Position numbers and translations under genes: made by a program | Part shown: positions 1-64,000 of the stretch, piece after piece | Layout of the letters: the number at the start of each line of letters is the position of its first letter | How positions within the stretch are numbered: the stretch's first letter is position 1 | Assembly (NCBI GenBank): GCA_003344405.1 | Contig: NOWV01000162.1 | Span: 62,001-126,000 of the forward strand | Reading direction: 5' to 3' | Origin: Trichoplax sp. H2 | Taxonomy: Eukaryota | DNA: 64,000 nucleotides | Notes under the pieces: generated by a model | Told to the model about the DNA's origin: nothing | Seen by the model: only the letters and a program-made list of their open reading frames with translations | Database searches by the model: none

Positions 1-903
1 CTACTTATTAGTTGGCTAATTACTTTCGTCATTTAGTTATGCTACAATAATTTATATTTTTGAGTATTAATAGATGAGCATTGCTATCACTGTTCTAAAG
101 TGGGAGCCACTACAGACAAGAATCGTAATATACGAATAACTATTTCTTAGCTTAATATAGACGCATATATATATGTTATATATATATATTTTCAACGGAT
201 AAATCATGCAAACTATAATTAGAGTTGGCAAGATTTATCCATTGCTGTTATTATTGTATAGATTCATCTACGTCAGATAATCTCTTGTATCCTTTAGTTA
301 TGTAATCATTCATATTCTTGAGCTAAAATGGGCATTGCTATCGCTGTTTTAAGATGAGAACTACGGTAGGCAATTTCATATTTCTGCATATGCGTTAGCA
401 GGGGGGTCCTTGATCAGGTCCCGATGCTTCCACGTGAGTATATAGTATCGTATAGCACTGAGTAAAATATGCTTTTATATGAGCTGTAGAGCCATCTAGT
501 GTACGGTGTGCAGTATTCTAAACTGTTCTTGCTGGGAGCTGCTAAAATTATACTACTATACACTATAGAGTACACACTACTGTATGATACAGTATATATC
601 AGATTGTCGACCGGGTGACCCTACTTGTATCGCATGAACAAGTTGACGTATATTGCTATATTATAACTCAAACATGATATTTAGTTATTACTGTTAGTAT
701 GCTGTTTGCATCATAATTTGAATTCAGTATAACATTAGAGATCATCCTTTGCGGTGGGAGCCAGCCATACATGGCTAATGGAACTTTCGTTGGTGGAGCG
801 AGCTGGAAATCATCCGTTTCTACCTATAATTTACCTTATTAGTGGATGTTGATTAAAGACTAGGACATATCTGACAATTTTCATAGCTTAAAGCTATACT
901 ACC

Positions 904-3900
904 ATGAAAAAAACCAAAAAGAGCCGCAGTGATACTGCTGTAAGTACACCTAATTCTCATACAAATGGATGCTGTTGGAATACAGTCAACTATTTCTTCA
1001 ATAAATATATGATTAATACAATAATTGCTGTGTAGGTTCAAGGAACTAATGATAACAGTATTGTTAGCAAGTTATCATCAGCTAAACATGGTTATTATCA
1101 AGATGATTTCTTGCAATATGTTGTTCAAAAGCCAGCGAGGAGATCACCATTAATAAATAGGTATGATGTTATATGTGTTTTAGGTTTGATTCGGGATGAT
1201 ATTGACTATAAATATAAAATGGATAATTGACATTAAATAATTTTATACCATCATTATAAGAATTTGCTTGCCAAGTTATGACTAACCTGATACTTTAACT
1301 TTTCTGTTGCCTTGTCTGAATTTGTAGGGGCTACTATATTCGAGCTAAAGCAATAGACTTTGTAATTCGAAAATTTTTAAGTTATAGCAATAATGATGAA
1401 GCAGCTAACAAAAATAAACAAGTACGTAAGCACCAACTACAATGATTATTGAGTCAAGCTTATACATAATAGCGAGTGTAAAACCATTTCTACTATAGAT
1501 TCTTATTCTCAAGTTAGAAGTTGTGCTTGATAAAATTGTAGCTCACATCATAACCTTACTTATTCATTCCGATTAATATAATGTATGTGAATATAGATTT
1601 TATCTTTAGGTGCTGGCTTTGATACATTATACTACCGATATCATTCATTAAATATGTTGGATTCAACAATTGTCTACGAGGTCAGTGATACATACACTCT
1701 TACGATATGCGTTATATTCGTGCAATGTACAGCATAATGTTTGACGAGTAGTTTTAATCATATTCGCAATTCAACTTGTTCCTATACTTGTAATGAGGGA
1801 TAAGATACCTTAACTGATATGTTTCATATAAGAAATGTACAGTATATATTATATACGATAACATCTTCAAATTTGTGTTGTCTAGCTTTTTTTTACCGTT
1901 TAAACCATGAGCTTCAAGTAAAGTTAAAAATGAAGTTCAAAACTTCTTCCTCTATCAGTTACTTATTGTAGCTAAATATATATTGGATTGAGATAGGTAG
2001 ACTTTCCAGAACTAGTAAAAAATAAAAGCAGACTTATCAGAAATAATGATATCCTTAAGAATGCAATAGGAAACGAGATTTCGAACACTTCTAATAATGA
2101 TACAGGTGATTTAGCAACTATATTTATTTCCATGTATCATAGCTGAGTTATTCTTATGCGAATTTTCTTAACTTATAGTAACTTTAACCATTAAAACAAA
2201 TTTTATGTAATAGGAATTTCAACTCAAGGATATAAATTGATCGGTTCAGACTTAAAAAATCTACCTGTACTTGAAAAAAATCTTCTATTCCATGGCATAG
2301 ATAGTCAGTCTCCTACTCTAATCCTATCTGAGTGTGTTTTAACTTATATCAATCCTTCAAGGTGCGAAATTTCAATAATTAACAGACGCTGTCTGTGGCA
2401 ATTTTGTTTGAAAAAATTGTAACCAATATTGTTTCATCATCTTGCCATAGCTCATCGAGCATTATAGGTTGGGCCTCAAAATTCTTCAGTAATGCAATGT
2501 TTGTTACCTATGAGCAGGTAATTTGACTGATTACATTTTCCCTAATGTGCTAGTTATATGTTCTTCCTACGGTTATACTTCTGCTTTATTTCAGATACAA
2601 CCTAATGATGCTTTTGGAAGAGTCATGTAAGTCTATAGCTGGACAAAAATTTATCAATAAGGCATTTTAGTAAACAGTGATAGTTCATACTAAGTTATCA
2701 TGCTGATAATTATAAAAGATATGATTATACTACTTCTTGCATTTATGACATTGCTGTAATTGGAAATCCAAATATAATAGGCGAAACCATTTCAAGCAAA
2801 TAGGATCCCCACTAAAATGTATCGATAGCTATCCTACTAAGATAGCTCAAATTCGCAGATATGAATCATTACGGTGGTCGGATAGCGTTATCCTCGATAT
2901 GAACGATTTTTATTATAAGATACTCCCAGAGGTGATGAGATAAATACTGCATGAACTGTTGCTTAGATTTTACAGAATGTTATGTCGATGCTCTCAGCGT
3001 ATCTACTAATCAGAAATTATGATTACGACAGCAAGAACGTCAACGTATCGAACATTTGGAATTATTTGACGAGTTTGAAGAATGGCACTTAAAATGTTCG
3101 CATTATATCCTAATTTGTGCATTTGTAGGATCGCTTCAGTGTCAAGCAATCCTCGGAGGTATTATTTTTACTCTATATGCCTGCCATTACGCTTAATTTT
3201 CAATTTGCATGAGGCTAAGGTATGCATTGGTATATATATTTTGCAGAGTTTAAGCGTTATCAGTCTCTTGATGGGTCACAGAGGATAAAACCCGATATAT
3301 ATTCCAACTGCAATTTCTTAGACGTTAACGGAACTAAAAATCTTCGACGATTTGGCCATAAAATTTGTCTTTTGAATTTCAATTTATCACCATCTGATAA
3401 TAGCATGTTCATAGCTGTTACTGGAGGTTTTGGATTATTGTCAGATTCTCGTCATAGACGATTGTCCGATATATCGGTATTTCATATAACTAACGATCCG
3501 AAGAAAGAAATTACGTTAGTTAATTCGACCGAACTGGATAATCCGAGACTTTTTCATGCCGTTATTCCTATTAGTGATAATAAGATAGCTATATTCGGTG
3601 GCAGACTTTCACCCCTCAAACACTACGGCGACGTTATTGTAGTAACATTCAATCTAGAACCAATTCATACAGATGAATCAACTACAGAAGGTGATTTAGC
3701 AAAAACACCTACAAGCTCTCAGTTGAAGCATAAAGTTGACATAGGCTGGGAGAGTATAGCTTGCAGCGGTGATATGCCAACAGCTCGATGGAGACATACT
3801 GCGACAATAATTGGTAACGTGCTTGAATGCGATAGTGTTATTGATTGACATTTATGGTAACCTTTACTATTTTATATATAAAATTGATAATACCAGCAAT

Positions 3901-5147
3901 TAAAACGTGTTGCTTACTTTTTTTAATTGATCAGATGATGGCAAATGCTTAATTTTTGGCGGAATAACTACGAATATGGTTACTCTAAATGACTCTTATA
4001 TTTTTGAATTTGCCTCGCGAAAATGGTCTAGGGTAATGCAGTCGTTGACCATAGTGATTTACTTTCAGATACTCGTAATAATAGCTATACTGCTATTAGT
4101 TGCAACTCCGTACTGTAATGCCGAATATGTCCTTTTTATATTAAGCTGTAAAGTAGATACATAGGGATTGTAGTTCTGGGTCTGCAGGTTGATTTTCTAT
4201 ATTTTGTTCTTTCAAGTAGATGAAATTAGATGTTTAGAAATAAAAATTATAAACGACTTAATACAAACTATTAACCGTGGTAGGTATCAGTAGCTGGATT
4301 GGTATCTCCTAGACATTCGCACACAGCATGCAAATGGAAGGATTACGTTGTTGTCTATGGAGGCTTAGGATTCGATTTTAAGCCCGCTATTGGCATTAGT
4401 GCATTAAATATTAAGGTCGGTTAAGTTTGATAGTTACAATCACTAAATAGTATTATGCTAATTGTTTACATGGAGAAAAGAGCAAATATCTGATAATAAT
4501 TATTACATCAAAATCGTTCATTAGGATGAATTAGCTATGAATTGGATTAGTTTAGAATTTAATCCACAACTCCCAACTCGGTAACACGTTTCGATATTGA
4601 GCAGCATATACGTATTCTCATTGTACTTGATTGCTAAATGAATGCATCTAATACGGATGTGCGCAATACAGTAATAACAATAATTTAAAGAGTAACATGA
4701 TGAATGCATGTTTAATGACTGTTTGATATCATCCTGTAGGTACTCTCATACAGCCCATGTTTTGGAAGATAGACTACTTGTTATTGGTGGAATAGATCCT
4801 TTCTTAACGTGTACTAACACATTAATTGACATTAATTTGGAAAATCGCACATGGAGAATGTTCTTATTACAAGTATGCGAAATTTCAGTAGATCATCGAC
4901 AATAATACGGCTGATATTTCAGCTACTCATTTTATTTTTTACAGTTGATAGTATAAAGCTTAGTCCAATACTATGATCTTTTTAGGAACCATGCATAGAA
5001 AAGCCAATACTGATGTTACACAACCATGACAGCGTTTGCCTCGGTAAAAGTAGACAACAGGTGTTTACGTTAGGTGGAGGTGGAAATTGTTTCTCTTTCG
5101 GAACACATTTTAACTCTCATTTACTAGAAATTGTTTTACCAACGTGA
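904..5147 (+). CDS. LCMT2: tRNA wybutosine-synthesizing protein 4 / leucine carboxyl methyltransferase 2 (methyltransferase plus Kelch repeats), multi-exon
   Basis: Spliced reading [62 protein letters not shown]..., then [36 protein letters not shown]. Kelch-type motifs follow (RLFHAV..IFGG, ARWRHTA, PRHSHTA). C-terminus [18 protein letters not shown] at 5145-5147. GT-AG introns. Confidence 0.9.
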
Positions 5148-5666
5148 TGTATAGATTTGATTTAATTACTTGTATTTACAGTTTTTGGAATAAATGTTAT
5201 TAATGAATGCAAACTGCAACTGAGTGTACAAATCAGTTAGTAGTCCTGAATGACTAGTTTAACCTATTGTTAGAACAATTATGGTTGACTCTCCAAATTG
5301 TTTCATTATAGCCAATTACATACGGCTATTAGTGCTAGTAGCTTGTTCATTTCACGTATAATAATAGACTGAATAATTTGGACTTTTTCTACGAGACGAT
5401 TAGATCTTAGGTACAGAAATATTTTAGTTGATGATACATTACGTTCTTATTGTTATCCGGAAGACTTTTACAAGACAGTACTTTTATGAATGACAATTTA
5501 TAGAAACTTGGCAAAGCAAAATATATTGAAGCTATATAAAATATTTATTATTATTCGACATAATAAAAATTTCTTCATCCAAAACATGGTTTCTCAATAT
5601 ATCCAATTTAATCCAAATTCACTGAAACAATACAGCCAAAATTTCTAACGATGTAAGGCAACAATT

Positions 5667-8600
5667 TCAGTTACACTGGAATTTATTAACGAGTTCATCC
5701 ATCCAATCAAAATTCATTTCTGTGTTGTCCAAGTTACGATCGATCTCCATCGGTTGCAACTGATGCATTCTTTCGTCATTTTGAGGTTTTATTACAATTT
5801 CTTCGTCTGAATTCGCTGAATCTAAAATTGATAAAATATTTGTCAAATACAATGTCAGTAATTTGCACGTTATACCCTCTTATTTTACCAATTTCGCTTT
5901 CAGAATCGCTATAATCATTTCCATTTTCTTGGCTAAAAAGTCAATTATGGTTGGTTATTTTACTTCGAAGAATGTAAATTTAGCAATTAGTGCATAATTA
6001 GAGAATATAAATCTTAAATTACCCATCCGGCAAGTCAGCAATCGCAGTAGCTTCAAGGGACGATTTCACAAATTGAGCACATATTGTAGTCATCGAAGGC
6101 AGAACATGGGACGCCCCAATAAAAACCTGTTTTAGCAATGAGTACGAAGGTTAAAAATTTTGAAAGTTCTGCAAACTTATAATTACGAAATTCGACTAAT
6201 TACCTCTCGCACATTTTTAGAGTATCGAGCTCTATAGGTTAAATCAGATGCCTGACTTCGATCGTTCATTGGAAGTGTATCTGTGATTATATTATTACAA
6301 GTGTGAGAGGCAACACTGATCAACCACATTTTAAGCAACGAATTCATAATTGATAAAACTGTATACCTTCAAATTCTCCAAAAATACGTACAAATGGAGA
6401 TTCTTCAGATATTCCTGTATTTGTTGTACTCTAATACGCATCATGTTTAATAGCGTACACAGGAATTGCAATAGAACGCTGATTAATTAATATAATAAAC
6501 AGTAAGAATAGCAGTGAAGTATTAGGTTACCTCGTCGTGGATATCATCTTGTCGATCTTCTGGCTCCAAAGAATATAAGTCCTAATTTGATATTAAAACT
6601 GCGTCACGAGTGATCGCGTATAGCGATGTAGCGTAAAAAGCATACCTGGGAGTTTGTAATAAAATAGTAACGTTGGTTGAATAACCAAGAGTCCGATGGC
6701 ATATTATGTGCTTGCGATACCGGCACAAACATAGCACTAATAATTTGTTGATTGCTAAAATCTCTCAAAACCGCTATTGATTTACTCTCATCCGGGGAAA
6801 AAACGTACAGAGCTGCAGATAAAAAATTTAATTATAACCTCTTAATTCGATCTATCAAAGTATTTAGCTACAACTTAATAGTATTTTTTAATCATTTTTA
6901 TTACCACACGTTGAATTCTTCCCTTTAACCAGTGCAGCTTGGTGGTTCGTAGTAGGACTTTTTGTTAGCATAGATACGCGTAATTGAACACACCATTGGA
7001 CTATTATTATGATTACAGAAATACAAGTGAAGTGTCTCAGTTTTCGGAAATTAAAAATACATAATTACACACTAATTTACAGTTAATACTAATTTGAAAA
7101 AGCTTGGTTACTTGTGCATGATAATAGATTCCAAACGTATAAGAGCCTATTAGTGGTTGTTGTTAAGAGATGAGAACAACTTTTACGACCAAAAGCCATA
7201 TGCCTTTAAAAATTTGTAATATTTAACGAATTAGATAAGTTCTATAAAGATATGCTAGATTTGTAATAAATTAAGCCTAGAGAGAATATAGTACCCAGCA
7301 TTATACAGTATATAACATATTCAAGTTATAAAATGCCCTAATAATTCAACATACCGAACATTTTCAGATTTTATCAAGTGAGATAGTGTTTTCTGAATCT
7401 CATTTTTGCTTGGATCCCATAAAGTTACGATCTTATTATTACAAAGCCATGTAACAGGAATAAATTAGTTATGAATAGCTTGCTTATATTATGTTGCAAT
7501 TGATATAGTCGCAACAGCAACTAATCAGCTACCTCATCATAAGCAACTCCCAATAATGATGAATCATGTGAGAAATCTGCAGTCGTTGCTGGTGAGTCAC
7601 GATAGTGACTTACGGAGTAGCACGTCCAACTTGGCTTATCATCTAGAAATAGCAATATAATGTTAGGTCTAACTAAAAATATTATGTAATCCAATGAGAA
7701 CGCAGTGTATTGCTGAAATTATTATCAATCGAATTGATCGATAGTCTATGATGAGACCTACCACGAATACTATCGCATTTTAAATCTAGTAACCATGTCT
7801 TTATGTAGCCGCCAGAATCCGTAGTAACAAGCATAGGTAACGGATCTGTTATAGTTGAGGTATCATTCTCTGGTCTGAATACAATTGCCGTAACAAATTT
7901 ACTATGAGGAGGTTCCACAGTGGTATTTAGGGTATAACTATGATAATAGATATTAAAAAGAAAAGAATAGATTTTTTATTCGAATAGGATTCTCTTTCGC
8001 TAATTTTACGAGTGTTTATTAAAAAGTGACAGTATCAGAACCTTTGAGTAACTTCTGAAAATTCCCAAAATTTTAATTTCATTTCAGCAACGGAATCTTT
8101 GTTGTTACGGCTTTCAATCTACGTAAAGGAATAGTTACTAATTATATTTGTGCTTTAATAAATCTACCATAGAAATAACGTTCATTACAGTTGCGAGCCA
8201 ATTTCCACTTGGATGGAATGCAACATGAGTGACATCTGTAAGGCTAGTTGACTTGTTGCTATGGCTTACTACATAGTTTTGACCAACAACATCCATCTGA
8301 CAATGTAAAAATAGAATACTAACATCAATTTACGGGAAAGCAGCAAGTACAATGAATGGTAAATATATATAATACTTACTACTTTGGTAGTTTTATGACT
8401 ATGAATATCATAAAACTGTAAGCTTCCAGGAATACTATTAAGAACTATTGCACGTGATCTAGGATCATAAACTAAACCAGTAGGTACTGGAGAAGATAGC
8501 TGGTACAACTCACAAGCTAATGTTAAAAAAATAAATCGATTAAATTATATAGTATTATGTACGTGGTATTTTATTATTCTCTTATGAAAGTCTAGTTGTT

Positions 8601-11026
8601 TATTACAAAGTTATCGTCACACCTTTGTGTAGACCTTGAATTGATTGTTTAATTGCCATCTCCGATGGTGAAATTAAATGTATCACTATCGAATTGAGAT
8701 TAAGAATTAAGATAGAAGCTTACAAAATATTTCTATTACAGCCTTTTACTTAAGCTACTAACCGTTATCTTTCAAGCTGACAGCAACAATAGAATAGTTA
8801 CTACTAGAGTTGATATGAACAATTGAACTACCAAGACGTGGTAAAAAATGTTTAGTTTCTGTTCTTAATTGCCATACCACTAATACACCTTCACTTCCAC
8901 CAGAAAGTAAGCAAGATCCTACGCGTATATACAATCAATGTTTTGCAGTGTTAATCGCAAATAACAAGAGCAAATTGGTAATAGACCCTTACCATCAATG
9001 TTATATTGGATATCTAAGACTGGATGAGCATGCCAGTGCAATTCTAGTTGTATCGGTTCTTCATTCATTATTCGATAACGACGCCTAAAAAAATTTCATA
9101 TGACTTTTATAGCTCCTATTAAAATTTGGCCATCGTCTCCGTTATATACAATCATTCTAATATAGCAGTTGTCATAAGCTATACCATAATATAATTTTGC
9201 CTTGACGATCTCCAGTGGCTATGCAATCTTCTAATGGATGAATAGTTAAGCATGTAAGACGAACTCGTCTAGTAAATCTAAACAGATTACATCAAATTCA
9301 CAAGTTAGTGCGCAAACAAGTAAAACTAAAACAATATAGAAATTTATTAACGTAAGGAACAAATTGAATTCTTAGCAACATACTTTGACAATTTACCAGT
9401 CTTGATATCGTAAATGCGTAATGATTTTTTGGCTATAGACGCAATATAACCCCCCTACAGTAAGAGCGTGTAAAAATTAATAATAATAGAACGCAGCCAA
9501 AAGGTTGATATCGGATTCTACGATAGTGTGTGATCATGTCATATCTATCAAAGATTACCACTACTTAATACTGTATAGCTAAAGGTGCAGAATCCTATTA
9601 CAGATTAGATCAAAACTTACGTCAGGTGAAAGTTGACAGTATTTAGTGTTTGGTTTTACGGAAAATAGTGTATTTCCTACGTAGGCAATTTTTTTATCTT
9701 CTAAAGACAACTTTGCACGTATGACGTGGGCTAGGCCATCTATTAATAATTGAAGGTTTTACTTTTGGTAGAACAATTTATAATCGTTATTGCAGCTTCA
9801 ATAACAATGTATACGAGTAATATTATTTATTGCTATCTTGACGGGCTATCAAACCTTTCTTAGTCGATGTCGATTTTTTAGAGGATTTAATTACAATAGC
9901 AGCTGATTCATCGCCGGGCAATGGTATTACTCTCCAAATTGGACAATCAGCGTTAAATACCTATAAAGTGAGTTAAAGTCTTTAATACTGTCGAGATATT
10001 GGAATCGTTCGATATGCGTAGAGTCACAATCATCATTCAATTTGTCAATATAGTAAGTACAAGACACAAACTAGCCTATATAGAAGTGCATGCTTAGGCA
10101 AGTGCAAATTGAATAAATAAAGAGTTTTTATCTTCATCGAGTTACAGTTGAGAATAACTACACAGTTATTGATGGCGTAGTTACATTGCATTTAGCAAGA
10201 CTTTATTACCTTGAGTTGAGTACCAGCATCATAGTCCCAATATATTACTTGTCCATCCAGTGAACAAGAAATCAGCTATTTCAATTGGTTGGATAGAAAG
10301 TAGTTATCCACGATAGATAAAGAATAATGTCATTACAGTTGATCAATATATTAGTGCTAGACAATTATTTTCTTCCTGATCGCCAATATAGCATACGTAA
10401 AATAGACGTGGACACATGACTGTCACTTTAGCGTAGAATTATCGGATATGTTAGCAAATTAATACTGGTCCATCAAGTTAACTTTACAGTCTCTTGTAAA
10501 GGTAAGAATTGATTAGTATGCTTTACCTGCAGGAAATTGTGAGGATTTAATAGGCAATGGGTTATAGTATTGCGGTGTCCTACTAATGTTCTAATAGCTT
10601 GACCGGTATTACTGCTAAAGATTTGAATAATATTGCGACAATAGCAAAAGATATACCTAGCAGTATAAGAAAGGAAATTGAATTAATTTAGCACTGCAGA
10701 CGCTACTATTCAAGTCGTGCTCATCCGTAACGATAAGCCCTATCATTATTATCATTTATCATGATGATGGAAACAACAATCGATATCATTACTATTTCCA
10801 ATTGATCACTTTACTACGATAATACATGGACTAATTAATAGAAAGATATGCCATGGATGAATCTGAAGTGAAAGGATAAGTTGCATTTAGCTGAAGACGT
10901 GGACAATCATTCATTGAAGACCTCTTCAAGGCTGTCCAACGCGCAGTCAACTTACTTTGAATCTTTACTGATGAGTAGAGGATTCTTGGTCAATAGGCGA
11001 TTATGTTTGATCGCTTGTAACTCCAT
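5667..11026 (-). CDS. WDR75: WD repeat-containing protein 75 (UTP17/NAN1, SSU processome), multi-exon
   Basis: Minus-strand exons include LHWHAHPVLD, LLSGGSEGVLVVWQ..FLPRLGSSI, GLVYDPRSRAIVLNSIPGSLQFYD, LKFWEF and PPHSKFVTAIVF. Start MELQAIKHN at 11026; stop from ORF 5667..5852. Confidence 0.85.
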
Positions 11027-11207
11027 CTTCTATGTATAATGTAATAGGACGGTGAATCTATCACTGCTTGCAAGTTCCAATACGACAGTAGCGTATCGTT
11101 GACACAAATGGATACGCTTGTATATTAATTGGCTTTAAAATGGAGCATTCATTAAAAGCATTTTCCACCGGAGCTAAAGTGTTCAGCTGCGTGCAAACGA
11201 ATCTCGG

Positions 11208-11697
11208 TCTTGTCTACCCTTAGTCGCATGGGCAGTTGGGGTTTACAGTACAGTACAGTACTGTACTGTACTGTGTATAGTACTGTAGGCCGAGTATTGT
11301 AAGTGGTAAGCTGATTTCTTTGACTGGAAGACTTTCTATGGTAGTCTATGTGCCTAAGGTCTGTGCAGTCGATGATGTCATCCTAGACGACAACTATGTA
11401 GTGTAAAAGCAGTACTATCAGCATGTTATAGTGACATTCATTTTGCTATGTACTGGTATGATGCCTATCACCGTACAGTCCGTTCTTGTCTACCCCTCGT
11501 CGCATGGGCAGTTGGGCACTTGGTGATTACAGTACACCGAGTATTGTAAGCAGTTAGCTAATTTCTTTGACTGGAAGACTTTCTATGGTAGTCTATGCGC
11601 CTACGGTCTGTGCAGTCAATGATGTCATGCTAGATGACAACTATGTAGTGTAAAAGCAGTACTATCAGCATGTTATAGTGACATTGATTTTGCTATG
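11208..11697. repeat. Two-copy tandem duplication (~215-245 bp) in the WDR75/SUMO intergenic region
   Basis: 11208-11450 and 11484-11697 both read tcttgtctacc..gtcgcatgggcagttggg..ccgagtattgtaag..tttctttgactggaagactttctatggtagtctatg..gcatgttatagtgacatt. Confidence 0.9.
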
Positions 11698-12061
11698 CAC
11701 TGTACAGTGTACAGTACGGTATTTTACGGTCTTCAAGCCACTGCTGTACACTGTACACTGTAGCGTTCTTACACAGGCACGGTTCGGTTCGGAGCAGAAC
11801 TGGACCTGGACCGCAGTAAGATTGTCTTCGTCGATAGTGGAGAAAAAATTCTCCAAATTTAGACTACAGTAAATCAAATTGCAAAATTTGTCTTCATTTT
11901 ACATTTTGTACGTGTTGTAGGCAAGGGACGAATATAACACGATCATTTAGCAATCCTCTCTTTTAGTAGTCGCGGATTCCACAGTACTATTGACGGACAA
12001 TGCTTCTACCGTGCTGTACTGTACAGTACACTACAGTACAGCAAAAGAAGTTTCTTGGAAA

Positions 12062-12306
12062 ACGTTGCAAGAATGTGCAAATACGTACAGTATAGAATAT
12101 CATGTTCTACGTGAGTGCTTGGTGATCGATTCTTTCACTACACTACTAGTAGTAGACAGTAGTGTACACTCAGTCCTGTATAGTACAGTAGACTGAAACA
12201 AGTCCCTTGCAATATTGTACTGTACACGTTGCAAGAATGTGCAATATTGTACAGTAGCCACCTAGAAGGTCATGTTCCACGTGAGTGCTTGGCTATCGAC
12301 TCTTTC
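12062..12306. repeat. Direct duplication (~75-80 bp)
   Basis: acgttgcaagaatgtgcaa..catgttc(t/c)acgtgagtgcttgg..atcga(t/c)tctttc at 12062-12136 and 12226-12306. Confidence 0.8.
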
Positions 12307-12875
12307 GTTTTGTAATAATCACCTTTGTTGATCCTTCTGCAAGATGGAGTCGTTGTGTAGACTTCAACTCCCTTGAAAAGCGCCAACTTTTCTATCTACT
12401 GAATGGCTCTCCCGATATATACTGTAGAGATGTCATCTAGGTGAAAAGTAGTCCTAAAAGGAAAGGCTAAAACGGCAATTGCAACTAAAATGGCTTTAGT
12501 ATTGTGCTTCGGAGGAGGTACACCACTCTACAATACTGTACAACGAAACTGCATTTGAACCGTTATGACCTACAGTACTGTACTGTACAGTACGAAACAG
12601 CGTCACTACAGTCCTTGTCTGGACCGTTTATACTGTACTGTTACAGCTCGTACAGTACTGTACACTGTACACTATACAGTGTACGAGTGGGTATAGTAAA
12701 CGAGGCAAAAGAAAAATCACCTGGTGATTAGAGTACTCTGTACTCTACAGTGTACTGTACAGTACATACTGTGTGCAAGTTACTTCAGCCTACTTGAAAA
12801 TCACTATTCTGTCTACAAACTCTCACAACGATTGCAAGATATCGACAGTCCCCTGCAAAAAAATAGCAATTCATC

Positions 12876-15075
12876 ATGTCTGAGGTTAATCAAAAGGTAA
12901 AATATTGCCTTCATCTGGATTGTTTTCAATATTTTATCCTCACTCTGTATTGCTGGTCTTGTTAATAGGATGATGCAAAGGAAATCAAACCCGAAAGTGA
13001 TCATATTAACATCAAAGTCGTCGGACAGGTATGACGATGACATGATACTGTACTATATGGACTACGACGGTAGGACTTTTTGGCAGTAGACTACATGTGG
13101 ATAAAATAGTGGATTACTCTCGGTTTGGGCTTGATTTCAATAGATAAACCCTATCATTATCAAATTGCAATTACCCTGCTTTGATCGACATGGATCAATG
13201 TTGTATAATGCATTTTCCACAAGCTAGTACAATATAGTAATGTTTAGGTCATGGCTACCTTGTCCAAGTAGTACCTTTACACCTGCTATGTTTTGACAAC
13301 GGCCATGGTATAGTGCTGCTTTTATACTAAGTCTAGCATGCGTCTTAAGGTATTCATTTCTGTTTATAGGATAATACTGAAGTACATTTCAAAATCAAGC
13401 GTAACACACAATTAAAAAAGCTAAAAGCTGCGTATTGTGAACGCCAGGTAAGTTACTTGTTCTAGAATGACATAGCAATATATTATCATATCGTTCGTTG
13501 ATCCCATAATTGCAGTCGATCAAGTAAAATTTGGACCATAAAGTTCGACAGTACAGTAGTGATGAAAATTTCATGTTCTACTATATATTAATGAAGAATC
13601 TTTTCTCCACCTTTCCATGACAGTAGTTTAGCCGTGTGCCATATACCTAGTAACATACTTCAATAATCCAGAGTTATTTCGTAGGAGTCTCTGTCCGTTT
13701 TATTCAACACACTACCGTCATGCCTATACTGTATAATATACTCTGGACCGGTAATAGACTTGTATACGTACAGTACTACAGTATTGTATTGCTTTCGCAG
13801 TGAACAATTAATGAATGACAAAATAACAATTTCCATCTTATCCATAAGGACTCTTGCACTCTACTCTACCATACCAAAGTAGGCAAAATTGATGCCTAAA
13901 CGGGCCCGTACTGATCACTCATTCTGTGAACGAGCTATAAATTAAGCTTTCAATTGATTGTACAGTACTCATGCACATACAGTTGTTAATAGAATATCGA
14001 AAAATTATGCTTGCAATAGAAATCTACGTACGTTCGTATGCAGCCTGGAAATGATGTTGAAATACTTTCCATTGTACAATTATTTAAATGTACTGTCCTG
14101 TACAATCAACTTTCGATCGGCTTATCAGTATTAAAAATATGGCTCAAGATTCTCGTTATTTCAGTAGTAACCAGTATACTGTAAATTCAGTATAGTTATA
14201 TCTAGTGTCGTGTAATCTTACATGTTAAAGATGCTCGGATAGAACAGTATGTGTATGAAATGAAGTTTTTGGTAGCAAACAACTACTTTTCTGTCTTTTA
14301 AAATTACATTGACTCTGTACTAACAAGTATTGTACAGTGCATGCCTACATGGTATACTACACAGTACTACTATAGAATTAAAATCGTAAAATCTTTCATA
14401 GGACTCCTGGCTGTTATAGGTGCGATTGAAATAGCTTATTAATAATGACAATCTATTTAAAATTTTGTATACACTACGAGTATGACGTCAATTCTGTCAA
14501 CTTACTCTAACTTAATATTATTACCTATATTAATGATACGTTCTACAGCAGTTACACTACGAAAGCAGTAAGTGAAATGAGAGCTGTTAAATGCTGTAAG
14601 ATTAAGTAATATTGGACTAGATGGGCGTATACTGTGGTACAGTTGAAAAATGAAAATTTCAGAAAATTGTTTAGCAAGCTAGCACTAGCAAGAGGATATT
14701 GTTGCTTGACTGATTATAGCATTTATACAGTAGCACAGTGCACACATATTATCATTACTATGATTAGTGCTATTTTTGTTAACTAGAGGTCACATCGATG
14801 ATTTTATTTACTTTTCTTGACTATGCAGGGTGTTCCCATTGGTTCTTTGCGATTCTTGTTTGATGGCCAACGTATTAATGATGATATGTCTCCCAAGCAG
14901 GTATGCAGTCTGTTTATCCTGTGCAGGTTTTGCATGATTAAGTAAAGTTTCTTTTACCTTTGCCTTTCTATCGGCCAATGGTCTGAATGACTTCTTAATC
15001 GAATCTATTGATTAGTTGGAAATGGAAGATGATGATGTAATCGAAGTTTACACTGAACAGTTAGGAGGATTTTAA
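12876..15075 (+). CDS. SUMO: Small ubiquitin-like modifier (SUMO1-like), 5 coding exons
   Basis: Spliced [96 protein letters not shown]. It ends in di-glycine plus a one-residue extension. The ORF track misses it because all exons are short. Confidence 0.95.
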
Positions 15076-15271
15076 TCCAAGGCCATATCGTAACGCAGTA
15101 CGCCGGTGGCTAGTGTTAACGTAGGAGCGACTCGTTATGTTCACGGTAGTCACCAGTGTACCGAACGAATACAACATAATCTGAAGACACAAGATTTCCG
15201 TTGTAGCTGTAAAGAATATGCTTAAATTTCTATTGATGAGTTGTTGCTGATCATCGGTTTCCCTAGTGGTA

Positions 15272-15410
15272 TTAATTTTTGATTTTCAAAGTATAAAGCA
15301 AGCAACGACTCACTTAAGTTAATACTTGTTAATATATCTGTGTGGCGTTAATTTTTGATTTTCAAAACTATATAGCGAGTAGGTACTCACTATCTTAATA
15401 CTTGTTAATA
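15272..15410. repeat. Tandem duplication (~63 bp) in SUMO 3' region
   Basis: ttaatttttgattttcaaa..actcact..ttaatacttgttaata occurs at 15272-15334 and 15348-15410. Confidence 0.75.
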
Positions 15411-16554
15411 GACAGTACTTTATATGATCGAAATTAATGAAGGTTCAAACGGTACTAAGTAAAATAAATTTTTCGCTAGTAAAGAGCAACATTGAAATGA
15501 TTTTTGAAGCTTATAGTTAACGTGTGAGCTGTACGCAATGTATCTTTGGATAAAAATCTTTCTGATGCACTATACAAATGCAATACTTTCTGATGGAACA
15601 CTTTGCAAATTGCTGTCCATAACGTGGGATTGCTTAGTTCGATTCACTGGTATTTTGCAAAGATTTGATAGCCAATTCATATACTGTAGGTATAACGCTA
15701 TATACGTCATATATATACACTATATGGTAGGTATATTCGATTGTATGTATGCACAAAGCGAAGGAAAATTTGAAAGTGTATGTTGCCGGATTATCAGGGA
15801 CTTCCAGATATTTTAAAAGTTGTTGATACTAAATTAAGATTAAAATATTTCATTAGTCCCTTATACTCCTATGCTTACTGTAGTGTTAATATCGAGGCGA
15901 ATCAGGAGAAAGAATCAGTATTACGCACTTGATATAAGCGTAGCAATGTGGGATGTGCAGCTTTTATGGTGCTTCAATCCGTGTAGACAGATACGCTACT
16001 CCTCTAAATACAGTGGGTAGATCCTGGATTATCATGCTCATCTTGCAATGGGATAACGTGTGAGCTAATCTTTAAATTCAATCTACTCTAATAATAATAG
16101 TAAAAAGTTAGTTAAGATAGTTTATTTTTAAAATACTTTTGAGCTCAATTTGAAGAAGTAGCAGGCCTATTGAAGTCGTAAATGTTGCTGAGGCTTACAG
16201 TAATGATGGTGTAAGCAGTAAGTAAATTATGCAGATTGACATGGATGGAATCACTGATCCTTCCTCTTCAGCTTTTACTTGATCCATCCATTCAGTACTG
16301 TACCAGGCACTTTAGTATCCTACCGCTAGTCTGCCACGAACACAGCGATGTAATATAGGAAATTGATCGGAAAAAGTAGCATGATAGCAGGCAAGCACTA
16401 TAAATTATAAAATCAAATCTGAATCCAGAATCGCAATCGCCATTCGGGGTTCAATGACACAGTTTGTATGGATAAATGACCGAAAACTTTCATCTCGAGA
16501 AGTTTCAACAGTTTCAACAGTACTATACTGCGACCGGGCCGAGCAGCGTCTGGA

Positions 16555-16582
16555 TGCGCATGCGTCTAGCACGATCACGTGA
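16555..16582. promoter_or_regulatory. NRF1-like site and E-box upstream of KAT2
   Basis: tgcgcatgcgt (16555-16565) and tcacgtga (16575-16582), about 210-235 bp upstream of the ATG in a locally GC-rich patch. Confidence 0.4.
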
Positions 16583-16789
16583 GCACCACTGAATACTGTA
16601 CTTAGTACTGTATACTCTAGTGTTTCCTGTTTAGCTCTGACTGGACAGTATGGATGCGGTCATCGAAACTGGAGTTGACTGACAGTACCACTGTGGCTGG
16701 GCTTAATACTGTAGCTGCAGTTGCTGTCACTTTCATTTGCGTACTGTATCCTATCGTGTGCGCCAGTTGTCGATTTCATATTGGTTTCC

Positions 16790-21894
<5,105 letters not shown>

Positions 21895-22194
21895 ATTTCT
21901 AGTACAGTATATATATATTCAATTCATATCAAATAATGTTATTATAAGATATGAAGACGAGAAATAAAATTTTAAAATCATCTTTATTTCAAACCATTCT
22001 TAAATAAAAGTCAAAAAACTGTTATGTAAAATAAAGACATTGTCTTCTACGAGGTATCTGTACATTCTGACGAATATTGAGAGCTGGATATTTGATGTAA
22101 TAATACTTAGGAAAAAGTATGATGGGAATATTCATATCATAAGACTCTTCACAAATCTAACCATTCTACGTCACGATACGAATAAACAGTTTTA

Positions 22195-25100
22195 TTAAAA
22201 TACGTCTTGTTTAGCTAATTCTAATAACATAGGATCATCGAAGAATTTGTTGATGGAGACGTCTTCGCTAAGCCCCTATGAGTAGAATAAGTACGATTAA
22301 GTCCATAAAAGTTACAACTTTACGCATGATACGCGTATACGAAAAAACGTCAAGAAGTACCTTGCGTCGGCGAGTCTTAATCATAAAATCCCTAGCTAAG
22401 TGTGCTGCCGGTTGTGGCTCCAGAGGTCTAATAAGAATAGATCTGTCTAACGGATCACCAGGTACGATCTAGTGCATTAAAACCAATATATTAGAAGAAT
22501 TAATGACAAATTCTAACAACACCTAACTTACCTGCCAATGATGGAAAAAGGATAAACAAAAAGCTTGTCCTTGTGTGTGCGTTCGCAGATCGGTTTCAAA
22601 GCCAAATGAATCGACCGCAGGTATAAAAGCCTTGATAATGTAAAGAGGGGATCCAGGTACGGGTGCATCTTGTGTGACATGACCTCTGTGCATCATGAAT
22701 ACAACATTAATCTGTCAATCCGGTATAATATTTTATAACGTATACGGGATATCAACTTGGTAAAGGACGAATGCCCTTGATACAGTACCTTCTTTTGGCC
22801 AAAACCGTGTAAACCGCCGATACACAATCTGCTGGAGCCTGAACCTCTACAAAGAAATATGGTTCCATTAGTCTTGGTGTAGCAAGTAGGAAAGAAGAGT
22901 AGGCAACACGGCGTGATGTCGGAATAATTTGTCCTCCGCCACGATGGATTGGCTCGTCAGAAATGATAGCGTCCAAAATCTTGAACTTGCAGTTTCTGAT
23001 AGCTATTGCACAAATCATATACTGTATTATGCATATTTCACAACGAATTTTTATAACAAATATCAAACTTACGCTCATCACAAAGAGGGCCTTCTCTGGT
23101 TCCCCACTGAAATCCTTGGACTATGGAGTCTTTGACTGAATTTAGTAAGCTTTTGTCCACCTGTAAAAGATATTCAAAATGTTAATACTTCCAAAGCTAA
23201 CTACACCATTTTAAGCTTAAATAATTGTAGTAGCATAAAATCTTCTATTAACTTTGTACAGGTAAGATACGAGTACTCGTATATTTGAAAATAATCTACC
23301 TACCTCAGATGGAAGTGTGTCGTCTACTAAAACATTTGGGCCATTTACTTCAGGACCAAAAGCCCAAATTGATCTTGCAGCCAACAAATCCCAATCATAT
23401 TTAGTTTGAAAAAATTCACCTAGCTGTTTCCTGAAATAAAATAGTAATAGATTTAGATCATATCATTACATATCTATCCAGATTATTTCTAACCTGTTCC
23501 ATCCAATTTGCACAACTCCAGCTTCAATATCTTCCGCAATACCTTTCTCCAGCGGTTCAGCAATCATAGTTAATTTATTCCTAAAAAAATCGAAAAAGTA
23601 GACCTAACTTAGCAATTGTTACCGGTTAAGGCTCAATGAGAGGTTCTGTGCAACAGAAGCATGCAGAATTAGGTATAATTACTTTTTATTAGGGGTTTCG
23701 GCGAAACATTTCAACGATGAAGTCTCAACGACGGTTTCACAAAACGTAACAACAGGATCGGCAACCTTGATGTCTTCATAAAATGAGTATTGATAAATTA
23801 TAAATATTTGACTTTTAATATTTCTATTAAATTCATCTTTACTAGGCACAGTTGTAATCATACCAATTTCAGAATACATCTTTCTTAAATCATGCATAAC
23901 GCAGTCCAAATATAATTCTCCAGTACCCAAAACGACATGCTCACCCGATTCTTCAACCTTGAAAATAGTTAAAATAAGCTTATAGAAAAGCTGTTGTACA
24001 ATTTAGATATACATAAATGGCTGCTTTTGCAGTAAGTCATATGTTTGTTATCGCAAGGCAGAATCATTTGATGAAATCCAATTTCCTATTGTAACGGTAT
24101 ACTACAACACACCTTGGTTACAAGTAAAGGATAGGTTTTATTCACTTTACGCAAACCGTTGACCATTTTCGGTAATTCTGATGGGTTATGTGGCTCAACA
24201 GCAATTTTAACCGATGAAATCGTATTAAATTTCAAAGGCCTAAAGATATATGCCTATTATTTTGATTAAGAAAGAAAGGAGTCATATTTTCTTGTCAATG
24301 TTAAAGTGACTCATGGACTACTTACTAAAGGAAGAAGTCTAATGATAATCTATACAATCCATATCATAGTAGTTGCAAACCTCATCATTTCCAGAAACAT
24401 TAGTAATTGTAGCCGTCTTAATAATAGATTCATCAATGCCCTCAATTAAGACCCAATTACCAGCAGGAATTCGATTCACTTCAATTCGATATCTTTATAA
24501 ATTATTAAAATGATGTCAATAATGGTAATTTAGAACCGTTTAGGCTAAATGTTCTCATCTACCTTGCCTCGGAGATCCATAATCTTCCAACCTAAATGTA
24601 AAAAAGTATTTGTAATCCTTTGTGTACACAATAAGTGCTTATAGTAATTCTAGAGATAATCACACTTTACAGCATGAGGAGCTAGATATATCAAACCTCT
24701 CCAATACGTGAATCTTCTTCATCTTCTAATGTATAATTTTCACCCATTATTTTAACTTGTTGTCTTGAATAAACTAATATCAACGAAGTAATACTTTAAT
24801 AAAACAAAATATTATAGTAAATAATTTACAGTATCATACTTGTGCCACTCATCACACGTCCAAAAACATGAAAACTTGTAGCATCCTGGGTAGGATATTG
24901 TTTTGTCACATAAACCATAAGGGGTCCCTAATGATATCCAGGAACAAATTATTAAATTTTGTATTCATACCGAACCGTTAGCTTAGATGCAGATTAATAA
25001 AACAATACCTCAGAATCACAGCTTAGCATTGATTCACCAACTTCAGTTTTTATAGGACCGCTATATACATGCTTTATCTGTTACCATTACAAATGATAAA

Positions 25101-28100
25101 TAAAAGTCGCCAATCAAAAGCTGATTATACGGACATTTACAACACAAAATAATAGTAACTATTGTACAAGACTACAACAATAAATATTACTATGTAAATA
25201 AAATAGATGCTATCAACTGACCTTTCTTTCTGCACCTTGTGCCGGTGAAGGTACATGTTCTACGCACATATCAACGAATCCTAAACAATGGATGTTACGT
25301 TCAGACGCAGTTAAGATATTAGGTTCTTTATTTCTCAACTATGCGAGATTATTAAATTAAACAATTTACCTGAATGATTTCCAAAGAACTTCCTACAAAC
25401 TAGGCGTAATAAGGGTCTAATGTCTAACTGCATCTCTTCTCTTTTTAGTGAAATACCTGTTACCGTTTAAATTCGATATTGTAAATCCAGAGCGATTACA
25501 GCTATGCTAATCGATTGCTAGCACGACAGATAACATATTTCAAATTCTTAATAACTACTTTACCAAGTTCATTAAGTAGATTTGGTAATGTCGTATCCAC
25601 ATCGCCGACAATCTGACGGAAACATAATGTTATGTTTATTTCCACATTGCCATTAACTTATGAATTAAATAAAAAAATACTCCAACCTGGGAAAACAACT
25701 TGTATAGTGGTTCCAATATGAATTCGACAAAACTCCTTTGGGACGTGCTAACTAAAGGTTTTCTTGTAAACTTTCTCCTAATAAGGAATAGAACGATAAT
25801 GTAAAAATTTACGTAATAATCATTTTTCGAACAAGCATAGCGGTATTACATACGCGTGTACTTACGTCTTAGAATTAAAGTACATATCTCCCCAAAGTTT
25901 CTTAGCAAAGTCATCAGGTGAAATATTGACACCTTCGCATGAAAGCAACTATTTAAATGAGCTCTTAATTATGTATAATAAATTGAGATTTTTTACCTAC
26001 CATAACCATCGACGTAACTTTTAGCAAAGGATCGAAGCGTGAACGAAAATCTGAACAACGAACTTGCAAAGCAAACATTTCCCAACAACGGAGAAATAGC
26101 ACATTCCTCTTCTTCTGAAAACGTACTTTTTAATAAAATCGTAAGTGGACCATTAGTTATTTTGTTAACGAGACTTTTCTAATTAACGCATACTACTAAC
26201 CTAATTATGCTATTGAGGTCGTCAATTATATGCTTAAGTTTGAAGTAAGCATCAGCTGGAGGTAGTTTTAGTTCTAAAATTAGTCGGTCGATTTTATTTA
26301 TGCAGATAGTAACAGCTAACTGTTCCTGAATCGCATGCTTTAAAAGTCTTTCAGTATTCGCCATAACTCCTTCTGAAGCGTCAATGACTAGAACCACTCC
26401 ATCTGATAATCTGTATGCCGCACTAACTTCATCTGAGAAATTTACATGGCCTAATATCAAAGTAAAATAAAAGCGGATTTTACTTTGTTAATCCTAATAC
26501 AGCTACTATATAGTTGAAGTATAATTTTATTTCGTAAAAACCTGGAGTATCGAAAATGTTCATGATGAAAGATTTATCTCGTGTATTAGGCATTATCAAG
26601 GATAACGGAGAATTCTTAATACTAATGCCTCTCTAAAACGAAATTTTTAATATAAGAATGGACAAAATAAAGAAACTCACTCATTACGAATAAATTAATT
26701 ATGATTACTAAAAAAAGCTATCAACAAATGATTAATTAATTGTAAATATTATTAACGCCTTACCTCCTGTTCAGTGAATAAAATATCAGGATACCGCAAC
26801 TAAAGTAGAAATAGTTCATTAATTAATATAATGAAGCATGATTATGGTGATTTGAAGGATTATCTTTAAGCTGTTCATTAAGACATCACTTAGCATCTTT
26901 ACTAACATCTTTACAATCTTCTATTCTTATCTTTGGATGGGTTTGTTCAACGAAACAATCTACTAACGATGTCTGCAACATACACCAATTTAGCACTTGA
27001 GTATAATTTAGTTTATTTATACGGCAAGAGAAAGTAAATCATAAAAATTGAAATTATTGTCTACCCAACCTTGCCATGAGCAAGATGGCCAGCAATTGTA
27101 ACATTTCGAACCAAATCAGGATTATCTAAAATATCTGCTAGGTATCTAGTGCGGAAAGTATCAAACAGAAAAACGTTACGGTATCGGTAAAATATGAACT
27201 GTAAAAAAAATTGCCCTACTTCAATATGAGCATGCTACATTATAGCTCCAATCTTGGGATACTTACTCGATGTTGTACTCAGTTTCAGGTAATTCATCCT
27301 CAGTAAAGGTGAATTTTTTAGTCTTTACTGGCTGTACGATAGGCTCTAATACAAGATACAATTATAATGATAGATATTATATATATACATAACGTTGCTC
27401 ATACAATTTCAAATCAATATCTTATGCGCATGAAGAATTCTAATGAACAAGACTAGAGAAGGTTATGTATTGGCAGTTATCTAACCGGTTAAAGGTTGTG
27501 TATCTTCCTCTTGAACGACAGTCTATAGCAATGAAGACAAAATTTAATTAACGGCATTATAAACGATTTCATTAAAGTAATTTGATGCTAATTTTGATTA
27601 AGGAGTCTTAAAGTAGGACAAACTAAATATATTAATGATTTTAAACTAGCCTATAAATCTATATATAACTCCGATTTTTCTTTATCAATCTTCAATACAA
27701 TATACACTATCTTCTTAAAGCTAGCATAACAGTTACATCATTGACTAGACTTTGAATAATCTATTTCAGCTAAGGTCTGATAGTCTTAATGTATTTGGAC
27801 AATACATTACAAATTTAATGATACGCAAATGTTGTACAAAAAACTCAGCAGCACCTCAACTCCAGGACCATAAACCTCCATTGCAGTGGGATAATATTTC
27901 TTATCCTAATAATAAAAGTGAATATTGAGTGCTCTATTTAAGCTATAATTAAGTAAAATGATAATACGTGTAATTCTACAAGATTATCATTTCTATCGTA
28001 CTATCAACACTAATATGTTTATATTCAAAACATGATTTTAGTCTCGATTAAAGAACTAGTTAAATGAAATGATAATACATGTAATCGTATGATACTGTTG

Positions 28101-29663
28101 CTTTCTATGATGCTCATAATATAACGTATTCCAAAAATGATTCAGTCTATATCTAAGATAGAGTTAGGTATTGATAACAGATATAAATTCTATTTTATGG
28201 TAGCTTTCTATCATACTCATAAGACAAATATTCCGTATTTTATTAAAGCATAATTTAATGTAACGATCATCCTAAAAGGAGCAATCTGCCAAATGAGTAA
28301 GCATTGGACACAAAAATCTTCCTGAAAGAGTAGAAACTAAGAGTATTAGCGTTATAAAATTACCTCATGCAATACTACAGCGGTCTCTACTTGCGGTCCG
28401 TCTTCCATATCTTCATCGCCTACATCATCCTGCAATTGATAAGGAAATGCTGTTATTCCTTCATTAATTTAAAATAGGCTTGACTATTTTTACATTCATT
28501 TGAGTAGTAAAAAAAACTATCATTTCAAACTGTCCATAGACTACGGATTGAGTTTAATTTTTGCACACATTGGTAGTAGTCGAAATGAGTGTAGTATCCT
28601 ACACCAGCCATTCTACCCGTTTCCAGAACAGGAGCTAGTACTACCGTTGCCTAATCATAAAATGATTGTTAAATACTGAAGTATATTAGCGACAATCCCT
28701 CCATGAAATTAGTCCCATACAGTCTATGGCGAAATAGCGTAATGTTCCTATGGGTAATTGGTTGCTCAGCACATCTAACTGCCATTACTGTATTCAGTTC
28801 AACTCCAATCTATGATTAGATTGGAATGGCATGGCAAAGGAATTGCATAACCATGGTGATCCCTAGATCGCAATGTACTGTATTCAACTTTGCATCATCT
28901 TGGTAATACATGTACGCGTATCTCGTATCGTATTCCAATTAACAGTAAATATCAATTTAACGCCTAGTATTGATCGATTTGATCTTCAATTGGACTATTT
29001 TGGATCCTAGTAGTCATGATGGAAAGGAGATTTTCTTTGAAGAGCGCGAGGTAAGTGGTTGGTATTTCTTGACTAGTGTAGTGCAGCACGTATTGTTAGT
29101 AGTGTTAGTCTGCATGTTACACGTGCAACACCAAATCGTTGACTAGACTGTATGGATGAGTAATGACATGAAGCAGTAAGCGGTAGCATGAAGATGTGCA
29201 CTCCTGTAGCATAGTCTGGGCTAGTAGTTGCCTTCAGATTTTACACTAGTTGCTGTCCAACTGAATAATGAGCACAGACTGGATTGAAATTTACACAACT
29301 ATCAAAAGGCAAAGGTTGATGTCTTGTCTGTAGCTATTCGTTTCAGTACTGGCTTTGCATGTGATATCAATTTGAAAATCAAGTCGTCATGAAAGTGGAA
29401 TAACAGCAAGACTTTATTTCGAAAATAAAGTATGCATGATACTATTAATGTGGCTATGACAGAGCGATATGGTTATGTCGGAAATTTTGCCTTGACTATT
29501 GAATTAATTCATTATTAGTAGTAGTCGATTGGAGGCTATCTCTTACCATTTCGGCGTCAGCGTCTTCAAGCATCTCATCTTGTTCATCTTCTTCTTCACT
29601 TTCTTCACTTTCCAACTCCGGGCCGATATAATTACCAAACTCATCATATAGATTTGCATCCAT
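22195..29663 (-). CDS. EFTUD2: 116 kDa U5 snRNP component (SNU114, EF-2-like GTPase), multi-exon
   Basis: [104 protein letters not shown]. The last codons could alternatively be spliced to a further exon. Confidence 0.95.
27956..28148. repeat. Diverged tandem duplication in an EFTUD2 intron
   Basis: aaatgataatac(g/a)tgtaat..tttctat..atgatt..agtct at ~27956 and ~28067. Confidence 0.55.
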
Positions 29664-30327
29664 GGTGCCGATGTACTATAATCGTTTTGCAATGCCTTTA
29701 CAGATTATTAGTGTATAATGAATGTAAAATTTGGTGCCGCTAGTGTCGATAATTGCTGCAGTCAAAGAGAAAAAGTGCAGAAGAATCTTGGACAGTCGCC
29801 AGTAGCGCGCGATCTCACAGTGTGCAGTGAATTTACCGTGCGTCCACTTCAGTCTACGGTGACTGACTGACAGTGCTGTATGGTACATAGACGTGGAGTA
29901 AAACAAAGCTTCTTCTTTTACTCTACCAGTGTCAGACTATGGTCAGACAGACGGTTCTCCATCAGAATGGCACAGTCGCGTCAAGGTAACTGCGCAAGTG
30001 CAAATGGAGCAACGTTTACTGTACAGTGTACAGTAAACGTGCGCACGAGTACAACGTACTGTACACTGTACAGTAAGTCTGATTGTTTTCCATGGCGCCC
30101 CTTCGTTCCAAATCAAAGTTGGATTCCGTTGAAATTCCTGTATCATATTGATATATATATACCCGTATATCAGGCTACAATTACATATAGCATTGATCTA
30201 GTTTGGGCCCGATTGAACTTACACAATTATATCTTTTCAGGGGTGCCATCGAAGTCTATCAGACTCTGCACAGTATGTACGTAAACAGTCCACAACAGTA
30301 TACTGTACTGTACACTGAGTACGTTAG

Positions 30328-30719
30328 CCATGGACTACTACAAGAAGACCTGGATTGATCTCTCTCTTGGACGGACAGACATTCTTCGGCCTCATCTCGT
30401 CCAAATATTGTACCAAACACTTCGTTATGGCGTACTTGAATTAGTAAGTATGCATGATGCAGTTGGTCCATTTTGAATGGACCAATGTTTCCTCAATGAA
30501 GTAATATTGCATTAAATCTGACTATCGGTTACCCATTTCTGCTTCAAAACAGTTATAGAAGATCGTAGACGCTATTGAAATTAATACCGCGATTTATAAA
30601 CTGGACACGGAAGATCCAAACTAAGGAATCATTGATTGATGTTAACGGTCTCATTGGGTAGGAAAAGTCCGTCTCTCCGAAGGAGTGATCAATCCAAATC
30701 TTCTTCTAGTAGTCCATGG
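30328..30719. mobile_element. Non-autonomous MITE-like element with ~53-bp imperfect terminal inverted repeats
   Basis: Left end ccatggactactacaagaagacctggattgatc...; reverse complement of right end ccatggactactagaagaagatttggattgatc... (19 of the first 20 bases match). No coding capacity. Internal perfect hairpin ttggtccatt-ttg-aatggaccaa at 30463-30485. Confidence 0.7.
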
Positions 30720-30813
30720 TATAGTACAGTAATTGAACTCGGTCAATCATTACACCAAAATTTCTTGCAAGAAATCTTTTCCTAACTCCAATCCACATCC
30801 ATTTTTTCTCAGT

Positions 30814-33800
30814 ATGGCTTATCCTGGTTATGGTGTAAGTTTCATATTTGATGATCCCTTTCATGACTGAAAATCACCGCTGTCATTCATTTCTCAACTT
30901 CATTAGACCTTATCTTTAAGCAAGGTCTATGATGTTGGTTTGCTTATTTATTAATTAATGATCATCATTTTTTTTTCTTTTTTTCTGCTGGTATCATCAT
31001 CATTATTATTCACCTTTGATTATTATTTTTTCATGATTATTTCCCTTAACCAACAATGTAGTTAGTTGGATAGATCTCGTGAGTAGTTTATTTCAATTTG
31101 GCCCAAGTATACTGTCAGATCAATCGATGACAAAGCCAGCATAGATGAACGCCAAATAAGCCATCAAAATTAATATCATCGATCGAAAATCGCAAGACGT
31201 ATACAGTACAATACACTAGATAAAGTAAAAAGTAAAAGTAAAGATAGATAACCTTGGAGAATACTCGTCTCATCATATTGGATCAAAATCATTTTCCATG
31301 TGCTCGATATCGTTCTACTACTGTATGTGTGCACTACTTTGAAGTCGGCATTGGACTTGACTAGGTCGGCTCAATGCTTACCGTTCTACCCATGAAATGA
31401 TAATAATTATTATTGTAAATTACAAATTGTTGTTGCTTGTAAGATGTACGATAACAACTGCCAAAGATGTATTCGCTATCCCGCTGTGCGGTATTGGATA
31501 GGGCAGTCTTTGCATGGATCAAAATCCTTTTCCATGCAGTATTCATTTCCTATTATTTGAAATGATCATGTATTCTACAGTAGAAAATATCAGTATTCTA
31601 TTTTTTATGGCCTAACTTAATATGTAGCAAAAATAGTCAGTTCTTCCATGCTGGCACTGCCTTTTCATTAGTTCAAAATGATAACCTGCTCAGGTCACGA
31701 GCATTCTACAGTAGAAGAGATTATTTTTTATTTTTCATGACTTAATTTAATGTGTAGCAAAAACAGTCAGTTCCTTGATGTTGACGTTGACTTTTCATCA
31801 TTCGTTTCAAAATAGCAACCACCTCAAGGCTATAATCCTGCTGGAGGTTATGCAGCTTATCCTGGCGCTCAACCTGCTGGTCAGCCTGTTTATCCAGGCG
31901 CTGCCCCAGTAAGTTTATTCGACACTAATATAAATATCATTATATTCCAATGAAGTAATTTGTGCTAATAAGTTGCAGGCCTACTGCATTCGAAATTTGT
32001 CCAATTTTAAACTGCTTTTATACTTTTAATCTCTTCTTTCACTCGTTCCCTATGTTAGGCATGACTCTAGATACTAGTTATATTATTAACGTTATTCATC
32101 AGTGCTGTATAACAAATTGTGCATGAATGTCTATTTGTAAGTAGTAATGATGTATCTATATGCAATGCTATAAGTGAGATGTTAAAACTTCATACGTGAA
32201 AAAAACTGATTGGCGTTATCTGCTAGTTTTAATCTTACTGCACTCTGTACTGTTGGTTACTACAGTATATGGACTAACACACCCATTCGACAGTAGTAAC
32301 AATACTCGTATAAATACAGTAAATGAAACTGGACCTTCGTTAGGAGTTCTACATGACATCGATATGAACAGCATTGCCAATGATATTGAAAATCGTAACT
32401 CTTACTGATTCCATCGTCACTTTTACTACAATACAGATCAAGCTAAATAATTTAATACAATGTATGCAACAGTCTACTAGGCCTAATTATATCCTATTAT
32501 CATCGTACTAATATATTATGTGTTCGTTCCTTAATCTGTAACATACTTTAAGATGTTCTTCAGAAATCGTTCAAATTAAGGTGATGAAGGCGAACATCAT
32601 ACTAATGCCATGTCATCTCTGCTGTTTTATACTTTTAATACTATATATTATGATATGAGAAATGAAAAATAGGTAGTGTTATCCATGAAAATCGCTACTA
32701 AATGTTGGCATTACAATTTCACTAATTTTGTCAGAATCGAGTTGCTACCAGTAATAGCCTACCACACAGTTGATCATATTTTTACAAATACAAGTTTTAA
32801 CACTGATTGATTAACCGCTATCAAAATATGTTATCGTGTGATCTTTTATGTTGATTGTATTCAATTCCTCTCTGTATCCTTTGCGGTGCAACTTTGACTA
32901 GCACGTGAAGTTTTGCAGTGGTGAATCTTCTCTCTGACGAATCGTAATCAAATACTCTTTTATTTCAAAACTGCAGGGAGGCGTTGATCCTTTACATGGC
33001 TATTTCTCAGCCGTAGCTGGAAGTGTAAGTCTTACCCAGTTAGTACAGTTTATTTGTATTCTAGTTGATTTGAAATTATTACCGCCTACTTACGATATAT
33101 GAATTCAGTGATAAACATAGGAGCTCTACTGTGCTATACATGCAATGGATAGATTTATTTTGTCGTTTTTTGAATATATTACTGGAGCTATGGCTGGCCC
33201 AAATCTTTCTGTAAAGTTTGTAGGCTACACAAATTACAATATTATCATTTAATTAAAAATAGATTTAAAATCTCAAAACCGTAATATTAAAATGGCTAAC
33301 GCAGTAATTCATGATACTTGAAATAAATTACGTATTGCTTAATGATTGTAAAATGGTAGTAGGATTTACCAATAGAACCATCATCTGGCAGGTAGTTATG
33401 CATTGAAATGCCCATTATCTACGTTACTAAACATTCTAGAGAGAATCTCTTGTCATCTCCTCTTGATTATATTATTACGGAATATAGTACATCAGTTTAA
33501 GATAATCTATTTATCAAAAATTATTAGCTGTAAATGAACAATTTTCGAACCATCGACAATCAACTAACTCTCCTTCTTAAATATCAAAATAGGACATATA
33601 ACTTAATTAAGGTACTTTTGAGCTTTCAAAGTAACTCAGCTCATAAAATAATGAACAATAATACCGAATCATCGCGCTATTACAAAATGATAACTGTTCT
33701 GTATAACGCTATATTCATTATTTTAAATTACATTCATAGTCTATAACAGGATTTTAGGATTAGTATTTTATTATTTCGCCAACGTCAATTAATTACATGG

Positions 33801-35438
33801 CATTGAGTATACAAGTAAAATGCCATCAAGAGTATTATGGTAATGTTGATACTAAACTAGTGGGATAAGGAATTAGATTGGATCTTATTTTACGCAGAAC
33901 TCTCTGAATCACTCCATGTTACAATTACGTAGCTACGGTAGCTGACATAGTCTGTACATGCATTTGTTTTTGCAGGATCAACAAATAGATGCTCATGAGT
34001 TACAAAGATGTTTAACACAATCTGGAATTGCTGGTAATTACCAACGTAAGTGATGTACACATTTCAGTGGAATAGTAACAATAACAAATAACCTTCAGAA
34101 ATATAACGTTAAAAATGTAATATTTAACAGTGAATAGCAAATATGAGAAACATCCTTAATTTTAATAGTAAAAGTTTTTAATAAATTTTAAATCTGTTGT
34201 ACCCATAGAGTTCAGCCTCGACACTTGCAGGTTAGTCTTATGGATTAAAATTATTAACCAATTTTTAAAAAATGAAAATATTAAACCATACATTGACGTT
34301 CAACTTTGTCTAAACTACTTGCGATACTGTATTATCATGTATGATTATGTGCTCTATTAAGCAAATAATGCAAGTAGTTGCATATAGTACAGTACATATG
34401 CGTTATGATTATCAATATACAATATCTTAATGTATGATATTATTAATCAACTAATACGCCGTTTTTTGGTTTTAGGATAATGATTGCAATGCTCGACGTA
34501 TCCGAGTTCGATATTTTATGACAATGCTGTTTGTTTATAATACTAAATTTAATGTGGCACTTTACTAAAGTCTATATAAGTAGTATTAGCTTTAAAATAA
34601 TACACAAACGACTTGAATACTACCCTATGAAATATTGTCGATATTTTCAATCTTAATTCATAATCAGTACGACTACAGTGGAAAGATGGGATTCCAAGAA
34701 TTTAAACAATTATGGGGATGTCTAAGTCAATGGAAAGTTAGTCTTATTTTATAATATTTTCCTCCGTAGCTGATAATAATTTTATCATCGATCAAAGTTT
34801 AATGGTCTTAAGTAACCTTAATTTAATATAATATTTTTCCGAATAGACTACATTCCTTCAATACGACAGCGATCGATCTGGAACTTGTGAACCTCACGAA
34901 CTTTATGCGGCTATAGCGAGTTTCGGATACCGCTTGAGTCCTCAAGCCTTGAATATAATGGTAAAGCGTTATTCGGATAATGGAAGAATTGCCTTTGACA
35001 ATTTCATAAGTTGCATTACTCGGCTGAAAACGCTGACAGGTTAAAGAATAAGTAGCACGCTTATTCGATTACTTATACTTATAATATCAGTTTGTTGAAT
35101 GAACCTCATATTGTAAAATGTAATTGTACACAGTATGTGTATTATTGTTAATATTAAAACAAGAAGCATAGTCAATAACTATAAAATAATTCTACTCTAA
35201 TCAAAATAGAGCGATTCCAACTACGTGACACTGCTAAAAATGGCATGGCGCAATTTCAATATGACGAAGTAAGGAGTGCAAAATTTCCTTCTTGTTAATT
35301 TTCAAATATTATTCTCTACCTAATCTTGTATTCGGTAGCTTTTCGATTCAATTACACTAGTGCATGTGCTTGTACAATACTCTTATAATCGTGCAAATGA
35401 TTTTCTTTCAGTTTATCCAGGTTAGCATGTTTGTCTGA
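30814..35438 (+). CDS. Penta-EF-hand protein, grancalcin/sorcin family, multi-exon
   Basis: MAYPGYG|QPPQGYNPAGG..|GGVDPLHGYFSAVAGS|DQQIDAHELQRCLTQSGIAGNYQ|QFSLDTCR|IMIAMLD|YDYSGKMGFQEFKQLW..|..GYRLSPQAL..KRYSDNGRIAFDNFISC..|FIQVSMFV*. Matches GCA/SRI motifs. Includes two 22-nt microexons. Confidence 0.92.
31572..31820. repeat. Diverged tandem duplication (~115-130 bp) at the end of grancalcin intron 1
   Basis: attctacagtagaa..tgtagcaaaaa(t/c)agtcagttc..cttttcat..ttcaaaat occurs twice; the second copy ends at the splice acceptor. Confidence 0.7.
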
Positions 35439-37043
35439 ACGTGGCACACAAAGAACCATTCCTGTAGACCTAGTTTGAAAGCCTTAGACTATAGGAAAAC
35501 TGCTAAATGTCCAATTGTTTACATCTCTTTCTTGATCTAGATATTGATTAAAAAGTAATGAATGCAATAGCTGTTTTACGCATGTTAATGCATTAATTAA
35601 CGATAGAACATAAAGTACAGTATTGCCACTTTTAATCCTTCAAATATACATTGCTGTATCCGACATAAAAATACACCTAATATGTTCACATAGAGAATTT
35701 CATCATCTCTTTCCATAGTACCACTTCTATTGCAATATTATATATGTCTTATAGTTTAGAAAAAATGACATGAATTTAATTAGTTCGTTTTATCAGTGTT
35801 TATTCTATTTGTGGAATAAAAAATTTATCACATTAATGTATAAAATCGTATAAAGCAATTATACTTTACTGCCACCCATACACATATGCAGTATCTACCA
35901 TGGTAGAAATTCAAAATCAACTGATATCATTACCGTAAATAGCTCGTATGACTTCGTCACATCTACTACTATAGTAGTATTTCGTGTAAATAACGTCAAT
36001 TATGGGCACTTATTACTACTAGTATTCTAGACTTATCATTGTGAGAGTACTCCTCATGCAGTATAATATTAAATATTACAACCCATAAATGCAGTTCTAA
36101 GTATTTATCGGTACAGCATCGTTTTGCAATCTTTTAATAATAATAGCAATCTCTATAGTGATACCACCCATACATCTCACTTGTAGGATTTGTGTTGTAC
36201 TAATGTAATTTATAAACTCATAAGAGCATCCAATATCAATGTTTGCGGCTGATTTCAATAGTTTATGCATGGTATCAATTTATCGCTCAACATTTTCTTT
36301 CATATATTAAATACCCGTAAAATTTTATTGCAACTGATCCATTAACTACGATAACAAATTCAATTTTACAATTAAAAACGAGTACTAATAAATTCAGGCC
36401 TTTCAAACACATATTTCAAATAATTCAATATAACTTCATCACAGTTATATTGGAATGAATGTCGTTTGCTTAAAAACTACTCAAAAATAAATATAAAATA
36501 AGTTCGTAGAATATTTTAGAAAAATTTGCTTAAACGTATTCTATTTGTAAGTCGATTTCGTAGAGTAACTTTGAACAAATATATATCAAAGAGAAATGAA
36601 TCTATACAACAATACATATAAAAACGATAGCAATCAATTAATTCTGCAAGTTTGAAACCTTAACAAGCGATTTTATCTAATCAGTATAAGAAATAACAAG
36701 TATTCCAAATTCGTGCTTTTATATAATTTAGTCTATCAATAATTCTTTGCCAGATTTTCTCCATAAGTAAAGAATTAGTACATTTGCAAGAGGATAATGT
36801 ACACACTGTATAAGTTCGAACTTTAAGAAGAACAATATCAATTTATCCACAGTAATAATTTTAATCCCATCCTATCGATCGGATGTAGTTATCATCTAAT
36901 CACATTAACTGTAACCAAAAATGGTCTATGCTGAATAAATACACCATAAGTGATATTTATAACTGCATTATATAAAGACATGAAAAATATAATTCGCTTT
37001 CATATAATTATATTGTCTAGAAAGTAACAGTTTACATTACAAG

Positions 37044-42505
<5,462 letters not shown>

Positions 42506-44842
42506 AATTATAATGGGTGTTACCAAGTAAATCTAATATCTTTGTAGAAAGTATTGCTACAATATCAAATAAAAAGCAAATTTCTTAATTGATCATCTAT
42601 GAAGAGGAACGAATCGGTTTACTATTTACTTGGACTATCTATTCATCATCTACTGTCAAATAGACTCTAAAATTATGAAAAAAAAACGAGGTTAACAAAA
42701 TTAAGGCCTTAAAACTTCAACTTACCTAGCTGTCTACTAAATTTATTTATACTTTCATTGCAGTCTACTGTACGTTGAGTTAAAATTTCTTCTGCAAGTA
42801 CTGATTATTGGCAGCTAATAGAATTGATTACAACTTTTCGTTTTACCATAGGGGTAAGATGACCATCAATTGCAATCAACTTGAGATGTTGAATTCTTTC
42901 CCAAACTATCGATTAATTTTCCTTATTCCGTATGTAAAATTGTGGTCATTTATCTGCATCGAGTTCAAATGTATTTCATTCCTATTTATGCAGGCTACGT
43001 TGTGGATTACTCAATTTATCTATTCTCTCTAAACTGTTAATTTGCTAGTAGATTAAATTGATGAAGAAAAAAACACTTGCTATTGAATATTAATGTTGTC
43101 CAGATGATTCTTCAATCTTAAACGTTATTTAAGCTGGTTGTATGAGGCTTGTTCTGCTCGATGTATAATTTAAGACCATGAGTAAAATAACAATGTATTT
43201 TGTTTGGTTGTCAATACAACATTCTTCTCTATAGTAGGATCAATTTAGTCCAGCGTAGAAAGAGTATAGTGTATCAATCGACAAGATATAGTCAATGAGT
43301 TCACCAATGCTTTATTACTTATATCATAATTGATTTTACGCGTATTATTCTTTACCTATCATTCCTGAACAAGGTATAGAATCTAGTATTAAGGCAAAAT
43401 ATCAATAAATCATTAGTTGATACTGAATGCAAATGTAAACAGCTCAGTAGATTGCAAGCATCGTGAATAACAAGCCAACCAATCATATAGCAAAGTTTTA
43501 TGTACCTTGTTGCTATGGTGATGTCCGGTATAACAACGGTAGCAAGCGCTTCCTCCAAGCTGGATGGGGGGTGGCTTTGACGTAGGAGCACTGCAAGATC
43601 AATATTGTAATTATGGATATTTCTTCTATCCCAATAAAGTCTAGTGTAGTCGTTTAAGATAGGGTAGGAAAGAAAGAAACGCATTGAAGGTATTCATTTG
43701 CGAGAGACAGTTTTAATTACTTTGCGATAGTATCTCATAGAGATCCACTCAGGCGGTTGAAGCAGCGCTTAAATAATGTCACCCCTTACGGTGTTGATAG
43801 GCAGGTTAATGCGCATAGAACACTCGATCCAGATAAAACTACACACGCTGTATACTCTTGAGTACAAGCGGGCTCGATTAGCCAGAGTGACATTATATTT
43901 GTTCCGGGCTACCCTTGTGCGGTATCGGCCAACTTTCGCTGGTCAATTTAACTCCACCGTCTAGCTGCAAGCGTACAGTATACAGTACGATGCATTACTG
44001 CTCATATTGGCTAGCCAGCTGGCAAGCTAATTGAATACTTAAACCTTTAAAGATTTAACGTGAACGATCCTTTTCTGTCCCTTTCTCTTTTCTTCAGTAA
44101 CATAGTGTAGAATGCAATTTTGCTGATTGAAATCATCCAATTTCAACAACTTTGTAAACTGATATTTTGACCCGTACGATGGCTCACTATGACGCATCTA
44201 CCCAAGTATGCGGTGTATAGTCACATAGTCAATAGAGGGTCAAAAATACAAAGCAAAACTTCATTGGTACACAGCTGTGGCTCCATTCTACTATAGATTT
44301 TCGACCTAAATGACATAAAGAACATTCTTTAGGCTTATGATGATGATTTCTGATTTCTCAAGGAAGAGGTGTTGTTATTTTAACGCGTGCTTAACTCCAA
44401 GTGAAATCAATGTCACCCATAAACGACCAATATCATTTTGCTAGCGATTTAAGCTAGCGGATTACTAGGTCTACACTACCATACAATCTATAGTATGGGT
44501 ACTGGCTACAGTAGAATCATCATAGGGTGACATTTTTTTTGTACAGTGAGGCGATCGCTTGACTGACGTCACCGTGTACCGTACAGTACTCGGAGCTCAG
44601 TAGAATTACTGTAGTAGCACGACTTGAAATACATCGCAACTGACTTTCCATAGTAAACCCTTGGACTGGAGACGATTTAACCTTGCTAGTTGGCAGAATC
44701 ATGTCTTCCCATCACAACAGTTGAACTCTTTCCGTTCAAAAAGTTGAATCCAACGACATCCATTCTATATTAAAGTCGTCATGTATCAGACTTATTTAGA
44801 TTTATAATTATCGCATACTTTGAGCCAAATCGATTGACGATA

Positions 44843-47550
44843 ATGGAAAATTCCAAGGAAGAAAATCTACCTGATGTTACTGAATCGAACAACTCGCCAA
44901 AGCAAAATGAGCCATATCAGGAAGAAGAAGTGGATCCAAGAGTACAGGTACCCATTGCATACATGATCGTAGCATAGATTGTATCGTGTTGTAATTGATA
45001 TTTTAATCAGTCATAGCACGAGCAAAGTACTTGATAGCTAGGCTTCTACTATTCGACTTGGCCTGAGCAATAATAATACATAAGCCTAAATGAACTGCGT
45101 TATCGAGTATATTAGTGGCTTAGCATGGCTTAAGTCAAAAGAAATGGAGTTTTACCTTTTCTCTACATTTTCATAGTGTATTAGCCTGTGCTAAGGCAAT
45201 CTTGATATCCAATTCAAGTGAAGTTGATTTGGGATTAGCCTTCATTTCTACGCTAGAATGCCAACAGTAAATGATGTTGATATCTGTCGATTACAACAAT
45301 AGATAAGACATCTTGTAGACAAGCTCGATTGATTTATAAAGAATAAAAATCGATCTGAAAGTCAGTACTAAAGACGACTGTAATAGCGAGATTTTCTACT
45401 GTTATGAGAAACGTAAAAGTGATCTATCGTTGCTAGACCTGACAGTCTTTGCAACATGGAAGTTCTAATACAATTCATCATTTTGATTACGATCTTTTAG
45501 AAATTCTTAGAAATACTCAATGTCAAGGCTGTTGAAATTAACGATCTTGAAAAGAAAATTGAAGTAAGTAGAAAAGACATCAATTAGGTATATCGGTATA
45601 ATAGACAATGATGGATATTTCATACAGTTCAAACGTTTTGCCATCAAAAATTAATGTATAGCATCAGGCTCGATACGATTGTTATAATATTAGGAATGAA
45701 CGCCTACTGCACTACTTTAACTTAGTATTGTTTTGTAGAAATTGGAAGTAAATTGGAGACGTTTATCAATGTCAATATTACAGTGCTAGACGAGTCAGTT
45801 TTGTATGTTCAATTTATTTATTCAAGCTGTGGATTAAATCCATCTTCTCTAGTTATAAGCTCCAATAATTATATAGTTAGACGATGATCGTTGTGAAGAA
45901 TCGATAGTGAACGCACCTATGACCACATTTTAAAATGGCTATCATACTGAACCATTATTCTTGTGTTGTACTTCTGTTTACGCGCGGAATAATTTGTAAA
46001 GTCGGATATAGTAGGATGCCTTATTACTAATTCTACAACGTTTTGTTTACCCTACTGTACTAGATCATCAAGAGTCTCTTATATTGTTACAATTTACGAT
46101 TATATAAATACTAACACAGCAAGATCACAAGAATGCATAATACTATACAAATTCTAATGTAAGAGTACAATGCAATATACAGTATAACGAAATTGCCTCT
46201 TATAATGAATGACGCAACAGGCACAACGAGCAGCTTTCCAGCGTACACTTAATGAACTTGTTCCTCAACTTGAGGAGATCAAGAAAAAACGTGGTAAATA
46301 TATCGCGATGGCTAGTCCATACTATAAAGCATTGGATTATCTTTATAAGGTTTGATCTTTCTATCATGTCATTATAACCAACGATCTACATAGGAGCTAC
46401 AGGATATACCAAAGAAATTGCTTTAGTGTACGGTACACCACATGTCATGGAAACAGTATTAGACAGTATTCTACTTGCATGGACTGTAGTATTCCAGATT
46501 TTTACGCTTTGATAATTCCCATAGAATAGATAACTTAATACTAGTAAATACTTTTAATAAATATTCTACGTGAGTTTTATCGGCAATGAATAACATAAAC
46601 TTTTATATTAATCCACTAAAGTGTCGTCGAAACTTACAAGCAAAGACACTACTATATCAACAAGCTAAATTAGACCACGAAGAAGCCAAACATAAGGTTT
46701 CTGCTGTAGAAGAAAGTTTTGAGGCTACTGGTGGACTGGAGATGACGGAATCAAAACAAGAGTCTTTAAATAGGGCTACAAACAAGGTAAAGATGATACC
46801 GGATGCTTTTGTTTCTATCCCACAAAATTATCATTTCCCGATTTATTCAAAAGATGTATTCTTGCATTGTAACTAATTTTTTAAAGGTCAATGACGCCGA
46901 ACATAGAAAAGATCTTTTAGAAGCTGAACATAAAAAAGTAATCTTATCTTGTAGTGAGGCAGAAAATCGATGTCAGATTTTGAAAAAAAATCTAAAGAAA
47001 GCGACAAAAAAAGCAAAGTATGTCGCAGTTAGCTAACTTGTCTACGATATCTGTTTTTTCAAAAACTGTAGCAGGTGTAGCCTTTGTGCCAAGTCGAAAA
47101 TTCTTGAAAGCTGTATTTTAAAAATCTGTAAATTGCGCTTTATTTAGGCCTTTTTACGACTTGAAAGAAAAGTGTAATGCTTTACTCAATGAACATAAAC
47201 GACAAATTGAAAAATACACTCGAGCCATAAAGTCGTGTAAAGAAGAGTATGCTGCCACTTTGCTTACCCTAGAACTGTTAAGTGAAAATATTCATGAGAG
47301 CCGCAGTAAATTAAATTTAGCCCAATTTAATGAAGACAATACCGAAAATGATCAATCATCTAATGTCGGCAATTACATAGAGGATTTATCAAATCGTCTT
47401 GACAATGAATTTGAAATCTTTAACGATGAAGCATCTGTGAATAGCAGTACTCCTTCGCTAGCTAGTGATATAGAGCAGAATTGTAACATCGATGATGACC
47501 CTGAAAATGAGAATGTAGCTGATACTTCCGAAATAAATGACTCTACGTAG
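44843..47550 (+). CDS. SH3BP5: SH3 domain-binding protein 5 family (SAB/parcas, Rab11 GEF), multi-exon
   Basis: EEEVDPRVQ|KFLEILN..EIN, ASPYYKA, QESLNRATNK|VNDAE, LKKATKKA|PFYDLK, EYAATLLTLELLSENIHESR: a coiled-coil pattern typical of SH3BP5/SH3BP5L. Confidence 0.8.
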
Positions 47551-48460
47551 TATTCGCTACTTAAGCCTTTTTGTTGTTAAATAAGATAGATTAAAGATAT
47601 CAAACCTTCTTACTGTATAATATGTTATGGTACTTCAGATTGAAAGCTCTCTTATACCACCATTAAGATTGTTACAAAATCTATTTTTGTATCGCCTATT
47701 ATAGTATTGTACCAAGGTTTTTAATGATTTTAAGCAAATATTGTAAACAAGCCGTCATTCTGACCTCGATAAGTTATGTTTCTGTGTTACCATTATAAAT
47801 AATTGAAGACTATAATGTACTGATACATCAAGCATATGCGTACTCGTGTATTTGATCTCGATGCAGCCACTGTTTACAAATTTTTGTGTCATAACAAATA
47901 TAATTGTTAAATCGAAGAAGACAAGTTTGGTTATAGCTATGATTCATGATTATGCTTTTATTGATAGGGTGTATAAAAATAATGGATGATTATGAATAAT
48001 TGATATAGATTTATATCGTATCATTTATGACGTTGGATGCCCTGGATGTAATAAATTACGGCACATATTGTACTGTAGGTATTATCGGAATCAAAGAAAG
48101 CTGACTTTGCTCAACGTATTAAATTTTACAATACAAAATATTCTATTAACTTTGCTTCAGTGTCGTATATGCAGAAGTTAGCTATCGCTCCCGCGTAAAA
48201 TTTTATATCGTGTAAACCAATCATTACAAATTGAAGATACATTGGAATAATTTATTATTTCAAAAAGTTTATGTTGGATGTATATTATATTATATCACAA
48301 TTAATCTGAACTCATTATTATTGTCTGCGTCAAATTGATATTGCAATTGTTGAAATTAAATCGTGTTGTAATCCATTAGTGTGCTAATACTGTAGTACGG
48401 TTTAACTCTAAGGCGAATATTCATTACAACAACTATTGTATGATGGAATAAAAATAAGGT

Positions 48461-50417
48461 CTATTCCAATTGATGATTAATTATCTTATTGTTTCGTTTT
48501 ATCCTAGAAGTAGCGTTTTCAACAGATGTAGTCAGTCGGTCCAATTTACTGTTTTGAATATCAGATTCTGTGCCTAAACAAGTAGCTATATCTTTAATTT
48601 CACCTAGTAAGTTACCAAGTACACGAGCTTCTCCTCTCTGGTCCGAGCTCTAAAGCAATATACAATAAAGGTTTACGTTTGCTCATCATATAACATGAGG
48701 AAAGGAATGACAGAAACAACCGAAAAGGCACGCGCTAGCAATAAAGACTGATTACTACAACACAGAATTATTCGTAAGCGAAAAATCTGTGGAAAATAGA
48801 ATGCTGGTAGCAACAGTATCGTAAGCAATGATGAGCACATCAATAAAGATAATTAATGTAGTTTTTTGCAAATTATCAACACCTCTTTAAAGGTACAGTA
48901 AGGGAATAATTAAAGTATCATTAAAGCTACTGAACTTTTATTAACAGTAAATTTAAAATTTGTATGCAATATTGTATAAGCACTATGGTATAAAGTATTG
49001 ATTATCATTAAAATGAATAAATCTTGATGTGGATCACTGAATTACAAATGATTAGCCTTAACTCAGATATAGTCCATTTAGTATACGGATATATCCAAAT
49101 TAATCTCTTCTATACATCAGTAAAATTGCAGTATGTGTAATAGAAGTACGCCTACGAGTACTGTAGGTGGACATCCCACAGTATTTTAGATCATGTAGAA
49201 AGTAGGGTGCTCGTACACAATAAAAGTCAAATCATCAGAAATGGATATGGCTATTAAAAAATTATAAAAAGTATTTCTATTAACACGTTAGTGAATCATT
49301 CTACCCAAGGTAAATTACTCATACACTTTCTATTGTAACTACATCATTAGATATAGTATCCATCGATGCAATCTATATTAACGAAATCTACGCGTACAGT
49401 ACAACATTGAAAGCTGTTCCTAGCAGCTCGTTCCATCATAACCTTGCATGAATTACAGCATAATTAAAATATAATCTTTACAATATTGAATTATATACTC
49501 ACCGACAAGACTTGTTGGTTGTGAATACCTTGTAGAAAACTCGAGTTGACAAGGTTTTCACGAATCGGAATCGATGGTGATTTTTTACGAATATTGGCTA
49601 CGATATTTGGCATATGCGCAGACATCAACTCAGCTTCAACTAATTCACCATTCGATACGTGCAATGAAAAGATTAATCTCCATAAATTAATACGTTGTAT
49701 GTTATCTAGTTGTGAAAAGAGTATTTCAACCGTTTTGCTCGCAGTTTTATCTAGATCTATAGTGATTCTGTCTTGTAGAATACTTGAAACACCTTTACAA
49801 TACGTCTGATTATTGTCACTCTTGTAAAGAACAGCAATTTGGACGCAGTTAGATAACCGTTTGGTGTTGTCTTCAGTTACAATCCTGTCCTGCCTCGATC
49901 GTATAGGAAGCCAGGTAAAATATTCCAAGATCCTTTCAGAAATGGTAATTTTACTATGAACTTGGTCCGATTTGACACTCATTTGATCAATTTGTTCTCC
50001 TTGTTTTTCTAGTAGTTGTGCAGAAATATTCATATTATCACGTATTTCTTGTACAGTAGATAAGATTGCTCGACTGTCATGACCAACGTCATTATCGTCA
50101 GTTAATGTCGATTGGATTTTTTCTTCAAAAAAATGCAGAATAACATTCAACACCTGATGAAAGTTATCGAAAGATCCAAACCATAATTTTCTACCATGAT
50201 TACATTGAACACATATGACTGGGAATATAAAATACGAGAAACTATGATGGATAGAAGATATCTGATTGAAATCGATGCCACTTTCATCCAGCCTGTCAGT
50301 TTGTTGTTGTGGCTGCCAGAGTAAAGAATCGATGTTAATCGTTAATAGAATCTTGAACCATTTCTTATTTGAAGTATTATAGTAACAACCGTTGACCTGT
50401 ATAACTTGCTTTTCCAT
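48461..50417 (-). CDS. SNAP47: Qbc-SNARE, SNAP-47-like
   Basis: The long first exon has CYY..KKW..L, SYFIF..I, WFGS and V..HFF, resembling the SNAP47 N-terminal region, then SNARE motif 1 (LLEKQGEQIDQM). The last exon at ~48461-48650 carries SNARE motif 2 (LGEIKDIATCLGTESDIQNSKLDRLTTSVE). Confidence 0.72.
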
Positions 50418-51860
50418 CTTGCATGTTGTGTGCAATCAGAAAGATTCGATTCTATACTATTGGAATCCTGCGGCTTGGCCTTCATTACCAGTGGCCCAAG
50501 ATTGCAAGATGATGATCGGAATCGAATCCACCATGATGAAAACAGTTGAAATGACAACAGACTTCTGTACGTCTGTCTATCTATGACGCACATCACTTTA
50601 AGCCCAGTGTACACTGTACAGTACATAATAATGTCACTGACAGTCATCCACTTCCTAGACTCCAGTATGATATTTCCAATGTTCAACTATGACATTATTT
50701 TTGCTCACACTTTACAATAACATACCGTACTGTATACTGGTACAGATAGAGTATGGGCCCAAGGGCAGCCATTGCAGTTGCAGCTCAAGAAAGCCAACAT
50801 GAATCATGCTTGGATTGATAGACCATAATCCAGCTTAAACTTTTTCGACTCCAAATTAGGACTAATAATTTAATTAACTAATACAGTAAGCAACTACTAT
50901 GATGTCTCTCCTTTACTGTGTACGTAATCCTTGATTGCGGTAAGTGTTTACCGTAGTCAAAAACACGATGCGAACATGATACGATTTTGACGCAGCTTAC
51001 GAAAAGCGATCGAGGAAAGCAAAGTATGAAAGGTGGCCTAGAGTTAAAGAAGGACAGTTGTCGTAATACAAGAGCGCTTATGAATCACATAATCTAGCTC
51101 CAAGAAGCCAAGCTGGGACTACCTCTAGTAGTAATATATTGTATATGTTATATAACCAACTAATGACAGTGGCAAACTCTCAGGAGTCGCTGATGGAAGC
51201 ACAGACTTTGGAGAATTTCCTCTTAGAAGTCCCTACGACATAAGATGAGCGCTGTGATAACATAAGAAAAGTGATCCCATATGCGTATAATATAATGTAA
51301 TATATGAACTATTAAGGGGGCCGAGCGAGTTGAAGGATATTCGCAGTTGTTGCGCACAAGAAAGCGCTCATCAATTATAATATGATCTGGCTTTAAGGCT
51401 TGAGCCAAACTGGAGCTACCACTAGTAAATTAAGTTAATCAATATTGATCCCAAGTTTCTCTTTAGTACTGCAGTTAGTCCCGATAAAAGGGTTTATCGT
51501 AGTCATAATATGATAGAAGAGCTTTGACGATTCAAGAAAAGACATCATATAGTAAATAAGCTACTGTATAAGGGAAGCCGAAAGTTTGAAGAGCTGTAAC
51601 GTCAGCTCAAATCGTTGGCAAAGTAATGTTACTGTTTCAGCTTTTCGCCGCGATTTTCTGCTTATTTTACTATATTATAAACAAATTTCTAGAGAGCATT
51701 GCAGAGATATCGCCGGCCGTGCGTGGCATCGGAAACTGCTAATTACTATTACTTTTGAAGTACAGTAGTGATCGTATTTAGAGCTATGGGAAAATATCGT
51801 TCTACGGCCTTACAAATGGACAAGTCACTTACTGCAGTGTTATAAACATTGCAATCTTCC

Positions 51861-51901
51861 ATGGACCACTAGAAGAAAACCGCATCCTTCTAGTGGTCCA
51901 T
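51861..51901. repeat. Perfect 15-bp inverted repeat with 11-nt loop
   Basis: atggaccactagaag-aaaaccgcatc-cttctagtggtccat; same terminal sequence as the 30328-30719 element. Confidence 0.9.
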
Positions 51902-53292
51902 AAATCTGCTTTTGTTATAGGATGAGGCAATATAAATAGCATGCTAAAATAAAAGAGGTAGAAAATTCTGATCAGTTTTATCTTATAAGGAACTGTTTAT
52001 TTTTAAAACTCTTTTCCCAGCAAATACTACTGAATCAGCTGAATAGGAAGTTGATATACATATGTACATATAGTTGACAGAAACTAATACTAATGTGAAT
52101 ACTGCTAGAGGGACTACTCAAGAAGAGAAACTACGAAAGAGGAACGGGACATACAGTAACTATTTTGGAAAGCACCGATTTTAAGAACACTATATAGTAC
52201 TGTACTGTGACCATACTCAGTTTCGAGTGATCTTGTCAACTAAAACTACTTGCAATTCCTCGCAGCCCGCAGTATTATTTTTGTTATTCTTTAGCTTTAA
52301 TCCTTTTTTATAGCTAACTGATTTAATTGGATATTGCAATGGATTAAGTGAATGAAATTATTTTCCCTACATTCTTCACTCACTTGCGACCTAGAAATGG
52401 TTGAGCATTGATATTACAGTGCGCAGTATTGAGATTTTTTCTTTGTGTAACGACACCTTTTCACTTTGCAGGAGTGATGGCCGGAATTAGAGAGGATGAT
52501 GGATTAATATTTGCACAATAAAAGTGCATCACTTTACGAATTTAGGCGACTATTAATGAGAGCCTTACTATGAAAAGGGTTGAAAACATTTTACTGATAC
52601 CTGTAGATGCTGATCAGAGAGATATTTTATCATGGTAAAAGGCAGCCCTCCAGCCTCTACGGTTAGAACAACCGATCATGAAACTCCTCCAGCATAAAAT
52701 GACAGCATTTAACGGCGATACTGTTTAGGAACTTTGGTATTTTAATTTAACTTACTGTAAATAAAAGAAGTGCCCATCTACAGTACTGTCGTCTGTGCTA
52801 CCATCGAGGTGCGAAAGGAAATCCTCCAACCCCCATGGTTAATACAGCAATTTACAAGACGACTCTGCGCCAGGCAATTTATAGAATTGGAATTTTTTTA
52901 TACCTACTACCGTTTATGGTAATCCATCATTTCCTTATTTACTACAGAAACAGTAGTGGATTAGTAAATATACTATAGTATTAGAAGTAATATTAAAATC
53001 GGCTTAATTTAGTTTATACGTACATACAGGTATTCTGACAGCTGGCTGACAGTGACATACTGAAATACTGTAAAGCCAACCATCACGATTAGGGTGGTAG
53101 CTAAAATGAAATATGGTATAGTGCAGATACGTAAATGATAAAATCAATTGCACGTTGCATAAATTAAACCCTGTCCTGGTGCAATATATCATAACTAGAA
53201 TAATTAATATTGTATTTTTTTATGCCAGCCACCTACCTTGACAACTGCTCGCTCATATACCGTAGCAACAACACTATCGTACCTTTACTGGC

Positions 53293-54653
53293 TTGCCAAG
53301 ATTGTCTGATTGTATCTTTGTGGTGACCTTCGTATCTTTATGCGTATTCATCAGATATAATATTTTGAAAAAATTCGATCCTTTTATGGCCAGGACAAAT
53401 CCTCGTAATACTGTTTCAAGCACACATCACGATGAGGTTAATGCCAATTCAAATAAAGTCTTGATGCCGGTTTCTGATCATGGCCCCAATTCACCTGCAG
53501 TTTCGTACTGGGGCCGATTTACGTTATTCAATCAATTTAGGCTTTTGGAAAATTTTAATTTATTGCGATGCTTATCCGTAATCGAGGTGAAATTCAATCG
53601 CCACACTTATAGAAGTGTTGATGAATTAATACTAGTTCAAAGGCAACCTTTACATGAAGAAAACAAGATTGTTATGCCTGTGTTGCCTAATCAGCAAGCA
53701 ATTCAAGAGCAGAGTATGTGCAATGCCATTACAGATCATGAGAATACATATCCAGTTGGACAAGAAGAGAATGATCAAGTGAATCGAATGAACGCGAATA
53801 GTGAACGAAAAGGAACTGTGCTGGATAAATCGGCTCAATCTGCAGACTTACCATTATCATTCAATTCGATGATAGATGATAATCGAGATTGGCCTTATTT
53901 GACCGACGAATGTACTTGCATGTTACTTCGAATTCCACTACATCAAAGAAATAAAAATGGAGCCACTTATCACTCTAGATATTGCCCTTACAATAGAAAC
54001 ATTCGCAAAAACACTGAACGCAAATTAACCGTTCGAACCTATCTTAAATCTGCACTTAGGTTTATATGTATGATTACTTCAACGAGTATCTTGTTGGCAA
54101 TGCTGTTTTACATCTTGGTCATCCTTTGCTACCTGAGTGAGCAAGGTGAGTCTATGACTGTATGCTATCATTGATAATGAATTCATATATAATCTTAGTA
54201 ACTTTTGACCAATGCAAAGTTTTTTGGTGCACGTTCTCTACAGATTTATATGATGGCAGAGATGATGTCAACGTTGTCTTACCTTCAATTGTTGCAATAA
54301 TTTGTGGTATGTGCAGTTTCAATTCTATTTAAAAATTCATTGCTTAGCCTAGGCAATGTTGCAATGATCAATTTTCGATATAATACATAATATAGTATAC
54401 TTGCTAGATGATTTCGTGATTTTTATAATAGTGCACATACTTTACCCACTTGTGTACTTGCTGTAGTCAATTTCCATCCATTTATTTATTACTGATTGAT
54501 CTGGTAGACATTATTGGATATTCTGGGTCTGCTGCCCTGGCAAGCCTATTTGTCTGTATTGGATGTTTATTCCTATGGATCATTTCAGGCAACGACAGGT
54601 CTTTACTTACCATTGAATCACGCAACTATCATCCTTTCATGCTATCTTGTTAA
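53293..54653 (+). CDS. Uncharacterised probable membrane protein; 5' end uncertain
   Basis: 293-codon ORF with donor GTGAGT near 54147, an in-frame small exon at ~54244-54307 (DLYDGRDDVNVVLPSIVAIIC) and a last exon at ~54508-54653. Several hydrophobic segments; no family recognised. Confidence 0.55.
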
Positions 54654-56873
54654 TATATGACATCTCAGTAGAATATCTACGATAGGACTAGGTGGTTTAC
54701 AATAGCATTAGGTTATAAATAAATATGCTACTTGATAGTAATGAAGATCAACAAAGTACTTTATCCAGTCATGTCAAAACATTTGATAGGGCACTGGATG
54801 ACGAGCCATAGACTGCTAGACCAGTGCTGTTTCTTGCAGCCCATGGACGAATTAAGCTGACTCTAATCTACTTAGATTTTACTAATGAACATATTGCAAG
54901 AACGTAAATTATAGTTTTGCTCATGTTCTTGCTATTTGCTACGATATTGCGGCAAGCATTAAGATGCATCAATGGGCTTATTATTATTATTTGCCCTAAC
55001 GTGATTTCTTGCTCTAGTAAGAGTACAGTATGCCATTCACTATGCAACACAGCATTGGCTAGGTTGTGACAAAATAGGTGCTTCATTTGTATTATTGCAG
55101 TATTTGCATCTTGATAATAGTACATGCATAAATCGGCAATTTGCTAATGCGCGTATGTTTATTACTCATATTCAATAAACATATTGCAGACTTCTTAATT
55201 ATTAATATGCCGTTTTACTTACATTGGTCAAGGCAGTCCAAAGTCAATAATTTAAAGCTTCGCTCTTGATATGATTTATCCTCTGAGAGAAATGCTATTG
55301 GTTTGGTTACCATCCATTCGATGACGGGCTTAGAAAGTGAATACTAAATAACGACATTTAACCGATGATCCAATTGATTTGTTGTTCGATATACAAAAAT
55401 TAACAGCTATTTTCGGTATTTAAAATGCCTTCTAAAACATTGGTATTAAACCAGGTATTATATTGTCGCTGATTAAGTACGGGACTGGATTATTCGTTAC
55501 AAAAATCTTGACCCAAAATTTTGCTAAAAAGCTAACATTTTGGATGAACAATGTAATAAATATTTCATGAGACTAAGTCGAAGGTCTTAAATTGTAAGCA
55601 GAATGCATTTGCTACCATTTTATGATTACAGTATTGCAGATCGATTCCAAAAACATATCTTAATTCTTATACTGTACAATTCAGCTTTAGGATTTTGATG
55701 AATTCTACTTAACAGTTCATATTCATAACTTGAAGTATTACATTATCGACCTTAAGAATACTAAGAAATTATTGGTACAAAATCGTCATAAATTGTAAAG
55801 ACGTAAGAATATAAGCTCATCGTATCAACTTTCTTAGTTACAGCTTCTGTAAAACATTAAGAGAAAACGATATAAATGCGACAAATACTAAAATTATGAT
55901 TGCTATAACAACTCTATACATTACATCTCTACGCTAATAAAGTCGAATACTTTTGTATTTGGGTTTTGCTGCGAAGTAGCAAGAATTAACTAACTACGAA
56001 TAAATCGTAGTATGACTCTTTTGTTATCTAAATTAATTATCCAGTATTGTAGTCGATTTCAGAAGATAGTACAACGGACGCAAGCAAATATAATTTCGAT
56101 TATTTTGACTTTTGCCAATAGTTTATTGAGAGTTAACTTGATCGGCAGTAGGTAGATTTGATTACACGTGTCTAAAAGTAGTCTTTTAACTAGATTGTAC
56201 AGTATATCTAGCAGATCAATAATGATTCGGAATTGGTTACAATAAGTAAAAATGATTCAACACGTACATTTGTATTAGTTCTGTTCCATCCTTTGACAAG
56301 AATCTTTTACGTCAATTTTTTACTCATCTTTAAGTATATGTGCGTAATGGAACAGTTAGATCTAGGCTACAATAATATGATGTTAAAATTTGCAATTACA
56401 GTTCAGTAAGTATTTACCCAAAGGAATACAAAACATGTACTGTAAGGGTAAAATAGATGATATATTATTATACATTTGTTTGTACGATTGTACTGTTAAA
56501 GTAGGAAAATTGTAGGGGATCAAGGAATATATACTACATGACAACTGGTTACTAATGGAAGATGTTTAAAACTAGTTGTGGTAAAACTCACTGCTATTTG
56601 TCTAATATACATAGACAATTCCAATATTGCACGTATGAAATTTCTCCGGTGAGAGACGCGTCTCGTAAAAGTATAACTTATCGATAAAATAGGATAAAGC
56701 AATATATTTTTACATGATGATTGAAGATAGATTAAAGCATCACTGACATGTATGCATGCCAATTAATTATGCATCATCAGTACTTATCATCATTGAATGA
56801 TTGAATTGCATGGTACAGAAAGAACAACAGGATCAGGTCATCTCCATTTCCCAAAGTTCATTACAAGTTGATT

Positions 56874-57422
56874 CTATAAGCCCGCTAATTCCTTCTGTAA
56901 TTGCGCTTTCTTGCTTACTTTAGCAGCTTGTTCCGCGTTGAGCTCTTTGATTTCACCACTGTCAAGCTTTTCCTGTAATTCTCTAATTTGGCGTAATTTT
57001 TTTTGAATATTTCTCTTCCTACTATCCGATAGTTGACTATGATCAGGCGTAGGTTTATTCCATTCGTCGGTGCTAGTAGGTTGATTTCCGATAGTGCATT
57101 TTTCTAACTTGTCGGCGGCATTTTGGACATTATCATGGCTTGCAGGGGAAGGCTGATTTTTCAACTGTTTCTTTAATTTTCGTTGTTCATTTTTCTTTTG
57201 AGCTTTACTCTTGGCTTTGGAAGATTCCGTTGTGTCTACAACTAGGCCTGGAGGCATGGATGAGCTCTGATTCTTAACTATCTTTTTACCAATACTTTCA
57301 TAGGTGGCCATTTCATCCTGTGGCACATAACCTTCTTTGACCTTTCGCTCTTTCCTCCAAGTGCCATCGGGTCTTTTCGTAGCCGGAATACTATATGCCG
57401 ATTTCTCATTACTCGTTGCCAT
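56874..57422 (-). CDS. PYM1: Partner of Y14 and mago (PYM/WIBG), intronless CDS
   Basis: IPATKRPDGTWRKERKVKEGYVPQDE Mago-binding motif and C-terminal KKLRQIRELQEK..LNAEQAAKV. Confidence 0.93.
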   Translation of the reverse strand: MATSNEKSAYSIPATKRPDGTWRKERKVKEGYVPQDEMATYESIGKKIVKNQSSSMPPGLVVDTTESSKAKSKAQKKNEQRKLKKQLKNQPSPASHDNVQNAADKLEKCTIGNQPTSTDEWNKPTPDHSQLSDSRKRNIQKKLRQIRELQEKLDSGEIKELNAEQAAKVSKKAQLQKELAGL

Positions 57423-57933
57423 GATTCAAAATAAGCCTATTTCTACTCATCAAATGATATTATAAGAAGAAAAAGTGATAATGATCCTCTACTTGCTTGA
57501 GCTATGTTGATTTTCCAACCAATTTGCAGTTTGCAGGTGTTGGTTGAATGAGGGTTAAAATGCTTGAAGCCCAGTACAGTAGTTACACTGTGCAGTGTAC
57601 ACTGTACACTGTACGCGCGTACTGTACTCTACAGTGTACAGTACTATAGTTTCTTTTTTGACTGTACAGTACTGTAGTACAATACTATAACCATGAACGA
57701 GAGATCTCTCTCTAGTAGTGCTGGAATTCCTGGATCGAAATGAGCGATCGAGCGGCGATTTCTCGATTTCCAGTAGCCATGAAACTGTACCCAATACAGT
57801 ACTGTGTGTTGAAAGAGTCTTCAATGTCACATACAGTACAGACTGTATGTGCTAAGCACGTACTATAAAACTCCGTCAAAGCCGTAGAGGTAAGAAGAAG
57901 AACTAGAGTCCGAAAACTGCCTTCATGTTCAGA

Positions 57934-58512
57934 GCTGTTGAAACTGTACTACAGTACAGTATACTGTAGAGTCCAGTACGTTGTACTGTACTGTACAGTG
58001 TACAGTGTACAGTACCGGACCACCAGAAGGAGGCCCAAGTGGTCCGGATCTGTCCAGTGGTCCAAGCTGTTGAAACTGTACTACAGACAGTACAGTACAG
58101 TATTCCAGTTGTACACTAAATGTACAGTACTGGACTGGAATGCAAATTACACGGTCTACACTCTACAGTACTGTAGGCACGGACCGCCAGAAGGAGGCCT
58201 AAGTGGTCCAAGCTGTTGAAACTGTACAGTACAGTATTCCAGCTGTGTAGTACAGTACTGTACAGTTTCAACAGCTTGGACTACTGGACAGACCGATTAA
58301 GTGCCCATACGCAATTCCAGCAGGCATGGATCACCAGAAGGACGCCCAAGTAGTCCAAGGTCTGTCCAAGTGGTCCAAGCTGTAAAAACTGGTACAGTAC
58401 TGTCTACTGGACTGGAATGCAATTTCCTGCAGGCACGGACCACCAGAAGGACGTCCAAGTGGTCCATGGTCTAGTCTCCACCGTCTGTCACAGTACTGTA
58501 GTAGTCCATGGT
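57934..58512. repeat. Complex tandem/inverted repeat array between PYM1 and CUL2
   Basis: Four copies of ggaccaccagaagga(g/c)gcccaagtggtcc at ~58017, 58181, 58328 and 58437, repeated ccaagctgttgaaactgtac, and a perfect 27-bp inverted repeat at 58206-58232/58255-58281. Confidence 0.9.
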
Positions 58513-58853
58513 ACAGTACAATGCACCCTACATCACCGCTGGGAATACTGCAGTATACTGTACGGAACAGCGGGCTGATCTTGTATGCAATCCCCTGCCC
58601 ATTTGTACACTGTACTGGTAAAGTGGATATTGCCCATTTCGTCTTGCTATGGGTAATGGAGTCTTGGCTGCCATCATAGTTACTCACTCAAAGCCTCATC
58701 ATCGCTTACCTAACTTACTGTTCATGTAATCTTACAAACAACATTTTCGTGCCTTCAACAATTCAAAAAGTGGAGAACAATATCGTAGTCAAGATTTCAA
58801 TTATTACTTCTATCTTAAGGCAATAACGCGGATTGTTGAGTAATCCAAGCAAA

Positions 58854-61800
58854 ATGATGAGGAAAAGCATCGACTACGACGCAACTTGGGCGTCATTGCG
58901 AAAAGTCATCTTTGATGTTCTTACATTGAAACCGGTGGATCGAATTATATGGAGCGATAGTATATCGTATCCTTAACATCATAGGTCTATTATTTGTTAG
59001 CCAGATATTCATTTTCAACCTTAAAATTGTTGCAATCCAATAGTAAACGACCTTACAGGATTAGTGTGTTGACATGATTGTCCTAGGCAAGCCTATACAG
59101 TACTGTAGCGCCATGACCAAATGGATGCAATACTAGCAGTCATGTTACTTTACCCTATGATCGATCAATAGGGTAGAATGCCTTGATCTCTTAATCATGA
59201 CAGTACTATAAAATTGATCAATCGATGAAATAATCATGTAAGTTACAATGACTTTCCTATCATTCTGATGGACTATCTTACTTCATTCTTGCTATCATGA
59301 ACTACTGTAACAGTATTGTGTCAACATGATTCTGTGTAGTCTGTAGCGATCAGTAAATAACTTGTAAACTAAAACTAAAATTATACCTACTCACCATGAT
59401 GATCAATATTACAACACTGTACATAGGTAAAAGTAGTTAATATCCAGTGTTACAGGAGATTAAAATAGCTTCAATTACAATTATATCTGGTAACTAACTA
59501 TTACTATCATCATGGATAGTCTATTGCAGTAGCTGTGCTAGCTCAATTTCAAAACAAGGAAAGAATAGGGATCAATTCAAACTTGTACTACTCTCCAAGA
59601 GTTAATGGCGATAACCTGACTATTATATTCTCTATGTACTAATACATGACTATGACTTGGAGATATTTTCTTTAATGTCAAAATTTCTTACTCGCTCATG
59701 AAAAAAGTGATATTTACTCTATTTGCATCTCTTCTTCGGAATATATCGAGCGTATTTACAACGATTGCAAGGAATTCCTTATTTCCCATATTACCCATAT
59801 TAAAAAGGAGGTAAGTTGAATGAAAGGACTGATGTTACTACTGCATACACGGTACATGCTGAATCACACTATGTCTAAAGATATAGTTTAGTAACATGTC
59901 AATACAATATCAAGTTATGGCTGCGCTATGCTTAGTCTTATGCCTTAGAAATATTTTCGCATGTACAAGTCACGCAAGGATGTGATGACGCAAAACTAGA
60001 AATGTACTCTTTTTATATTTAGGCCATCAAAGAATTACTTGCCTATTTTAATAGCGAAATAGTTTAATGCTGCTGATTAGTATGATGAGACAAATAATTA
60101 ATTTCAATTACATATTAGCTACATGGTGGAACTTTTAGAATGTACTAACTTAGATTTAAAAGGCAGCATCCTACTCTGCTAAAATTAAAGGCTAAAGGGC
60201 ATAGCAGTAATAATATTACTAAAATGTCATAATGCACGTCGTAATTCCAGTGATGTGAATTTGACTTTACCCTTAAATTTATACACTGTACCGTAAATCG
60301 TCTCATAAAATAGGGTCCTTTCTACAATAATGTAATACAGTAATTATTCATCAATCACATGATCGCAATTGATATTTTGACTGCAGCGTTCCAATATATT
60401 TCATCATCACTATACTAATCTCTTATTCGCCAATTGTAGCTGACTGGTGTATACTCGCAAGCTTTACTGAAAAAATATTATGAATATTGGATAAAATTTA
60501 GCTCTGGAGCCAGTTATCTCAATTCCATGTTTACGTATGTTTAATAGCATATTTAGTTATAAGTGTTATAAATGTAGCGTTGTCAACGATTACATATGAA
60601 ATAATTGATATTTATGTAGCTTAAAATTGAAAAGTATTCATATAGATATAACGAAAGCAAGAAATTATAACTGATTTTAGTACAGAATTATGTGATTTAA
60701 CAAAACAAGGCACTACAGTAACCGTAATCACGCGCTAGTAAAATGATTGCAATACGCGTACAACCTTACTTCTTAATAAATATTACATGCAATCCGGCCC
60801 TTTATTCTCCACTTATTGTATCCTTATTAACTATTTTTCATTATCGAGTCTAGCTGTCGAATATGTACGCAGGTTCAAGTAGTTTTTTACTAAATCTTGT
60901 TTCTATCATCTACCAGGTATCTCAATCGTAGTCGCAATTATATGCATGGAAGCGACAGCTCTTATGAACAGATGCCCTATTCAAGCCAAGAGAATGAGGA
61001 GCTACCAGCAGAAATTGGACAAGTAATTAGACACGCTAATTTTCAAATTTTTTATTACAATATTAGTCACTATGTTGTAAACTGTTACATGCAGTTCTAA
61101 TAGTAATGTGCATTAATTTACGAATGGTTATCATCATTGTTAACAAATTCATTATTCCATCAATTATTGAATATTTTTTAACACAGATTGCCATGCAGCA
61201 ATGGCAGGAAATAATCATTGAGGAATACCAAGTTGAATTGGTCAATGTTTTACTTGCTGCCATAGAAAAGTTTGTAGCTACCCTATGAACTGATATTTTT
61301 TAATATTTCAAATTTGAATGTTGTTATGACTAATTGTTACTAGCCGTTGTAATATTATGCTGTCTTCTATGACGTTTTATATAAATCTATATATAATGAT
61401 TCTTATCTAAACACTTCACAGTGATCGTAAAGAAGAAGATATTCCTGTTGCAGATTTAGTACAGGGTGTTATCCATTCGTTTGGTAAATTCGTTGAACTC
61501 TAAATTAAATTTTATCGCTAGTAGTTATAATGGTATACAGCAGATAACACTCTATCAGATACATTCTGACAATTATGCCTAATTTATTGTTTGATATCAT
61601 CAATTTACAGTTAATGTAAAAGGGGATGAAGTAACATCTCTCAAGGTAGGCTATTATCCATTAGGAAAGAACAATTGTATAGTAATTTTGTATTTATTTA
61701 ATACATAAAAATAGATGAAATTAATATATAATCCTTACGGATATCCTTTACAAATCTATTGAGAACATTATCTTATAACCGACAAAATATACTTCACTGT

Positions 61801-64000
61801 AGTTTTATCAATCGGTATTTGAAGCTCGGCTCTTGGAAGAGACAAAAAATTTCTATGCTCGTGAGCTTGCTCGACTAAGGGAATCTTATGATTTTTCAGG
61901 ATTCATAAAGGCCGTATGTAAAGCTTACATTTTATAATACGAATATAGATAGCTGTTATTTACCTATTTAAAGTTGCTAAACAATCTATGTGTCACATTA
62001 CATTTTCGCAGGTTAAGAATAGAATTGATGCTGAGCAACACCGGTGTCAGAAATTTTTTCATGTTAGTTCGCATAGTAAAGTACTGAAAGCGTGCATATC
62101 ACGACTAACAGCTGAACAGATAGACTATCTCAACTGCGAATGTGCACGACTTGTAAAAAATGAGTTAATCGACGGTAAGCATTGGACTTTTTATATAATA
62201 GATCTTTAGCGTAATAATGGATTGTAATTAAATTTCAGAGCCTTCGGTATATCATATTTTACAGTTGCAGTGCCAATAATAGATTCCAGACAATGTATCT
62301 AATTGATTTACATATATCACTTATAGATTTAAACTGTTTATATAAATTACTGAGATTGGTTGATAATGGTCTAAAAGTTATGCTTCAGGAGATAGAAAGT
62401 CATATCAAAAGAATTGGTAAGTTGCTTGTTATAAATTTATTCAGAAAAGTAAACTTGATACCACGCACTAAATATTATATAATACGAAATAGTACGCAAC
62501 ACTAGTAATAAAGTAAAAATGTTTTAGGCGTTGAAGTCACTGCTGACCTACGGAAGGAAAACGTACGATGAATTGAAGATTGTAGCAGATCGAATCTTTC
62601 CATACAATTTTAAATAAAGCATATTAAATTATTAACAAATTTTCTTTAAATGTCGTATTGTAGACTTGTGAAGATTATGTGAATGCTATGCTTAAGGTAT
62701 CCGATAGATTTTCGACACTGATCCAACAGGCTTTTGAGGAAGATCCGGAATTTAAGACAATCTTTGGAAAAGTAAACTAAAGCTGGCCAGAATATTTGAT
62801 ATATAGATATATTTATTAATTTAAGGCAGTATCAAATGACATCATTATTTAAAACATAGGCCATCAGAGCTGTAATAAATCATTCGAACTCTTCCAGTAC
62901 TCCTATCAGGGCTGCTGAAATTGTAAATGATACCGTAGCTTTTTCAATTAATTCTATTGATCAGTTTTATTCGGGTCGTTTCTGTCTGACTAATGTAACA
63001 TTTTTTATTAGCTCGCTAGATACGCGGACATTCTTTTGAAGAAAGGTTCGAAAAACTGGAGTGATGCTGAGTTGGATGATAAGCAATCTCACGTGGTTAA
63101 TAAAGAAGCCGAAATACGTTTTACTCTTCCTGTTTGATTTATAGCTTTTCTTACTCAAATTTATCGTTTCAGATTAACCTATTTAAATATGTGGACGATA
63201 AGGACCTATTTCAGAAGGTATTAGTTCAAGTTTTGCTTCTACAATTTAAGTAGCGATTTCCATTCGAAGAGTAGTGCAGAAGGCTATTTTAGCTACTACA
63301 GATCGCAAATCTCATTCATTGATTATATTTAGTTCTATAGCAAATTCTTAGCTAAGCGATTGATTATGAATGGATCGATATCGTTGGATGCTGAGGAAGA
63401 AATGATAAAAAAATTAAAGGTATTAAAAATTAAGTAAAATACTCAAATTTGTCTAGATTTCGGATATACATAGCCACATTTGATTGTAATATCTTCTTTG
63501 AATATCAGATTATTTGTGGTTACGAGTATACAAGCCGACTACATCAAATGTTCACAGATATACGTTTGAACGAAGGTGTAAACAGCGAATTTTCATCTTA
63601 TTTGAATAAGAAAAACATCAAATTAACCGTGAATTTTAGCGCCAGCGTCCTACAGGTATGTAGTCATGCAATAATATATCACTTAAAACTGCTGACTTTT
63701 TGTTTCTGTTACCGTTACCAGTCTGGAGCCTGGCCTTTAAATCAAACTTCTTCGCCATATTCTATACCACCAGATCTGGAAAGATCGCTCACAACGGTAT
63801 TATTCTAAGTTTGATACAATAAAATATTCACTTAGAGTTAATCTTAAATCTTTTTTCAGTTCGAAGAATACTACTGCACCTCGTTACACCGTGGAAGAAA
63901 ACTAGTTTGGTTACCTTACCTCTCTACTGGTAAAATTTAATACTTATAGAACGAAGTGTTTATAATTCGTATGCAGTTTTCTGTAAAACTAACCAATGCT
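58854..64000 (+). CDS. CUL2: Cullin-2, multi-exon, 3' truncated by window end
   Basis: MMRKSIDYDATW..WSDSI|SDIYSIC, GASYLNSMF|YLN, EIGQ|IAMQQW, LARYADILLKKG, LFKYVDDKDLFQK|FYSKFLAKRLI, DAEEEMIKKLK|IICGYEYTSRLHQMFTDI, VLQ|SGAWPL, HRGRKLVWL. Confidence 0.88.
58967..59707 (+). other. U12-type (minor spliceosome) GT-AG intron, first coding intron of CUL2
   Basis: Donor GTATCCTTA. Acceptor ..catgaaaaaag lacks a polypyrimidine tract and is preceded by ttttctttaat/tttcttact. Splicing gives in-frame WSDSISDIYSIC. Confidence 0.8.

Follow-up and report, generated by a model that had tools for sequence, protein, structure and literature searches.

The promoter shared by a WDR75-like gene and a SUMO gene in Trichoplax sp. 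H2 raises the question of why short units of the form TACAGTA or TACTGTA (TACWGTA) are heaped up in front of genes and how they came to be there. The window, that is the whole 64-kb stretch of DNA that was analysed, belongs to a genome of 94.9 Mb with 33% GC, in which genes are compact and intron-rich. Gene starts throughout were inferred from open reading frames and Pfam, and the names GCN5/KAT2-like, EFTUD2, LCMT2, RAB6 and PSMB2 were assigned by recognising the translations. The WDR75-like gene (5700..11229, minus strand, 3' end approximate) carries Pfam WDR75 propellers, and its putative ATG at 11229 was inferred from translation. The SUMO gene (12876..15075, plus strand, end approximate) begins with an ATG at 12876 and was identified by its translation and a Pfam Rad60-SLD/ubiquitin match in one exon, below the cut-off. 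The stretch between them, 11229-12876, is their common promoter.

Only 15 bases separate the putative WDR75-like ATG from the tract TA(CAGTA)3(CTGTA)2 (11244..11270, no strand), and the perfect 30-bp palindrome that the original prediction placed at 11245-11274 is indeed present, overlapping this tract. The long tract lies in copy 1 of a tandem duplication at 11205..11702 (copy 1 approximately 11205-11455, copy 2 11481-11702) and its counterpart in copy 2 is a single TACAGTA (11528-11534); contigs from both run X2 and run X8 span the junction. The duplication measures 276 bp and takes in what are presumably the opening codons of the WDR75-like gene. Further along the promoter come mixed 7-bp and 5-bp units at 11703..11762 (sub-tracts 11703-11716 and 11747-11762), TACTGTACAGTA with TACAGTA at 12017..12038, a TACAGTA with a polymorphic extra unit at 12086..12092 and three tracts (12571-12592, 12651-12683 and 12746-12764) located 110-300 bases before the SUMO start. 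Elsewhere in the window, four single units (16594..16748) precede the GCN5/KAT2-like start at 16790, tracts at 30017..30312 stand upstream of EFTUD2 (ATG 29663, minus strand), and the PYM1/cullin common promoter (57423..58855) contains 26 TACWGTA.

The common promoter of WDR75-like and SUMO genes holds 27 TACWGTA in 1.65 kb (11229-12876), against 0.5-1.3/kb in gene bodies, and 26 were counted in 11245-12780, where 1000 dinucleotide shuffles averaged 1.3 and never exceeded 6. Density reaches 16.1/kb in the WDR75/SUMO intergenic stretch, 18.1/kb in that of PYM1/cullin, 7.0/kb in the 1 kb upstream of the GCN5-like gene and 6.0/kb in a 1-kb interval upstream of EFTUD2 (anchored 58 bases off the ATG), while six gene bodies gave 0.57-1.25/kb and ten long coding stretches 0.45/kb. 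Units are thus dense upstream of gene starts and sparse in exons (6-18/kb versus 0.45/kb in coding stretches), as had been predicted; every cluster listed at that time was found, although the one at 540-600 consists of only two single units. The whole window contains 144 TACWGTA where 30 are expected. Enrichment is genome-wide, two arbitrary 100-kb blocks having 194 and 284 TACWGTA against 42 and 51 expected, and extrapolation from these two blocks gives an excess of about 1.5-2 x 10^5 heptamers. A value of 2.1 x 10^5 is an upper figure, from a sample that included blocks picked around tract hits.

The motif itself is known. In T. adhaerens (ACAGT)n makes up 78% of pentanucleotide repeats and 54% of ACAGT repeats are found no more than 1 kb upstream of genes, with a possible function as a transcription-factor site (Wang et al. 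2010, PMC2871265). This microsatellite has the same motif as the present tracts, and the account, in those sections of the paper that were accessible, is given without mixed-orientation grammar, TA anchoring or footprint origin; a footprint origin of the ACAGT motif was not found in our literature search. In the accessible part of Eitel 2018 (PMC6067683) ACAGT is present only in a primer.

It is proposed here that the tracts are probably excision footprints, stacked on one another, which cut-and-paste elements of Tc1/mariner type left behind; this origin is well supported but unproven. An element with CAG ends would insert at TA, duplicating it, and its excision would leave three bases of one end, converting TA into TACAGTA or TACTGTA (+5); less often five end bases would be retained (+7). 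Each such event creates a new TA, so that repetition in the same promoters would build mixed-orientation arrays, upon which some slippage and deletion would be superimposed. Promoters may have been struck because they are open in the germline. The canonical excision footprints of Sleeping Beauty are TACAGTA and TACTGTA (bioRxiv 10.1101/659086), and the Trichoplax units resemble them in being identical 7-mers, +5 at TA, with either centre base. Unlike those of Sleeping Beauty, as described in the accessible part of that source, the Trichoplax units are stacked and genome-wide, minor footprints are unenriched and an active transposase was not found; the 7-bp units of Trichoplax do not appear among the footprints listed there.

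The grammar of the units is consistent with this proposal, for the enriched word stops exactly at a TA on either side, as the footprint form requires. In a 591.6-kb sample TACWGTA had an observed to expected ratio (O/E) of 5.46 and 17 of its 20 other single-base neighbours remained at 0.8-1.5, the exceptions being TACAGTG (2.6) and TACCGTA/TACGGTA (2.0). TACSGTA (2.0) also came next after TACWGTA among the 64 TA-NNN-TA words. When TA(unit)+ was collapsed to TA, the remaining pentamer phases dropped to 1.0-1.36. The 7-bp units reached O/E 8.5, with a biased neighbour order (20, 12, 5 and 3 for the four classes). Minor footprints of the Sleeping Beauty type (TACATA, TACGTA, TACTA, TATA) were unenriched at O/E 0.77-0.97, these being short words of low power, and three TATA<->TACWGTA indels were observed. 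Neighbouring units were of the same type in 210 of 377 cases (p=0.03) and opposite in 167, hence unit orientation is nearly random with slight slippage; the centre base is uncoupled from the flank, and 397 isolated units lean to A-TA-T (0.39 versus 0.33). A pure slippage microsatellite, repeated head to tail in one orientation, was rejected on account of the 167 opposite neighbours and of the 15 among 24 footprint-form indels that are not neighbour duplications.

These indels come from near-identical copies, in which the mutation pattern is seen directly. In 948 kb, 19 of 28 N-gaps were flanked by near-identical copies, i.e. side-by-side alleles or recent duplicates and probably the former; such copies are at the same time a source of false tandem duplications in the assembly. 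The 19 pairs showed 103 substitutions in 8968 columns and 24 indels of footprint form, and their five-base indels were TA<->TACWGTA in 20 of 27 cases, a ratio that is not genome-wide because the loci were partly chosen for tracts. The 24 events comprise 8 at plain TA, 7 beside a non-identical unit and 9 compatible with slippage. A tandem set built on anchors gave 96 indels, 20 of them five-base and 15 of footprint form, overlapping with the gap-flanking events; eight were labelled plain-TA, two of which (L003) are ambiguous. At L128 one ATAT site exists in an empty state (two copies), with +CAGTA and with +CAGTACTGTA. The centre base flipped between A and T in 7 of 75 cases against 11 of 5621, which could reflect repair outcomes independent of one another, a gain combined with a loss, or micro-inversion. 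Within the window, 12 of 29 indels against the run contigs were examined and one was a 5-bp unit, whereas joints of run contigs at tracts were ignored since they derive from repeats elsewhere. That unit lies at 12086..12092, which was compared among contigs of runs X2, X8 and X14: an extra CTGTA of opposite orientation occurs in X8 and X14 and is absent from X2 (GTACT behind 12084, next to CAGTA), and the local paralogue at 12250 has one unit. The expectation that polymorphic or paralogous indels should be dominated by TA<->TACWGTA was therefore upheld.

The direction of change can be determined only in multi-copy repeats, and there five-base changes are insertions. A passive recorder is provided by a MITE in the EFTUD2 promoter (30328..30719), with ends CATGG..CCATG, core GGACGGACAGAC, 56-bp inverted arms and 185 candidate copies. 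In 41 non-redundant copies, taken from 54 hits, there were 22 insertions of 5 bp, 11 of 4 bp and 6 of 6 bp, with two 5-bp deletions. Seven of the 22 five-base insertions, judged by eye, are exact TA->TACWGTA changes, five of these seven not attributable to slippage, and one TA gained CAG in a single copy and CTG in two others. Several multi-unit and decayed insertions also occur in the copies, some of them possibly common by descent, and the flanks of the MITE are likewise tract-rich. This MITE was itself considered as the writer of the footprints and rejected, as it has CATGG..CCATG ends, variable flanks, TA before 12 of 52 ends and no CAG consensus. It may be the Mutator TIR element of Kim et al. 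2025. A short hairpin derivative of the MITE apparently sits near 51860-51902.

The same data bear on a transposon-free origin, in which units would arise by slippage with strand or template switching at the self-complementary GTAC core, or as templated patches from nearby tracts. Such spread would account for the slight excess of same-type neighbours, for the 9 of 24 slippage-compatible events, for the frequent centre flips and for the finding that 6 of 7 recipient TA sites in the MITE read TAC or GTA (p=0.006); besides, most events happened in tract-rich DNA with templates close by. Nevertheless, units were gained at TA sites having neither TAC/GTA nor an adjoining unit (L128, C685a 24183, L113 7312 and MITE site 266), and other phases are unenriched. 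A local inverted template switch predicts centre-to-flank coupling; this is absent, for which reason the switch was discarded as a general cause. Templated spread as a whole is regarded as unlikely.

Inverted repeats of the form TA|CAG..CTG|TA, searched directly in 789 kb, gave seven candidates, none of them real. Within the tracts there is, however, a family of TA-flanked elements whose left end is CAG, and this is new here. It was first met as a 68-bp indel beginning TA|CAG with 39 genome matches, most starting at that TA, and 45 stretches were fetched to define it. The left end reads TA|CAGTGTGAACCAGTTC, and its inverted counterpart of 16 bp forms the right end. A search pattern that left the terminal bases free and excluded C at -1 found 53 terminal repeats, the reversed-pattern control giving 0. 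Left ends read TA|CAG in 24 of 36 cases and TA in 28 of 36; right ends had TA in 11 of 17, with CGG in six, CGA in four and CAG in none of the 17. Complete copies span 155-350 bp, six being TA-flanked at both ends, and of 37 left arms 33 share 88% identity or more with the same copy; one fold-back copy (L179/L188) has CAG at both ends. The flanks contain 44 TACWGTA/kb, and copies lie within tracts ahead of housekeeping genes (L206, L209). Units were gained inside copies as well (four exact +CWGTA insertions and two near ones) and several copies break off at a TA in their interior, beyond which units follow. The preference for G-TA is weak (p=0.025), and element ends adjoin a unit no more often than local TAs do (22/42 versus 42%, p=0.13). 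No copy was found in the 64-kb window. In the L102 pair the copy is truncated and the empty site is not clean; a clean pair of element-present and scar alleles was not found.

Like the Tc1/mariner-type MITEs described in the accessible part of PMC7325037, members of the family are short, non-coding, multi-copy and have TA-flanked inverted ends (16 bp here); unlike those, they have asymmetric ends, with CAG on the left and CGG/CGA on the right, and an autonomous partner was not found, the inner arms ending in tracts and tblastn giving no match. The original prediction proposed to look for Tc1/mariner transposases with CAGT termini; what came to light is a TA-flanked family with a CAG left end inside tracts, and a matching CTG right end was not found in surviving copies. 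The right ends constitute a counterpoint, as half of the excisions of the surviving copies would be expected to produce TACCGTA or TACGATA, yet CWG accounts for 754 in-tract units and CSG for 37 (n=1128), and TACGATA has an O/E of 1.15. Since the right ends are not CWG, we infer that the tracts were written by elements bearing CAG at each end, altered-end copies being left stranded, or else that the family is only a relative; the putative writer is the CAG family or a related one in which either end is CAG. A second counterpoint is that some 1.5-2 x 10^5 excess heptamers are required from few surviving elements. It can be argued that, with one scar per hop, even some tens of elements might produce scars in large number. 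Wang et al. 2010 refer to five Trichoplax elements in Repbase, of which the family may be one, and the Mutator element data of Kim et al. 2025 may bear on both MITE families.

An intact Tc1/mariner transposase with terminal inverted repeats (TIRs), also foreseen in the original prediction, was not encountered among the candidates examined. Profile searches matched DDE_3 twice, DDE_1 three times and HTH_Tnp_Tc3_2 four times; Transposase_1 gave 0 matches, its control being silent too. Eight ten-kb transposase loci were scanned and convincing TIRs were absent, only the best candidates having been scored and young repeats being possibly unassembled. One Tc1 transposase gene (L150 4572-5717, minus strand, G000:C323) possesses an HTH, the full DD34E triad and an apparent in-frame intron, together with a TGA at codon 224, and it lacks a TIR and a close copy; its relatives are at most 41% identical among the best 120 of 1019, and it was absent from what is visible of the 11 Tc1 rows in the table of Wang et al. 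2010. The other DDE genes examined are TIR-less and have no close second copy. Five loci (L043, L044, L045, L042 and L159) carry single-copy, TIR-less, pogo/TIGD-like and Tc1-like long open reading frames, which are candidates for domesticated DNA-binding proteins. Single-copy transposase-like open reading frames of this genome match by eye rows of the T. adhaerens table, as far as it is visible. The units behave as Tc1/mariner footprints do, but their membership of that class is unestablished because an intact transposase was looked for and not found. The predicted excision-footprint origin is partly supported, by TA-bounded units, +5 indels and the CAG-left family; an active transposase, a CTG right end in surviving copies and a clean excision event were not found.

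The single-copy DDE genes suggest another route, by which CWG would be written without cargo, or scars re-cut, by a transposase that has been domesticated or by some other enzyme specific for TA, with the CAG MITE as a bystander. The frequent centre flips, the scarcity of surviving elements and their mismatched right ends agree with it, but an element with a fitting left end and TA flanks does exist, and no enzyme is known to us to add CWG unless a donor end supplies it. A cargo-free writer is considered very unlikely.

Selection offers the last alternative, namely that housekeeping promoters have accumulated the heptamer as a binding site for a transcription factor or as an insulator site. 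The sharpness of the 7-mer and its location in promoters speak for this, as do the suggestion of Wang et al. 2010 and the Chimaera study (PMC12817080), in which repeating ACAGT of T. adhaerens was recovered by a Hi-C model (repeating ACAGT and ACGG from Micro-C models). On the other side, the number and position of units vary among near-identical copies and units are found inside MITEs too. As selection cannot create specific 5-base insertions, a site of this kind may explain retention and not origin; as an origin it is highly improbable. Co-option of footprint tracts as a signal is a separate matter and is suggested only tentatively. Kim et al. 2025 (PMC12221973) tied placozoan promoter hubs to a Mutator TIR motif, and hubs and Trichoplax tracts have in common that transposon-derived sequence is concentrated at housekeeping promoters; in the accessible text of PMC12817080 it is ACGG, not ACAGT, that is ascribed to the transposon of Kim et al. 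2025.

The wider reading, that the promoter repeat is a record of approximately 10^5 recent insertion-excision cycles by few CAG-ended elements that move about within open housekeeping promoters, with scars co-opted as an insulation or promoter signal, must be called somewhat doubtful. If true, it would account for an abundance of ACAGT unexplained since 2010 and would mean that the main promoter repeat of a genome can grow out of excision scars, which as a rule are single traces. It would also imply recent cut-and-paste activity in a genome thought transposon-dead (no active transposons and one MITE family of approximately 20 copies in the accessible part of Wang et al. 2010) and would provide a heritable map of germline-accessible DNA. 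With the CAG family found, the footprint idea is directly testable.

Several minor observations were made along the way. In the PYM1/cullin promoter, 57926-58472 consists of degenerate 110-165-bp tandem repeats with tract length varying among copies, and a hairpin with 40-bp arms lies within it. A GC-richer stretch of about 1.3 kb (43400-44750) with pieces resembling open reading frames is located ahead of an SH3BP5-like gene. Independently of tracts, TACGCGT/ACGCGTA is enriched about 4-fold in the 591.6-kb sample and is possibly a real promoter motif. Finally, a polymorphic 94-bp insertion near 590,700 of G000:C2, a near-perfect hairpin with TGT..ACA ends and an apparent 4-bp duplication, is a mobile element distinct from the others described.
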